Shown one piece after another: positions 1-64,000 of a stretch of 64,000 nt of DNA. This DNA is from an uncultured delta proteobacterium (GTDB taxonomy: Bacteria; Desulfobacterota; Desulfomonilia; UBA1062): the NCBI GenBank assembly GCA_963785235.1, contig CAWAUM010000001.1:64001-128000 (forward strand), written 5' to 3'. Under the pieces are notes generated by a model that was not told the DNA's origin, ran no database searches, and saw only the letters and a program-made list of their open reading frames with translations. A program made the translations under genes and the position numbers. Each line of letters opens with the position of its first letter. Position 1 is the first letter of the stretch.

Positions 1-62
1 GCTTCGCAAAGGCTGCGAGATTAAGTTTTTAACGGATCAAGGTTTAGGCATCTCAAATACAA
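1..62 (-). repeat. Partial copy of the hairpin MITE-like repeat family (cut by the window edge)
   Basis: Reverse complement gtatttgagatgcctaaaccttgatccgttaaaaacttaatctcgcagcctttgcg aligns with the left half of the copy at 55361-55420. Confidence 0.8.
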
Positions 63-149
63 AGACTGTAATATTCATACTGATTCCAAATTATGTTCAT
101 GTGACTATTGAGATTGATTTCACTATTTATGAGGGAGTATAGGAATTCC

Positions 150-446
150 ATGCAGTATTTAAGAATCGTATTTGCCATCCTCATGTTGTTTGTGGTGATC
201 ACTTTTTGTGTAAACAACATACAGGCCTTTACCCTTTCTTTTCTGGGCTACCGGTTCATGGTGCCTCTCCAGCTCTGGACACTCATGGTGGTCTTCTTTG
301 TGGCCGGAATGGTTCCCATTATCGCAATAGAGCTTCCCCGGCATGCATCCCATTATCTCAGGATGCGGGCCATTAAGAGCCAGATCCGGCAGGAGGAGGA
401 AGCACTGCGCCAACTTGGCGGCTCACCGGGAGAACCGGCGAAATAG
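150..446 (+). CDS. LapA/DUF1049-like small membrane protein
   Basis: Two TM helices separated by an N..(F)TL.FL motif, then a C-terminal coiled coil; ATG at 150 follows a purine-rich RBS. Confidence 0.65.
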   Translation: MQYLRIVFAILMLFVVITFCVNNIQAFTLSFLGYRFMVPLQLWTLMVVFFVAGMVPIIAIELPRHASHYLRMRAIKSQIRQEEEALRQLGGSPGEPAK

Positions 447-1044
447 GTTTCTTAAGAAAGGCACGATCTTTGATGGAAACCACAGGCGGCTCAGGGCGTT
501 TCCCTTGGCATGCTGCCTGTTCTCTTCAGCAGACAGGAGTACAGGATTAAGCTTGGCCTTCACCTTCAGGTATCCCATCCAGTCTATCCTGCATAGCATC
601 CTCCACAACGGCCCTTTAAAGGGTGTGTAGAAGCTTGCGGCAAAGTCCACAAGATAGGGCATGCCCGTCATCGTCAATGCCGTAGTTCCTGCGGTTGCGC
701 ATGTCCAGGTGTACAACACCCTGCAGATGGACTGCCTTGATGAGTTCCTCCAGGTTGTTGAAATAGGCCTCGTCAGGTTTGCTTCCCCGCGCCCTCAGGT
801 CATGCCCCCCCATGAAGGTGGTTGTGATGGTATAGGCATCCGGGCTCTGTATGACGTCAGGGATGCCGGTGACGCCTTTTATTTTTGAATAGATATATGT
901 CTCCCAGCGCACCAGGAGCGAACCGGACTTTTTAACCAGCCAAGGCTTGTTCCGATACGTCTTTTCCACAAGGGGCGCCCCGTCCTGGTAGATCAGGTGT
1001 ACATCAGGACCGTAGAGTCGTTTCCTTTTGAGCGATGTCTCCAT
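423..1044 (-). CDS. RIO/Kdo-like atypical protein kinase-fold protein, frameshifted near 660
   Basis: ORF 616-1092 carries VEK and HLDMRNRRN (catalytic loop); ORF 423-719 continues with PYLVDFA (DFG equivalent). Confidence 0.65.
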
Positions 1045-1128
1045 GGTTTTCGTCTTCTGCATGTTATTTAAAGCTTGTCTACGCTCTATCATTGCATGCC
1101 AGGATGCGCAATGGTAGGATTTTACCCT

Positions 1129-3090
1129 ATGGATAAGAGAATGAAAAAAGCCATTACCGGTAAATTGACATGGAACCCCAAGGGATACGCCTTTGTGGAT
1201 GCCAAGGGTTTGGATGACGGGGTCTTCATCCCCCCGGAGGCCATGAACGGCGCCCTTGACGGAGACCTTGTGGAGGTGAGCGTATGGCGCGACCGCAAGG
1301 GCTTACGGGGCAAGGTCGTATCCATCATCACCCAATCCAGGCGCACCATAAGCGGAAAGTATGTGAGGCTGCGCAAGTTCGGTGTCCTGGAGCCTGCAAG
1401 GCCGATACCGTACACCATAATCGTCCCGCTGGGCTCCGAGGGTGATGCCCGCAGCGGCGATATGGTTACTGTCACAATAGTCCCCCCAAAGGGCATCAGG
1501 AAGGTGGGCACACTGGAGGCCAAGGTGGACAGGTCGCTTTCCATCCCGGATGGCGTGGGGGATGACCTGAGGATGGTGACGGTCAAATACGGCCTTTCCT
1601 GGGGTTTTCCCGAGGAGGTTCAAGGCGAGGCCGAGCGTGCAAGCCGCATCGATATGAACAAAGAGCTTCTCCGCCGCACGGATCTCAGGGGGCGGGTGCT
1701 CTTCACCATCGACGGCGTCAATGCCCGGGACTTCGATGATGCCGTCGGCATCGAACGGCTTGAAGACAAGACAATGCTGCTTACCGTTGCCATCGCAGAT
1801 GTGGCGCATGCAGTAAAGCCGGGCACCGCACTGGACATGGAGGCCAGGGCCAGGTCGTTCAGCGTCTACTTTCCCGAGGTCGCCATACCCATGCTCCCAG
1901 AGGTGCTCTGCAATGATGTAATGAGCCTCAAGCCCGATCAGGAAAGGCTTGCCATGGCTGTTGAGATCGTCATCGGCCCCAGGGGCAAGGTGGTCTCTCA
2001 TAAGGTCTTCGAGGCTGTCATAAGGTCCCGCGCCCGGCTCACCTATGATGAGGTGGGGCTGTTCCTGGAGGGAAAGGCCCCTGAAAAGGCCTTTGATGAT
2101 GAGATAGCCTGGCGGCTGGGCGAACTCCACAAGCTCTCAATGCACCTGCGGGAACGCAGAAGAAAGCGGGGCGGCCTGGACTTTGACATGTCAAAGGTGG
2201 AGATGACGACCGACAGCACAGGGAAGGTGGAGGGCATCAAGAGGTCCAGGAACGGACCGGCCGAGAGGCTCATCGAGGAGGCCATGCTCCTGGCGAACCA
2301 GACGGTATGCACGTTTTTATTGGAACACCACATGCCTGTGCTGTTCCGTGTGCACGAGCCACCAAAGACCGAAGACCTCCTGGAACTCATGGAGACCTTG
2401 GGCGAGATCGGGTTCTCATCCGCACTCCTGGGCCGGCTCAAGAAGGCGGCTACTTCATCGGAGAATGTCTCGAGCGTGCTCCAGGCCATTTCCGATTCCT
2501 ACAAGGGGAAAGACCTGGAGGGTTTTGTGAACACCAACATCTTGAGGTCACTGACCAGGGCGCAGTATTCAGCCGAAGACCTGGGTCATTTCGGGCTGGC
2601 CTGCACGGGGTATCTCCACTTTACCTCACCCATCAGGAGATACCCTGACCTGGTAATACACCGGCTCGTCAAGGCTGCCCTGGAACCCAAGGGCGCAACC
2701 AAGAAGGAGCAGGATATTAGCCTGAAAAATCTCAAGAAGGTGGCCCCCGAGGTGACCGAGCGGGAGAAGATCACGGATGATGCGATGATGGAGGCGCTCA
2801 AGATAAAGGCTGCCGCCTTCATGGCGTCGCGCCTGGGCGATGAGTTCGAGGCCGTGATCACGAGCATAATGCCGTACGGCATGTTCATCGAGGTCATTGA
2901 TCCGCCCGTTGACGGGCTGATAAGGAATGATACCTTTCAGGGCGAACCTTCACGAAGGGGCAAGCGGTCGCAGTCACCACGGCAGACCATAGGACAGATC
3001 GTTCAGGTAAAGCTCATCCGGGCGGACAGGACCAACGGCCAGCTCGATTTCTCGCTTCGTTTAGGGCGTGGTAATTCTGAAAAGGCATGA
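1129..3090 (+). CDS. rnr: Ribonuclease R (RNB family)
   Basis: N-terminal cold-shock domain (KGYAFV, ALDGD), TIDG..ARDFDDA catalytic motif, HFTSPIRRYPDL, C-terminal S1 domain. Confidence 0.92.
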   Translation: MDKRMKKAITGKLTWNPKGYAFVDAKGLDDGVFIPPEAMNGALDGDLVEVSVWRDRKGLRGKVVSIITQSRRTISGKYVRLRKFGVLEPARPIPYTIIVPLGSEGDARSGDMVTVTIVPPKGIRKVGTLEAKVDRSLSIPDGVGDDLRMVTVKYGLSWGFPEEVQGEAERASRIDMNKELLRRTDLRGRVLFTIDGVNARDFDDAVGIERLEDKTMLLTVAIADVAHAVKPGTALDMEARARSFSVYFPEVAIPMLPEVLCNDVMSLKPDQERLAMAVEIVIGPRGKVVSHKVFEAVIRSRARLTYDEVGLFLEGKAPEKAFDDEIAWRLGELHKLSMHLRERRRKRGGLDFDMSKVEMTTDSTGKVEGIKRSRNGPAERLIEEAMLLANQTVCTFLLEHHMPVLFRVHEPPKTEDLLELMETLGEIGFSSALLGRLKKAATSSENVSSVLQAISDSYKGKDLEGFVNTNILRSLTRAQYSAEDLGHFGLACTGYLHFTSPIRRYPDLVIHRLVKAALEPKGATKKEQDISLKNLKKVAPEVTEREKITDDAMMEALKIKAAAFMASRLGDEFEAVITSIMPYGMFIEVIDPPVDGLIRNDTFQGEPSRRGKRSQSPRQTIGQIVQVKLIRADRTNGQLDFSLRLGRGNSEKA

Positions 3091-3113
3091 AGTTTTAAAT
3101 ACAGGAGAAATCA

Positions 3114-3473
3114 ATGTCAGTGAATAATGAGTTTGTGCGCTATGCCCTCGACCAGTTGAGAGGTCTGGGCGTTGTCACCTCCCGCAAGATGTTCGGCGGG
3201 GCAGGCCTCTATCTGGACGGCACCATCTTCGCCCTTATCGCCTACGATACCCTCTATTTCAAGGTGGATGAAACGAACCGGTCCGATTTTGAACAGGCCG
3301 GTATGGAACCCTTCAAGCCCTTTGACGAGACACCATATGTCATGAGCTACTATGAAGTGCCCATTGACGTTCTGGAAGACAGTGACGACCTCGTGGAATG
3401 GGCAAGGAAGGCGCTCGCTGCAGCGCGCCGGGCGCCTGCAAAGAAAAAGAAGGCGGGTAAGAAAAAAGACTGA
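3114..3473 (+). CDS. TfoX/Sxy N-terminal domain protein
   Basis: RKMFGGAGLY, LYFKVD, MSYYEVP, WAR.AL motifs; AGGAG RBS. Confidence 0.88.
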   Translation: MSVNNEFVRYALDQLRGLGVVTSRKMFGGAGLYLDGTIFALIAYDTLYFKVDETNRSDFEQAGMEPFKPFDETPYVMSYYEVPIDVLEDSDDLVEWARKALAAARRAPAKKKKAGKKKD

Positions 3474-3496
3474 TGCGTGGTTGGGCTTTTTTCTCC

Positions 3497-3600
3497 CGGA
3501 CCTATTTTTAAAAAAAGACAATTTCCACCATGAGTTTTATGCTTAAGGCCACTTGAAGCCGTGTGTATTTATGTGTACATTCAATCTCAAAATCCGGATT
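3497..3600 (+). repeat. Right-half copy of the MITE-like repeat
   Basis: cggacctatttttaaaaaa...tgagttttatgcttaag...ttcaatctcaaaatccggatt matches the right halves at 55468-55520 and 27242-27338. Confidence 0.7.
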
Positions 3601-3602
3601 TA

Positions 3603-4655
3603 TCACTTCACATCCCTGGCTTCGCCGAATTTCAGAATCCAGAACTCGGATGCCGGGACACCGTGTTGTTTAAGTGCCTCCGACAGGTCCTTTTCATGGG
3701 AATCAATGGTTTGTTCCGGGTGTTCCACAAAGGTCCCGAAATGCATGCCCACACTCTGCTGCGACCCTAAGAGCATATGCGCCCTCACTGCATCGTCCGG
3801 GTTCATGTGCTGGTTTTTCATGAACCACCTCTTTTCATAGTTGCCCATGGGGAAGATGGTCAGACGAAACCCTGCATAGCGTTCTTTTATCTTATCCAGG
3901 AAACCGCCATACCCCGTGTCCCCTGCAAAATAGACCCTTCCGTGTGCCCCTTCCATGATAAAGCCCCCCCACAGGGTGGCATTCTCTTCAAAAATCCTCC
4001 GGCCCGAGGTATGGAGCGCAGGCACAAAGACAAACTTCATGTTTGAAGATTTCAGGACATACTCCTGCCACCAGTCCAGTTGAATGACCTTTGAAAGCCC
4101 ATCTGATTCCAGTAACGGCTTTACACCCAAGCCGGTCAGGACAAGGGGCTGATCCCGGGCACAAAGGGTATGTAATGTGGGCAGATCCAGGTGGTCATAG
4201 TGGTCATGGCTGATGAGGATCACATCTATCCTGGGCAGGTCCTCCATCTTCACCCCGGGAGAACGGACCCGCTTGGTGCCGAGCCATGAATAAGGGCCGG
4301 CGCGGTCTGACCATATGGGGTCGGTGAGGATATTCAAAGAGTCCATCTGGATCAGGACAGTTGCGTGATTGATATACGTGACCCGCAGTCCGCCATCGCC
4401 TACACGTTCAGGGGGTTTTGGCTGCACAGGGTCATCTACCCATTCCGGCCAGGAGGTGGTCTCCATCTCCCAGAGCCACTTCACCATGTCGCCGAAGGTA
4501 TGGTCGGGCACATCATTGTAAAAGCGCTTACCGTCGAAGTGGTCGGAGACCTGTCCGGTATAGAGGGAAGCGCTCCACAAAGGGGTGACCGCGCAGAGAA
4601 AAACTGCCATCAACGCACCTGTTATACCGGGTAGGGCCTTTTTTGATAAGGACAT
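3603..4655 (-). CDS. Exported MBL-fold metallo-hydrolase (NAPE-PLD/RomA-like)
   Basis: Signal peptide; LTDPIWS, SHDHYDHLD, YFAGDTGY, HMNP and MHFGTF motifs. Confidence 0.9.
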   Translation of the reverse strand: MSLSKKALPGITGALMAVFLCAVTPLWSASLYTGQVSDHFDGKRFYNDVPDHTFGDMVKWLWEMETTSWPEWVDDPVQPKPPERVGDGGLRVTYINHATVLIQMDSLNILTDPIWSDRAGPYSWLGTKRVRSPGVKMEDLPRIDVILISHDHYDHLDLPTLHTLCARDQPLVLTGLGVKPLLESDGLSKVIQLDWWQEYVLKSSNMKFVFVPALHTSGRRIFEENATLWGGFIMEGAHGRVYFAGDTGYGGFLDKIKERYAGFRLTIFPMGNYEKRWFMKNQHMNPDDAVRAHMLLGSQQSVGMHFGTFVEHPEQTIDSHEKDLSEALKQHGVPASEFWILKFGEARDVK

Positions 4656-4736
4656 ATATTCCAACTATACTACGGATCCTCGGATTTTCATTTGAGAATC
4701 TGACAAAATTGTATGTATCTCCTCAATGAAAGGGCA

Positions 4737-4771
4737 TGACAGCGGGGCTGGAGTATACTGCCCCGCTGTCA
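4737..4771 (-). terminator. GC-rich hairpin downstream of the CpxP-like gene
   Basis: tgacagcgggg...ccccgctgtca inverted repeat 12 nt after the stop codon; no clear U-tract. Confidence 0.5.
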
Positions 4772-4783
4772 CAGGTGCCGGAA

Positions 4784-5237
4784 TCAGGAACGCCAGTTGA
4801 AACACCTGCGCTCTTTGCCCATGTGATCGATGAGCTTCTTCTGCTGCTCCGGATTCAGGATGTTGTAGAACTCCACGAAGTAATCGACAAGCTTCACTCG
4901 TGGATCGCCCTCTTGTGCAAACTGCTTTTTCAGCTGGGCTGCCATGGCATTCACATCAGGGCGCTCTCCCTTGAGATCCTTCTCCATATCTGTGTGCAGC
5001 TGTTTCATGGTGTCCATGTGTTTTCGCACATCTACTTCAAGGCGACTGCGGATGTTCTGATACTTTGTCTGCTGCTCGGCCGTGAGGCCCAGCTCTTTCA
5101 CCTCGCTGTCGACCTTTTTCAGGATGTTATCCGGTGAATGCCCCTTAGTCCAACATCCCCTCTCGCAACCCCCCATGGTAATGGCTACTATTAAACCTGC
5201 CAATCCGAGTACCATCGATCTTTAGCGTCTTTTTCAT
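4784..5237 (-). CDS. Spy/CpxP-family periplasmic protein (probable N-terminal frameshift)
   Basis: LGLTAEQQ and ILNPEQQ (LTxxQ) motifs; AAGGAG RBS precedes ATG 5237 (MKKTLK), which is out of frame with ORF 4784-5215. Confidence 0.75.
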
Positions 5238-5313
5238 GCTGTTCTCCTTAAGTTCATTTCTGTGTAATGGTTAGGGGTATACGCCGGGTTTGTAAAAAGG
5301 ATTTTTTGAGAAT

Positions 5314-5328
5314 GTAAAAAAGTGTTAA
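5314..5328 (+). promoter_or_regulatory. Candidate CpxR/OmpR-type direct-repeat box
   Basis: GTAAA-aaagt-GTTAA resembles the CpxR consensus GTAAA-N5-GTAAA; lies between the divergent cpxP-like and response regulator genes. Confidence 0.4.
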
Positions 5329-5381
5329 GGGTTGAAAAACAGTGTAAATGGTCTTGCCAGGGAGAAAGGATCCGGCTCAAT

Positions 5382-6083
5382 ATGAAAAAGATGCTGCTGG
5401 TGGATGACGATACCAAGCTCCAGGAACTACTCAGGACATACCTGGAAAAGTACGGATTCACAGTGAGGTCCTTATTGAGTGGTATGAAGATCATGGAAGC
5501 CATTGCCGAAGACAAGCCCGACATCATCATCCTTGATATCATGATGCCGGGTCATGACGGGCTGGAGGTGCTCAAGGAGATCCGCAGCCGTCATGCCGTC
5601 CCGGTGATCATGCTCACGGCCCGGGGTGATGACATGGACAGGATCGTAGGCCTGGAGCTCGGTGCCGACGATTACCTGGCCAAGCCGTTCAACCCCCGTG
5701 AGCTCCTGGCCCGGATGAAGGCGGTGTTACGGAGGGTAGAGGCCGATACGTCTGCGCAAAAAACTCCCGACGTCAAGGATACCATCCGTATCGGGGAACT
5801 GGAATTGGATCTTCCCCGGCAGGTCCTCAGGTTCAAAGGGCGGCAGGCCGAGCTCTCCACCGCGGAGTTCAAGCTGCTGGAGGCCATGATGGAAAGGCCC
5901 AATACCGTCTTGAGCCGTGATACCCTCATGAACCTGGCCCGTGGCAGGGACTTCATGGCCTTTGACCGCAGCATCGATGTCCACATCAGCCATCTCAGGG
6001 CAAAGCTTGAATCGCTCACCGGAAATCGTGACTGGATCAAGACCCACTGGGGATCAGGATATATATTCGTGGACAGGTCATGA
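5382..6083 (+). CDS. OmpR/CpxR-family response regulator
   Basis: Receiver motifs (VDDD, LDIMMP, GADDYLAKPF) and winged helix (RSIDVHISHLRAKL, WGSGY). Confidence 0.95.
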   Translation: MKKMLLVDDDTKLQELLRTYLEKYGFTVRSLLSGMKIMEAIAEDKPDIIILDIMMPGHDGLEVLKEIRSRHAVPVIMLTARGDDMDRIVGLELGADDYLAKPFNPRELLARMKAVLRRVEADTSAQKTPDVKDTIRIGELELDLPRQVLRFKGRQAELSTAEFKLLEAMMERPNTVLSRDTLMNLARGRDFMAFDRSIDVHISHLRAKLESLTGNRDWIKTHWGSGYIFVDRS

Positions 6084-7459
6084 GAATCTCCAAGCTATAC
6101 CTCAAGTTTTTCCTCTCGTTTATAATCATTTTCTTCATTACCGGGATCCTTATCTTCGCCCTGTTCCACATGGTTGCCCGTAAGGGCATGTTTGATGAGT
6201 TTTATCAGATAGTGGAGGCCAACAAATTCGTTATAACCGAACTTCTGGAAGAACGGATACAGGCCCCTGGCGCGCAGAAGCTTGAAGATAATGGTTCAAT
6301 CCGGGATCTCCTCAACAGGCTTGCACAATTATATGAAGCCAAATTCTGGATAACAGACAGTGAAGGCAGAACCCTTGTGCGCACCTTTGGGGGTGGTGTC
6401 CCAGACACAACTCAGACCAATCTAAAGAGATTCAGGTGCTTTGCCCATATTCGATCAGGCACGGATGCAGGTAAACCGTATATGGGCATGCCGGTCAAGC
6501 TGGCCGGGGGTGAGGCCGGCATGCTGCATGTTGTTCTCCATGGGTCAAGACACAAATTTGCAGAGGGCCCCTTTGCCCTGGGCCTTATGGCTATCGGGCT
6601 CATCGTGGCGCTGCTCATCCTGCCCATCTACCGATTTATCAGCGAACCCTTAGGTGAGCTGAGGCATGCCGCCCAGGGAATTGCAGGGGGCGACCTCTCC
6701 TGCCGGGCCTCTGTGAAGAGCAATGACGAGATCGGCGAATTGGCAGGGGCCTTCAACCACATGGCCGAGACCATCGAGCGCATGGTTAAAACCACCAAAG
6801 AGCTTACAGCAAACGTTTCCCATGAGCTCCGCTCGCCCCTGGCCCGGATCCGTATCGCCCAGGAACTGCTCCTGGAAAAGCTCCACGACCCGGCCCAGGA
6901 GAAGAAATATCTGGAAAGCATCCAGGAGGAGATCGAGGAAATGGATCACCTCATCGGAGAAATCCTCACCCTTTCAAAGCTCGATATCCAGCAGGCGCAA
7001 GGCATCAGTGAAGACTTCGACATGCAAACGCTGGCAGGCGACCTCCTGAGCCGGTTTGGCCCCAGCATCGCTCACAAGCGCATCAGGCTTGTTGCTGAGC
7101 TCCCGCAGGCGCCGCTGACCATCCATGCCAGGCGCGAGGAGATCCGCACGGCGCTCGCCAACCTCCTGGACAATGCCGTCAAGTTCACCCCCGAAGAAGG
7201 GGAGATCATTCTCGCAGCGGCCAAGGCCCCGGGCGTTGTGAAGGTAGTCGTCATGAATACCTGTGAACCCATCGGCGAAGAAGACCTCAAAAGAATCTTT
7301 GAGCCGTTCTTCCGAATACAAGGGGAAGCCGGCCGCGGCACAGGGCTCGGTCTTGCCATAACCAGAAAGATCGTGGAAAGGCATCCGGGAAGCCTTAATG
7401 CATCATATAGAGAGGGTAAGCTCATCGTGGAAATGTCTTTGCCGGAAAAGGTAATATAA
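6080..7459 (+). CDS. HAMP-domain sensor histidine kinase (CpxA-like)
   Basis: Two TM helices, HAMP (DEIGELAGAFN), H-box VSHELRSPL, N-box NLLDNAVKF, G-box GTGLGL; ATGA overlap with the regulator. Confidence 0.95.
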   Translation: MRISKLYLKFFLSFIIIFFITGILIFALFHMVARKGMFDEFYQIVEANKFVITELLEERIQAPGAQKLEDNGSIRDLLNRLAQLYEAKFWITDSEGRTLVRTFGGGVPDTTQTNLKRFRCFAHIRSGTDAGKPYMGMPVKLAGGEAGMLHVVLHGSRHKFAEGPFALGLMAIGLIVALLILPIYRFISEPLGELRHAAQGIAGGDLSCRASVKSNDEIGELAGAFNHMAETIERMVKTTKELTANVSHELRSPLARIRIAQELLLEKLHDPAQEKKYLESIQEEIEEMDHLIGEILTLSKLDIQQAQGISEDFDMQTLAGDLLSRFGPSIAHKRIRLVAELPQAPLTIHARREEIRTALANLLDNAVKFTPEEGEIILAAAKAPGVVKVVVMNTCEPIGEEDLKRIFEPFFRIQGEAGRGTGLGLAITRKIVERHPGSLNASYREGKLIVEMSLPEKVI

Positions 7460-7904
7460 GATAGATCTCTTCTTTGCCGTGAAGGAAATTGAATACGTTC
7501 AGTACATATACTATCGATTGCTCCACAAATAGCCACCTGGATGATTAAATCCCAATTCGACAGTGTGTTAATGTATCGGTTTGCATCTTCCTTTGTCTCT
7601 GTACGGGGGAATTTTTAGCTGCTTTGACTCATCATCTTTATTTCCCTGTCTTCTTATCTCAAGTCCGGTGATGCACTCATCACAGATGCTATGACTGGAT
7701 TTCAGCGATTGCTGGCCTAGTGAGTAGTTTCAATACTCACCCCCCCTGGTGCGGTGATGACATAAAGACCAACACCGGTTTCCAGGCATCTTGAAAAAGT
7801 GATGTTATCACGATAATATCTAACTTATAAAAGTGAACAGTCCTGATAGCAACCGAAGATGGACCTGTACCTGTATGTATGAGAGCCATGAAAGGAGATC
7901 ATGT

Positions 7905-8813
7905 ATGGAAGACCTCAGGACACCTGACATGCCTGAATGGATCAGCGATATGCTCCCAGCCCGGGTTCGCCGCAAGGTTGTGGATGTCGGCGGGGAGAGC
8001 ATGCATGTCATGGAATGGGGCAAGGGGATGCCGGTGCTCATGCTCCATGGCAATCCAACATGGGGCTTCCTGTACCGAAAAATAGTACACCTCCTTGAGG
8101 ATGTGCCGCTTCATTGCATTGTCCCGGATCTCATCGGCCTGGGCTTTTCCAGCAAGCCTAAGGTATTGAAGGAGCACAGCCTCCTCAGCCACGCCTCATG
8201 GCTGGGTTCCTTTATTGATTCCTTGGGGACTGAAGGGCTGATCCTCGTATGCCAGGACTGGGGAGGACCCATCGGGGTGAGGGCCCTGGCCCACAGGCCG
8301 CATCTGTTGAAGGGCCTGGTGGTCCTGAACACCGCATTGAGGCCGCCCCACCAGGGATTTCACCCCACCATGTTCCACCGGTTCAGCAACCTCCCCATTA
8401 TCAGCGATTTTGTGTTCAGGGTCCTGGGATTTCCGCAGAATGTCCTGGCCAAGACACAGGGCGATCCATCATCCATTGCGGGCAAGGTGGCCCGGGCCTA
8501 CCGATACCCGCTCTGCCACATTGCCGACCGCGCCGCTCCGCTGGCCCTTGCCCGCATGGTGCCGTCATCTCTCACGCACCCGAGCGTTCAGGAACTTCAG
8601 GTATGTGAGGGATTCATCCGGGGCTTTAAGGGACCTAGCGCCATTGTGTGGGGGGAGAAAGACCCTATCCTGGGCAGGGTGCTTCGCCGGGTGATGGAAA
8701 TCCTGCCTGATGCGCCGGTTACGCGCACAAAGGCCGGGCATTTTATCCAGGAAGAAGAGCCCGCTGCCATTGCCCGGGCAATAACAGAGGTGTATGGGCG
8801 CTGCTCAGTCTGA
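7905..8813 (+). CDS. Haloalkane dehalogenase-like alpha/beta hydrolase
   Basis: HGNPTW, PDLIGLG.S, nucleophile QDWGG, AGHFIQE; AAGGAG RBS. Confidence 0.85.
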   Translation: MEDLRTPDMPEWISDMLPARVRRKVVDVGGESMHVMEWGKGMPVLMLHGNPTWGFLYRKIVHLLEDVPLHCIVPDLIGLGFSSKPKVLKEHSLLSHASWLGSFIDSLGTEGLILVCQDWGGPIGVRALAHRPHLLKGLVVLNTALRPPHQGFHPTMFHRFSNLPIISDFVFRVLGFPQNVLAKTQGDPSSIAGKVARAYRYPLCHIADRAAPLALARMVPSSLTHPSVQELQVCEGFIRGFKGPSAIVWGEKDPILGRVLRRVMEILPDAPVTRTKAGHFIQEEEPAAIARAITEVYGRCSV

Positions 8814-8855
8814 TGCAAGGAGCTGTTTTGGGATGTAAGCACCTTGGGAGAGACA

Positions 8856-9593
8856 CTATTTCTTGTGCTTCAGCGCGGCACCGCCCAGGTAGGCCTCCTG
8901 GATCTTCTCGTCCGATTTGAGGATGTGGGCGGGCCCGGAGGCTGCGATCCTGCCGTTCTCCAGAACATAGCCCCTTGTGGCAACGCTCAGGGCCTTGTGT
9001 GCGTTCTGCTCCACCAGGAGGATGGACACCCCCTGGCTGTTGATTTCCCGGATGATGTCGAAGATCTGCTTGACCAGGATGGGCGCCAGGCCCAGCGAAG
9101 GCTCGTCCAGCAGGAGAAGCCTGGGGCTGCTCATGAGCGCGCGCCCGATTGCCAGCATCTGCTGCTCGCCGCCTGAGAGAGTCCCTGCAAGCTGCTTGTT
9201 GCGTTCCTTCAGGATGGGGAACAGGGAAAAGACGCGTTCCTTTGCCTTGACGATCTCTTCTTTGTGTTTTCTGCGGGTGAATGCGCCGAGGTTGAGGTTC
9301 TCGTCCACGGTGTGCGTGGGGAACACCCTGCGCCCCTCCGGGGACAGCGAGATGCCCTTGACCACGATCTCATAGGCAGGGACCTTGTTGAGCGTCGCTC
9401 CGGCATAGGTGATGGTGCCGCTGGTGATGGGGATGAGCCCGCACACGGCCTGGAGCAGGGTGGACTTGCCTGCCCCGTTGGCGCCCAGCACCGTGACGAC
9501 CTCGCCCTCGTCCAGGCTGATGCTGATCCCCTTGAGGACCTCACGGGCGCCGTAGCGGATATGGAGGTCACCAACGGACAACAGGGCCGACAT
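8856..9593 (-). CDS. livF: Branched-chain amino acid ABC transporter ATP-binding protein
   Basis: GANGAGKST, LSGGEQQM, LDEPSLGLAP, EAYLG. Confidence 0.9.
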   Translation of the reverse strand: MSALLSVGDLHIRYGAREVLKGISISLDEGEVVTVLGANGAGKSTLLQAVCGLIPITSGTITYAGATLNKVPAYEIVVKGISLSPEGRRVFPTHTVDENLNLGAFTRRKHKEEIVKAKERVFSLFPILKERNKQLAGTLSGGEQQMLAIGRALMSSPRLLLLDEPSLGLAPILVKQIFDIIREINSQGVSILLVEQNAHKALSVATRGYVLENGRIAASGPAHILKSDEKIQEAYLGGAALKHKK

Positions 9594-10399
9594 GCTCTTC
9601 TCCTTCGTCATCCTTGCCCAGGTAGGCCTCGATCACGTCCGGGTTGTTGTAGATCTCCAGAGGCGGGCCTTCTGCGATCTTTTTCCCCTCGTCCATAACC
9701 ACCACCCAGTCGGAGATGCCCATGACCACGTTCATGTCATGCTCGATGAGCCAGGATGGTCAGCGCCTCGACGCGGATGAGTTCCTTCAGGAATTCCATG
9801 AGGTCGTGGGTCTCGTTGGGGTTCAGGCCGCTGCTGGGCTCGTCCAGCACCAGAAGCTCCGGGCCCGATGCAAGCGCCCGTGCGATCTCCAGCATACGCT
9901 GCGACCCGTAGGCCACGTTCTTTGGCGAGCTCGTCTTTGAACTCCCAGAGGTCCACCTGCCTGATCCTCTCTTCGGCCACCTCCCTGATCCGCGTTCCTC
10001 TCTCCTCATGCCGGGTGTCCTGAACACAGAGGAGATAAGCCCTGAGGTCGCCCTGCAGTGCTGGCCTGCCATGACATTTTCCAGGCAGGTCATATCCGGG
10101 AAGAGCCGGATGTTCTGGAAGGTCCGCGCGATGCCGGAGGAAATGATCTGGTATGGCTTCCTGCCCGTGATGCGTTCTTCCTTGAAGAACACGTCGCCGT
10201 GCTCGGGGTTGTAGATGCCCGTCACCACGTTGAACACCGTGGTCTTGCCCGCGCCGTTGGGGCCGATGAGGCTCAGGATCTCACCCTTGCGCACACTCAG
10301 GTCAAAGTCGCTTACCGCCTTGAGCCCCCCGAAGATCTTGGTGAGCCCCCTTGTCTCAAGGAGGATGTCATTGGTGCTGCGCGGTTTAGACTGCTCCAT
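9568..10399 (-). CDS. livG: Branched-chain amino acid ABC transporter ATP-binding protein, frameshifted
   Basis: FGGLKAV, GPNGAGKTT, ARTFQNIRLF, LDEPSSGLN; the C-terminal AYLG continues in another frame to TGA at 9568. Confidence 0.8.
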
Positions 10400-11385
10400 C
10401 GCCGGTGTCCTCCAGGAGCGGGCGGAAGCTTACACCGCCACGTTTTCTCGGCCAGAATCCGCCGGGCCTAAACGTCATCATGATGATCATGACCGAGCCG
10501 AATACGAGCATGCGGTACATGGCAAAGGGCCTGAATATTTCGGGAAAGAGGCTGATAAAGGCCGCGCCGATGAGCACGCCGGGCACCGAGCCCATGCCGC
10601 CGATGAGCACGATGCAGAACATGAGGCACGACTCCCAGAAGGTGAAGCTCTCGGGTGATACGCACATGAGCTTGCTCGCATAGATGTTGCCCGCAACACC
10701 TGCCAGTCCGGCGCCCAGGACAAAGGCCAGGAGCTTGTAGTGCCTCACGTTGATGCCGCCCGAGCTTGCGGCGATCCCGTCCTCCCGGATGCAGTTCCAG
10801 GCCCTGCCGATACGGGAATTCTGCAGGCTGACGAGGCCTACGATGGTGAGCCCCACCACGATCCAGATGAGGAAGTAGTACTTAATGGAAGAATCGATGG
10901 CAAAGCTGCCGATCCTCGGGAAGTCCACGCCGAAGACCCCGTTGGGCCCGCCCGTGAGGTCAAAGGGGTTGTTGATGAGTGCGATCCTGCACGATCTCGC
11001 CCATGCCGATGGTGACCACGCAGAGATAGTCGCCCTTCAGATGGATGATGGGCGAGCAGACGATATAGGCGAACAGGGCCGCAGCCAGGCCGCTGATGGG
11101 CAGCAGCACCAGGATGGGGATCTGGTAGCGGGTGTTCAAGATGGCGGTCACATAGGCGCCGATGGCATAGAAGCCCGCGTGGCCAAGGTCAAAGAGCCCC
11201 ACCTCGCCCAGCACGATGTTCAGGCTCAGGCCCAGCAGGGCGTAGATCCCGAAAAAGAAGGCGATGTCTATGAGGTAGTTGCTCACGAAGAACGGATAGG
11301 CGATGATAATGGCCATAAAGGAAAGGGGCAGGTACCACCTCTTGCCGAAAAGGACGCCCAGGAAGGTTTGCTGATTCTGGTTCAT
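10386..11385 (-). CDS. livM: Branched-chain amino acid ABC transporter permease, frameshifted near 10985
   Basis: ORF 10960-11385 (DLGHAGFYAIGAY, GDYL..VTIG) plus ORF 10386-10928 (IGRAW..IRED, GGMGS, RP.G). Confidence 0.82.
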
Positions 11386-11389
11386 AGGC

Positions 11390-12301
11390 TCAGACCTTCT
11401 CCGCCGTCTTTTCCCCGAACAGCCCGGTGGGCCGGAAGATGAGCACGAGGATGAGGATCAGGAAGACGAACACGTCCTTCCATGCAGCCGAGATGTAGGC
11501 AGCGCCCAGCATTTCCAGCACGCCCAGGATGAGGCCGCCGAACATGGCGCCGGGCAGGTTGCCGATGCCGCCCAGGATGGTTGCCGTAAAGGCCTTGAGC
11601 CCGTAGTTCCACCCCATGGTGAAGCTTATCTGCCGGTAGTACATGCCCACCATGACCCCGGCGGTGGCGCCGAGCGCCGGCCCCAGGGTGAAGATGAACA
11701 GGATCACCTTGTTGAAGTTGATCCCCATGAGCGCTGCCGTGTTCCTGTCGTGCGCCGTGGCGCGGACCGCTGCCCCGAAGGTGGTCCGCTGGATGATGTA
11801 ATAGAGTACGGACATGAGGATGAAGGACAGGGCAAGGATGATGATCTGGAGCAGGGTGATGTTGATCTGGCCGAACTGGAACCGCATGGCAGGGATGAGT
11901 TCCGCAGGATATGCCTGGAACCTGGGGCCCCAGATGACCATGATGGTGTTCTGCAGGAAGATGGAGGCGCCCAGGGCCGATACTACTGCAGGGAGCCTGC
12001 CGGCAGGGTACACGGGCCGGTATGCGACCCTCTCCACCAGGATGCCCACAAGTGCAATGCTGATGGCAGCCACGCCGATCGCCGCTATCATGCCTGTCCA
12101 TGGACCGAATTGAATGGTGAGCGCCGTGGCGCCGAACACCAGCACTGTGTAGCCCAGATAAGAGCCCATGGTGAAGAAGTCACCATGGGCGAAGTTGATG
12201 AGCTTCAGTACGCCGTAGACCATGGAGTATCCAAGCGCAATGAGCGCATAGAATGACCCGATGGTCAGGCCGTTGATGAGCTGTTCGAGCAAAAGTTGCA
12301 T
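11390..12301 (-). CDS. livH: Branched-chain amino acid ABC transporter permease
   Basis: YALIALGYSMVYG..INFAHG, AFTATILGGIG, FRPTGLFG. Confidence 0.92.
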   Translation of the reverse strand: MQLLLEQLINGLTIGSFYALIALGYSMVYGVLKLINFAHGDFFTMGSYLGYTVLVFGATALTIQFGPWTGMIAAIGVAAISIALVGILVERVAYRPVYPAGRLPAVVSALGASIFLQNTIMVIWGPRFQAYPAELIPAMRFQFGQINITLLQIIILALSFILMSVLYYIIQRTTFGAAVRATAHDRNTAALMGINFNKVILFIFTLGPALGATAGVMVGMYYRQISFTMGWNYGLKAFTATILGGIGNLPGAMFGGLILGVLEMLGAAYISAAWKDVFVFLILILVLIFRPTGLFGEKTAEKV

Positions 12302-12350
12302 AGTCTATATTGTGTATCTTATGCGGGGCAATTGCGGAAATCAAAAAGGG

Positions 12351-12421
12351 TGTCACCCCCGCGAAAGCGGGGGTCCAGGAGTTCTTGAAAAGACTGGATT
12401 CCCGCTTTCGCGGGAATGACA
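12351..12421 (-). repeat. REP/dRS3-like palindrome doublet
   Basis: Two hairpins (cccccgcgaaagcggggg and attcccgctttcgcgggaat) in inverted arrangement; near-identical reverse complement at 27024-27094. Confidence 0.85.
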
Positions 12422-12470
12422 GTCTCTGACGTATGCAATCGCCTCATATGCACAATGGTATGTCTGGTTG

Positions 12471-13628
12471 CTATTTCGAGATCACGATCTTGCCCGCATC
12501 GTTAACCACATAGAGGTAAAACGGCACGCCTACGCGGTCACCCTGGGGAGTAAACCCTATGGGGCCGGTGATGCCGGGCACGTTCTTCACCTTGGTTTTC
12601 AGGTAATCGGCCAGCTTGTCCGAGTCGGTGGACTTGGTCTTGTCAACGGCATATGCGATGATGTTCACGGCATCCGCTGCATAGATGGGCCACGGGCTCG
12701 ACGGGATGTCGCCGAACTTTGCCTTGTAGGCAGCCAGGAAGTCCTTGGCCTCTTTGTAGGGGAGGTCGCCGGGCAGCGGCTCGTTGGTCATGTAGCAGCC
12801 CTTTGCAACCTTGATGCCTGCGATCTTCACGAACTCGTCGTTGATGGCCGCATTGCCGCCCACAAACGGGCACTTGATACCGATGTCGCGGGCCTGGGTC
12901 ACGAGCAGGGCAGCCTCGGCATAGTAGCCGGTGAAGTACCACACATCGGGTTTGCTTTCACGCAGGTTGGTCAACGAGACCTTGTAATCCTTCTCTCCGG
13001 GGGTGATGGCGTCAAAGAACACGATCTCCACCTTTTTTGCCGTTACCATGGGCTCCAGAGCCTTCTTGGTATCCTCGGCCAGGCCTTTGCCGAATGCGGT
13101 GTTGTCGTGCATGATGGCAATGCGCTTGGCCTTGAACTTTGCGGGAACGGCCGCGGCAAAGAACTTGCCCTGGGAATCATCTCTGCCGCAGGTGCGGAAG
13201 AAGTATTTGAAGTCTCTCTCGGTAAGTCTTACAGCAGTGACACCGTAGCCGATGTTCACCTTCTTGAACTTCTCATAGATGTTGGATGCCGGTTCGCATA
13301 CCGATGAGCCATAGGTGGAAACGGCTGCCACTACTTCCTTCTGGCCCACGAGCTTCTGTGCGGCCAAGGCGCCGGTCTTGGGTTCTCCCGCATCGTCTTC
13401 CACCTTGATGACGACCTTGCGGCCGCCCAGGATGCCGCCCTTTTTGTTAATGAGATCCGCTGCAATCTCGCACGACTGCTTGGCCATCTGGCCTTCATAG
13501 GCCCATGCCCCGGTAATGGGTCCCTGGAGGCCGATAACTACCGGCTCCTTGTCTGCAGCCATCGCTGCCGGTGCAGCCATGAACAACAACATGCTTGCCA
13601 CAAGAAGACACTTCATGAACTTCATCAT
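12471..13628 (-). CDS. livK: Branched-chain amino acid ABC transporter substrate-binding protein
   Basis: Signal peptide, IGLQGPITG, EDDAGEP, FFRTCGRDDSQG, GITGPIGF; first gene of the liv operon. Confidence 0.88.
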   Translation of the reverse strand: MMKFMKCLLVASMLLFMAAPAAMAADKEPVVIGLQGPITGAWAYEGQMAKQSCEIAADLINKKGGILGGRKVVIKVEDDAGEPKTGALAAQKLVGQKEVVAAVSTYGSSVCEPASNIYEKFKKVNIGYGVTAVRLTERDFKYFFRTCGRDDSQGKFFAAAVPAKFKAKRIAIMHDNTAFGKGLAEDTKKALEPMVTAKKVEIVFFDAITPGEKDYKVSLTNLRESKPDVWYFTGYYAEAALLVTQARDIGIKCPFVGGNAAINDEFVKIAGIKVAKGCYMTNEPLPGDLPYKEAKDFLAAYKAKFGDIPSSPWPIYAADAVNIIAYAVDKTKSTDSDKLADYLKTKVKNVPGITGPIGFTPQGDRVGVPFYLYVVNDAGKIVISK

Positions 13629-13850
13629 TAGCTCCCCCTCGAAATAAGTTTTGGAATCAACCTTTAAGATATTCACATCCGTACATCACGTAATGGGTAC
13701 GATGCGCGGAATGCTCCGCTTAAAAAGCCCCCTTGTATGAGGAGTGGGAAAAACAATATAGGGGGGCAGCCTATAGGCTGTCAATGGCAATCTCGGTGAG
13801 ACGGTTTTAGAAGAAAGAATACCTTCATAATTCTGTTAACAGGGAAATGA

Positions 13851-13991
13851 AATCCGGATCGTGTGCTTAAGATGCGTAGAAACCTGATCCGTTCAAATCT
13901 TCATCTTGCAGCCTTTGCAAAAATGCTGATTATCTCGGTCCTTGAGGCTGCAAGATGAAGATTTGAACGGACCTGTTTTAAAAACAATTCC
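13851..13991 (+). repeat. MITE-like hairpin repeat copy A (spacer orientation 1)
   Basis: Perfect 26-bp inverted arms 13888-13913 and 13946-13971 around a 32-nt spacer; flanks cctgatcc and ggacct.ttttaaaaa. Confidence 0.88.
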
Positions 13992-14008
13992 ATTAGCTGC
14001 ATCGTGCT

Positions 14009-14935
14009 CTAATCTATTTTATTTGCCCTTATAGTATCCGGCGAGAGCACATCATGTTCACGCTCCCACTGGAGCATGACGATGGCTGCAATTACCGATA
14101 AACCCCCGGTGATCTGTAAGGGGGAAAGTGACTCATCGAGAAGGAAGAATGCCATGAAGGCCGCGGCAATGGGTTCCAGCGTTGCGGTAATGATGGTGCG
14201 TGTGGACCTGATGTAATTTACCCCGACCAGGTAAAGGCCAAAGGGAATGAGCGTGCCGAATACCACGATGTAGAGAATGGACGCCCACTGCTGCATCGTG
14301 TAGGACTCTGAAATGATGAGCAAGGGCCTCTGTACGATATTAAGGCTCAAGGCCGAGAACAGCAGCGCATAGGTCAGAGATGTCCAGGGGTTGTGCCTCT
14401 GCATCCCCTTTTCTCCAAGCAGGGTTGTTGACGCAAAGGCAAAGGCAGACAGAAGCGCCCACATGATGCCTTCCCTGTTCATGCTCAGCAGCTTAAGGCT
14501 GTACCCGCCTACCACGAGATAGCATCCAGCGATGGAGAGTATCAGCGCGATAACCTTTCTTGCCGTCACATGCTCATGCCAGAAGATCATGGAATACCCA
14601 GCCACAAGAACCGGGGCCAGGTACTGAACAAGGATAGCTGCAGCCACCTGTATCTTGCTGATGGCAAGGAAATAGGAGAGCTGCATCAGGGCCATGAACA
14701 CGCCCCCGAATAACAGGAAGTAGCCTATGTCACGCACCCTGATCCTGAGCAGGGAGGGTTTCCCCACAAGTAGGACCATTCCAATAATCACAGAGGCGAT
14801 GGTTACGCGGGTCTGGACAAGGATAAAGGGTGACATGCCCGCATTGAACAGCGCCTTTCCTGCCGTGCCGCAGGAGGCCCACAGGAGGGCGGCTGCTATA
14901 ACCGACAGGTACCCTTTTGCCATGGTTGACTTCAT
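14009..14935 (-). CDS. EamA/DMT family transporter
   Basis: About 10 TM helices, two EamA repeats, QYLAP and TLEPIAA motifs; start codon uncertain. Confidence 0.88.
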   Translation of the reverse strand: MKSTMAKGYLSVIAAALLWASCGTAGKALFNAGMSPFILVQTRVTIASVIIGMVLLVGKPSLLRIRVRDIGYFLLFGGVFMALMQLSYFLAISKIQVAAAILVQYLAPVLVAGYSMIFWHEHVTARKVIALILSIAGCYLVVGGYSLKLLSMNREGIMWALLSAFAFASTTLLGEKGMQRHNPWTSLTYALLFSALSLNIVQRPLLIISESYTMQQWASILYIVVFGTLIPFGLYLVGVNYIRSTRTIITATLEPIAAAFMAFFLLDESLSPLQITGGLSVIAAIVMLQWEREHDVLSPDTIRANKID

Positions 14936-14942
14936 CACGCGA

Positions 14943-16067
14943 TCACAGCTGGGAAGCAATTACCATTCTCTGGACGTTGGCCGTCCCGTCGATGGCCTTC
15001 ATGAGCCTGGCATCGTGGTAGATCCGGGTGATCTCGCTTGTGGCGGTGATGGTTTTGTGTCCGAGCATATCCATGCCGAAGGATGCGCAATCGAAGAGGA
15101 CCTCGGAGGCATAGAGCTTGGCCATGGATGACTCCATGGTAAAGGGCTTGCCCGCATCGATGCGCTCTAAAGCGTCCCGGTAGACGAGTCGTGCCGCATG
15201 GGCCCTTGTGGCAAGGTCAGCCAGAGTGAAGGTGACGCCCTGGAAGGTGCTCAGGGGCTTGCCGAACTGCACACGGTCCTTTGCATAGCGGACGATCAGA
15301 TCGAGCGCCCGGCCGGTCTCGCCCACACAGCAGGCCGCAACCAGAGGCCGTCCCTTGTCCAGGGTTTCCATGAAGAGGAGGTAGCCGCTGCCCTGTTCGC
15401 CCAGGAGGCAGTCTTTCTGGATGCGGACATTGTCAAAGGACACGCTCCCCATTACCCCGCCGGCAAACCCCAAGGTGTCGTACGGTTCGCTCAAGCGTAT
15501 TCCCGGGGTGTCCGCATCCATGACAAAGGCGTTCAATGCAGTCCGGCCCGATCCTGTGGGGTAAGCGGCAAACACGATGAAGATGCGTGCAATGGCATGG
15601 TTGATGACAATGCTCTTGGTGCCGTTCACAACATATCCATCGCCTTTTTTCAGCGCTGTAGTGCTTAGGGCGGTTATGTCGGAACCTGCGGTCTCCTCGG
15701 TGAGGCAGAACCCCGCCGGTGTACGGTCTTTGGCAATGGCCTTCAGGCGCTGCTCATGAAAGGTGTTCTGACAGGCGCTCTCTATCATGGATGCGCAATG
15801 AACCGAGGTCAGGGGGCCGGAAAGGGTTCCGGGTATCTCAGCGCTCAAGGTTTCATAGACGATCCCGGTGCTCAGGTAATCGAGTCCTTTGCCTCCATAC
15901 TTTTTAGGTAAAAGAAGGGCATGGTAGCCCTTCCGGGCAAAGGCGGCAAAGAGCCTTCGGGCCTGCTCGATCTTCCCTTCCTCTTCCTGCAGATGGCAGG
16001 ACAATCCCCGGGCAAATGTACGGGCCTGTTCAACGAGCTTACCCTGTTTGGGGCTGAGATCATCCAT
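14943..16067 (-). CDS. Acyl-CoA dehydrogenase family protein
   Basis: FCLTEETAGSD, NGTKS, R.QFGKP, SMAKLYASE, IDGTANVQR. Confidence 0.88.
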   Translation of the reverse strand: MDDLSPKQGKLVEQARTFARGLSCHLQEEEGKIEQARRLFAAFARKGYHALLLPKKYGGKGLDYLSTGIVYETLSAEIPGTLSGPLTSVHCASMIESACQNTFHEQRLKAIAKDRTPAGFCLTEETAGSDITALSTTALKKGDGYVVNGTKSIVINHAIARIFIVFAAYPTGSGRTALNAFVMDADTPGIRLSEPYDTLGFAGGVMGSVSFDNVRIQKDCLLGEQGSGYLLFMETLDKGRPLVAACCVGETGRALDLIVRYAKDRVQFGKPLSTFQGVTFTLADLATRAHAARLVYRDALERIDAGKPFTMESSMAKLYASEVLFDCASFGMDMLGHKTITATSEITRIYHDARLMKAIDGTANVQRMVIASQL

Positions 16068-16407
16068 GGTTTTTCCTCCAAGCAAGGAAGTCGAGGTAGA
16101 GGGACAGGGCCTGGAGCTCGCCTTCGTTCATGACCTTTATGCAGGAGATGAGCTGGTCCTGAAGCGAGGATACATCAGGACTGTGTCCGGGTACGACCTC
16201 ATCATCGGAGCTGATGAAGTATTCCAGGTCCTTGCTTAGAAGCCGGGCGATCTCTTCGATCTGGTGGAGGTAGAGCCTGCGCTTTCCCAGTTCATAGTTG
16301 GACAGGGCAGCCTGGGTGATGCCCAGTGTCTGTGCGAGTCCCACCTGGGTCAGGCCTTTTTCCTCGCGGGCCTGCTGGATCTTTTTCCCGATTTCTTTAA
16401 ATCCCAT
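16060..16407 (-). CDS. XRE-family HTH transcriptional regulator
   Basis: IGKKIQQAREEKGLTQ..LA..LGITQAALSNYELGKR. Confidence 0.9.
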   Translation of the reverse strand: MGFKEIGKKIQQAREEKGLTQVGLAQTLGITQAALSNYELGKRRLYLHQIEEIARLLSKDLEYFISSDDEVVPGHSPDVSSLQDQLISCIKVMNEGELQALSLYLDFLAWRKNHG

Positions 16408-16553
16408 GACCGCATCTCCAAAGGGGTACGTTCCATGTAGGTTCCCCGGGTATGAAAAGGCAAGCCCATTTTTGGGTACGCAGGGAAGCCTTGACATGAA
16501 TATAACAAAGAGGGATAATAATACAACAAAACGTTATATCAGCGGGGGTGTCC

Positions 16554-17802
16554 ATGTTTGACTACATTATGACCGATGCGCAGAAAAAACTCAGAGATGA
16601 GGCCCGGGCCTTTACCAAGTGGGTGCCCAAGCAGCTAATCCTCGACATGGATGCTGAAAAGATCCAGTTCCCGCACGAATACCTTAAGGAGGCGGGGCGA
16701 AGGAATCTCCTTGGCATCAGGCTCCCCAAAGAGCTCGGCGGCAGGGGGCTGACCTGGGTCGATGACTCCATCGTGGCCGAGGAAGTGGGCGTTGCCAGCT
16801 ATTCGCTGGCCTGCCTGTGGGGCGTGGGTGCTGATATCGTGTGTGAGGCCATTACGCTGTTCGGCAATGACGAGCTGAAACAGGCCGTGGTAGTCCCGCT
16901 TCTCAAGGGAGAGACCTTTGCGGCCGAAGGGCTGACGGAACCCAGGGGTGGGTCTGACTTCTTCGGTGCCACGACCTATGCGAAAAAAGACGGCGATGAC
17001 TGGATCATCAACGGTCAGAAGCGCTTCATCGTGGGTGCCGAAGGTGCGGACTGGTTCTTGGTCTATGCGGTGACCGACCCGGATGCGCCGCCACACAAGC
17101 GCATGACCGCCTTCATGGTGCCGAGAACCGGCGGTGTGGAATCCAAGTACATCTACGGGTTGATGGGTGTGCGGGGTGGGGGTGCAGGCCGGCTCGTGCT
17201 CAAGGATGTGCGCGTGCCCGAGCGCTATGCCCTGAACGGGATCAACGGCGGGTTCGATGTCTTCATGCGCATGATGATCCCCGAGCGCCTTGGCACTGCG
17301 GCCATGACGCTGGGATCGGTCCGCCCGGCCATAGAGATCGCCACGAAGTACACCAGCAAGCGCAAGGCCTTCGGGCTTCCCATCCAGAGTTTCCAGGCCG
17401 TGGGCTTCAAGGTGGCGGATTCCGTGATGCTGCTCGATGCCGCACGGTCCATGGTCTATTCCACCTGCCTTGCCGTGGATTCGGGCAAGGTCCATGCAAC
17501 CAGGGTGCGGCGCCTTGTTTCCGAGAGCAAGAAGTTTGTGACTGAGGCGGCCTGGGAGATTGCCAACAAGTGCATGCAGGCAGTGGGCGGGATCGGCTAC
17601 ACGAACGTGTACCCGCTTGAGCGCATCGTGCGCGACATCAGGCTCTCCATGATCTGGGTGGGCGGCTAACGAGATCATGCAGCTCATCATCCAGAACGAG
17701 TGGTACAAGGAATACCACAAGGTCATATCAAAAGAGGATGTGCGCGATGTGGAGGCCGATGCCGTGAACGCCGATGCGGAAGGCGAGAAGATTTACGAGT
17801 AG
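16554..17802 (+). CDS. Acyl-CoA dehydrogenase, frameshifted near 17665
   Basis: GLTEPRGGSD, NGQKRFI, ERL, R.AFG; after IWVG the NEIMQLII tail continues in another frame to TAG at 17802. Confidence 0.88.
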
Positions 17803-17825
17803 AGAAAGGAAACAGCTCTATAGGG

Positions 17826-17878
17826 ATCAGGGGTCAGAATCCGGATGCATGGGGTGGATTCTGTCCCTGACTTTTTTT
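17826..17878 (+). terminator. Rho-independent terminator
   Basis: tcagggg.cagaatcc / ggattctg.ccctga stem followed by a T-tract. Confidence 0.7.
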
Positions 17879-17963
17879 ATGAAACCAGCATGATGTCTCA
17901 GGTTTTATGCTCCGCTGGTTAAGCCCTTCGGAAATAAATCCGTCCCCTTTTTTGCAAAAAGAA

Positions 17964-19112
17964 TTATAACGAGGCCGAGAAATCCTCAAATACTACCTCA
18001 ATAGGAATTGCAAATCCTATACCTTCGGCTTGGGTTAAGACCATGGTATTAACGCCCAATACATTCCCTTGCTTGTCGATAAGGGGGCCGCCACTGTTTC
18101 CGGGATTGATGGCTGCGTCTATCTGTAGGTATGTTTCGTCACTGTTGACCTTCTTTCTGTATGCGGAAAAAATCCCGGAAGTCACGGTATTGCTCAACCC
18201 CAAAGGACTCCCGATAGTATATACAACCTGACCCTGTTCAAGAGGTTGCTCTTTTGTATTCCGTTTCAAAACCCGGCCGGAGATCGAATAGACTTTCAAA
18301 AGGGCCAGATCGTGGGTAGCGCTGGTTATAATACTGTCAACGGAATACTCCTTGTTGTCAGCCGTGACTATTTTGACATCCTGGGAGGACTTCTGGTCCA
18401 TTAACTTCGCAAGCTTTTCCTCTTCATTTCGCTGTATAGGCAATGCTTTGTTTACTTCCCCCTCCTTGCCCTGGATGATAAGCTCCAATTGACTCCTGTT
18501 TGGCCCGGCAGGCATCTGCTGCATCCTTTTTTTCCACTCATTGATTTTTTCAACTTCAAGATTAATTATCTTCCGGTTCCGCTCTACTCTGGTTTTGAAT
18601 GCTTCAAAGTCCGTGTCATCGAACATGACGACATGCTTGTTTGTTATGACGGCATGCTCACCAATAAAAAATCCCGACCCAATGCTGCCCCAGGGGGTGC
18701 GAACTGAGACAGTCGAGCTTAGAGCTCTCTGGATGGGTTCTTGATCCGACAACTTCTTATCTGAGGTTTCGGTTATTATAATAGGCAATGATCGGGAAGA
18801 TTTTTCCTTGGCATGCTGGTTCTTTGGGTCATTTGCCGGGGGAGTAACACTAGTTGGGTCAGATGAAAAGTGTGATCGCCCACCAAAATATACTCCAGCC
18901 ACAAAGGTCGAGATGAGAACCAGACTCACCAATATCACCACGCGACGGTTCCCGGGACCGGTCGCCTCTATCGTAACATGTTCAGCCTCGGCTTTCTTCC
19001 GGGCCTCGGCCTGAAAATATTTTTTATAAACAATCCCGCAGGTTTCACACTCAACCTCGTTGGTAATCTTACTTGAACATTTAGGGCAGTGATCCAATAC
19101 CTTTTCTGTCAT
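17964..19112 (-). CDS. Trypsin-like (S1C) serine protease with N-terminal Zn ribbon, TM helix and coiled-coil insert; no PDZ domain
   Basis: CPKC..CETC; GSGFF, TNKHVV, HDLALLK, QIDAAINPGNSGGPL. Confidence 0.88.
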   Translation of the reverse strand: MTEKVLDHCPKCSSKITNEVECETCGIVYKKYFQAEARKKAEAEHVTIEATGPGNRRVVILVSLVLISTFVAGVYFGGRSHFSSDPTSVTPPANDPKNQHAKEKSSRSLPIIITETSDKKLSDQEPIQRALSSTVSVRTPWGSIGSGFFIGEHAVITNKHVVMFDDTDFEAFKTRVERNRKIINLEVEKINEWKKRMQQMPAGPNRSQLELIIQGKEGEVNKALPIQRNEEEKLAKLMDQKSSQDVKIVTADNKEYSVDSIITSATHDLALLKVYSISGRVLKRNTKEQPLEQGQVVYTIGSPLGLSNTVTSGIFSAYRKKVNSDETYLQIDAAINPGNSGGPLIDKQGNVLGVNTMVLTQAEGIGFAIPIEVVFEDFSASL

Positions 19113-19163
19113 TGCCTTGTTTCTCCTATGGTGTTTTCATGAAAAAATCATCAAGTATGATTA

Positions 19164-19220
19164 TCCTCACGCGATGATCAGCGGCGGCTGTAAGCCGTCC
19201 GCTGGATTAATTTGTTGGGG
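19164..19220 (-). mobile_element. Solitary integron attC-like site with mutated R' (GTG instead of GTT)
   Basis: Minus strand ccccaac-aaatta-atccagcggacggc-ttaca-gccgccgctgat-catcgc-gtgagga; unpaired C and A on the left arm as in canonical attC. Confidence 0.6.
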
Positions 19221-19352
19221 CTGCCTTTATGGCTGAATGTAGCACAGATAGCCCAGCTGTGTGAGAAAAGGAACTGCCCCTTATCTTTTTTTCTCTTCTG
19301 CATCTATTAGCCATTTGTCATAAGTTGCTTAGAAACTAACCACATGCAGGGA

Positions 19353-20087
19353 TTAGAATATTTCCGCCATAGATGCATCGTCAATGTGTTTCATATATCT
19401 CATACTTGGTTTTGTCTCGTATAGGATGAAGGATTCCTCTTGGGATGAATCATTGCGACCAACAACGAAGATTGTATTATCACAAATGACACCTGCATAA
19501 TTCTGGATTGACATACAGATATTTCCGTTAGACGGGTCGCCTAGATAGATATTGTTTTGGTCGTACCCTCTTAATACTACAAAGCGTTTGACTCCGGCAA
19601 TTTCAATAGGAGTAATGCTAACTTGAGCAAAAGAGTCGAAGGTATCATTTTGAAGCTGGCTAAGCGATATCCCATCAACTATTTTGTAGCCTGTTCCAGT
19701 ATACCCTATGGCTTCAAGATACGTCTTCATATCCAGGAGTGAAAAAGCTTTTCGTTGATTTATCTCTTCTGTATTGCCATACGTGAGCATTCCTTGCATC
19801 ACCGTTTCCTCGGTAGCATTTTCATTGAATGAATATTTCAAAATAGTTGCGAGTGATGCTGATAAGCAACTGAAGTCGGAAGATCTCATGATCAGTCCGT
19901 GCTTGGTGATTTTCGAAGGAGGCACGACCTCACTAATGACATTCCCAGTCGTGTCTATCTGTGTATACTTAACCATAGTCTGTTCATTTTGTCCGGCTTG
20001 ATCTTCATGAGAACTTCCGCTGCTACATGCTGTACAAAAGAAAGCTATGGCAATGGCCAACAAGCATATGTAAAATAAAACTCTCAT
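19353..20087 (-). CDS. C39 peptidase-like (FapD-like) lipoprotein
   Basis: Lipobox-like CTAC; DFSC..ASLATIL, FSLLDMK, FVVLRG, YLGDPS.GN; AT-rich. Confidence 0.8.
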   Translation of the reverse strand: MRVLFYICLLAIAIAFFCTACSSGSSHEDQAGQNEQTMVKYTQIDTTGNVISEVVPPSKITKHGLIMRSSDFSCLSASLATILKYSFNENATEETVMQGMLTYGNTEEINQRKAFSLLDMKTYLEAIGYTGTGYKIVDGISLSQLQNDTFDSFAQVSITPIEIAGVKRFVVLRGYDQNNIYLGDPSNGNICMSIQNYAGVICDNTIFVVGRNDSSQEESFILYETKPSMRYMKHIDDASMAEIF

Positions 20088-20580
20088 ATAACCTCCATAA
20101 TGCCCAACCAATAACTATACTGCGCTTTTGCAGTATATCCCCATTGTTATTCGTTGCACAAATGCAATATACCCAGATATTGAGTGCAAGACATTATATT
20201 GTTATAGATATATAGACATTAAAAAAACTGGTAGTAACTTATTCAAGCTGAAAGCGCTTAAACTTCGTGACTGAAGGGCTGATTCGTGGAATTGTATTGG
20301 GCCCTCCTCCAAAAGCGTCAGGCTGTTGTCATTCCATTTCATGCTGTTGTGAACATGGTTATACTATATTTATATCAGGAAGTTAGGATCTTTGTCAAAG
20401 AAAAGGGGTTAGAGGTTCATGTCTTGCCGGGATTATTGCGCCACCGAAGAGAGCTCGAAATGACGGTCGTGTAGCACGACACAGTCTCCCTACCTAAGAA
20501 GAAGGGGATCTAATAATTGCCCAGATATCTCACCTCGAAAAACGTGCTTGATTTGTTTCGATACATAATGCATATATTAG

Positions 20581-20595
20581 TATTGTAATACAATA
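20581..20595. promoter_or_regulatory. Palindromic operator candidate upstream of the beta-oxidation operon
   Basis: tattgta-a-tacaata inverted repeat, GntR/FadR-like, just upstream of the RBS. Confidence 0.45.
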
Positions 20596-20622
20596 ATACA
20601 AAATGCATTGGAGGTTTCAGCC

Positions 20623-22245
20623 ATGATGGATTTCCCGCTTCTTCTGAGGACGTTTCTGTTAAGGTCTGCAAAATACTTTCCCAAAAAAGAGATCGTCTCC
20701 GTGTTTCCCGAGTTTGTCCACCGGTACACCTATGCAGACTACTACAAGAGGGTATGCCAGCTCGCCCATGCACTGAAATCTCTGGGTATCAAGCGCGGCG
20801 ACAGGGTGGCGAGCATTGCACTCAACGACCACCGGCACCTGGAGCTCTACTTCGGTGTCCCGTGCTCCGGGGCGGTCCTTCACACGGTTAACTTCAGGCT
20901 GCCCATGAATCATCTCGTGTACATCATCAATCATGCAGAAGACCAGGTCATCTTCGTGGATGAGGACCTGCTCCTGTTCGTGGAGATGATCAAAGACCAG
21001 CTCAAGAGCGTCAAGCACATCGTGGTGCTTTCCCACACTGGAAAGAAGCCGGTATCGGGCATAGAGAACCTCATCATGTACGACGACCTCATCGCCCAGT
21101 TCCCCGAGGAATACGATTTCCCCATCGACCTGTCCGAGTGGGACCCGGCCATGATCTGCTATACCTCGGCCACCACAGGCGACCCCAAGGGGGTTGTGTA
21201 TTCCCACCGGGCCATCATCCTCCACACCTATGCCGTGGCCGTCACCTTCGGCGCAAGCGAGGCGGACTGCACCCTGCACATCGTGCCCATGTTCCATGCC
21301 AATGCCTGGTGCGGGCCGTTCGCCGCTGTGGGGGCCGGATGCAAGCAGGTGCTTCCGGGCCGCGAGGTGATCAACATGGAGAAGCTCTGCAAGACCATTG
21401 CCGAGGAAAAGGTTACCTTCACTGCCGGCGTCCCCACCATCTGGATGCTCCTGTATGACTACCTTGAAAAAGGCGGATGGCATGACTTCTCCACGCTGAA
21501 GACCATAGCGAGCGGCGGGGCAGCCATCCCCAGGCAGCTCATGATCGACCTCAACGAGAAGTACGGCTTCCCCATCAAGCAGGCCTACGGCGCCACCGAG
21601 ACCACACCGCTTGCCACCGCTGCAATCCCAAAGAGCTACATGGCAGATTGGCCTTCAGAGAAGCTCTATGACGTCAAGACGAGCATCGGCATCATCGCCT
21701 TGGGCCTGGAGATGAAGATTGTGGACGATTCCGGTGCCGAGGTCAAGATGGACGGCAAGGAGTGGGGAGAGATATGCCTGAGGGGCCCCTGGATCGCCAA
21801 CGAATACTACAAGGATCCGGAGCGTTCCAAGGAGACCTTCCGCAACGGATGGTACCATACCGGCGATATCGGCACCATCGACGAAGAGGGTTATGTCAGG
21901 CTCGTGGACCGGAAGAAGGACCTGGTCAAGAGCGCGGGCGAATGGATCTCCTCGGTGGACCTGGAGAACCTGATCATGTCGCACCCCAAGATCATGGAGG
22001 CGGCCATTATCGGCGTACCGCACCCCAAATGGCAGGAGAGGCCGCTGGCCTGTGTCGTTGTCACGCCGGGACAGAGCATGACCGCAGACGATCTCAAGGA
22101 TTTTCTCAAGGACAAGGTAAAGGCCGCCTTCTGGATACCCGACGAGATCATCTTCTTGAAAGATATCCCCAAGACCAGCGTGGGTAAATTCAACAAACGC
22201 GAGCTTCGCAAGCTCCATGCAGATGGTCAGCTGATATCGCTGTAA
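20623..22245 (+). CDS. Fatty-acid--CoA ligase (AlkK/DmdB-like)
   Basis: YTSATTGDPKGV, AYGATET, GWYHTGD, DRKKDLVKSAGEWISS, PKTSVGK. Confidence 0.92.
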   Translation: MMDFPLLLRTFLLRSAKYFPKKEIVSVFPEFVHRYTYADYYKRVCQLAHALKSLGIKRGDRVASIALNDHRHLELYFGVPCSGAVLHTVNFRLPMNHLVYIINHAEDQVIFVDEDLLLFVEMIKDQLKSVKHIVVLSHTGKKPVSGIENLIMYDDLIAQFPEEYDFPIDLSEWDPAMICYTSATTGDPKGVVYSHRAIILHTYAVAVTFGASEADCTLHIVPMFHANAWCGPFAAVGAGCKQVLPGREVINMEKLCKTIAEEKVTFTAGVPTIWMLLYDYLEKGGWHDFSTLKTIASGGAAIPRQLMIDLNEKYGFPIKQAYGATETTPLATAAIPKSYMADWPSEKLYDVKTSIGIIALGLEMKIVDDSGAEVKMDGKEWGEICLRGPWIANEYYKDPERSKETFRNGWYHTGDIGTIDEEGYVRLVDRKKDLVKSAGEWISSVDLENLIMSHPKIMEAAIIGVPHPKWQERPLACVVVTPGQSMTADDLKDFLKDKVKAAFWIPDEIIFLKDIPKTSVGKFNKRELRKLHADGQLISL

Positions 22246-22270
22246 ATTGAACGTGTAAAGGGAGGATGCC

Positions 22271-23422
22271 ATGTCATTGCTTGATAAGTACTATACCGGA
22301 GAACACCAGATCTTCCGCGAATCCGTGAGGCGGTATTTCGAAAAAGAGGTCACCCCGAACGTAGATAAATGGGAGAAAGACGGGATCGTCCCCAAGGAGG
22401 CCTGGAAGAAATTCGCAGCACAGGGATTCCTCTGTCCATGGCTGAGTGAGGAATACGGCGGCTCAGGGGCCGACTTCCTCTATTCCTTCATTATTGCCGA
22501 AGAGATGGCACGCACACACTGTGGAGGCTTCCTGGTCCACCTCCACTCGGACATCATCGTGCCCTACATCTTCACCTACGGTAACGATGAACAGAAGAAG
22601 AAATGGCTGCCCGGCTGCGTCACGGGTGACATTATCACGGCGGTTGCCATGACCGAGCCGGGAACGGGCTCCGACCTGGCAGCCATACGCACTACAGCGG
22701 TTAAAGACGGCGATTCCTACATCATCAACGGACAGAAGACCTTTATCAGTAACGGCATCAACTGCGACCTGGTCATCGTGGCCGCCCGGACCAACCTGAA
22801 TGCCGCCAGCCCCTACGAGGGCATGTCGCTCATCGTGGTGGAGGCAGGTACGCCCGGGTTTGAAAAGGGCAGGCAGCTCGAAAAGATCGGGATGCATTCT
22901 CAGGACACCTCCGAGATGGCCTTTGTGGATTGCCGTGTCCCGGCATCGAACCTTCTTGGTCCTGAGGGTCAGGGATTCTACTTTCTCATGGACAAGCTCC
23001 AGCAGGAGCGCCTCGTATGCGCCATGGGCTCCCAGGTGGCGGCCGAGGAGGCCCTGCGTCTGACCATCGAATACACCAAGACGCGTGAGGCCTTCGGCAG
23101 GCCCATCAGCCGCTTCCAGTACATCTCCTTCGAGCTCGCCAAGATGGCGACCGAGGTGGAAGTGGGTCGCGCCTTTGTAGAGAGCCTGCTCATCGATCAT
23201 ATTGAAGGCAGGAAAGATATCAAGAAGGCATCCATGGCCAAGTACTGGGTCTGCGAGATGCTCAACCGGGTGGTGGCACAATGCGTCCAGTTCCACGGCG
23301 GCTACGGGTACATGGAAGAATACCCCATTGCCCGTATGTTCCGTGATGCAAGGGTCCAGACCATCTATGCTGGCACATCCGAGATCATGCTGCTCATCAT
23401 TTCAAGGCAGCTTGGACTATAA
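22271..23422 (+). CDS. Long-chain acyl-CoA dehydrogenase
   Basis: AMTEPGTGSDL, NGQKTFISNG, LQQERL, HGGYGYMEEY, IYAGTSEI. Confidence 0.93.
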   Translation: MSLLDKYYTGEHQIFRESVRRYFEKEVTPNVDKWEKDGIVPKEAWKKFAAQGFLCPWLSEEYGGSGADFLYSFIIAEEMARTHCGGFLVHLHSDIIVPYIFTYGNDEQKKKWLPGCVTGDIITAVAMTEPGTGSDLAAIRTTAVKDGDSYIINGQKTFISNGINCDLVIVAARTNLNAASPYEGMSLIVVEAGTPGFEKGRQLEKIGMHSQDTSEMAFVDCRVPASNLLGPEGQGFYFLMDKLQQERLVCAMGSQVAAEEALRLTIEYTKTREAFGRPISRFQYISFELAKMATEVEVGRAFVESLLIDHIEGRKDIKKASMAKYWVCEMLNRVVAQCVQFHGGYGYMEEYPIARMFRDARVQTIYAGTSEIMLLIISRQLGL

Positions 23423-23453
23423 AACAACAAGATTATGAGATTGTGGAGGGAGT

Positions 23454-24777
23454 ATGGCAAAAAAAACAGATAAGTCAGCGCGCAGGGTCGTGGTCATCGA
23501 CGGGTGCCGGGTTCCCGTTCCAGCGCTCCGGTACCGGTTTTTACGACCTCATGGCCTGGCAGCTCGGTAGTTTTGCAGTGAAGGGCCTCCTGGCCAGGAC
23601 AGGCGTTTCTCCCCAGGACATCGATCATGTCCTGATGGGGTGCGTGGCCACCGACATCGCCACGACGAACGTGGCGCGCGAGGTGGCGCTCGGCGCGGGT
23701 CTGCCCATCAATGTGCCTGCGCATACCTGCACAATTGCCTGCGTGTCGGCCAATATGGCCTTCACCAACGGGGCCAATCTCATCGAGACGGGCAATGCAG
23801 ATATCGTGATCGCAGGGGGCGTGGAGAGCTGTTCGGATGCCGACATAAAGGTATCCAAGAAGTTCCGCAGGTTCATCCTCGATATGACCATGTACCATAA
23901 ACCCAAAGGGTTTGCCGGTGTTCTTAAGCACCTGAAGAACATGAGACCCGCTGGACTTCCTGCTTCCTGAAAAGCCTGCCGTGGCCGAGTATGCAACAGG
24001 CCTGCTCATGGGGCAGACCGCGGAGATACTTGCCAAGCGTCTGGGCATTTCACGCCGGGAACAGGATGAGTATGCCGTGCTCTCGCACCAGCGGGCCGCC
24101 AAGGCACAGGAGGACGGTATCTTCAAGCAGGAGATCGTGCCGGTGGTGGTGCCCTGGTAAGGACAAGGCCATCGTGAGCGACAACGGCCCAAGGAAGGAT
24201 ACGGCCCTGGACAAGCTCGGCAAGCTCAAGGGTGCCTTTGACAAGAAATATGGCTCCGTAACGGCTGCGAATTCGTCATTCTTAACCGATGGCGGTGCCG
24301 CGGTTCTCCTCATGAGCGAGCAGAAGGCAAAAGAACTCGGTTTGAAGCCCAAGGCTTATCTGAAGTCATATGCCTATACCGGGCAGGACCTGGTGGAAGA
24401 GCTCCTGCTGGGCCCTGCATTTGCCATCCCGGCTGCCACTGAAAAAGGCCGGACTCAAGCTCAAAGATATCGGCGTATTCGAGATCCATGAGGCCTTTGC
24501 CTCCCAGATGATCGGCAATGTGCGATCATTGGCCTCCAGGCAGTTTGCCCAGGAAAGGCTCGGGTTGGACAAGGCCGTGGGCGAGATCGACTATGACAAA
24601 CTGAACAGATACGGCGGGTCGCTCTCCCTGGGTCATCCCTTCGGGGCCACGGGCGGCAGGCTCATCACTACCTGCTGCAACCGGATGATGGACGAGGGCT
24701 CTCAGTTCGGGGTCGTGGCCGGGTGCGGTGCCGGGGCGCAGGGAAATGCCATTATCTTTGAAGCGGCAAATGCATGA
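23454..24777 (+). CDS. fadI: 3-ketoacyl-CoA thiolase (FadI-like), split by four +1 frameshifts
   Basis: [15 protein letters not shown] start, ACVSA nucleophile, [32 protein letters not shown]. Confidence 0.82.
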
Positions 24778-24797
24778 AGTGAAGGAGGTTTGACACC

Positions 24798-26987
24798 ATG
24801 AAAAACTTAACGGTAGAGAAGAACGAAAAAGGGGTTATGACAGTCACCATCGACTGCCCGGACTCCAAGGTGAATAAGGTCAGTAGCGGCCTGCTCGCAG
24901 AAATTTCCGGCCTGCTTGACAGCATGGAAAAAGACGTTACCGTCAAAGGGCTCGTCATATTAAGCGGCAAGGATGACAACTTCGTGGTTGGCGCGGACGT
25001 GGATGAGCTCGATGCCATGAAGTCCAAGGATGAGGTGGTCACCTACATCACCAAGGCCCATAACGTCCTGGCGAGGATCGAATCGCTGCCGTACCCAGTG
25101 GTATGCGGCATCCACGGCAACTGTCTCGGCGGAGGCCTGGAGCTTGCGCTGGTGGCGGATTACCGGATTGCCTCCGATTCCCCCAAGACATCGCTCGGCC
25201 TGCCCGAGGTCCAGCTCGGCCTCATCCCGGCTGCAGGCGGTACCCAGCGGCTCCCAAGGCTCATCGGCCTGTCCAATGCATTGCCCCTTATGCTCACAGG
25301 CAGAAACCTCAGGGCAAAGAAGGCCCTCAAAATGGGCCTTGTGGATGAGGTGGTGATGCAGCAGGGCATGAGGGATGTGGTTATCAGAAAGGCAGGTGAT
25401 CTGGCGGATAAAGGGGTCAAGGCCCCTGCAAGGAATAACAAGAAGAAGGGCCTGCAGCAGAAGGTCCTCGATGCGACGCTCAACCGGTTTCTCAACGAGA
25501 CGCCCATGGGACGCAAGGTCGTCTTCTCCCAGGCCAGGAAGCAGGTACACAAGCAGACCCTGGGATTGTACCCGGCTGCGCTTGCCATCATCTCCTCGGT
25601 GGAGTTCGGGCTTCAGCATGGCCTCAACAAGGGGCTCGCCAACGATATCAGGGTCTTTGGCGAGCTGGTCATGGACGGCAAGTCCAAGGCCCTTCGCAGC
25701 CTCTTTGACGGCATGACCGCGCTCAAGAAGAACCCGTACAAGGACAAGGCCCTGCCGGTCAAGAAGCTGGCGGTCCTTGGGGCAGGGCTTATGGGGCACG
25801 GTATTGCATCGGTCTCCACAGGTCTGTGTGAAACCATACTGATAAAAGACGTCTCCCTTGACGCGGCGGCAAAGGGTATGAAGGAGATATACAAGGGGCT
25901 CGACAAGAGGGCGAGGTCCGGGTCCATCACCAGGTTCGAACGCGATGTCCAGTATGGCAAGCTGCTGGCATGCGATGATTACAGCCGGTTCGCGCACACC
26001 GACATGGTGATCGAGGCCGTGTTCGAAGATATCGACCTCAAACACAAGATCTTAGCCGAGGTAGAGGCGGCCACCGACGAGAAGACCATCTTTGCCTCCA
26101 ATACATCAGCGCTGCCCATCACCCTTATTGCACAAAAGAGCAAGAGGCCCGCCAACATCATCGGCATGCACTATTTCTCACCGGTGCCCAAGATGCCTCT
26201 CCTTGAGATCATCACCACGGACAAGACCGCTGACTGGGTCAGGGCAACGGCCCTGGAGTTCGGCATCGCCCAGGGAAAGACCTGCATCGTGGTGAAGGAC
26301 TGCCCGGGATTTTATACCACCCGCATCCTCATCCCCATGCTCAACGAAGCCATGAAACTCATCGAAGAAGGTGCCGAGATCAAGGCAATAGACACGGCCA
26401 TGAAACAGTTCGGCTATCCGGTGGGGCCCATCACCTTAGTGGATGAGCTGGGCATAGACGTGGCGGCCCACGTCGCCAAGGGGGAGGTGAAAAAGCTCTT
26501 CGATGCACGGGGTCTGAAGGCCTCTGAGGGATATACCAAGCTCTTCGAGAGGGGATACAAGGGCAGGAAGAACAAAAAGGGCTTTTATGTCTATGACGAG
26601 CCCAAGAAGAAGGGCCTCATGGGCCTGGTGAAAAAGAAGGGCGGGAGGCCGGTGAATACCGAGGTCTACGAGATCCTGGGCGGAGCCAGGAAGAACTTTG
26701 CAGCCGAAGAAATTCAGGACCGCCTGGCCATGGCCATGATCAATGAAGCTGCGCTGTGCCTCCAGGAGGGAATCCTCTCCTGTGCACGGGATGGTGATAT
26801 CGGCGCCGTGTTCGGCCTGGGCTTCCCGCCGTTCACGGGCGGTCCTTTCAGGTACATCGATGCCGTGGGCGCCAAGACAATAGTGGAAAAGATGAAACGC
26901 CTGGAGCAGAGTTATGGAGCGCTCTATAAGCCGGCTGATATCCTGGTGGAAATGGCTGCAAAGAACAAAAAGTTCCATGCATCCTGA
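24798..26987 (+). CDS. fadJ: Fatty-acid oxidation complex alpha subunit (enoyl-CoA hydratase/3-hydroxyacyl-CoA dehydrogenase)
   Basis: GNCLGGGLEL, GLPEVQLG, GAGLMG, ASNTSALP, GMHYFSPV, GLGFPPFTGGPF. Confidence 0.92.
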   Translation: MKNLTVEKNEKGVMTVTIDCPDSKVNKVSSGLLAEISGLLDSMEKDVTVKGLVILSGKDDNFVVGADVDELDAMKSKDEVVTYITKAHNVLARIESLPYPVVCGIHGNCLGGGLELALVADYRIASDSPKTSLGLPEVQLGLIPAAGGTQRLPRLIGLSNALPLMLTGRNLRAKKALKMGLVDEVVMQQGMRDVVIRKAGDLADKGVKAPARNNKKKGLQQKVLDATLNRFLNETPMGRKVVFSQARKQVHKQTLGLYPAALAIISSVEFGLQHGLNKGLANDIRVFGELVMDGKSKALRSLFDGMTALKKNPYKDKALPVKKLAVLGAGLMGHGIASVSTGLCETILIKDVSLDAAAKGMKEIYKGLDKRARSGSITRFERDVQYGKLLACDDYSRFAHTDMVIEAVFEDIDLKHKILAEVEAATDEKTIFASNTSALPITLIAQKSKRPANIIGMHYFSPVPKMPLLEIITTDKTADWVRATALEFGIAQGKTCIVVKDCPGFYTTRILIPMLNEAMKLIEEGAEIKAIDTAMKQFGYPVGPITLVDELGIDVAAHVAKGEVKKLFDARGLKASEGYTKLFERGYKGRKNKKGFYVYDEPKKKGLMGLVKKKGGRPVNTEVYEILGGARKNFAAEEIQDRLAMAMINEAALCLQEGILSCARDGDIGAVFGLGFPPFTGGPFRYIDAVGAKTIVEKMKRLEQSYGALYKPADILVEMAAKNKKFHAS

Positions 26988-27023
26988 TGTAAGTTATATA
27001 AGCTAATTGAAAAAGTCCTAGAT

Positions 27024-27094
27024 TGTCATTCCCGCGAAGGCAGGAATCCAGTCTTTTCAAGAACTTCTGGACCCCCGCTCAAGCGGGGGTGATA
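27024..27094 (+). repeat. REP/dRS3-like palindrome doublet
   Basis: tgtcattcccgcgaaggcaggaatccag...ctggacccccgctcaagcgggggtga; reverse complement of 12351-12421 with few mismatches. Confidence 0.85.
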
Positions 27095-27122
27095 CCTTCT
27101 TGGAGTTTTTTACAATTTATTA

Positions 27123-27338
27123 AACCCGGATTTTGAGTTGAAGAGCCGTAAAAGCCTGATCCGTTCAAAACCTGCATCTTGCAGCCATGAAGGACCGATA
27201 GATTCAGCATTCTTCAAAGGCTGCAAGATGCAGGTTTTGAACGGACCTAGTTTTTAAAAACCAAAACCATGGTCACTATGCGTTTCATGTGTAAAGCCAA
27301 CCAATGCTTATGCAGCGTTCAATCGCAAAATCCGGGTT
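27123..27338 (+). mobile_element. Full-length MITE-like element copy B with terminal inverted repeats (spacer orientation 2)
   Basis: TIRs aacccggattttg / caaaatccgggtt; internal perfect 27-bp arms 27160-27186 and 27219-27245. Confidence 0.8.
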
Positions 27339-27349
27339 ACATTTGAACC

Positions 27350-27385
27350 GGGCCGCCATGACGGGCAAGACAGTCATGGCGGCCC
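27350..27385. terminator. Hairpin between convergent fadJ and the GntR regulator
   Basis: gggccgccatgac / gtcatggcggccc perfect 13-bp stem. Confidence 0.6.
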
Positions 27386-27404
27386 TTGAAACAGGAGGGT
27401 TGAT

Positions 27405-28148
27405 TCAGGTGACCGATAATGCCTTTTTCAATGATCGTTTCAGATAATCGATATGTTCCACAGTAGCCTGGCGTGCTGCATCACCGTCGCGCCTTTCAAT
27501 GGCCTGGTAGAGCGCATAGAGCTGCCTGACAATGGTGCGCGAGCTTCCCTCGATGGTTGAAAGCTTTTTCCTGCTGTAGGGCAAAGCGCCTATAAGCAGT
27601 GAATTCATTGACTTGCGGATATGCAGAAAGATTGAATTCTTCGTCGATTCCAAAAGGGCGGTGAAAAAATCGATATAGAGCTTGCCGCCTAAAACCACAT
27701 TGTGGAGCACCGCGTCCTCTCCTACCTCTACGGCGCGCTCGTATATCTTCTTGAGCCGTGCAAGGTCTTTGGCCGATGCGTTGAGGCAGGCAAGGCGGGC
27801 CGCCTCGGAATCCAGTATCCGGCGGACGCACAACAGCTCCCAGATCTTCTCCTGGTCCACAAGCAACAGGTCTTCGAGAGACGTCCTTCCGGCATCTGCA
27901 GAGGATCTGACATACTTGCCTTTCCGATGCCGGGACTCCACGTATCCTTTGGCTTCAAGAAGCTTCATGGCCTCCCGCAGCGAGATCCTGCTGATGCGGA
28001 AGCGCTCGGTCATTTCGTGTTCGGATGGGAGTCTGTCGCCCGGTTTGAGCTTGCCCCGGCTGATGAGGTCGATAATCTGGTCAGCCACCAGCGTAGGTAT
28101 AGCCGGCGACTTCCGGATTGGCGAGATGAATCTTCCTTTTGTCTCCAT
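27405..28148 (-). CDS. GntR/FadR-family transcriptional regulator (wHTH + FCD)
   Basis: LKPGDRLPSE, SRISLREAMK.LE, G.YV, RRILD, KNSIF. Confidence 0.9.
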   Translation of the reverse strand: METKGRFISPIRKSPAIPTLVADQIIDLISRGKLKPGDRLPSEHEMTERFRISRISLREAMKLLEAKGYVESRHRKGKYVRSSADAGRTSLEDLLLVDQEKIWELLCVRRILDSEAARLACLNASAKDLARLKKIYERAVEVGEDAVLHNVVLGGKLYIDFFTALLESTKNSIFLHIRKSMNSLLIGALPYSRKKLSTIEGSSRTIVRQLYALYQAIERRDGDAARQATVEHIDYLKRSLKKALSVT

Positions 28149-28500
28149 CGCTATTCCAATAGTAAGTTGACTTATGGTCTTACTATTATACAAGTCATAT
28201 TAACAATCAAGATTATTCGGCATGTCTTGAAAATTATAATACATCCGGCGCCAGCACTCTTTTAAGAGAAGAGATCATGATGGGGGTTTGACACATCATA
28301 GCCGTCATGTGAAAGTGTAACGGCTGTGCTACGAAAAACGTTTATACTGCAGAGGTATTGTTTTGAAAATAAAAGAGTTAAAGTAATCCACCCCGAGATG
28401 TGAAACGAGCTACGTAAGAATGACACGTATACAGAAAAATTTGCCCCAATCAAAGTAACTTGTTCTGCAGGAATAACCCTTATAGCCGACAGCTATATCC

Positions 28501-29955
28501 CTACTTTGACTTCTTATCCTTGGTATCGAGTGCCGATTTCAGCTTATCTCCCAGCGAGCCGAAAGATTTGCCGGTTTCCGAGGCAAAACCCTTCCAGTCG
28601 CCTCCTGCATGGGCGTCTCCCGGGGCCAGCGTGATCTTGCGGTTGGTGATGTCCATCTCCTCGACGCACACCGTGATCTTGTCACCTTCGCGCTTCTTCT
28701 CGATCTCGTGGGCATCGTAGGAGGCAGAGATCTTGGATTTGGGCATGAGGCCCGTAACGCCGGGCTCCAGGTTGACGAAAAAGCCGTACTTCTCTTTGCG
28801 CTCCAGAGTACCTTCCACCACCTGGCCGATCTTAAAGCGCTCGCCCAGAGCGATCCAAGGGTCGCCCTCGGCCTCTTTCATGGAAAGCGAGATCCTCTTG
28901 GATTCAGGCGAAATGTCCTTGATCATCACATCCACTTCGTCACCCACCGAGACCATGTCCTGGGGCTTTTTCACGCGCTTCTTGTAGCTCATCTCGCTGA
29001 TGTGCACGAGCCCCTCGATACCCGGTGCTATCTCAACGAACACACCAAAGTCCGCGATTCGCGTTACCTTTGCGCGGAGTCTTTCCCCGGGCTTGAAATG
29101 GTTCAGCACGCTGACCCAGGGGTCGTCCCCTACCTGTTTCATGGACAGCGATATCCTCTTGCGGCTGGACTTGGGGTCCTGCTCGATGCTGAGCACCTTG
29201 ACCGTGATCTTCTCGCCTATGTGCAGGATGTCTTCAGGCGAGAGTATCCTTGACCAGCTCATCTCGGATACGTGAATCATGCCCTCAATGCCCTCAGAGA
29301 GTTCCACGAGTGCGCCATAGGGCATGAGCCTGTTCACCTTGCCCTCAAGCACGGCACCTACTTCCATGCGGTCGAAGAAGGCCTCTTTTATCCTGGTTTG
29401 TTCCTGCTCCAGCAAGGTCTTTCTGGAAAGGATAATATTGTCTCCGTCTTCCTCCAGCTCGGTGATGAGGAAGAGGTATGTCTTGCCTATATGGACGGCA
29501 GTGTCTTCGACGCGGAACAGGTCCATCTGGCTGAAGGGACAGAAGGCCTTGCGTTTTACCACCTCAACCCGGTAGCCGCCCTTGACCTGCTCCAACACCT
29601 TCCCTTCGATGGGCACTGCCTTTTCGTGGGCATCTTGCAGGATGGTCAGGCCGCCGATTCCGGAGATGGCCTTGCTCAGCTTGATCTCGCCGCCGCGCCG
29701 GGACATGACAAAGGCATCAATGGTGTCGCCGACCTCATAAGGCAGGTTTCCTTCCTCGTCAGCAAACTCTGAGCGATCGATGACGCCGTCCATCTTGTAT
29801 CCGGTGTCCACGAAAATATGCTCTCTTCCAATAGAAATGATCTTGCCTTTGATCCTGTCTCCCACCTGGATGGTGTCGCGTTGTTCCGAGCCGTAGGAAT
29901 CGAGGAGCTCTGCCATGGTCTTGGTGGAGTCGTCCGAATTGTTTTCCTGTGTCAT
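28501..29955 (-). CDS. rpsA: 30S ribosomal protein S1-like protein (about five S1 domains)
   Basis: Repeated G.FVE...GIEG.(I/V)H(V/I)SEMS, RISLSMK and DPW motifs; C-terminal FGSLGDKL. Confidence 0.85.
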   Translation of the reverse strand: MTQENNSDDSTKTMAELLDSYGSEQRDTIQVGDRIKGKIISIGREHIFVDTGYKMDGVIDRSEFADEEGNLPYEVGDTIDAFVMSRRGGEIKLSKAISGIGGLTILQDAHEKAVPIEGKVLEQVKGGYRVEVVKRKAFCPFSQMDLFRVEDTAVHIGKTYLFLITELEEDGDNIILSRKTLLEQEQTRIKEAFFDRMEVGAVLEGKVNRLMPYGALVELSEGIEGMIHVSEMSWSRILSPEDILHIGEKITVKVLSIEQDPKSSRKRISLSMKQVGDDPWVSVLNHFKPGERLRAKVTRIADFGVFVEIAPGIEGLVHISEMSYKKRVKKPQDMVSVGDEVDVMIKDISPESKRISLSMKEAEGDPWIALGERFKIGQVVEGTLERKEKYGFFVNLEPGVTGLMPKSKISASYDAHEIEKKREGDKITVCVEEMDITNRKITLAPGDAHAGGDWKGFASETGKSFGSLGDKLKSALDTKDKKSK

Positions 29956-30139
29956 GTGCGACCTCAATAAATAGATTAAAGGTATATCGGGTAGATGGAT
30001 GCTATAATTGAAATCTCATTGAGAGTAAATCTTAAAGTGCATGGGGGGGGCGAATCAAGGCGGATTTTGCGGTTTAAAATATCGACGTAAAAAACTATCG
30101 CAGTGGAAGGCCATATTCATCAAGACTGATGGAGGATCC

Positions 30140-30320
30140 ATCGGATTTTGCTTTAGGACTTAGCTGATCCGTTAAAATCTCATCTTGCAGCCCTTAAGGA
30201 CCGGGAAAATTAGCATTCTCCTAAGGCTGCAAGATGACTGTAGATTTTAACATAGATCCGAGTCTTATGCTTCTACATAAAACGCAATGATCCGTGATTC
30301 GGACCTATGTAAAAAATTCC
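30140..30320 (+). repeat. Degenerate MITE-like repeat copy C (spacer orientation 2)
   Basis: cggattttg...ctgatccgttaaaatctcatcttgcagcc [cttaaggaccgggaaaattagcattctcctaa] ggctgcaagatga...cggacctatgtaaaaaa. Confidence 0.78.
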
Positions 30321-30331
30321 ATTTAAGGGTG

Positions 30332-31241
30332 TCAGGTAATAACAAGCCACCGGTATTCGCGCACATGGTCAAGGAACTCTAGGATGATCTCCTGTTTTTC
30401 CGTTGAACAGGCGTGGCTGGTAAAGATAAACCTCAATGCAGTAGCATCTTTAATCCCCAGGAGATCCAGCAGCGGCCCGGTGGAGATGGTCCTGCCGAAG
30501 GCGCGGGCCACCTTGATAAGATGCGAGAACCTTATGGTATACTCACTGTGGGCATAGAGCGGGATCTCCCTGGGGAAGGAATCAAGAGCCAATCCTTCGG
30601 TCAGGTAGGGCATAGTGCCAGGGATGATTGGGTCGCAGGAATGCTCGCTGATGAATGCCGGTACCTCCGAGCCTGCAGATGGTTTCCAAGAGCCGCAGCG
30701 CCCCGATATTAAAATTGAATGGCCCCTGAAGGGGAATTTCAAGCCCATAGTTTGTAATGAGCTGTGACACATCTTCGGGGAGATTATAAGGATCGAGGTC
30801 GGTAGCTGTATCGAGATCGCCGATGACCTCGTTTATAAGGATAAGGTCCAGGCGGCCTTTGGCCCCCTTGAGGTCGTGGATATCGGCCTTGATGAAGGAG
30901 ACCTTGTCAGGAAACTCTTCAAGCCTTTCACGCTGTTTTTTCAGCAGCATCGTGGATAAATCCATCATGAAGGCCTTTTGTATAAGCCGTCCATGCGGGG
31001 AGGTCAGCAGGCTGTGCATGAGGCTGCCGTAACCACCACCCATCTCAAGGACAACCGAATAGGGCTCAAGCAGGCCCATGTTTACCAGGAAATCACCCAG
31101 AAGCTCTCCATATGCCTTTTCCAGGTTAAAGGCCTTTATGTATGGGCTTTTACGTGAGCCCAGAGATTCGCAGATGGTGAACTCCTTGAGAAGATCGATT
31201 GGATTAGCCCTATGAAAGCCACGGGTGCTGTTTATGCCCAT
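30332..31241 (-). CDS. Class I SAM-dependent methyltransferase, frameshifted near 30670
   Basis: VLEMGGGYG, MMDLS, KADI and NEVIGD in ORF 30582-31241; continues as AFISEHSCD in ORF 30332-30772. Confidence 0.7.
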
Positions 31242-31346
31242 GGCATCAGGTTAATACAGGATTTGTGTAGGAGTTTACAAGGGTAAATCCATTGATGAGC
31301 TTGGATTTCTGTGTTATGTCCCCTGCCAGGAAAAGGAGGGACATCA

Positions 31347-32726
31347 ATGGCGAGGATAAAGACATCTCTATTATGTGTAGCCTTAATAGTGTGTTTCTCA
31401 GGTATCTCATTGGCGGATGCACCAGTTTCCACTGAGGGCGATTGGGTTGCCGATGTCGCAGCAAAGGTGCTGCCTTCGGTTGTGAACATAGCATCCATGA
31501 AAACGGTAACCCAGCAGTCTCCCTTATTCAGTGATCCTTTTTTCAGAGACTTCTTCGGCGGCGGCATACCGCATGAGCGAGTCCAGCGGGCCCTGGGTTC
31601 GGGTGTAATCGTCTCATCCGATGGTTATATCGTGACAAACAACCATGTGGTCGGCGGGGCTGACAAGGTCGAGGTAAGGCTCTCCGATGCCAGCGTATAT
31701 CCTGCCACCATCATAGGGACCGATCCCAAGAGTGATGTAGCCATCATCAAGATCAACAAGACAGGACTGCCTGCAATTAAGATAGGTGATTCTTCCAAGC
31801 TTCGCATCGGGGGCTTTGTCCTGGCAGTCGGCAACCCCTTCGGTCTCGAGCAGACCGTCACCATGGGTATCATCAGCGCGCTCGGCCGCTCAGGCCTTGG
31901 CATCACGGATTATGAAAACTTCATCCAGACGGATGCCTCCATCAATCCCGGCAATTCAGGCGGCGCCCTGGTGAACATGAAGGGCGAACTCATCGGCATC
32001 AATACAGCTATTCTTTCCCAGTCCGGAGGAAGTGTGGGTATAGGGTTTGCAATCCCCATAGACCTCGTAATGGGCATCAAGAAGAGCATCGATAAGTACG
32101 GCAAAGTGGTGCGAGGCTGGCTTGGGGTCAGTGTACAGGAAATCACGCCCGAACTCGCCAAGGGTCTTGGGCTGAGCACGGCCAGAGGCGCGCTTGTCTC
32201 TGAGGTTATGAAGGCTTCTCCGGCGGAAAAGGCCGGCCTGAAGCAGGGAGATGTCATTATAGGAATTGATGGGAAGACGGTGAGGAATACCTCCTCCATG
32301 AGATTCCAGATATCCGAGGTCCTGCCGGGTGCATCAGTGAAGGTCAAGGTCTTGCGGGACGGAAAGGAAAAGGTCTTTACCGTTGTGGCCGGTGACCTTG
32401 CCAAGGCCAAGATACCAGAGCACATGCTCGCGATACAGGACAACAAGTTTCTCGCCGGCGCAACTGTTGCAGACCTCACCCCTGCCACGAGGGAGACACT
32501 GGGTCTCAAGCCCGATATACAGGGTGTGGCAGTCATCGAGGTGGTGAACAATTCGGCAGCGGCAAAGACAGGCCTCAGGCCCGGAGATATCATCCTGTCC
32601 TTGAACAATAAGGCCACCAGGACCCTTGAGGAATTCAAGAAGCTGGCCGATGACCTCAAGGGCATCAAGATGAGCATCAGCATCTACCGGCAGGGCATGG
32701 TCATGACCATGACCATCATCAGATAG
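31347..32726 (+). CDS. HtrA/DegQ (Do) serine endoprotease with two PDZ domains
   Basis: LGSGVI, TNNHVV, DPKSDVA, QTDASINPGNSGG, RGWLGV; AGGAGG RBS. Confidence 0.95.
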   Translation: MARIKTSLLCVALIVCFSGISLADAPVSTEGDWVADVAAKVLPSVVNIASMKTVTQQSPLFSDPFFRDFFGGGIPHERVQRALGSGVIVSSDGYIVTNNHVVGGADKVEVRLSDASVYPATIIGTDPKSDVAIIKINKTGLPAIKIGDSSKLRIGGFVLAVGNPFGLEQTVTMGIISALGRSGLGITDYENFIQTDASINPGNSGGALVNMKGELIGINTAILSQSGGSVGIGFAIPIDLVMGIKKSIDKYGKVVRGWLGVSVQEITPELAKGLGLSTARGALVSEVMKASPAEKAGLKQGDVIIGIDGKTVRNTSSMRFQISEVLPGASVKVKVLRDGKEKVFTVVAGDLAKAKIPEHMLAIQDNKFLAGATVADLTPATRETLGLKPDIQGVAVIEVVNNSAAAKTGLRPGDIILSLNNKATRTLEEFKKLADDLKGIKMSISIYRQGMVMTMTIIR

Positions 32727-32734
32727 CATTTTCC

Positions 32735-32761
32735 GAAGGCCCCCTCATGAAGGGGGCCTTC
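32735..32761. terminator. Hairpin after the DegQ-like gene
   Basis: gaaggccccct / agggggccttc stem; no U-tract on the + strand. Confidence 0.45.
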
Positions 32762-32790
32762 CCAATCAATATTTTTAAGAGCAAGAAGAG

Positions 32791-33243
32791 ATGCGTGCAG
32801 TGGTCCAGAGGGTAAAGGGGGCATCCGTAACCGTGGATGGTTCGGTGCTGTCGAGGATCGGCATGGGCCTGTGCTGCCTGGTTGGGATTGAGGCAGGTGA
32901 CGGGCCCTCCGACATTGACTACCTTGCCCGGAAGATCTGCAGCATAAGGATATTCGATGATGAAAACGGGGTGATGAACCTCGACGTGTCAGACATAAGC
33001 GGGGAAATCCTTCTCATATCACAGTTCACCCTGCACGGAGATGCCAGGAAGGGCCGGAGGCCGTCTTATTCGCGTGCTGAGGCGCCTGAAACCGCCAGGG
33101 AGAAGTTCGAAGGTCTTGTTGTAAAGATCAAAGGAATTTTTCCCGGCAAGGTGGAGACCGGAAAATTCCAGGCCACGATGGACGTTTCAATCATCAACCA
33201 TGGCCCGGTCACCATACTGCTTGACAGCAAAAGGCTTTTTTAA
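32791..33243 (+). CDS. dtd: D-aminoacyl-tRNA deacylase
   Basis: MRAVVQRV, RIFDD, SQFTL, KGRRPS, N.GPVT. Confidence 0.95.
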   Translation: MRAVVQRVKGASVTVDGSVLSRIGMGLCCLVGIEAGDGPSDIDYLARKICSIRIFDDENGVMNLDVSDISGEILLISQFTLHGDARKGRRPSYSRAEAPETAREKFEGLVVKIKGIFPGKVETGKFQATMDVSIINHGPVTILLDSKRLF

Positions 33244-33261
33244 AGTTTAAAGGATTGCCGT

Positions 33262-33612
33262 TTAACCTTTCAAAGCGTTGATGCGCTCAATGAGTTTTGC
33301 CTCGGGCAGGGCGCCTACTATGTCCCCCACCTTCTGGCCGTTTTTGAAGACCAGGAGATTCGGAATAGAACGGATGCCATATTTTTTAGCAGTATCGGGA
33401 TTTTTATCCACATCCAGCTTTCCGAAGACAATCTGCCCTGCATGCTTTTTTGCAAGGTTCTCCACGATGGGACCCAGCATCTTGCATGGGCCGCACCACT
33501 CCGCCCAGCAATCCACCACGATGAATGGATACTTGGCCACTGCATCGTTGATATCCTGATCCGTCAGGGTAATGGCAGTATCCGGATTATCCACAAATTT
33601 TGCTTCCGGCAT
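33262..33612 (-). CDS. trxA: Thioredoxin
   Basis: WAEWCGPCK, YGIRSIP. Confidence 0.95.
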   Translation of the reverse strand: MPEAKFVDNPDTAITLTDQDINDAVAKYPFIVVDCWAEWCGPCKMLGPIVENLAKKHAGQIVFGKLDVDKNPDTAKKYGIRSIPNLLVFKNGQKVGDIVGALPEAKLIERINALKG

Positions 33613-33629
33613 GATCTCCTCCTTTTCCT

Positions 33630-34589
33630 TTAAGGGGTCTTGGTCCTGTCGTACGAAGTACCCTTGAGTGTGCTGACATACTCGTATGCAGCAAAGGCTG
33701 CGGTAGCTCCATCCCCGCAGGCCGTGACCACCTGCCGCAGGAGTTTGTCCGTGCAGTCTCCGCCGGCGAATATTCCTTTGGCGGATGTATTCATATGTGC
33801 ATTCACCTTTATGTAGCCCTGCGTATCCATGTCAACAATTCCCTTGAAGATTTCAGTGTTGGGGATAGTGCCGGTGAAGATGAAAACCCCGTCCACGTCA
33901 ACAGTCGTTATCTTCCCGGGGTCTCTGACATCCTTGAGCCTGACGGTCTTCACCACCGAGTCTCCGGCGATATCTTCGATAACGGCGTTCCAGGCAAACG
34001 CTATCTTGACATTGGCAAACGCCCGGTCCTGCAGTACAGCTGTTGCCCTGAGCCTGTCTCTTCTGTGGACAATGGTGACTCTCGAAGCAAAATTTGTGAG
34101 ATAGAGGGCCTCCTGTACCGCAGTATCTCCACCGCCTACCACGATAAGCTTGCCATCACGGTAAAAAGGACCATCACACGTAGCGCAGTAGGATACCCCT
34201 CTGCCCGTGAATTCGACCTCGCCAGGTACATTGAGGTGCGCATATTCCGTGCCGGTAGAGATGATCAGGGACAATGCCTGGTGAACAGAGCCCGATGTGC
34301 TTACCTCCCAGGCATCATGACCTTCTGCACTGGTCTTTGCAACAGCTATGATATCTTCGTCAAGGATGGATAGGCCGAATTTGAGTGCCTGCTGGGCAAA
34401 GCGTTCAATAATCTCGAACCCGCCTATTCCATCAGGAAACCCGGGGTAATTTTCGATGAGGTCAGTGGTCGTGATAAGGCTTGTTTTGAAGGCGCTGCGT
34501 ATGAGCAGCGTCTTCATGTTCGACCGTGTTGCATAGATGCCTGCGGTAAGTCCTGCAGGCCCGCCTCCGATAATGATCACATCATACAT
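33630..34589 (-). CDS. trxB: Thioredoxin reductase
   Basis: GGGPAGL, IENYPGF, CATCDG, GGGDTA, HRRD. Confidence 0.95.
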   Translation of the reverse strand: MYDVIIIGGGPAGLTAGIYATRSNMKTLLIRSAFKTSLITTTDLIENYPGFPDGIGGFEIIERFAQQALKFGLSILDEDIIAVAKTSAEGHDAWEVSTSGSVHQALSLIISTGTEYAHLNVPGEVEFTGRGVSYCATCDGPFYRDGKLIVVGGGDTAVQEALYLTNFASRVTIVHRRDRLRATAVLQDRAFANVKIAFAWNAVIEDIAGDSVVKTVRLKDVRDPGKITTVDVDGVFIFTGTIPNTEIFKGIVDMDTQGYIKVNAHMNTSAKGIFAGGDCTDKLLRQVVTACGDGATAAFAAYEYVSTLKGTSYDRTKTP

Positions 34590-34696
34590 GACTTGAAATC
34601 CTTCCATTTAGGATTAACATAAAGCAACTTGATTTTAACTCATGCCAATGACTATTGTATATTTAAAATAGAAACGATTTCACAGGAGGTCAAGAT

Positions 34697-35170
34697 ATGA
34701 AGAAGATTATTCTCATAACACTTGTCATGATAGTCCTTCCTGTAATTTCACATGGGGCAGGGTATATCCTTGCAAATTACGGCGATGGAGGCAAGGTTCA
34801 TGCGGCAAGCTATGGGCTCGAACTGGGCGGGATATTCCTTTCTCCCTACCACCCCAATGGCGGGGCTTTCAGCCTCGGGATCGGAGGAAGCATAGCAGAT
34901 ACCGACGAGACTGTCTCAGACAGGAAATACAACAATGGAAACGAGCAGGAGATCTGTGCAATATTCGGGGCTGAGATTGTGCCTGCCTTCTTTGGTGTCG
35001 CAGGGGTAGGGTTTGCAACCCAGGATGTCATTAACCCTGATAGGACAAAAAGCACGGACAATAATGTCAGTTGGATGCTCGGCATGCGCTATGTGGTAAA
35101 GGCATTCAATGTAGGTCTAGGTTATGATTATCGACGCGGAATAACTGCAAACCTAGGGGTGGCCTTCTGA
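34697..35170 (+). CDS. Small outer-membrane beta-barrel-like protein
   Basis: Signal peptide, amphipathic beta-strands, C-terminal LGVAF. Confidence 0.6.
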   Translation: MKKIILITLVMIVLPVISHGAGYILANYGDGGKVHAASYGLELGGIFLSPYHPNGGAFSLGIGGSIADTDETVSDRKYNNGNEQEICAIFGAEIVPAFFGVAGVGFATQDVINPDRTKSTDNNVSWMLGMRYVVKAFNVGLGYDYRRGITANLGVAF

Positions 35171-35229
35171 TAAGAGGTCGCCATCATTTATCAGCATGTA
35201 AACAATGGCCATGAGTTTTGCATCTATGA

Positions 35230-36648
35230 ATGACAATGAAAGGGTATAGGTTGAGAACGCTTACCTTTGTACCCATTGTCTCTTTGAGCCTCCTGATGGC
35301 GCTTTCCGGATGTTCAAGCCTCCAGAACTATACCCACAAGGTGGCGCCGGCAAGGGCATCGATCTCAACAGGTAATTTTCAAGGGGCGCTTGCAACGTTT
35401 CCCGAAGAGTCCGCAGAAGGGAAAGATGAGATCCTGATACGGTTCGAGAGGGGCAAGATTTTCCAGGATCTCGGAGAGTTCGCACAGAGTGCTGAGGAGT
35501 TTGAAAAGGCCGCCGGCAAGAGAAAAGACATCGATGACAGGGCGGTGATTTCCGCAAGCAACACGGCTTCCCAGGCCGGGACACTGCTTATTAACGAACA
35601 GATCATGCCCTACGAAGGCCAAGATTTTGAGATCATACTCCTGCATGCCCTCAATGCCATGAACTACCTCATGAAGGGCGATCTCGAGGGTGCGCGGGTG
35701 GAAGTCCGCAAGTCCTATGAAAGGCAGACACAACTTTCTGAAAAGCATGAAAAAGAGCTCCAGGAAGCCCGGAAGGACACGCACTCGGCAGACTGGGAGA
35801 ACTCCTTTATGAAGGCTGACCGTCAGGGATACGAGGGTCTCAAGGAAAAGGCCGGAAGTGCCTATGGTGTGTATCACAATGCATTCGCATCCTATATATC
35901 CGCACTGGTCTATGAACTCGGCGGCGAGAACGATGATGCCTATATCGACATGAAAAAGGCCTTTGAAGCATATCCCTCCTGTCCAAGTCTTCAGCGTGAC
36001 CTTATCCGGTTGAGCAGGAAGATAGGTTTCAGACAGGACCAGGAACTCTGGGAGAAAAAATTCGGCAAGGACATGAAGACCGAGAAAGATTCTATTGATG
36101 TATTCGTGGTCTTCAGCTATGGTCTGGCGCCTTATAAAGTGCCGCTGACCCTTCCCATCCCTACTGCCCATGGGTTTGTCTTTGCATCACTGCCCATCTA
36201 CCAATTCAGCCCGTCGGCCATCCATGGCGGACGTGTCACAACGGGCGGCATCAGTGAGGAGACATCCACGGTCTTTGATGTTGATGCCGTGGCAGCGAGG
36301 AACCTCCTTGATGACTTCCCCATTATCTTTACCAAACAGATCGTGAGGTCATATCTCAAGGCCCAGATGACCAGCCAGCTGTCCAAGGATCATGGGATAG
36401 GCGGTGCGATTTTCGGCACACTCTTTTCAGCCATTACCGAGCACGCAGACCTGAGGGCATGGTCCATGCTCCCTAAACAGATACAGGTGGCAAGAATTTT
36501 CGTGCCCAGGTCCACAAAGGACTTCTCAATTGAATATGAGCCTGGACACGCCTCATCAACCGTACAGATTCCCCAAGGGGCATCTCACGTGATAGTATAC
36601 TGCAGGGCCACGGAAAATGGCCTGGCCATATATACGAAATCATTCTAA
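35230..36648 (+). CDS. COG3014-family TPR lipoprotein
   Basis: Lipobox LSGC; YEG..FE, ARVEVR and ADLRAW..LP motifs; upstream of ycfL-lpoB as is typical. Confidence 0.8.
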   Translation: MTMKGYRLRTLTFVPIVSLSLLMALSGCSSLQNYTHKVAPARASISTGNFQGALATFPEESAEGKDEILIRFERGKIFQDLGEFAQSAEEFEKAAGKRKDIDDRAVISASNTASQAGTLLINEQIMPYEGQDFEIILLHALNAMNYLMKGDLEGARVEVRKSYERQTQLSEKHEKELQEARKDTHSADWENSFMKADRQGYEGLKEKAGSAYGVYHNAFASYISALVYELGGENDDAYIDMKKAFEAYPSCPSLQRDLIRLSRKIGFRQDQELWEKKFGKDMKTEKDSIDVFVVFSYGLAPYKVPLTLPIPTAHGFVFASLPIYQFSPSAIHGGRVTTGGISEETSTVFDVDAVAARNLLDDFPIIFTKQIVRSYLKAQMTSQLSKDHGIGGAIFGTLFSAITEHADLRAWSMLPKQIQVARIFVPRSTKDFSIEYEPGHASSTVQIPQGASHVIVYCRATENGLAIYTKSF

Positions 36649-36663
36649 GTAAGGAGGTACGGC

Positions 36664-37089
36664 ATGAGAAAAATCAACAGATTCTATTTTATTCTAACCT
36701 TATTTGTGGTTGCCTGCGCAGGGACAGCCCCCAATATCCTCAATGTTCAGGCGGGTCCCATGGGTGTAAGCGCCAAGCAGATCGAGATCAATGACAAATA
36801 CCTCGAACGGAACCTGAGCTATGGCGATGTGAGCATAAAGCCGCTTGATGGGGTCAACTCCTTTGAGGTGCAGGTTATGCTGAAAAATGAGAGCGACAGA
36901 GACTTGTCCTTTGAGTATCGCTTTATCTGGTATGATGCACGAGGGTACGAGATATCGGTTGTCACCTCATGGATACCTGCCGTGCTCGGGGCGAAAGAAT
37001 CAAAGGGGTTTCGCTCGGTATCACCCGGAGCAGATGCGGCAGGGTTTAAATTAATGGTGCGTATGCCCCACGGTGTGACGGAATCATAA
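36664..37089 (+). CDS. YcfL/DUF1425 lipoprotein
   Basis: Lipobox VVAC; YRFIWYD..G motif. Confidence 0.82.
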   Translation: MRKINRFYFILTLFVVACAGTAPNILNVQAGPMGVSAKQIEINDKYLERNLSYGDVSIKPLDGVNSFEVQVMLKNESDRDLSFEYRFIWYDARGYEISVVTSWIPAVLGAKESKGFRSVSPGADAAGFKLMVRMPHGVTES

Positions 37090-37118
37090 GAAGAGACGAA
37101 CAGAAGGAGAAAAGAGAT

Positions 37119-37712
37119 ATGAAAAGAACAGTGCATTTCCTCAGCCTTGCAGCGCTGGTGGTTTTTTGGGGCTGTGCCAGTACGCCGGAGGTGAACTACG
37201 GCAACCCTGATCAGGTGGAGACGGTCACAGCGGATTTCGGCTCAACGGACCTGCAGATGATCGCCGAAAAAATGGTGAATTCACTGCTTGCAACCCCGGT
37301 GATCTCTTCCGGTAACAGGCCGGTGTTCTATGTCCAGAACGTGAGAAACAGGACGGATGAGCACATTGACACCAAGTCGGTGACCGACAAGATAAAGGTA
37401 ACCCTGCTCAAATCCGGCAAGGTAAAGTTCTCTGCAATCGGAGAGGTGAAGGACGAGATGGTCAACCAGCTTGAATTCCAGGCGAGCTCCGGGATGGTGG
37501 ACCCGAAAACGGCCAAGTCCATAGGCAAACTGGTGGGAGCTGATTATTTCCTCTACGGAGAGCTTGCCTCCATCAGAAAATCAGCCGGTCGCGTCAAGGA
37601 TGTCTATTATAAATTTACGCTGAATCTCGTGAACATCCAGACAGGCCTTATCGAGTGGGCCGATGAGAAAGAGATCAGGAAGCAGGCGAAGAAGCCTCTC
37701 CTGGGCGGGTGA
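37119..37712 (+). CDS. lpoB: Penicillin-binding protein activator LpoB
   Basis: Lipobox WGC; FGSTDLQ, NRTDEHIDT, GADY, TG.IEW. Confidence 0.85.
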   Translation: MKRTVHFLSLAALVVFWGCASTPEVNYGNPDQVETVTADFGSTDLQMIAEKMVNSLLATPVISSGNRPVFYVQNVRNRTDEHIDTKSVTDKIKVTLLKSGKVKFSAIGEVKDEMVNQLEFQASSGMVDPKTAKSIGKLVGADYFLYGELASIRKSAGRVKDVYYKFTLNLVNIQTGLIEWADEKEIRKQAKKPLLGG

Positions 37713-37806
37713 TAACCCTGAAAATCAGGTGATCCAGGTTTGGCTTGACGGGGTGGTGAAGAAACGGATACATAGCGTTGTCTAGTTAAGGGTGGAGGTA
37801 TGAAAC

Positions 37807-38352
37807 ATGGATTTGGAGCATAAACTTAGGAAGGTAACAAGCAAAACTGCGGTTCTCTATGGGACCATAGCCCTGCTAGTGATATTTGCCGACCCTTCTT
37901 GGGCATCGTGTTTTATTGGGTTTATCCTTGTCCTGGCAGGTGAAGCGCTGAGGTTCTGGGCCACGGGCCACCTTCGAAAGAACGAGGAGCTTACCACATC
38001 CGGGCCCTATGCGTATCTCCAGTCCCCGTTGTATCTCGGCAGTTTTATTATCGGCACAGGTATGTGTATCATGGCTATGAATGCGGTCATATGGATCCTT
38101 GCCAGCCTCATATTCTTCATCTCCTATGTACCGAGGAAGCAGAAGATAGAATGGGGCAGGCTGGAAGAGAGATTCGGTGAGGAATTTTTCAAGTATAAGC
38201 GTGAGGTGGATTATTTCATGCCCCGGCTAAATCCCTATCCTGATGGGAGCAAGCATTTGTGGTCTTTTGCCCAGACCATCGAAAACACCGAGCACCAGAC
38301 TGCATTGGCTGTCGCCCTTGTGGCCTTCCTCATCATGGTCAGGGTTTTTTAA
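37807..38352 (+). CDS. Isoprenylcysteine/phospholipid methyltransferase-family membrane protein
   Basis: LRFWA.G, LTTSGPYAY...PLYLG, E...L..RFGEEF..Y. Confidence 0.8.
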   Translation: MDLEHKLRKVTSKTAVLYGTIALLVIFADPSWASCFIGFILVLAGEALRFWATGHLRKNEELTTSGPYAYLQSPLYLGSFIIGTGMCIMAMNAVIWILASLIFFISYVPRKQKIEWGRLEERFGEEFFKYKREVDYFMPRLNPYPDGSKHLWSFAQTIENTEHQTALAVALVAFLIMVRVF

Positions 38353-38402
38353 GATTGCATTAAGAGGCGGGTTCTTCAGGCAAGGCAACTTGTAAACCAG
38401 AT

Positions 38403-38436
38403 AAAAAGGCCGGGAAGTTATTTCCCCGGCCTTTAT
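38403..38436. terminator. Bidirectional Rho-independent terminator
   Basis: aaaggccggg / cccggccttt stem with A/T-rich flanks between convergent genes. Confidence 0.75.
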
Positions 38437-38478
38437 TATATGTTTTATGGATAGTCCAGCAGTCCAGGTGCTTCGAGC

Positions 38479-39555
38479 TCAATCCGATATCTTCACGCGC
38501 CAGCCGAAGGGATCTGACTTTTCTCCATACTGGATCTGTAAGATCTCCTTATACAAGCGTTCCGTCAGGGCCCCTGCTTTGCCGCCATTGATGACGTGCT
38601 CTTTCCCCTGATAATAGATCTGGCCGATAGGAGAGACAATGGCTGCCGTACCTGAAGCAAACGCCTCTTTCACTGATCCGTTAGCAATCCCTGCAACAAT
38701 TTCACTCATTGCCGGTGCCTGTTCCTTCACTTTCACGCCCCAACTCCGCGCCAAGGCGATGACGGAATCCCGTGTGACACCGGGGAGGATCGAGCCTGAG
38801 AGCGGTGGAGTAACAAGCTCATCGCCGATCACGAAGAAGGCATTGCTTGTCCCCACCTCTTCAACATATTTCCGCTCAATGGCATCCAGCCAAAGGACCT
38901 GCGTATACCCCATTTCCTTGGCCTTCTGGCTGGCGTAGAGGCTGGCTGCGTAATTCCCCGCATTTTTGCAGTATCCGACACCCCCGCGAACCGCCCGGAC
39001 GTAATCCTCGCTGACATAGATCTTCGTCGGACTGAACCCTTCAGGATAGTAAGCCCCCACAGGACCGACAATGATGAAGAAAAGATATTGATTTGCCGGG
39101 TGGACACCCAGGGCCGGCTCCGTGGCGATCATGGTCGGGCGGATATACAGGGATGTTCCGGCGCCGCGAGGGATCCAGTCCTGTTCCAGAAGGACAAGTT
39201 TTTTCATGGCCTCCATGAACAGCTCAGGACCGATTGTGGCCATGCACAGGCGCTCTGCCGAGGCATTCATCCGCTTGATGTTTTCCATGGGCCTGAACAG
39301 GTAGATACTCCCGTCCTTCCCGTAATAGGCCTTCAGCCCTTCGAAGATTTCCTGACCATAGTGGAGACTCATGGCCGTGGGGTCAAGGACGATCGGACCG
39401 TAAGGGCCGATGACGGGTTCATGCCAACCCTTGCCGTCCATATATTTTACCGTAAACATATGATCCGTGAAGATCTGGCCGAAGCCCAGTTTGGATTCAT
39501 CTGCCGGTTTTGCCTTCAGCTTGTCCGGTGAACACTTTGTGATTTTGATGTCCAT
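38479..39555 (-). CDS. ilvE: Branched-chain amino acid aminotransferase
   Basis: FTDHM, LHYGQEIFEGLKAY, LYIRP, K.AGNY, ILPGVTRDS, GTAA. Confidence 0.95.
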   Translation of the reverse strand: MDIKITKCSPDKLKAKPADESKLGFGQIFTDHMFTVKYMDGKGWHEPVIGPYGPIVLDPTAMSLHYGQEIFEGLKAYYGKDGSIYLFRPMENIKRMNASAERLCMATIGPELFMEAMKKLVLLEQDWIPRGAGTSLYIRPTMIATEPALGVHPANQYLFFIIVGPVGAYYPEGFSPTKIYVSEDYVRAVRGGVGYCKNAGNYAASLYASQKAKEMGYTQVLWLDAIERKYVEEVGTSNAFFVIGDELVTPPLSGSILPGVTRDSVIALARSWGVKVKEQAPAMSEIVAGIANGSVKEAFASGTAAIVSPIGQIYYQGKEHVINGGKAGALTERLYKEILQIQYGEKSDPFGWRVKISD

Positions 39556-39780
39556 AAAGATCTTCCCCTAAAAAGGATATTAAATTAATGTGTTAAATGT
39601 AAACTATGCAATATGGATCTTTTTGAGTTTTGTTACCATAGCATCTACACTTCAAATGGAGTATAGAGAATATCTATCTATTATCTGTGATTTTGACCTT
39701 ACGGTCAATATGAATTCAGATGTTATCCCTCCTTGAAGATGAGTCTGCAGAGATAACCTTTGCTTGTAAGGAGGGAAAAA

Positions 39781-42700
39781 ATGAATATGTGCACTGTATG
39801 CGGTGCTCCCGTGGTCCCGACCGGCCGCTATTGTCATCAGTGCGGTTCGGGTCTTCATGATCACCAGGCCAGATCCGAATACCGCTTTGTTACTATACTC
39901 TGTACGGATTTAAGCGGGTACACCCTGTTGTCGGAAAGGTTGGACCATGAAGAGCTTCGTACATTCATGGCGAAATTATTGAGCGAAACAACGCTGGTCA
40001 TCAGGAGATTCGGCGGCACTGTGGAAAAGTATATCGGCGATGCGGTAGTGGCAATATTCGGCAATACTAAAGCGAGAGAAGACGATCCTATAAGAGGTAT
40101 CCTGGCCGCCAAGGAAATACACAAGATTGTTGAGGGGATGAATATTCTCCTCCCGGAAACCTGCAACATCCGTCTGAATATGCATACCGGTATCAATACA
40201 GGTGAGGTTCTGATGGACACCGGTATGCCTACCGACTCCATCCACGGAACACTGGGTAAACCTATCAATATTGCATCCAGGCTGTGCGATTTAGCCGCCG
40301 ATGGAGAGATACTGATAAGTGAGGCGCTCGTAACAGAAACCATGCGTTATTTTCAGCTCGAATGGTTAGGCAGAAAGATGCTCAAAGGATTCCGAAAACC
40401 TCTCCATGTGTATAAGGTTATCCATGAGAGATCCGTCCCGCTTGCAGTGCATAGGATTGGCGGTGTTACCTCGCCCATGGTGGGCCGCGAGCATGAACTG
40501 TCTATGCTTCTATCGAAGGCGAGGGATCTTCAATCAGGGAGAGGCGGTGTAACGTGCATCATCGGCGATGCAGGTGTTGGTAAAAGCAGGCTGATTGAAG
40601 AATTTAAGGTAACTCTTGATGAGAGTGTACCATTTATAACAGCAACCTGTTTCGATCATACAAGCTCTAAGCCGTACTTTCCCTTTTCGAGACTCATACA
40701 GGTATTATTGGGGCTCGATAGTATGCATGGCAGCAAAGAAGAAATTGCTAAGGCCTTAACCCGACATGGACTGTCCGGGGAGTATGCCGCTCACCTTGTC
40801 TTATTCATGGATTGTGCACTACCTCCGGTGGTGAATCTCCCGATATCTTCAAGGAGAAAGGCAGTGATGCCATGCTATGGCTGCTCAGTTCTGCGGCTTT
40901 GAATCAGCCTACAGTTTTCTGCATTGAGGATATCCATTGGGCTGACCAGAGCACACTTGATCTTCTGACGTATCTAATCCATAGGTGGGATAAGTCCTGT
41001 CCAAGTCTGCTGCTCCTTACGCACCGACATGGCGTGGCGAGCCCCTTTTTAGCTGCCCGCCTTGTCCTGCGGGAGCTCGGTGAGCTAGAAGTGGGCACGA
41101 TGCTTAATAATATGCTTAATGCCGTCCGGGTCCCTGATACGACGGTTAGCTCTCTGGCAGAAGCAACGGGAGGCAACCCATTCTTTGTTGAAGAGATGGT
41201 CAACTACCTCCTGGAAAAGGGGGTGGATCTATCCGACCATTGCCAAATCGGCCGGTTGGCTGAGCTGCCCACAACCTTACATGGTCTCATCTCTTCGCGG
41301 CTTGATCATATGGGGGCTGCTTCCAAGAGGATACTCCAGGAAGCGGCACTCATTGGAAGGATATTTACTGAAACCCTATTGGCCTTGGTTTGTTCAGAAA
41401 AAGATGTCTTGAAAGAGGGCTTGGATGAATCAGTCAAACACGGATTCATCCAATCTGTCAGTAAGGGGGAATACATCTTCAAGCATGAGATTACCCGTGA
41501 TGTAGCAAGCAGGACCCTCTTGAAGAAAGAGAGGATCAGGCTGCACAGGAAGATCGCCCTGGCCATAGAAGATAGTTGCGGAATATGTTTAAAGGATCAT
41601 GCCTCAGAACTTGCCTATCACTTCGGGAAGGCGCAGGAACATTTAAAGGCGCTTTATTATCATATGGAAGCCGGCAAACACTGCCAGGCAACAGGTGCCT
41701 GGGTCGAGGCCGGTGCGCATTTTTTATCAGCAGAACAATATCTCCATGCCGACAAAACACTGCCCGGTGGAGAAGAGCTGCTTGTGGCCATACAAGAAGG
41801 GATCTGGAGATGCTATCGTGTGTTCAATCCGGGCCGGGCTATTGTTGCCCTGGAAGAGCTTGCGGGCTATTACCGTCTTAAGGGCCTTCATGAGGAAGAG
41901 GCCTTTTGTTCCATCCGGCTCATTAATCTCTATTCCCAGAAGGGTCTTTTTCATAAGGCAAAAGAGAGCTATGACTTTGCCTTAGCCATCATCCGTGACA
42001 ATCCGGTATTGATTGCGGCAACACATACTGTCTATGCCTACACCTACACCTTTCTCGGTAAGCCCCTTGATGCGTTGCGCCTGCTTGATGAGGCCCGGCC
42101 TGCTCTCGATGCATCGGACCGGTTCCTTTATACCATCAATGTCCTGACTACTTTGGCTGCAAGCGTATGGAAGGGTGATATGGAGGGTTCACGTTCCTGG
42201 TACGAACAGCTAAAGAGATTCAGTAGTGCATATATGGATATTGATCTCATGGCCGATATGTGGCTTGCCCACATATATTGCCTTGAAGGGAGATTTGAAG
42301 AGGCCCGTAGGGTTTTTGAGGATGTATCTTCGCGGGAGATGAAGATTGGGATGCTCGCAGGTGGGCTTTCCTATTTGAGGATCCAGGGCTCCATCTATTT
42401 CCGGTGTCGGTATTTCGGAGACATAAAAGGCGCCAGTGCAGACCTGGAGGCATTTAATGCGCTGGATGGAGAAATATACTACCCGGGCTCGTTAAAGGAT
42501 CTATACCGTGCATGGATTGCATTGGAAAAAGGCAATCCGTCGCAGGCAAAGGAGCTCATCAATACTGCACTACCAGGCCTACGGGATGGTGTTGCCAACC
42601 GTGTGCCCTATGCCCTGAACGCACTGGCTGAGGCATACTGCCTCCTGGGTGATTATAACGCTGCACAGAGTACTGTCCGGGAAAGTATAACCTGGAATGA

Positions 42701-42995
42701 GCAAAGGGGCAATGTGGACCAGCTCATCTGGGCATTAAGGGTATTTGCCGAGATATGTACCTCACAAGGTCAATATGATACTGCCCATAAAGCGCTATCG
42801 CGGGCATATCCCCTTGCCTGTTCATCCATGATGAAACCGCATAAGGCTTGGATCATTGGTTCATGGGGGAATCTCCTCAAGGCGGCCGGTAAGTCATTAA
42901 AGGCGCAGCGGTGCTTTGGTAAATCGCTCAAGCTCTGGAAAGAGATGGGCAATCCGCTCCAGGAAAAACAAATGGCAAAAGAACTTAAATCCTGA
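39781..42995 (+). CDS. Zn-ribbon / class III adenylate-guanylate cyclase / STAND ATPase / TPR protein, frameshifted near 40810
   Basis: CTVC..CHQC; TDLSGYT, EKYIGD, GINTG, INIASRL; Walker A GDAGVGKS; Walker B IEDIHWAD; GGNPFFVEE; F.H; TPR-like helices. Confidence 0.88.
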
Positions 42996-43050
42996 TTTTG
43001 AAATAAATACACTATACACGACAGGTGGCCTTAAGCGCAAAATCCGGGAT
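42987..43050 (+). repeat. Internally deleted MITE-like remnant (TIR pair only)
   Basis: aaatcctgattttg ... caaaatccgggat; the cyclase TGA stop lies inside the left TIR. Confidence 0.55.
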
Positions 43051-43271
43051 AAATATCACAGACATTCCGGATGTTGCTTAAAACCTATGGACTGCAGTTC
43101 CTTTTTTGTAATCCAAGGGGCTCTTAATCCTTTAATCAAAGCGGTCTTACACGCCCTTCCCAGCTCACTTTTGCGGCGTTGCTGAAACACTGTTTTATTT
43201 ACATCACAGGGCTAATGTTTTTGTCATTGTGCTCGATAGGTTAAATTATAGCAGGGCTTTCATGCCTGAAC

Positions 43272-43284
43272 TGTTCTTTGACAA
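43272..43284 (+). promoter_or_regulatory. boxA-like Nus antitermination site
   Basis: tgttctttgacaa resembles rRNA-leader boxA (TGCTCTTTAACAA) at the head of a long structured leader. Confidence 0.45.
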
Positions 43285-43426
43285 CTTATGAAAGAGCCAT
43301 GTGTGCTCTTTGGCTCCAGAGGCCACACATGGGTAAAAGAGTAACTTAAAGCAGCAAAAAGCGCCCTTCAAGAGAAACAAAGAGGGAAAACTTGAGCCAG
43401 GATCTCCTTGAGAGGTCCCTCGGGCA

Positions 43427-43510
43427 CTCCTTCACAAGCCAAACCACAGGTAACTGTGGGACGGAAAGCCACGGGTCCATACCTAACGTAGGGTGGACAG
43501 CCGGGTCGCC
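43427..43510 (+). ncRNA. GEMM-I (c-di-GMP-I class) riboswitch aptamer 1; G at discriminator position
   Basis: G-CC-AAA-CC acag GUAA cugu GG GAC GG AAA GCC acggguc...gac AGCCGGGUCGCC; G43438 aligns with Vc2 G20. Confidence 0.9.
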
Positions 43511-43596
43511 TCCTTCAGAACCACACCATGGGTAACCATGGGCCGGAAAGCCACGGGTCCGAAAAAGTGCTCGGACAGCCGGGTTGCCTGAAAAGG
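43511..43596 (+). ncRNA. GEMM-I riboswitch aptamer 2; A at discriminator position (3'3'-cGAMP type)
   Basis: A-CC-ACA-CC aug GUAA ccau GG GCC GG AAA GCC acgggucc...ggac AGCCGGGUUGCC; P1 uuca/ugaa; A43520 at the G20-equivalent position. Confidence 0.88.
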
Positions 43597-43610
43597 ATTC
43601 ACCAGCACAG

Positions 43611-43692
43611 CTACACCAGCCACACCATGGGTAACCATGGGCCGGAAAGCCACGGGTCCACACGGAGTGTGGACAGCCGGGTCGCCTGGAGA
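43611..43692 (+). ncRNA. GEMM-I riboswitch aptamer 3; G at discriminator position
   Basis: G-CC-ACA-CC aug GUAA ccau GG GCC GG AAA GCC acgggucc...ggac AGCCGGGUCGCC; P1 cca/ugg; G43619. Confidence 0.9.
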
Positions 43693-43714
43693 ACCTCATC
43701 AGAAAGGAGTTCCA

Positions 43715-44221
43715 ATGAATAGAACAAATCTACTTGCTGCCCTGTGTATGATCGCGATGCTCATACTACCGCAGGCAGGATTAGCCAAGATGGTGGCTTT
43801 GTCCGATGCCGATTTAAGCGAAGTCATCGGTCAGGCAGGTTTTGCTGAAGATACAACTACGACATTCAATTCGCATATTGACAACATGCCTACACAGTAC
43901 GGACTCTTGAATCTCAGCGACGTAACTATGCAGGGCTCCATTGTCAATAGGGCTCCCACGGCCACGATCACGAATACAGCCATGACCAATTTAGCTGTTC
44001 CTGGCTTCGTTCCTGGCTTCGCTATGCCGGGTCTCGGATTGATGGGTCTCGGGTCTATGGGTCTCGGCACACACCTGATCGATATGACCATCAACATCGA
44101 CAAATACACCATCGGCGCCATTCGCATAGGGAACGATACGACTGGACCGAGCTTGGGCGATTTCGCGATGTACGGATTTAAGGCAGATATCAAAGGGACA
44201 GTATCAATCACGGCGCATTGA
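43715..44221 (+). CDS. Secreted DUF6160/FilA-like beta-rich protein
   Basis: AAGGAG RBS; Sec signal ending GLA; mature N-terminus M.ALSD.DLS.V.GQAG; C-terminal SLGDF...G....GTVSITAH. Confidence 0.7.
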   Translation: MNRTNLLAALCMIAMLILPQAGLAKMVALSDADLSEVIGQAGFAEDTTTTFNSHIDNMPTQYGLLNLSDVTMQGSIVNRAPTATITNTAMTNLAVPGFVPGFAMPGLGLMGLGSMGLGTHLIDMTINIDKYTIGAIRIGNDTTGPSLGDFAMYGFKADIKGTVSITAH

Positions 44222-44304
44222 AGCGCATGATGTTACTCTTTTACCTAATCTTTCCCTTGTAATCCCAAGGAGACTATCTTTTGAAAGATCTTCAAAGGTG
44301 GGCA

Positions 44305-45105
44305 CTATTGGCGGATGAGCCTTGCCCTGTCGATATCATCTGTGTCTTTCGGGTGAGAGCTCCTCAAGGGATTTATATCGATGCCGCCCCGCCTGGTATA
44401 AAAACACCTGACAGTTAACTTGTCCGGCTTGCATCTCTCCATAATATCTAAAAATATCTGCTCGCACACCTCTTCTGCAAATCCTTCGTGATCACGGTAG
44501 GAGCAGATATATTTCAGCAGCGCCTCGTGATCGATGGTCCTTCCCTGGTAGCATATGGCCACACTCCCCCAGTCCGGCTGGCCTGTGATAGGGCAGTTGG
44601 TCTTCAATAAATCCGAGTAGAGTTCCTCCTCAGATAAGCCTTGTGAGCATGAGAGCAGGGCAGGGTCCCTTTGGAAGGTAGTAATCTGAATATCCCGGTT
44701 GTCCAGGCAGGTGCCAGCCGGATGAGGCCGACAGGTCATCTCGGGGAAGCCAGCCTGTTCAATGATTCGCACCGAGATCCATTCGGTTGACAGGATATGC
44801 TCAAGGTCATGCCGGATGATTTCTTCAACCCCTTTGGCCGAATCGAAATTCTCGAATGAGAGGCCGCCTAAGTAGAGCTTGAGGGATTTCGACTCCACAA
44901 TGCATTTGCTTTCAACGGGATAGACGATCTCGAGGATACCTATCCTGGGTTTGCCTTTGCTGTTAAGCCAGGATAGCTCATAAGACCGCCAGAGGTCATA
45001 CCCGTAGAGCTTATACCCGCAGGGCTTTCTTGGTATGGGATAAAGCACTGAAGGATCATGACCCTTGGGGTGAGGGATTTTATTGCCAAGCGGCATTTGG
45101 TTCAT
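44305..45105 (-). CDS. queF: NADPH-dependent 7-cyano-7-deazaguanine reductase (two-domain type)
   Basis: W..YELSWLN.KGKP, VESKSLKLYL, NCPITGQPDW, YTRRGGIDINP. Confidence 0.95.
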   Translation of the reverse strand: MNQMPLGNKIPHPKGHDPSVLYPIPRKPCGYKLYGYDLWRSYELSWLNSKGKPRIGILEIVYPVESKCIVESKSLKLYLGGLSFENFDSAKGVEEIIRHDLEHILSTEWISVRIIEQAGFPEMTCRPHPAGTCLDNRDIQITTFQRDPALLSCSQGLSEEELYSDLLKTNCPITGQPDWGSVAICYQGRTIDHEALLKYICSYRDHEGFAEEVCEQIFLDIMERCKPDKLTVRCFYTRRGGIDINPLRSSHPKDTDDIDRARLIRQ

Positions 45106-45764
45106 TCCAGGTACCTCGTTGGGTCAAGGCCCGCATCATATTCCAGGGCATATTTTCTTTCCAGGCAGGTTGCGCAGGCCCCGCAGTGAAGCTCCAAGCC
45201 TTTGTAACAGGACCAGGTCCGGGTGAAATCAAAGTCCAAATCACGGCCTATTCCGGCAATCTGTTTCTTATCAAATCCTGTAAAGGGGGCATCGACCTTC
45301 ACATTGGCAAAGGTGCCGAGTGTCGCAGCCTGTGACATGGCCTCGGTAAACTCCAAGGTACAGTCAGGATATATGGGATGGTCTCCTGAATGTGATGCAA
45401 TGAGCACAAGTGGGATTTGGCGGGTTTCGGCATAGCCGACAGCAACCGAGAGCATGATCCCGTTTCGGAATGGGACTACAGTGGATGATATGGAATCCGC
45501 TCTGTAAGGGCCGTCCGGGATCTCTTCTCCTGATTGTAACAGACTGGAAGAGAACAGGGTGTTGACAAACGGCAGTTCCACCTTTGTAAAGCGGGCACCG
45601 TATACTTCTGCAAGAAGTTGAGCCATGATGAGCTCTTTTGCAGCATGCTTTGAACCATAATCAAAGCTCAAGGCATGTAAATGGTTGAAGCGGGGCCTTG
45701 CCCAGGCCAGCATCACACCAGAGTCCATGCCGCCGGAGAGGAGTATTACCGCACTTTCCATCAT
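45102..45764 (-). CDS. queC: 7-cyano-7-deazaguanine synthase
   Basis: LSGGMDS, FDYG, VPFRN, YPDC, TWSCY..HCG.C.TC. Confidence 0.95.
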   Translation of the reverse strand: MMESAVILLSGGMDSGVMLAWARPRFNHLHALSFDYGSKHAAKELIMAQLLAEVYGARFTKVELPFVNTLFSSSLLQSGEEIPDGPYRADSISSTVVPFRNGIMLSVAVGYAETRQIPLVLIASHSGDHPIYPDCTLEFTEAMSQAATLGTFANVKVDAPFTGFDKKQIAGIGRDLDFDFTRTWSCYKGLELHCGACATCLERKYALEYDAGLDPTRYLE

Positions 45765-46395
45765 ACCCCCCTTTTGTTGTCAAAGATCAGTACATGGAGT
45801 CTTGGGGACATGATGTAACCATTATCCCTGCAGAAGGAGAAGACCGGCTCCATCCTTTTAAACTGTTCGGCCCTGGTCATACCTTGGGGCATTATAAACA
45901 CACGATCCTTGGATATGGCATGGTCCTTCACGAACCGGTCGATCTCGCAAAGCCCTTCAGCATCTTCGGCCACAAATTTATAGTAGTGGGCCTTGGGGAT
46001 GTTTTCCAAAGGGAGATGCCATTTCCCCTCAATATATTTCGGACTCATGACAATAGTAGCATCTTCAAGTGCTGGGATATCAATCTTGCCGCTGGTCTCA
46101 TAAGACAGGCGGTATCCGGACCGGACCAGTTCTTCATGAAGGTCTTTAAGCCCTGTGGTCCACTGGAGAAAAGGCTCCCCTCCGGTGATGACGACATTCC
46201 TGCAGTCATATCGATTCATCTCTGCGAGATCTCGTTGATTCCCATCTCGCTGAATTCATGCCAGGTATACTCGGTGTCACACCATGGGCACAGGGGATCT
46301 ATGCATCCGCCCAGGCGTATGAAGACCGACGGAGAGCCGATAAAAGGCCCTTCGCCCTGGAGGGAATAAAAGATCTCAGTTACCACCAGCTTCAT
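45761..46395 (-). CDS. queE: 7-carboxy-7-deazaguanine synthase (radical SAM), frameshifted near 46228
   Basis: [17 protein letters not shown]....CPWCDT, VITGGEP, ETSG, SPK, PRLH. Confidence 0.88.
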
Positions 46396-46756
46396 GTTAT
46401 GTTCTTCGTTGCCTCGTTTGTATGATTTTTATAATTAATGAACATTGTGTGCATGATTGGTTAAGTATACCGGGAGTCGTGGTTCGTCAAGGATGGGCGT
46501 GGTAACACTAAAATGTGTAATGGAAAACGGGAAGGATCCTATTGAAGAGATCTTTCCATAACTGCAGAATAGTCAGACTGAAACATTGGCATGTTCTGAA
46601 CGAGGAAGGGTTTTTCCATTGATGAAATGACAGCTAGAGGAAACTAACACTCAGGGAGTGCTCCATTGTTACGGCTGTTCTCAGATAACCATTCACATGG
46701 ATTGTATTTTCTGTTAGTACTACAGTAGTCTTTGAAAGTAAGGATAGGGAGATACT

Positions 46757-47440
46757 ATGAAGATCATTGAAGATGCACTGAAAAGAGGTGACAAGGCCCT
46801 CAACGAATACGAATCCAAGCGCCTCCTGGACGCATACTCCATCCCGGTGACCAAGGAGTTTGTTGCAACCAGCATCACGGAAGCCCTCTCGTTTGCCAAG
46901 CAGATCGGCTACCCGGTGGTGCTCAAAGGCTCTTCCCGTACGCTCACTCACAAGACCGAGCACAAGCTCATCGAGCTCGGCATTGATAGCGATCAGGCCC
47001 TCGAGAAGGCGTATGCAGCCCTCACAGAGCGCGGTATGGGCCAGCTCGACGGCATACTTGTCCAGCAGATGGTCAAGGGTGAGCGCGAGCTTGTGGCAGG
47101 TCTTATCCGCGATCCCCAGTTCGGCCCCTGCGTGATGTTCGGCCTTGGCGGAATCTTCACCGAGGTCTTGAAGGATGTCACCTTCAGGGTCGCCCCCCTA
47201 GAGATGCGCGACGCCCTGGAGATGATGGACGAGATCAGGGCCAGAAAGCTCCTGGACGCCTTCAGGGGCAAGCCTGCCGTGAACAGGGAAGTCCTGGCGC
47301 ATGCACTCATCAACCTTGGCAGGATAGGGCTTGAGGTTGAAGAGGTGGCCGAGATAGACATAAACCCCATGATCATCCACGATGACATGCCCATAGCCGT
47401 GGATGCTTTGGTGATACTGAGGAACCCCAAGGCATCATAG
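46757..47440 (+). CDS. ADP-forming acyl-CoA synthetase beta subunit (ATP-grasp)
   Basis: L.EYESK, GYPVVLK, HKTE, DPQFGP.VMFGLGG, EIDINP, AVDA. Confidence 0.88.
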   Translation: MKIIEDALKRGDKALNEYESKRLLDAYSIPVTKEFVATSITEALSFAKQIGYPVVLKGSSRTLTHKTEHKLIELGIDSDQALEKAYAALTERGMGQLDGILVQQMVKGERELVAGLIRDPQFGPCVMFGLGGIFTEVLKDVTFRVAPLEMRDALEMMDEIRARKLLDAFRGKPAVNREVLAHALINLGRIGLEVEEVAEIDINPMIIHDDMPIAVDALVILRNPKAS

Positions 47441-47444
47441 GGGA

Positions 47445-48397
47445 ATGCCGCTGTTTAAAAAGAACGCGCTCTTCATGGCGCCCATGGTGGACTTGAGCCA
47501 TGTGGCGTGCCTGGATCTCATACGATCATTCACCGGTTGCGACCTCCTCTATTCCGAGATGCTCAATGCCCGCATCGTGCCTTGTGAAAAGCCCGGGGTA
47601 TCGGTTTACCTGAAATGGAGCAGGCTTGACGACCTCATCTTCCAGATAGCAGGCAATGATCCTGAAAAGATGCAGGAGTCTGGGGCCAGGCTCGATGGTT
47701 TCGGGCCCTTTGGTGTGGATATCAACATGGGATGCTGGCTCAAGAAGGTAACCTGCCATGGATGGGGTGCAGGGCTCATGAAGGACCCCTCCTTGGCGCA
47801 CAGAGGTCAGTTACAGCGGTAAGGAAGGTGGTAAAGCATTCCCTGTCCGTCAAGATGAGGATCGGCCACAGCCCGGATGTAAAGGCCATGCTGGATTTCG
47901 CCGCCATGCTGGTGGAGTCCGGGGTCGACTTCATCGTTCTCCATGCCAGAACCGTAGAAGACGGCATGTCGCGCAGGGCAAAGTGGGAATATATCGGAGC
48001 GCTCAAGGATGCCCTTAAGATACCGGTGGTGGGAAACGGAGATGTGAGGTCTGCGCAGGATGCGATCGCAATGTTCCAACAGACAGGCTGCGACGGCGTG
48101 ATGATCGGCAGACAGGCACTTATCAGGCCCTGGATCTTCAGGGATATCAAGACGCTCCAAGCTGGTGCCATACAGCATAATCCACCGGCGCTCATGGATG
48201 TGATGCTTGAGCTGCACCGGCTCCTCTTGGTCCATTTCACCCCTGATGTGGCACTTAAAAGATTCAAGATCTCATTGTTCTGGCTTTCCCAGAATCTCAC
48301 CTTCGGCCACCACCTGTGTAAAAACGTGGGCAGGGAGAAGACCATGGACGGTGCCAGGGCATGTATTGAAAAGGCCTTCGAGCAGGGCATTACCTGA
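47445..48397 (+). CDS. tRNA-dihydrouridine synthase family protein, frameshifted near 47800
   Basis: MAPM, DINMGC, SVKMR, HART, VGNGDV, DGVMIGR. Confidence 0.85.
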
Positions 48398-48493
48398 TCA
48401 AAGCTTGATATTTTCCCCAAAGCCTGTATATGTTTTTCTTCGGTATCTGCACCTTTTCCGGTACCTATTCTTCCCAATGCCAAGGAGTGATGC

Positions 48494-49699
48494 ATGAAAC
48501 AGATCGATCTGATGAAAGAACTCCATGTCCCTTCTGACAAGAAGATCCTCATGCTCGTTCTGGACGGCGTCGGAGGCCTGCCGAATGAGTACGGCAAAAC
48601 CGAACTGGAGGCCGCCCGCACCCCGAATATGGACAAGCTCTGCAAGGAGTCCATCTGCGGGCTCTCGACGCCGGTGGGTGTCGGCATCACCCCGGGCAGC
48701 GGACCCGGCCACCTTGGGCTGTTCGGCTATGATCCACTGGAGTACGCCATCGGCAGGGGTGTCCTGGAGGCCCTGGGCATCGGGCTGACGTTGACTCCCA
48801 AGAGCCTGGCTGCACGCGGCAACTTCTGCACCCTTGATCCGGCCAGCGGGGTAATCACCGACCGGAGGGCGGGCAGGATCGCTACCGAGAAGTGCGCAGA
48901 GCTCGTGAACAAGCTCAAGTCGATTACATTGGAAGGGGTCAAGGTTATTGTGGAGCCTGTCAAGGACTACCGGTTCGTGCTCATACTCGAAGGAGAAGGG
49001 CTGGAGGAGGGCTTAAGCGAGACAGACCCCCAGAAGACAGGCCTGAAACCGCTCAAAGTGGAGCCCCTTCACGCGGGTGCTAAGATGAGCGCGATGCTTC
49101 TGAATTCCTGGTTAGAAAAGGCCTTTGTCCTGCTTCGCGACGAGAAGCCTGCCAACGGGTGCACCCTGCGGGGTATTGCCAAGGATCCGGGTCTGCCATC
49201 CTACAAGGAGGTCTACGGGCTCAAGTCATGCGCCATTGCCACATACCCCATGTACAAAGGTCTTGCCCGTCTGGTGGGCATGGATGTACTGGATGCAGGC
49301 GAGACACTGGCCAGCGAGGTTGCGACATTGAAGGACTCATGGGGAAAGTACGACTTCTTTTTCTTCCACGTGAAGAAGACCGATTCGGCAGGCGAAGACG
49401 GCAACTTCGATGCCAAGGTGAAGGTCATCGAGGAGGTGGACAGCCTCATGCCCGAGATTATGTCCCTGATGCCGGATGTCGTTCTCATATCCGGCGACCA
49501 TTCCACCCCGGCTGCCTTAAAGTCGCACTCCTGGCATGAGCTGCCCGTGCTTCTGTATGCGAACAACATACGCAAAGACGCGGTGGTGGAGTTTGGTGAG
49601 CGCCCATGCATGGCAGGCGGCCTCGGGCATATACGCCATGTGGACCTTATGCCCTTGGCACTGGCACACGCCGACAGGCTCACCAAGTATGGTGCCTAA
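48494..49699 (+). CDS. apgM: 2,3-BPG-independent phosphoglycerate mutase (ApgM type)
   Basis: LDGVG, TPGSGPGHL, GRGVLEALG, DRRAGRI, D.AGEDG, GDHSTP. Confidence 0.9.
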   Translation: MKQIDLMKELHVPSDKKILMLVLDGVGGLPNEYGKTELEAARTPNMDKLCKESICGLSTPVGVGITPGSGPGHLGLFGYDPLEYAIGRGVLEALGIGLTLTPKSLAARGNFCTLDPASGVITDRRAGRIATEKCAELVNKLKSITLEGVKVIVEPVKDYRFVLILEGEGLEEGLSETDPQKTGLKPLKVEPLHAGAKMSAMLLNSWLEKAFVLLRDEKPANGCTLRGIAKDPGLPSYKEVYGLKSCAIATYPMYKGLARLVGMDVLDAGETLASEVATLKDSWGKYDFFFFHVKKTDSAGEDGNFDAKVKVIEEVDSLMPEIMSLMPDVVLISGDHSTPAALKSHSWHELPVLLYANNIRKDAVVEFGERPCMAGGLGHIRHVDLMPLALAHADRLTKYGA

Positions 49700-49715
49700 A
49701 AGGAGGGTGCATTCT

Positions 49716-50822
49716 TTGAAAGCAAAGATCAAGGTCGCCATTATCTTCGGTGGTGTGTCCACTGAGCACGATGTCTCCATAGTTTCAGCGGACTCCATTG
49801 CCCGCAGCATTGATACGAACCGGTTCGATCCGGTCTATGTCGGCATAGACAAGGCCGGCAGGTGGCTTCTGGGGAAAGGGGCCTTTGACAGCCTGAGGAG
49901 CGGCAAGATTACCAATGCAGAGCCGGTCATCCCCTGTACGGACCCTGATAAGAAAGGTTTCTTTCATATGGGTTCCGGCAAGGTTACCCCAGTAGACGCC
50001 GTGTTCCCGGTGCTCCACGGCCCTAGGGGCGAAGACGGCACCATCCAGGGGCTTTTCGAGCTTGCCGGGATCGCCTGTGTAGGATGCGACACCATGGCAT
50101 CTGCCATTGCCATGGACAAGGACATGACCAAGCGCGTTCTGGCACAGCATGGCATCCCGGTAGTGAAAGGTACATGTGTATCCAGGTGGATGTGGGATAC
50201 CGACCGGGAAGAGGTTCTCAAGGAGATAAAGGAAACGCTGCAATTCCCTGTGTTCATCAAACCCGCCACCATGGGATCGAGCATCGGTATAAGCAAGGCT
50301 GTTGATATGGATGGTGTCATCAAGGCATTGGAATATGCATTGAGCTTTTCCACCAAGGCAGTCGTGGAACTGGCCGTGGAAAGACCGCTTGAAGTCGAGG
50401 TGGGGGTCCTCGGCAACAACGAGCCCCAGGCATCCGTCCCGGGCCAGGTTGTCCCCAGCAATGAGTTCTATGACTTCAATGCCAAGTATGTGGATGGCGC
50501 AAGCGAGCTCATCATCCCTGCAAAGATCGGCAAGGCAATGAGCGAGGAAATTCAGTTCGCGGCCGTGGATGCCTTTGTGGCCATCGGCGGTTCAGGCATG
50601 GCACGCATCGATTTCCTCGTATCACACGATACCTTCTATCTCAATGAGATCAACACCATCCCCGGGTTCACCAGCATCTCCATGTACCCCAAGCTCTGGG
50701 AGGCAACAGGTATCCCATACACTACCCTGATCACAAAGCTCTTCGAACTGGCGCTCAAGCGCCATGAAATGAACCAATCCCTCACCAAGACCATTGTGCT
50801 GGAAAAGGGGCTGGGGGTGTGA
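49716..50822 (+). CDS. ddl: D-alanine--D-alanine ligase
   Basis: FGG.STEHDVS, LHGPRGEDG, MDK, GSSIG, FYDF.AKY, NEINTIPGFT; TTG start after AGGAGG. Confidence 0.93.
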   Translation: MKAKIKVAIIFGGVSTEHDVSIVSADSIARSIDTNRFDPVYVGIDKAGRWLLGKGAFDSLRSGKITNAEPVIPCTDPDKKGFFHMGSGKVTPVDAVFPVLHGPRGEDGTIQGLFELAGIACVGCDTMASAIAMDKDMTKRVLAQHGIPVVKGTCVSRWMWDTDREEVLKEIKETLQFPVFIKPATMGSSIGISKAVDMDGVIKALEYALSFSTKAVVELAVERPLEVEVGVLGNNEPQASVPGQVVPSNEFYDFNAKYVDGASELIIPAKIGKAMSEEIQFAAVDAFVAIGGSGMARIDFLVSHDTFYLNEINTIPGFTSISMYPKLWEATGIPYTTLITKLFELALKRHEMNQSLTKTIVLEKGLGV

Positions 50823-50911
50823 GTGTCAAAGAAGCTTAAGATGTAAATGAGAAAAATTAAGATACCAATGCAGTGCAATTTGAATCAAAACCTTTTCACT
50901 GACTGATATCC

Positions 50912-50940
50912 ATGTGCCGGGACAAGCTGCCCCGGCGCAT
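50912..50940. terminator. Hairpin between convergent ddl and the glp operon
   Basis: atgtgccggg / cccggcgcat stem. Confidence 0.45.
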
Positions 50941-50950
50941 TAATGCATGA

Positions 50951-51289
50951 TTAATAATGGAGCTTATTAAGAGGTATGCTCAGATTGAGCCCGTACACAT
51001 GCTCTTTCTGCCCTGATGGGGTGGTGTAAGACGAGAACATGGGCCGGATCTCGTAAAGGCCGAAGGCAACCCCGCAGATGACGCCAATCGCAGCGCCCTG
51101 ATAGACGCGCTCCCAATGGTCGCCAGGGTGGTCCATGAAGGCCAGTGTAGCGCCGCCCACCAGCCCACCAATACCTGCACCCCAGAGGGAATCCACGAGG
51201 ACAACCTCAAGGGTGGCTGCGGCTTGGGACTGAGCTGGCAGTGTAAAAAATGCAAGACACAATGAAATAATAATCAAGCCCTTCTTCAT
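50951..51289 (-). CDS. Exported small protein with glycine-zipper helices
   Basis: Signal peptide; GAGIGGLVGGA and GAAIGVICG; translationally coupled to glpC. Confidence 0.6.
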   Translation of the reverse strand: MKKGLIIISLCLAFFTLPAQSQAAATLEVVLVDSLWGAGIGGLVGGATLAFMDHPGDHWERVYQGAAIGVICGVAFGLYEIRPMFSSYTTPSGQKEHVYGLNLSIPLNKLHY

Positions 51290-52530
51290 ATCTTCTCCTT
51301 ATTATGGTGTTTATGAAACCAGTGATTTATTCCATGCCCGGTTTTTTTCTTGTTGTCTATACTGTTTGCCATGGCCTCTGCAATTATTTCCACAGGGTCC
51401 ATGGCATTAAGTCCGGTAAAGTGGCCCAGCTGCATGCGGCACGCCCCGCAATCAGCCACTATGGCATCTGCATTTAAAGCCCGGATGGGTATTGAAGCAA
51501 TCTCGCCGAGCTTATGGGCTGTGTCCTGATTACGCTTCTTGAAGCCATAGGTACCTGCCAGGCCGCAGCAGTTGTCATCAAGTACGAAGCATTCAAGTCC
51601 CTCGATCTGCTCGAATATCTTTACTGCGGGGTAGCCGATCCCCAATGCACGCAAATGGCATGGTATGTGGTAGGCAATCTTTTTCTCCAGGCGTCCCAGA
51701 GGTCTCTTTTCCTTATCCCCCTGCAGAAGGGAGAGCATGTACTCATTCACATTATATGTGTTCTCTGCAATCTTTTTCCCCCCCGGTGCCTCCAGTATAC
51801 CGGGATAGTCCTGGATAAGGGTAAGCCCGCAGGAGGTGCAGGCATACACTACGTCGAACCCCTTGTTGATGAATGAGGTCAATACCGAGGCGTTTTTCAG
51901 GGCATATTTCCTTGCCATGTCCAAATCGCCGTTTCCCAAAGCCGGCAGCCCGCAGCAGGTTTGCCGCGGCATGACCACCCGACAGCCCATGGATACCAGC
52001 ATGTCCCTGATCTTCCAGCCGATGTCGGGCCTGTTGAAGTTCAAGTGGCACCCATAAAAGAAGGCCACCTTTCTCCCTTTACCCTTTCTCCTCCTGCCCC
52101 TTTCCATATTGAAGAACCGGAATTCCGGGAGGTCAGGCTCGCGGGATATCCCCAGGAGGCTCAGAACTGCCTTTGCCGCATTGAATGAAGCAGCCTTGTT
52201 GGCAATCGGGGCAAAGGTCGAGCCCAAGGCGTTCAGGTGATATGCATTGGCGAACAGATGGGCGGTAAAGGGGCTTAAATGTTCTATTCCATACTTGAGC
52301 TGGGCCTTCAGGATTATTTCTGCTACGTCTACGCCATAGGGACAGGCGACTTGGCACCTTCGGCACTGGCTGCAGTACTTGACCCACTGGTCCACGGACT
52401 TCTCGCCGTCGAGGCGAAAACGCTGGGCATCGGGGCCCGACTGTTTGGGCCCCGGGAAGCGCGGCTCCACCTTATAGACCGGGCAGTTTTCCACGCAGAT
52501 GGTGCAGCGTACGCAATGCTCGAAGGTCAT
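51286..52530 (-). CDS. glpC: Anaerobic glycerol-3-phosphate dehydrogenase subunit C
   Basis: Two 4Fe-4S motifs (CVRCTICVENCP, CSQCRRCQVACP), FPGPKQSGPD, two CCG domains. Confidence 0.92.
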   Translation of the reverse strand: MTFEHCVRCTICVENCPVYKVEPRFPGPKQSGPDAQRFRLDGEKSVDQWVKYCSQCRRCQVACPYGVDVAEIILKAQLKYGIEHLSPFTAHLFANAYHLNALGSTFAPIANKAASFNAAKAVLSLLGISREPDLPEFRFFNMERGRRRKGKGRKVAFFYGCHLNFNRPDIGWKIRDMLVSMGCRVVMPRQTCCGLPALGNGDLDMARKYALKNASVLTSFINKGFDVVYACTSCGLTLIQDYPGILEAPGGKKIAENTYNVNEYMLSLLQGDKEKRPLGRLEKKIAYHIPCHLRALGIGYPAVKIFEQIEGLECFVLDDNCCGLAGTYGFKKRNQDTAHKLGEIASIPIRALNADAIVADCGACRMQLGHFTGLNAMDPVEIIAEAMANSIDNKKKTGHGINHWFHKHHNKEKI

Positions 52531-53723
52531 GTGATCAACCTCTCACACATCTTGGCGGCCTTCAGGCCTGTGGCCAGTGCAAGGCCGTGGCCGCAGTGGT
52601 TCTTCATGACCTCGCTTCGGGCAAGGATGCTTCCGCATACGAAGAGATTCTCCAGGCCAGCGAGTTTCGGCCTGAGGGATGAATCCACCTCGATCCCGGC
52701 CTCTTCGATGGGATGCCCGGCAGTGAAAAAGTCGTTCCAGAACCAGTCTTTCCTGGCCCCTGGTACATGCACGGGGATGCCGAACACGGCCTCGTAAACC
52801 GAATCCCTTGTGGCAAAAAGACCCCCGCTCACGAAGGAGCCTGTTGCCAGGATAAAGGCCTTGCCCTGCACACGCGTAGCCCTGGCCGGGGTGGCCAGGG
52901 TCACGGCCTCTATGATACGGCCATGTCGCTCCACGCTGCTTATGGGCATACCCCAGAAGACATCTCCGCCAAGGTCCTGGAGAGCGGCCTTAAGCCCCCG
53001 GAAAAGCCTCAGGCCGGGGATGGACGGCGGTAGGGTGGGGATTTCGAACACCTCCCTGCCGATGCGTGAGGAGATCTCCTCCATGATGGCTACAGGATTA
53101 TTGACCCCCAGAACCGCCGGCAAGGCCACCTTGCCAGGCGGCAGCTCGAGGCCTGCGATCCATGTGGCAAAGTCCGCGGCAAAGCCCTTTTCTTCGAACC
53201 GGGCGGCAATGGCAAGGGTTGAGGGCACGCCGGCATCGTAGAGGGAAAACCCGGTGTTGGTCAGCTTGGATGTGATATAGGAAGGGTAAAAGTCTTTGAT
53301 CCCTTTAAAGGATATCACATGCACGTATTCATCCCTGCACCCAGAGGATGCCGCCATGGTTTGGGGAACCAGGCACGTGGTCTTGAACGTGCCTATGGGC
53401 GTAAGGATCTCCCGGTTCTTTCTGATACTGCCCACATAGGGGATGGGGCTCTTCGACATGATCTCCTTGAATAACTTGCAGGCCTCCTCAACACCCTTCT
53501 TGCCCACGAGATGGTAGGGGTGCATCTCGGGCAGATCACCGAAACCATCCAGCGGGTGAGGGGCGGTGGAAAGTACGTCGATGCAGCCTGTGGAAAGGCA
53601 GCACACCGGGTCCCCCCGGGAGATGAGCGCTGTCCTGAATCCCTTGCCTGCAAGGTAGATGGACGCCATGAGCCCGGATATACCGCCTCCGATGACTACC
53701 ACATCGTGCATAAGCGTATTCAC
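52527..53723 (-). CDS. glpB: Anaerobic glycerol-3-phosphate dehydrogenase subunit B
   Basis: GGGISG, STGCID, HPY, EIPTLPPSIPG.R, LATGSF..GGL. Confidence 0.92.
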   Translation of the reverse strand: MNTLMHDVVVIGGGISGLMASIYLAGKGFRTALISRGDPVCCLSTGCIDVLSTAPHPLDGFGDLPEMHPYHLVGKKGVEEACKLFKEIMSKSPIPYVGSIRKNREILTPIGTFKTTCLVPQTMAASSGCRDEYVHVISFKGIKDFYPSYITSKLTNTGFSLYDAGVPSTLAIAARFEEKGFAADFATWIAGLELPPGKVALPAVLGVNNPVAIMEEISSRIGREVFEIPTLPPSIPGLRLFRGLKAALQDLGGDVFWGMPISSVERHGRIIEAVTLATPARATRVQGKAFILATGSFVSGGLFATRDSVYEAVFGIPVHVPGARKDWFWNDFFTAGHPIEEAGIEVDSSLRPKLAGLENLFVCGSILARSEVMKNHCGHGLALATGLKAAKMCERLIT

Positions 53724-55226
53724 TTAAGCGTTCTCCATGTTGAGTATGCCAAGGTAGATATACTCGATCAGCTGCTCTTCCCGGAGCTGGTCGCCCCACA
53801 GCGCAGGCCTGATCCCCTTGAACCGCCTCTGAAGAAATTCGGTCAGGATCTTGATCGACAACTCGGGGCTTACCTTGCCGAGCTCCTGCATGATGCCGAG
53901 CGCACGATAAGTGCAGAAGCCCCCCTGGCAGGGACCCATTCCCAACCGGGTCCGGTGCTGTATATCTCCCACATAATGGGTACCCATGGTGTTGATGGCG
54001 TGCTCAACAATGCGCCGTGGCACAAGCTCGCACTCGCACACAATGTCGTCCATGCTGGAGAGTCTCTTTGAAAGCGGATAGCCGCTGAGCTCATCCTGGC
54101 CCTCCAGAGGCAGATCTGCGGTCCTGCAGGTCGCCCTCATGGCGAATTTTTCCATAATGACATCCACCATCTTCTCTGCCATGAGGCGGTAGGTGGTCAG
54201 CTTGCCGCCCAGGATGCTGTACATGCCGTTTTCATGGTCGATGATCTTGAAGCCGCGTGAGATGGACCTGCCGTCGGTGCCGGAAGCCTTGAGCAGCGGC
54301 CTTACCCCGGTGTAGGCCCGGATCAGCCTGGTCGTCCCGAAACTGGGGATCATCTTCTCGGCCTCATTGGCCACGACATCCACCTCTGAGGGGTCAATCT
54401 CCAGCACATCCGGATTTTGGACGGTGATGGATGTGGTACCTGCAAGGCACACCGCCTCGTTTGGTACGATTATGTCACCGTCCGAAGGCACCCGGAGCCT
54501 GTTTATAACCATATTGGTGAGACGGTGGTTCGAGATGATAAGGCTGCCCTTGGACAGGGTCATGGGGACTTCAGAACCGCCTAGGCGGGCCAGTTTGTCG
54601 CCCCATGCGCCGGTGGCATTGATAATGATGCGCGCTCTGATCTCCTTGATCTGTGCGGTAAGGCGTTCTCTGGCCTTCACCCCTACGCATATGCCCTTTT
54701 CCTTGATGATCTCGATGACCTCATGGTGGGTCAGGATGTCGCCGCCCCTGTGCCTGGATGTGTAGGCGTTCAGCATGCAGAGCCTGAAGGGGTCGATGGA
54801 GCAGTCGGGCACCATAATGGCCTCTTCCATGGCCGTGTTCAGGTTCGGCACCAGGTCGAGGGCCTTGCTCGGGGAGAGAACGGTGGTTTCAATCCCTACC
54901 TCTTCGCAGCCCTTCAGGAACCGGTCCCTATAGCGCTTGGAGTCGCCGGGCAGGCGGACGAACAGGCCACCGGTTTTCTCCACGCACTTCTGGGCGATTT
55001 TTCTGAGGATCGTGTTTTCGGTAATGCATTCGTGTGCCGCTTCAGGGTCGTTCACCACATAGCGGCCCCCGCTGTGGAGCAGGCCGTGGCATGCCCCGGT
55101 GGCACCCGAGGCGAAGTCGCCCTTTTCCACCAGGCAGTGGTGCACCCCACGCAGCGCCAAGTCCCGGGCTATCCCGCATCCGGTGGCGCCACCCCCGATA
55201 ATGATCACGTCGGTCTTGATGGACAA
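53724..55226 (-). CDS. glpA: Anaerobic glycerol-3-phosphate dehydrogenase subunit A
   Basis: GGGATG, HGLLHSGGRY, GGKLTTYRLMAE, CECE and RTRLGMGPCQG..C. Confidence 0.95.
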   Translation of the reverse strand: MSIKTDVIIIGGGATGCGIARDLALRGVHHCLVEKGDFASGATGACHGLLHSGGRYVVNDPEAAHECITENTILRKIAQKCVEKTGGLFVRLPGDSKRYRDRFLKGCEEVGIETTVLSPSKALDLVPNLNTAMEEAIMVPDCSIDPFRLCMLNAYTSRHRGGDILTHHEVIEIIKEKGICVGVKARERLTAQIKEIRARIIINATGAWGDKLARLGGSEVPMTLSKGSLIISNHRLTNMVINRLRVPSDGDIIVPNEAVCLAGTTSITVQNPDVLEIDPSEVDVVANEAEKMIPSFGTTRLIRAYTGVRPLLKASGTDGRSISRGFKIIDHENGMYSILGGKLTTYRLMAEKMVDVIMEKFAMRATCRTADLPLEGQDELSGYPLSKRLSSMDDIVCECELVPRRIVEHAINTMGTHYVGDIQHRTRLGMGPCQGGFCTYRALGIMQELGKVSPELSIKILTEFLQRRFKGIRPALWGDQLREEQLIEYIYLGILNMENA

Positions 55227-55348
55227 GGTGATCCTTTTACCCCATGATTTTCTTCCGTACCTTATACATGGTGTGTCAGGCAGGTCAAGAGCGGGGAAGG
55301 GATGGTATGTGAACCTGCCACCACGGTTCTTGACTCGGAATTTGCTTT

Positions 55349-55520
55349 TAATTCGGATTTTGCGTTTGAGATGCGTAAAAACCTGATCCGTTAAAAACCA
55401 CCATCTCGCAGCCTTTGCGGAACGCTGAATATCTCGGTCCCGGGGGCTGCGAGATGATGGTTTTTAACGGACCTATTTTAAAAAACAAATCCAGCGCAAT
55501 ATGAGTTTTTACTCTTAAGA
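55349..55520 (+). repeat. MITE-like repeat copy D (spacer orientation 1)
   Basis: Left TIR attcggattttg; arms 55387-55413 and 55445-55471 (26/27 paired); 31-nt spacer. Confidence 0.85.
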
Positions 55521-55562
55521 CAATGCATAGGGTAGTTATAGACTCTTTCACTCTGGGATTGG

Positions 55563-56762
55563 TCAGCCCTCCACAATATCAACCAGTTCTGATGTTATAC
55601 CCGGCAATGCCGAACTCGCCCGGGACCAGCTTGGGATGAAGTGGACTACCAGGGGATCTTCCATGAATTCCATGATAGCAATGTGAAGGCCCTTGGTGAA
55701 GGTCTCTACCGCGATTTCCTCGGAATGCCTGTCAAAGAGCAGGCCATTGATGGCTGCATCGTCTTCGTAGTATCTTATCATGTCCTGGGCGATAAGCTGA
55801 TAGGCCACCGTCAATGATCTGAACGTTGCTTCGCTGAAAGAGGAGCCCTCTGCCGCAAGTGCATGGAACAAGGTGCAGGCGATGTCGATACACATCTTAT
55901 GGAGCCCCTTGCTGGCGTCTTTATCCGATAATTCCAGATGGACGTGCTCATATTCGATAGAGAGGTCCACCTGGCAGATGCGTCTTGGTGCGCAGTTGCG
56001 GTAAACCTCTTCCAGCATGCCTATCTCCAGGCCCCAGGAGGCCGGCACTCTGCTTACGCGCATTAGGTCGGCGTGGCCGGCAAACTCGCCGGATATGGGG
56101 TAGCGGAACGAGTCCAGATATTCCAGGTATGGCAGCATCCCCAAAGTGGTTTTCAGCGCCCTGATGAGCGGGATTACGAACAACCGCATGACCCTGCCAT
56201 GGAGACGGTTGGTCGCACGGGCATAGTAGCCTTTTGCAAACTCATACTCCATGCTCGGGTGCACAAGCGGATAGATGAGCCGGACCAGGAGCGAGCGTTC
56301 GTAAGTGAGGATATCGGAATCGTGCACGGCAATCACCTCTGTGTCGTGGCGGGCAAGGAGGTAGCCGATTGCCATCCAGAGGCTCCTTCCCTTGCCGCTT
56401 GCCGTATCCACCAGGCCTTCGGTCCTCAGGCGCGAATAGAAGGACTCCATGGAAGGCGAGTTATTCCAGATGATCACGGTTTCCTGTGGCAGGTCCGAGA
56501 AGAATGCCTTTGTCCTGGCAAAGCCATCTTTTTTTGCACCGTCCAAGGTCACCACAATACGCTTCACATAATCTGCGCCTTTCAAGTGCTCTACGATTCC
56601 GGACAATGCAGTGCCTGTGATCTCGGAATACTGGCAGGGCAGGATCAGCGAGACAGGCTTAAAGCGGACATACTGCCGAAGCTCGTCTTCCAAACGTTCG
56701 AGTTTTACCGAGCTGATCTGGTGGAGCGTACCGATACGACCGCATTGAAAGAAATCACTCAT
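55563..56762 (-). CDS. Glucosyl-3-phosphoglycerate synthase-like glycosyltransferase
   Basis: MSDFFQ.G.I.TLH, GKGR..W, HD.DI, KGYYAR, GRV.RL, FRYP.SGEF, WGLEIG. Confidence 0.82.
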   Translation of the reverse strand: MSDFFQCGRIGTLHQISSVKLERLEDELRQYVRFKPVSLILPCQYSEITGTALSGIVEHLKGADYVKRIVVTLDGAKKDGFARTKAFFSDLPQETVIIWNNSPSMESFYSRLRTEGLVDTASGKGRSLWMAIGYLLARHDTEVIAVHDSDILTYERSLLVRLIYPLVHPSMEYEFAKGYYARATNRLHGRVMRLFVIPLIRALKTTLGMLPYLEYLDSFRYPISGEFAGHADLMRVSRVPASWGLEIGMLEEVYRNCAPRRICQVDLSIEYEHVHLELSDKDASKGLHKMCIDIACTLFHALAAEGSSFSEATFRSLTVAYQLIAQDMIRYYEDDAAINGLLFDRHSEEIAVETFTKGLHIAIMEFMEDPLVVHFIPSWSRASSALPGITSELVDIVEG

Positions 56763-57039
56763 ACACTACCTCATTTATCAATCAAATACATCTAGCAGCG
56801 GCTTTTTTGGATGCTGTGGATAATAATACGCTTTGAATGATAATGATGTCTAGATGATAGGAGAGAGCTGTTTTAAAATCATGATTACTACCTATTCATG
56901 GTTCATAAATAGTAACCTCTGTGCCGAAAGAAAGGGAAGGGTTGAACATGCAAGGGCATTCAAATTACAATTATGCACGGATAATGTATACCGGTGATAC
57001 CTCTGTGCCCCTGTCTGGCTTCTATGCAGGGATCTCACC

Positions 57040-57768
57040 ATGATCTGTTCAAAATGCGGGCATGAGCAGTCGGATGGATATTTTGAATGCCAAAAGTGTG
57101 GTGTTATTTTCGGAAAGATTCATCCCTATGCTGATAACCAGCAAGGCCATCTTGATGAAGACATCAAGATAGACGCAACTTACCCAACCGGTACATTGAA
57201 CAGTCTTCTCTTTTCTGTAAAGGCAGATCCCGATCCCATCATCCTCGCCATGAAAACCGCCCTTATAGCGGCCATTTTTGCCTGGGGTCTTAAACTCTTT
57301 TTTGTCCCCATTGAAGAGGCCGGCAACAACATTCTCCACTATGTGAACGTACCCTTCCATGAGGCAGGGCATATCTTTTTTGGGCTATTCGGAGAATTCT
57401 TGACCGTGCTCGGCGGGAGCCTGTTCCAGCTCATTATGCCCATGATTTGTGTTGTTGTTCTTCTCCTGAAAACGCGTGATCCCTTTGGTGCATCAGTGGC
57501 GCTGTGGTGGTTTGGTGAGAACTTCATTGACATGGCCCCATACATCAATGATGCCCGCAGCCTGGAGCTCATGCTTCTGGGTGGGGTGACCGGCAAGGAG
57601 AAACCCGGATTCCACGACTGGGAGAATATTCTTGGAACACTGGGTATTCTGCCCTATGACCACATCATCGCAACAGGGGCCATGTGGTTCGGCCTGATCT
57701 GTATGGTGTTAGGCTGCTCCTGGGCAGGTTACCTGCTCTTTAAGGAATTATCCCGAATTTTGCGTTGA
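57040..57768 (+). CDS. Zn-ribbon membrane protein with HExxH motif (M50B-like putative metallopeptidase)
   Basis: CSKC..CQKC; TM helices with FHEAGH, GGSLFQ, YINDAR, HDW. Confidence 0.7.
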   Translation: MICSKCGHEQSDGYFECQKCGVIFGKIHPYADNQQGHLDEDIKIDATYPTGTLNSLLFSVKADPDPIILAMKTALIAAIFAWGLKLFFVPIEEAGNNILHYVNVPFHEAGHIFFGLFGEFLTVLGGSLFQLIMPMICVVVLLLKTRDPFGASVALWWFGENFIDMAPYINDARSLELMLLGGVTGKEKPGFHDWENILGTLGILPYDHIIATGAMWFGLICMVLGCSWAGYLLFKELSRILR

Positions 57769-57800
57769 AGAAGCGTGAAAACTTGTTCCGTTCAAAACAC
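57748..57800 (+). repeat. Left-end fragment of the MITE-like repeat
   Basis: tcccgaattttgcgttgaagaagcgtgaaaacttgttccgttcaaaac matches the left ends of copies B and D; supplies the TGA of the upstream gene. Confidence 0.65.
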
Positions 57801-59122
57801 TATTCAATCGACTTCAAATAGGTTTGTAGATTGACCCGCTTGTTTTTTATTTTCAGCTTATTGCGGATATTATCCCTGTGAAAGTCGACGGTGCTGGTGG
57901 CGATGTTAAGAAGCTCGGCAATTTCTTTTGTTGTTTTTCCCTGTTTGATGAAATTGACCATGTGAATTTCACTGGGCGTCAAATCTAAAAAACCTTGAGG
58001 AACGCCTTTCAGCAGGGGTTTGACAATTTCATTCAGGTTTTTGGCCATACTCTCCACATAGGTTTTCTGTTTGCCGGAAAGCCCGCTGTGTTGCAGTTTG
58101 GCCAGGACCGGCATTACCAGCTCATTGACGTTAAAACGTACAGTTTCTTCAAGCTGAGTTCTCGTTTCAGCTTTTTTTTCCAGGAGGACTTGTAAGGCAA
58201 TATTTGTTTTTTCAAGGGTTTTATTGGTTTGTATGAGGTCTGAGGTTCGTTCCTTCAGGAGAGTATTGAGGCGCTCTTTTATTTCTTTGCGCTCGGTTAT
58301 GTCTCTTGCAAAACCACAAAAGCCCGTGGGTTGCCCGGCTGCATTTTTCAACAGCAACACGGCCAGATCAAGCTGTTTTCGAACTCCTTTCATGTCTTTA
58401 ATTTCGAACTCAAATCCTTTTACAGGATGGTGTGTTCGATACACCCGGTTAAAAACCTCATAAACTGCTTTTGTGTTGGCCTCATCTAAAAAATGTTTGA
58501 AATTTTTACCCATAAGCTCATCTTGGGTATAACCGGTAATAACGGCTGTGGCATCGTTGCAGTAAAGGAGATTGCCGGCGAGGTCGACTTCACAATAGGC
58601 CTCGTTGATATTGTCTATAATATGACGATATTTTTCTTCGCTCTGGCGTAACTTTATTTCCGCCTCCTTGCGCATGGTGCAATCCCGAGCCACGCCCACG
58701 ATGCCGATGGCCTTTTCCTTATCGTTCCGGTAGAAACAGGCTGAGGCTTCCAACCATATCAGGTGCCTGTCTTTATGATAGACCTGAAAATCGAGCGTTC
58801 TCGGATTGGATTGATTGTTTTTTTCTTTCTCGTATTCCTGAACAAAAACGTTTTGGATGCTTGTTAATCCTTCAGGTGTTACAAACCAATCCAAGCGGGC
58901 GCCGATAGACTCTTCAGCTGTATATCCAGTGACACGTTCCGCAGACGGGCTCACATATTCCAGTCGGAATGTTTTGAGATCCAATGCCCAGATAATATCG
59001 GTTATACGATTTGCCAGCAGACGATAATTCCTGTCATTTTCCAGCAACAGTTTTTTGGCATTTTTTCTGTTTGATGAGTTTTTTCTTCGGCTGGCATGAT
59101 TCGTAGATGATAACATGAACAC
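57800..59122 (-). CDS. PAS-PAS LuxR-type transcriptional regulator
   Basis: Two PAS/PAC domains (RDCT, RDITERK), coiled coil, LTPSE..GKTTKEIA.LL.I...TV.FHR.NIR.KL. Confidence 0.9.
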   Translation of the reverse strand: MFMLSSTNHASRRKNSSNRKNAKKLLLENDRNYRLLANRITDIIWALDLKTFRLEYVSPSAERVTGYTAEESIGARLDWFVTPEGLTSIQNVFVQEYEKEKNNQSNPRTLDFQVYHKDRHLIWLEASACFYRNDKEKAIGIVGVARDCTMRKEAEIKLRQSEEKYRHIIDNINEAYCEVDLAGNLLYCNDATAVITGYTQDELMGKNFKHFLDEANTKAVYEVFNRVYRTHHPVKGFEFEIKDMKGVRKQLDLAVLLLKNAAGQPTGFCGFARDITERKEIKERLNTLLKERTSDLIQTNKTLEKTNIALQVLLEKKAETRTQLEETVRFNVNELVMPVLAKLQHSGLSGKQKTYVESMAKNLNEIVKPLLKGVPQGFLDLTPSEIHMVNFIKQGKTTKEIAELLNIATSTVDFHRDNIRNKLKIKNKRVNLQTYLKSIE

Positions 59123-59148
59123 TCCTTATTAAAGCTAATGCCTGTTGC

Positions 59149-59167
59149 TATGGGGGAATACCCCATA
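59149..59167. promoter_or_regulatory. Inverted-repeat operator candidate
   Basis: tatgggg-gaata-ccccata in the AT-rich divergent intergenic region next to the LuxR-type regulator. Confidence 0.45.
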
Positions 59168-59338
59168 TTATGCCCCAATTTATATCATGTTGTCATTCAA
59201 ATTTATTATCATATAATAGTAACATAGACAATTATTAATATATGACTTGCAATGATTTTGTAATACATTTTGATGAGTTACATAACAAGCGGCACAACTG
59301 TCATATCAGTTAAGACATACCAATAAAGGGGAGGTATC

Positions 59339-60031
59339 ATGAAACTAATCAGGATTTTATTAGCGATCGGCATGTTAGCAGGAATGACCCTGGCCACGAT
59401 TGGATGCTCATCATTTGATTTTCATAATCCAACGGCAACCGAACAGAATGTCCAGATCGTAGGTGATTCGGTTTTTGATCTGTCGGGTGAAATCCAGACA
59501 AAGCTGAAGACCTTATCCGGCAAAATGTACAAAGACAGATCGGTGAGCGGCGCTAAGATCGCAGCGATCCAGAGCCAGTTAAACACGGCACTCGGCAGGA
59601 CCACACTGCATACGGTCATTGCCGACGGCGGTGCCAATGATATCCTTCAGGGGAGCGCTGACTGCGATTCGGATCCGTTGACCCAGGGCTGTATCGATGT
59701 CCTCGATTATCTCGGCGATAAAATGGATGCCATGTTATATTCCATGTACACCAAGTCGCCCGACTACTGTGTGTGGCTCGGCTATTATCACGTGAAAGGC
59801 TCTGAGATTGAAAAGAACGAAGCCATCGATTTTGCCTATTCCGATATTTATCCGGGTATTTTCTCACCATACGCACCCGGAAGCGGTGTGATATACGTCT
59901 ACGTAGACCCGAGATCCATCATCGTGCCGGCGGATATCAAATCGGATGATATCCATCCAACGTCTAGTGGGTCACAAAAATTGGCCAACCTGATCTGGAA
60001 TACGATGGTTGCGCAGAATATGTATCGCTAA
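59339..60031 (+). CDS. SGNH/GDSL hydrolase lipoprotein
   Basis: Lipobox TIGC; blocks VGDS, SG, GGAND, DDIHP. Confidence 0.85.
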   Translation: MKLIRILLAIGMLAGMTLATIGCSSFDFHNPTATEQNVQIVGDSVFDLSGEIQTKLKTLSGKMYKDRSVSGAKIAAIQSQLNTALGRTTLHTVIADGGANDILQGSADCDSDPLTQGCIDVLDYLGDKMDAMLYSMYTKSPDYCVWLGYYHVKGSEIEKNEAIDFAYSDIYPGIFSPYAPGSGVIYVYVDPRSIIVPADIKSDDIHPTSSGSQKLANLIWNTMVAQNMYR

Positions 60032-60263
60032 ACTGATGAACCGCCTGTCCTGAAGGTGATGCCGCCGCTCACATGCGGCGGCCGCCTTCTCGCTGCCTAT
60101 GGGCGCTCAAGATCAGTTATGTGGTCAGTGCCGTTTACACTATTTGACAGGTACCAAAGATTATTTTACGCTGATTTTCGACGATGTTGGATCGTGGTGG
60201 GCATGTTGATGGCGCTCACAGCGGTTGGAATGTAAGCTTGACGGCAACAAGATGAGAAGTGCA

Positions 60264-60914
60264 ATGAATAAAAATATCGTAAAATATATTATCATCGGTG
60301 TTCTGCTGTTCGCCTGCGGCTGGTATTTCTTTTACGACAAACCCGTTCCCGAAACCAAAGATATACCTGATCCTTCATCTGCACAAAAGCAGACAAATCT
60401 ACCCCCAACAAAGCTCAACCAGTTTACGCATAGAACTGAAACGGCCTCGGAAGAGAACCAGGCTGAAGCTGTCATCTACCATCCGAAAGACATTCAAGAG
60501 ATCAAAAAACAGATTTACAGCCTCAATATTGAATCTGTGGAAGATATCCCTCTGCTCGACAAGGTTGTCCAGACCGGTGATGCACCCACAAGAGATTTCT
60601 GGCAGGGCAACTGGATGAGCGTGGATGACAACAAACAGGATCTCAACGGCTTTTACCTGAGACCCCAGGAAGACGGCACCTTCGTTTTCTTCCCGGACGA
60701 AAAGACCACCCGGACCTATACCTTTTTCGAAACACCTAAAACCTATACTTACGACCCGGTGAAAAAGGAATTCTATTGGGAAATAAATTATTACGGCAAG
60801 ACCATCTCCCACAGAGCCAGATTCATCAATGACAATGTCCTGGCCATGATGTTGATCAGCGGCAACAAGGTGACACTGGATCTCTATGAAAGGGGACCGG
60901 CGGATAACAAGTGA
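60264..60914 (+). CDS. Hypothetical membrane-anchored exported protein
   Basis: N-terminal hydrophobic helix, Pro/Gln linker, aromatic beta-rich C-terminal domain. Confidence 0.6.
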   Translation: MNKNIVKYIIIGVLLFACGWYFFYDKPVPETKDIPDPSSAQKQTNLPPTKLNQFTHRTETASEENQAEAVIYHPKDIQEIKKQIYSLNIESVEDIPLLDKVVQTGDAPTRDFWQGNWMSVDDNKQDLNGFYLRPQEDGTFVFFPDEKTTRTYTFFETPKTYTYDPVKKEFYWEINYYGKTISHRARFINDNVLAMMLISGNKVTLDLYERGPADNK

Positions 60915-60920
60915 TGTATA

Positions 60921-61695
60921 TCAGTCGATCACTTTACCCTGCACACGAATAATAAATTCCGGTCTGGACGGATTGTCCGTCTGCACATAAATCGTATCCC
61001 TGATAACACCGGCTTCTTTCCTTTTATTCTTAGCCGTGATGAGATATCCTTTCTTGCCGGAGTGCTTTATCTCTTTGTATGCATATGTGATATCCAGCCC
61101 TTTCTTCACTTTAAGGCCGGTTATCTTGAACGGATACTCATGGGTAGGAATGATGACTGACGAGCCTTCGATGGTCTCGCGCCAGGATCCGTTCAGCATT
61201 ATGGTAAAGACGGAAATATCGGCAAACTTCTTTACGAAGCAGGAGATGTCGATAGTCCATTCAGGGTGTTTGGGGTCATTGGTTGTTGCCTGGATTGTGC
61301 CTTGTATCTCCTCACCGCCGCGTCGATTTGTCAGCAGTACCGTCTTGATGACACCCTCCTTGCCTGCCGGTATTTCGCGGGTGTAAGTTTCCACAAGACT
61401 GCCGCAGCAAGCCTTCACCTTCTTCAGTTCAAGAATTTGATTCGAGGTGTTTTTGATGATGAAGTCGTGCTGCACCAGGTCAAATTGCAGAACAGGATCA
61501 AATACATAATTGCTCTTCGCTGAATCCACGACAGATTTTGAATAAACAGGTTTTTCAGGGAGGCCGAAATAGAAGTTTAACTTTTGTTTTTTTTCAGCCG
61601 GGAAAGTATCATTTGTTGAACACCAACCCAATGGAATTACGGAAAAATCCTATCAATCCTAACAAAAGACCTGAGAAAAAGAGTTTTTTCTTCAT
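60921..61695 (-). CDS. DUF1573 (Ig-like) domain exported protein, probable N-terminal frameshift
   Basis: HDF.IKN....L....VKACCG, IPAGKEG.I, TNDP; signal-peptide start MKKKLFF at 61695 is out of frame with ORF 60921-61631. Confidence 0.7.
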
Positions 61696-61878
61696 GACGC
61701 CCCCTTTATGGTCAAGATCTCTCACAACAGAGCAGAGTAAAGGTATTATGATATAAAATTGGTTTGAATATCTCCTGTGATGGGCTCGTTATCTCACCTT
61801 AACCGTATTAAAACTATAACGAAAAAAAGGATATGGCAATACCGGATTGCAAAACACGTTCAAGGTATGATCACAAAT

Positions 61879-63093
61879 CTATTCTGGTTTATGAGGGCAG
61901 GAGTCAAGAGAGGATAGGTTCTCATCCTTAGATGTGCTCAAAGATGGGGCAGGATTTTCGGTAGCAATCATGATCTTGCCAATCCCGTTTTGATAAAGGA
62001 TGTCCGTTTTGAAGCTTTTTGAAATATCCTTCAGATGCGTGATGATCTTTTTTGCCGGGGTTCCGCTGGTCAGCCTGGGTTGGAACCCGACCTCCTGATT
62101 GTTTACATTCAGTGGGTACAGGATCACCTGTACCGGCACATTGTCTTTGAACCTTGTCACTGGTGCAAAACTGAACGTCGCATTATCACTGATGGCGCCG
62201 AAGGCATAGTTGCCAAGGCTGTAAAAGATGGGCCTGCCCTTGAATATCTCTACTGGTTGCGGGACATGAGGGTGGTGGCCGAGGACCATATCTGCGCCCG
62301 AGTTTATAGCATGATGAGCAAAATCGATCTGATACTTCTTGGGCTCGCTCTTCAGTTCCTCTCCCCAGTGGAAACTCACCAAGAGGATGTCTACCCTTGG
62401 TCCGGCATCCCTGATATCCTGGCCCACCTGCGCCCAATCGGGGTGTGCGGTGCCCGGTTTGCCGGGGGTTGCCCAGAACTCCTCGGGAAAGGTAAGGGAA
62501 TAGGCCAGGAGGCCATAGCGAATCCCGCGCCTTTTTATGACAGCGAGCCTGCTTGCTGATGCCAGGTCAGCCCCTGCCCCGGCAAAGGCGAATCTGTTTT
62601 TTCGGCATTGCCTGATGGTATCCCTCAGGCCTTTTTCACCGTAATCCATGATATGGTTATTCGCCAGCGACAGGAGGTCAAATCCGGCCTTTTTGATGGC
62701 TTTGAGCGATTCCGCATCACCCCTGAAGGTGTATTCCTTGTCTTGGTAACGGACGCCCTTCATGGTAATAGGATATTCAAGGTTTGCAAATGCAACATCA
62801 GCAGAGGCAATGAGCCTCGAGAGGTTTTTATCCTGGAAGGGATGGTCATATCCCTTTTCCTGCAGAAGTAATTTTGCGCTCCCGGTGAGCATGATATCGC
62901 CTACAGCAAGCACCCGGTGTACTCGGAGCGCCTTCTCATCAGCTGTCTTGCTGCGAACACCGCCGAATAATGCTTCCGGATTCCAGACAAGAATTGTCAG
63001 TATTATGAAGATGGGCACTATGGGGACCATTGCCCGGGATTTTTTACAGGGCAGGAGAAGACCGTTCTTCTTTCTGTCAACCTCTTGATACAC
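61879..63093 (-). CDS. CapA-family (PGA_cap) metallophosphoesterase
   Basis: VGDIM, NLE, LANNH..DYG, HWG.E, GHHPHV, YSLGN; start codon uncertain. Confidence 0.9.
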   Translation of the reverse strand: MYQEVDRKKNGLLLPCKKSRAMVPIVPIFIILTILVWNPEALFGGVRSKTADEKALRVHRVLAVGDIMLTGSAKLLLQEKGYDHPFQDKNLSRLIASADVAFANLEYPITMKGVRYQDKEYTFRGDAESLKAIKKAGFDLLSLANNHIMDYGEKGLRDTIRQCRKNRFAFAGAGADLASASRLAVIKRRGIRYGLLAYSLTFPEEFWATPGKPGTAHPDWAQVGQDIRDAGPRVDILLVSFHWGEELKSEPKKYQIDFAHHAINSGADMVLGHHPHVPQPVEIFKGRPIFYSLGNYAFGAISDNATFSFAPVTRFKDNVPVQVILYPLNVNNQEVGFQPRLTSGTPAKKIITHLKDISKSFKTDILYQNGIGKIMIATENPAPSLSTSKDENLSSLDSCPHKPE

Positions 63094-64000
63094 GGCGTTG
63101 TTTGCCTGCGCTCTTCTTTGAAGGGGGTTTATGTGAGCTGTACTCCATGTTCTCCGGGTTTATATATGTCCCCCGGTGAGTAATCCGGAAATCGAGGTGA
63201 GGACCTGTTGCACGCCCTGTCATGCCCACATAGCCGATGATCTCGCCCTTTCTTACCCTTTTTCCCATGAGGATATTCCGGGAAAAACGTGAGAGATGTC
63301 CATACTGCGAGATGTATCCATTTGCATGCATGATGCGGACGGTCTTTCCATAGCCCCCATCCCAACCGGAAAAATTCACCCTGCCTGGTCCTATGGCATA
63401 CACCGGAGTCCCGGATGGGGCAGAGTAATCAATGCCCAGATGGGGTTGAGCCGAATTGGTAAAGGGATCTATCCTGGAGTAGCTGAATCCGGATGATACC
63501 CTCCGATAGGTGAGCGGCACCTTGAGGAAAGTGGCCTCATCGGCTTTTACTATGCGGCGCTGGTGTGCCTTCCTGGATAGGGCTGCTCTTTGAGGCTTAG
63601 TACCCTTCTTCTTGCCGGGGGCATGGAATTTTGTTGATGACAGGTCCTGATTATCGGCATCTGAAGACGTGCCTTGTTCCGTTGCTGTTAAGGTTTTTTT
63701 GTTCCATGGCGGCAGTTCCGGTAAAAGTACCAGGCCGCTTGCTAATAGCTCGTAAGGGGTCTGGGTGGTTGAGCGAACACTTTCAGGCAGGCCGCAGTTA
63801 TAGGATGAGAATGTTTTCATTGTGTTGCCAGTACTTACTGAGGCAGTGGTTTTTGTTTGAGGAATAGATGCCTTGGCAGGCACCAGTTTATTCTTGTGCG
63901 GCTGATTCAGTTTTGCACCAGATTGTTTTTTTGGAGAGGATACGGTAGTCACTCTTTCCTGAATGAGACTGATAACCTTGCCGTTATACAGGACAACCTT
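63077..64000 (-). CDS. M23-family peptidase (5' end beyond the window)
   Basis: H.GID, GTPV, GYG, YGHL, G.TGRATGPHL; frame is open to the window edge. Confidence 0.88.
   Translation of the reverse strand, partial: KVVLYNGKVISLIQERVTTVSSPKKQSGAKLNQPHKNKLVPAKASIPQTKTTASVSTGNTMKTFSSYNCGLPESVRSTTQTPYELLASGLVLLPELPPWNKKTLTATEQGTSSDADNQDLSSTKFHAPGKKKGTKPQRAALSRKAHQRRIVKADEATFLKVPLTYRRVSSGFSYSRIDPFTNSAQPHLGIDYSAPSGTPVYAIGPGRVNFSGWDGGYGKTVRIMHANGYISQYGHLSRFSRNILMGKRVRKGEIIGYVGMTGRATGPHLDFRITHRGTYINPENMEYSSHKPPSKKSAGKQRRVSRG

Follow-up and report, generated by a model that had tools for sequence, protein, structure and literature searches.

A conserved array of three c-di-GMP-I aptamers, the middle one carrying A at position 20, lies upstream of a gene for a secreted DUF6160 protein in an uncultured Desulfomonilia-like bacterium

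To our knowledge, an A at position 20 is the one feature common to all known cGAMP-selective GEMM-Ib aptamers. In a Geobacter GEMM-Ib aptamer, the change A20G turns cGAMP selectivity into c-di-GMP selectivity (Hallberg 2019, PMC6456294). The G20A form of the Vc2 aptamer is bispecific: it binds c-di-GMP with a KD of 53 nM and cGAMP with one of 120 nM, where the wild type is in the picomolar range; this corresponds to a drop in c-di-GMP affinity of roughly three orders of magnitude (PMC6140456). Natural A-variants, for example Cbe 1-2, are also bispecific (PMC6140456). In Desulfobacca acetoxidans, an A-variant is described that has gained affinity for c-AMP-GMP with a slight loss for c-di-GMP (PMC9481103).

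Tandem c-di-GMP-I aptamers have been surveyed by Sherlock et al. 2022, who report 347 doublets and 12 triplets (PMC9481103); since triple arrays are already known, a triple array is not new in itself. The closest described counterpart of the locus presented here is Bc3-5 of Bacillus thuringiensis, which likewise has three similar GEMM-I aptamers in one 5'UTR, upstream of surface or secreted protein genes (Zhou et al. 2016, PMC4759541). Stacking in Bc3-5 is expected to give a more stringent and more digital response (PMC4759541).

The locus lies in the window, that is, the whole 64,000-nucleotide stretch of DNA that was analysed. An earlier note on this DNA, made from the letters alone, had described three consecutive GEMM-I aptamers. 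Rfam covariance models place them at 43428-43689 on the + strand, and the core motifs that were claimed (a GUAA-capped hairpin, CGGAAAGCC and AGCCGGGUYGCC) are found in the sequence. All three matches to RF01051 (c-di-GMP-I) exceed the gathering score of 35 bits (Table 1). A genome-wide scan with RF01051 gave E-values of 5.6e-12 to 1.6e-9 for the three aptamers, which are its sole matches in the genome. A whole-window Rfam scan at the gathering threshold returned aptamers 1 and 3 only, and a permissive local scan returned all three; in the local scan of the array, the sister models RF03167 and RF03168 scored under their own thresholds. Scores are also given for R2, a custom aptamer model trimmed of flanks; the flank-bearing model R1 missed every aptamer 1 through overlap with aptamer 2 matches. 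Covariation was assessed on 85 distinct homologous aptamers: 97.6% of cells are paired and double-sided changes occur at 11 of the 20 pairs. None of 500 shuffles matched the observed values, and slid controls were paired in 21-48% of cells. The E-values, together with covariation that shuffling never reached, rule out chance matches.

Table 1. Features of the riboswitch locus and its surroundings (positions are those of the window).
Feature	Position	Strand	Description
Sigma-28 (FliA)-like promoter (putative)	43213..43239	+	TAATGTTT, 11-nt spacer, CTCGATAG
Leader hairpin A	43252..43268	+	Sequence variable, structure kept; read by eye
Conserved leader domain	43273..43345	+	GUUCUUUGAC pairs with GUAAAAGAG, enclosing hairpin B; inverted repeat I2
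Hairpin B	arms 43297-43313, 43316-43332	+	Inside conserved leader domain
GEMM-I aptamer 1	43428..43513, core 43436-43510	+	RF01051 63.7 bits; R2 86.0 bits; position 20 = G43438
CCUCCUU junction of aptamers 1 and 2	43509..43515	+	Anti-Shine-Dalgarno-like; also 5' strand of aptamer 2 P1
GEMM-I aptamer 2	43510..43591, core 43518-43588	+	RF01051 55.6 bits; R2 83.6 bits; position 20 = A43520
GEMM-I aptamer 3	43609..43689, core 43617-43686	+	RF01051 53.6 bits; R2 84.9 bits; position 20 = G43619
Expression platform (putative)	43686..43717	+	Mini-hairpin 43686-43702; Shine-Dalgarno AAAGGAG 43703-43709; ATG 43715-43717
DUF6160 gene	43715..44221	+	168-aa secreted protein; Pfam PF19657, E 4.1e-7; monocistronic
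3'UTR element	44232..44245	+	GUUACUCUUUUACC; inverted repeat I1; exact reverse complement of 43332-43345
queF	44305-45105	-	Convergent with DUF6160 gene

The array is widespread among relatives. It was found in the leader of a DUF6160 secreted-protein gene at 28 distinct loci of Desulfomonilia-like MAGs, where it is triple at 24, quadruple at two (L058 and L059) and double at two; DUF6160 orthologs lie downstream of every array checked. GEMM-I elements occur in 19 of the 41 genomes searched; these 19 include all 14 genomes of the same genus, 11 of which have three in tandem. Individual aptamers can erode: in G001, aptamer 1 is degenerate (45.8 bits, compared with about 80) and has A at position 20, and in G014 a deletion fuses aptamers 1 and 2.

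The three aptamers of the window do not share one discriminator base. Model position 11 of the Rfam alignment, unpaired and immediately 5' of the first 2-bp helix, is occupied by G43438 in aptamer 1 and by G43619 in aptamer 3; aptamer 2 has A43520 at the homologous place, exactly as the earlier note had it for the equivalent of Vc2 position 20. Positions were carried over to what we take to be the Vc2 numbering with the help of the Rfam consensus lines; so numbered, two of the three ligand-contacting bases, A47 and C92, have A and C as their equivalents in all three aptamers, whereas the third, G20, is kept by aptamers 1 and 3 and replaced by A in aptamer 2. A base-call error, which had been raised as a concern, is excluded. 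A43520 is also present in G011, the nearest relative of the source genome (G000), and zero-difference contigs run across it in three runs: X2, a DNA run (43290-43550), and X7 (43450-43560) and X9 (43451-43550), which are RNA libraries from another study.

Overall, the base is almost always G. This holds for 81 of the 84 aptamers in the 28 distinct DUF6160-linked arrays. Aptamer 2 is present in 27 distinct genome arrays; it has A solely in G000 and G011 and G in the other 25, as it does in 11 of 11 metagenome arrays. The array of G002 is near-identical to those of G000 and G011 and differs from them at the discriminator base. The cassettes of G000 and G011 are 97.4% identical, with a single difference in aptamer 2 (43570); outside position 20, this aptamer keeps every conserved nucleotide and all pairs. 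Because an A in aptamer 2 is restricted to G000 and its nearest relative, A43520 is the product of a recent G-to-A change confined to one terminal lineage. The duplications are old, since aptamers 2 and 3 carry a common signature throughout the genus. The proposal of a duplication followed by a specificity switch is thus half right, the G-to-A change being much younger than the duplication. Retention of A43520 in two lineages and in contigs of several runs is compatible with selection for A. A metagenome pattern scan also returned 28 stretches, 12 of them with A at the discriminator place. These 12 were rejected as A20 arrays because none has aptamer context; the five A-stretches that were inspected are all unrelated sequence, as is the contextless G-stretch L085.

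By analogy with Vc2 G20A, the substitution would most likely weaken binding of c-di-GMP by aptamer 2 and add binding of cGAMP in vitro. The earlier note went further and proposed an RNA logic gate reading two second messengers. Such a gate, with aptamers 1 and 3 sensing c-di-GMP and aptamer 2 selective for 3'3'-cGAMP or another adenine-containing dinucleotide made by a synthase that the searches fail to recognise, is poorly supported and very unlikely. It would account for an A at the discriminator of an otherwise intact aptamer (83.6 bits with R2) that is retained in G000, G011 and the contigs of three runs; however, the A is missing from aptamer 2 of all other orthologous arrays. The Geobacter A20G change speaks for such a gate (PMC6456294), but the single G-to-A step in Vc2 yields a bispecific aptamer rather than a selective one, and natural A-variants can be bispecific too (PMC6140456). 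The genome also holds only three GEMM-I elements, compared with 17 in Geobacter (PMC6456294). The gate would be new, because the pair c-di-GMP/c-AMP-GMP is absent from the logic gates in the available portions of Sherlock et al. 2022 (PMC9481103); no published mixed c-di-GMP/cGAMP tandem gate was found in the literature searched, to which Kellenberger 2015 and Nelson 2015 (PNAS) did not belong.

A cGAMP synthase was sought among the GGDEF proteins, where the Hypr-defining position was located by the Asn339/Ser348/Asp374 spacing (PMC6456294). In G000, eight of the nine readable motifs (seven GGEEF, two GGDEF) have Asp at the Ser348 equivalent; the exception is Asn in one GGEEF protein, the gene for which has an in-frame stop. 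G011 shows the same pattern, and neither Ser nor Thr was found at this position in any readable GGDEF motif of the two genomes. The search for GacA-type Hypr GGDEF proteins suggested in the earlier note therefore gave none in G000 (93% complete) or G011 (88% complete). No SMODS domain was matched in G000, and the search for a DncV-like cyclase gave no match, its control likewise matching nowhere. Given this completeness, a cGAMP synthase could be missing from the assemblies or be of an unrecognised type.

The reading that we consider probable is that the triple array senses c-di-GMP, lacks internal terminators and probably controls translation by way of the conserved anti-Shine-Dalgarno junction, with a middle aptamer that is weakened or bispecific; the leader would stay a c-di-GMP sensor because the cell has no recognisable cGAMP synthase. 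Three c-di-GMP-I aptamers would then control one small secreted DUF6160 protein gene in an uncultured Desulfomonilia-like host related to sulfate reducers.

The array carries a conserved junction. CCUCCU is found at the junction of abutting aptamers in 26 of 26 arrays. The 3' strand of the aptamer 2 P1 helix is a pseudo-Shine-Dalgarno, UGAAAAGGA (43589-43597, + strand), and in all 24 triple arrays the P1 duplex of aptamer 2 is stable (-7.9 to -9.6 kcal/mol, versus -3.3 to -6.5 when shuffled). Aptamer 1 has no local P1 partner in these 24 arrays, its flank duplex energy being no better than shuffled; judged by duplex energies against shuffled sequence, a convincing P1 was found for neither aptamer 1 nor aptamer 3, which counts against the mechanism proposed below. 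A search of the + strand from 42900 to 44400 for intrinsic terminators gave none. This result argues against a separate terminator-type platform for each aptamer, and aptamers 1 and 2 are spaced by 7 nt. The lack of terminators, the 7-nt spacing and the presence of a clear P1 in aptamer 2 only argue for one shared and probably translational platform.

In the mechanism we propose, the anti-Shine-Dalgarno at the junction would double as the 5' strand of P1 and pair with the pseudo-Shine-Dalgarno after aptamer 2; for this reason translation initiation is the likely point of control. A single shared platform would give a steep response to c-di-GMP, of either sign. The linker of the platform is nearly invariant within the genus, and a similar linker occurs in distant arrays. 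Duplexes between the junction and the Shine-Dalgarno region have energies of -7.0 to -9.5 kcal/mol, with z scores of only -0.9 to -1.6. Of 20 leaders folded to minimum free energy, 12 have the Shine-Dalgarno paired to a CUCCU(U) motif, and the other eight pair it elsewhere. Whole-leader folding and duplex energies did not distinguish ON from OFF. The junction anti-Shine-Dalgarno stands opposite the true Shine-Dalgarno in four-aptamer arrays, which hints at OFF switches, and opposite a pseudo-Shine-Dalgarno in three-aptamer arrays, which hints at ON switches. Rho-dependent termination or RNase processing may act in place of translational control.

The junction also bears on the fate of aptamer 2. 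It is unlikely, though less so than a two-messenger gate, that G20A has crippled a redundant, decaying aptamer and left a two-aptamer c-di-GMP switch. Erosion in relatives (the degenerate aptamer 1 of G001 and the fused aptamers of G014) and the loss of c-di-GMP affinity in Vc2 G20A (PMC6140456) would be expected under such decay; intact conserved nucleotides and pairs at all places save position 20, and a sole difference at 43570 between the aptamers of G000 and G011, would not. In addition, aptamer 2 is not simply dispensable, because its P1 contains the conserved anti-Shine-Dalgarno.

The DUF6160 gene is probably transcribed from a sigma-28-type promoter, with a predicted start near 43247. 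The two 8-mers of this promoter match what we take to be the FliA consensus at 7/8 and 5/8 positions with the right spacing, and the blocks and their spacing are kept in 19 of 20 aligned leaders. The genome encodes a FliA ortholog (276.7 bits; cut-off 189.6), and a near-identical motif is found upstream of a flagellin-like gene in the same genome. A relaxed pattern finds six sites genome-wide, with about three expected; among them are the site at the flagellin-like gene and one at a gene that matches a flagellar rod weakly.

The upstream leader (43100-43440) has no match to an Rfam family at E up to 10. In the conserved leader domain, RNAalifold predicts 22 consensus pairs from 20 leaders, and double-sided changes occur at four of these; the 3' end of this domain is GGUAAAAGAGUAAC (43332-43345). 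Hairpin A was not called by RNAalifold in these 20 leaders; by eye, differing complementary arms can be seen at its place across the alignment. RNA-library contigs over 43150-43436 are absent from X7 and almost absent from X9, which is uninformative on leader transcription. In X7 and X9 the aptamers have a greater summed depth than the ORF; conserved aptamers from other organisms contribute to this depth, and nothing is inferred from it.

The protein product belongs to a family without an assigned function. An AlphaFold2 model of the DUF6160 protein built with 14 sequences had a mean pLDDT of 55.2, too low for a fold search, and the ESM Atlas returned DUF6160 or unnamed clusters only. Past the gene, the 3'UTR element follows the stop codon at a distance of 10-15 nt at all 25 loci examined, and its 14-nt complementarity to the 5'UTR is kept in all of them. 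Nine of ten variant repeat copies have an A-to-G change that preserves a G-U wobble in the sense-strand RNA only. This pattern suggests pairing of the 5'UTR with the 3'UTR within the mRNA; we know of no counterpart to such conserved complementarity in riboswitch-controlled mRNAs.

As DNA, the same sequences form a perfect 14-bp inverted repeat that brackets the cassette at each of the 25 loci, and they might be targets of a recombinase that inverts the cassette, or paired operators; regulation would then act largely on the DNA, the riboswitches being secondary. We regard this as highly improbable: nine of the ten variant copies keep a wobble pair in the sense RNA only, all aligned loci have the cassette in one orientation between the upstream promoter and the downstream queF, and no recombinase gene is present among the neighbours scanned. 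No inversion joints were seen among the contigs; since rare forms are lost from contigs, this does not count against inversion. A bolder reading of the locus joins several of its features. In this lineage, an ancient triple c-di-GMP array linked to the flagellar regulon would have become a nascent mixed-input gate, a recent G-to-A change having made its middle aptamer a sensor of an adenine-containing cyclic dinucleotide from an unrecognised synthase; separately, the 5' leader and the 3'UTR may pair over 14 nt only after the full transcript has been made. We give this little credence.

The cGAMP interpretation of the middle aptamer is weak, and the value of the locus lies elsewhere. A widely conserved array of three or four aptamers seems to use one non-terminator platform, unlike the one characterised triple switch, and would be well suited to testing how the inputs of stacked aptamers are combined. 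G002, compared with G000 and G011, offers a natural before-and-after pair suited to measuring a single G20A step in its native context. The leader also ties c-di-GMP to a probable sigma-28 gene for a DUF6160 protein.

Complementarity between 5'UTR and 3'UTR is known from the icaR mRNA of Staphylococcus aureus, where the 3'UTR masks the Shine-Dalgarno. In the present mRNA, the 5' segment that would pair precedes the riboswitches and is far from the Shine-Dalgarno, and the pairing is a prediction. For quadruple arrays such as L058 and L059, the available portions of Sherlock et al. 2022 hold no mention (PMC9481103). Geobacter GEMM-Ib riboswitches share with this locus the GEMM-I fold, an A at position 20, a Desulfobacterota-type host and tandem arrangement (Hallberg 2019, PMC6456294). 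However, Geobacter has 17 GEMM-I elements and the Hypr GGDEF enzyme GacA (PMC6456294), whereas here there is one A aptamer in one leader and no Hypr GGDEF was found; the orthologous aptamers of the present leader, unlike GEMM-Ib, carry G. D. acetoxidans is similar in having very similar sister aptamers that differ solely at the discriminator base (PMC9481103). Its variants belong to different clusters, each of them paired to an AdoCbl riboswitch, with terminators behind (PMC9481103), whereas G and A are combined here in one leader. Bc3, Bc4 and Bc5 are each a complete transcriptional ON riboswitch with its own terminator (PMC4759541); in the present array no terminators were found, 7 nt separate aptamers 1 and 2, and a clear P1 is confined to aptamer 2. 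The present array also differs from Bc3-5 in phylum, regulated gene and probable promoter type.

The leader of the DUF6160 gene is a member of the GEMM-I class and contains three aptamers in tandem (see table), all above the gathering score of 35 bits for RF01051, the Rfam c-di-GMP-I model. A window-wide Rfam scan listed aptamers 1 and 3 only; all three come from a local permissive scan. Position 20 (Vc2 numbering) is the discriminator base: G marks the c-di-GMP type and A the cGAMP-type GEMM-Ib. In the Rfam alignment this base is G43438 in aptamer 1 and G43619 in aptamer 3, unpaired and directly before the first two-base-pair helix; the homologous base in aptamer 2 is A43520. Each of the three aptamers has A and C at the equivalents of A47 and C92. 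An earlier note had described three consecutive GEMM-I aptamers at 43427-43717 with these three bases; the scores, the GEMM-I motifs it named (all present in the sequence) and the bases at positions 20, 47 and 92 confirm that observation as written. RF01051 has no further match in the 3.9-Mb, 93%-complete genome.

Features of the DUF6160 locus
Feature	Position	Strand	Description
Sigma-28-like promoter	43213-43239	+	TAATGTTT, 11-nt spacer, CTCGATAG; about 215 nt upstream of aptamer 1
Variable-sequence hairpin	43252-43268	+	Covarying arms; between promoter and aptamers
Conserved leader domain	43273-43345	+	GUUCUUUGAC and GUAAAAGAG pair and enclose a conserved hairpin
14-nt inverted repeat	43332-43345 and 44232-44245		Exact reverse complement; at the domain end and 10 bases past the stop codon
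GEMM-I aptamer 1	43428-43513	+	RF01051, 63.7 bits
GEMM-I aptamer 2	43510-43591	+	RF01051, 55.6 bits
GEMM-I aptamer 3	43609-43689	+	RF01051, 53.6 bits
DUF6160 gene	43715-44221	+	168-residue protein with N-terminal signal-like segment; Pfam DUF6160 match, E 4.1e-7

GEMM-I aptamers occur in 19 of 41 related genomes. They are present in 18/24 genomes of the family versus 0/16 of the sister family, and in all 14 congeneric genomes, 11 of which have three in tandem. A trimmed custom covariance model (R2) searched against 48 loci gave 130 matches; removal of duplicate records left 28 distinct arrays, each preceding a DUF6160 ortholog, in records from uncultured Desulfomonilia and 'Deltaproteobacteria' MAGs. 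Three aptamers are present in 24 of these arrays, four in two and two in one; the last (L017) is interrupted by a contig end. The four-aptamer arrays (L058 and L059, 1105-1455 in each) belong to MAGs labelled Desulfocicer and Desulfosudis, and their abutting pair is aptamers 3 and 4, directly before the Shine-Dalgarno sequence. Across 85 distinct aptamers, 97.6% of cells are paired and double-sided changes occur in 11 of 20 pairs; none of 500 shuffles reaches the observed values, and in slid controls the paired share of cells is 21-48%. Judged from their sequences, the aptamers are functional and under selection, and the array is old. Erosion is seen in some relatives: in L011 (genome G001) aptamer 1 is degenerate (45.8 bits, A at position 20), and in the two-aptamer array, L013 (genome G014), an internal deletion joins aptamers 1 and 2. 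In another genus of the family, L004 (genome G023) has a single aptamer with the top Rfam score of all, 78.1 bits; a Shine-Dalgarno pattern was sought downstream of it and none was found.

The A in aptamer 2 is real. It is shared by a second genome (G011), whose cassette differs from the window's at 27 of 1041 positions, and it is crossed by zero-difference contigs from a DNA run (X2, 43290-43550) and two RNA-library runs (X7, 43450-43560; X9, 43451-43550). X2 may be the sample behind the window assembly; X7 and X9 are from a separate study. The base-call error that had been raised as a danger to the reading is thereby ruled out. The 28 arrays hold 84 aptamers, of which 81 have G at position 20; the others are aptamer 2 of these two genomes and the degenerate aptamer 1 of G001 (45.8 bits versus about 80). 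Among 28 stretches picked out of metagenome contigs by a pattern scan, 11 are real arrays in which aptamers are accompanied by both flanking motifs; aptamer 2 has G in 11/11. Twelve metagenome hits with A were rejected as A20 arrays, being without aptamer context; all five of those inspected are unrelated sequence. The closest G-type relatives differ from the window's aptamer at the discriminator base and little besides, and a signature common to aptamers 2 and 3 is genus-wide but absent from aptamer 1. This indicates that the duplications are older than the genus and that one terminal lineage has recently undergone the G-to-A change.

The earlier note had proposed that one leader reads two messengers, c-di-GMP and cGAMP. 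A43520 speaks for this, as it is one defining feature of GEMM-Ib. However, two contextual features, conservation and a host synthase, were not found: aptamer 2 has A in these two genomes alone, and the search for a Hypr (GacA-type) GGDEF synthase that the note had suggested recognised none among the motifs read. According to PMC6456294, Hypr enzymes, which make 3'3'-cGAMP, have Ser or Thr at 348 and GGDEF, not GGEEF. The window's genome has 16 GGDEF matches; the best 12 were translated and nine motifs were readable. Eight of the nine have the Asp end, seven are GGEEF, and both GGDEF motifs come with Asp. A GGEEF diguanylate-cyclase-like gene outside the window (contig C11:289969-290412) has Asn for Asp at the base-recognition position and an in-frame TAG; G011 has the same GGDEF pattern, with the Asn variant (L069) intact and GGEEF. 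Thus no Ser or Thr at the 348-equivalent is seen among the motifs read in the two genomes, although a synthase gene may have escaped, as they are 93% and 88% complete. A SMODS family search gave no match. Neither did a DncV-like search, which has little weight because it found nothing in any control genome. PMC6140456 gives Vc2 G20A KD values of 53 nM for c-di-GMP and 120 nM for cGAMP (wild type picomolar), and describes natural A-variants such as Cbe 1-2 as bispecific; in PMC9481103, the Desulfobacca acetoxidans A-variant gains affinity for c-AMP-GMP with slight loss for c-di-GMP. By analogy, a c-di-GMP aptamer that has undergone this single G-to-A step would be expected to bind both ligands, c-di-GMP less strongly than before, and not to be selective for cGAMP. 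A leader reading both messengers is therefore improbable. The earlier idea of duplication followed by a specificity switch holds for the duplication, which is far older than the base change, but probably not for the switch.

No intrinsic terminator-like site is found on the + strand at 42900-44400. The gap between aptamers 1 and 2 is 7 nt, and that between aptamers 2 and 3 is 28 nt. The CCUCCUU(CA) junction pairs with UGA(A/G)AAGG directly after aptamer 2, forming its P1; the energy is -7.9 to -9.6 kcal/mol versus -3.3 to -6.5 when shuffled, in 24/24 triple arrays, and the register shifts between arrays with pairing kept. Aptamer 1 has no convincing P1, and that of aptamer 3 is no better than shuffled. 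The Shine-Dalgarno sequence AAAGGAG (43703-43709) is also complementary to the junction (-7.0 to -9.5 kcal/mol in 26/26 arrays, with z only -0.9 to -1.6), and in minimum-free-energy folds of 20 leaders it is paired with a CUCCU(U) motif in 12. Together these results suggest one translational platform common to all aptamers, in which the conserved anti-Shine-Dalgarno would toggle between a decoy, the ligand-stabilised P1 of aptamer 2, and the true Shine-Dalgarno. The three-aptamer layout suggests an ON switch; the four-aptamer layout, in which the junction faces the true Shine-Dalgarno, suggests an OFF switch. Where GEMM-I elements control flagellar and chemotaxis genes, as Cd1 and Bc1 do, they are known as OFF switches. 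Termination through Rho is a possible alternative route.

Both promoter blocks and their spacing are kept in 19 of 20 leaders, and they agree at 7/8 and 5/8 positions with the FliA (sigma-28) consensus. A FliA ortholog (276.7 bits, cut-off 189.6) is encoded in the genome, as are flagellin-like genes, one of which (contig C4, near 1421) is preceded by a very similar motif. A relaxed pattern matches six times genome-wide versus about three expected from composition; among them are the DUF6160 locus, this flagellin-like gene and a small ORF that gives a weak flagellar-rod match. The conserved motif, the FliA ortholog and the flagellin-like gene place the DUF6160 gene probably in the late flagellar regulon. 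It stands alone, since queF converges from the opposite strand. Its ORF contains a perfect 12-nt tandem duplication (43997-44020) in the Gly/Pro-rich middle. A paralog (L061, C12:286341-286664) is without GEMM-I aptamers and has a weaker sigma-28-like motif about 240 nt upstream. Upstream of the locus, an adenylate/guanylate-cyclase, AAA and TPR protein (39760-42995) is encoded by two overlapping ORFs, 39760-40902 and 40812-42995, which match successive stretches of a single NCBIfam model (TOMM kinase/cyclase fusion); the gene may be split or frameshifted.

The conserved leader domain has 22 pairs in RNAalifold, four with double-sided changes, and the upstream leader has no Rfam match. The inverted repeat brackets the riboswitch array and gene in 25/25 loci (L017, L051 and L052 are outside the count), including MAGs with a protein only 32% identical. 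Such perfect bracketing could possibly reflect paired DNA sites or the ends of an invertible cassette. However, nine of ten variant copies have an A-to-G change with which the sense RNA retains a G-U wobble and the other strand would have a mismatch, and cassette orientation and queF synteny are constant. These features make a 5'UTR-3'UTR pairing, which would compete with the local leader stem, the probable function.

Tandem GEMM-Ib exists in Geobacter (PMC6456294). No published mixed c-di-GMP/cGAMP tandem gate was found in the literature listings and text passages covered. Triple c-di-GMP-I arrays are already known: 347 doublets and 12 triplets are counted in the survey by Sherlock et al. (PMC9481103). 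In the Bc3-5 triple switch, characterised by Zhou et al. (PMC4759541), every unit has its own terminator, whereas here no intrinsic terminator was found and 7 nt separate aptamers 1 and 2. The finding amounts to a conserved array of three or four aptamers, seemingly free of terminators, in a framed cassette; one lineage shows a recent discriminator change.
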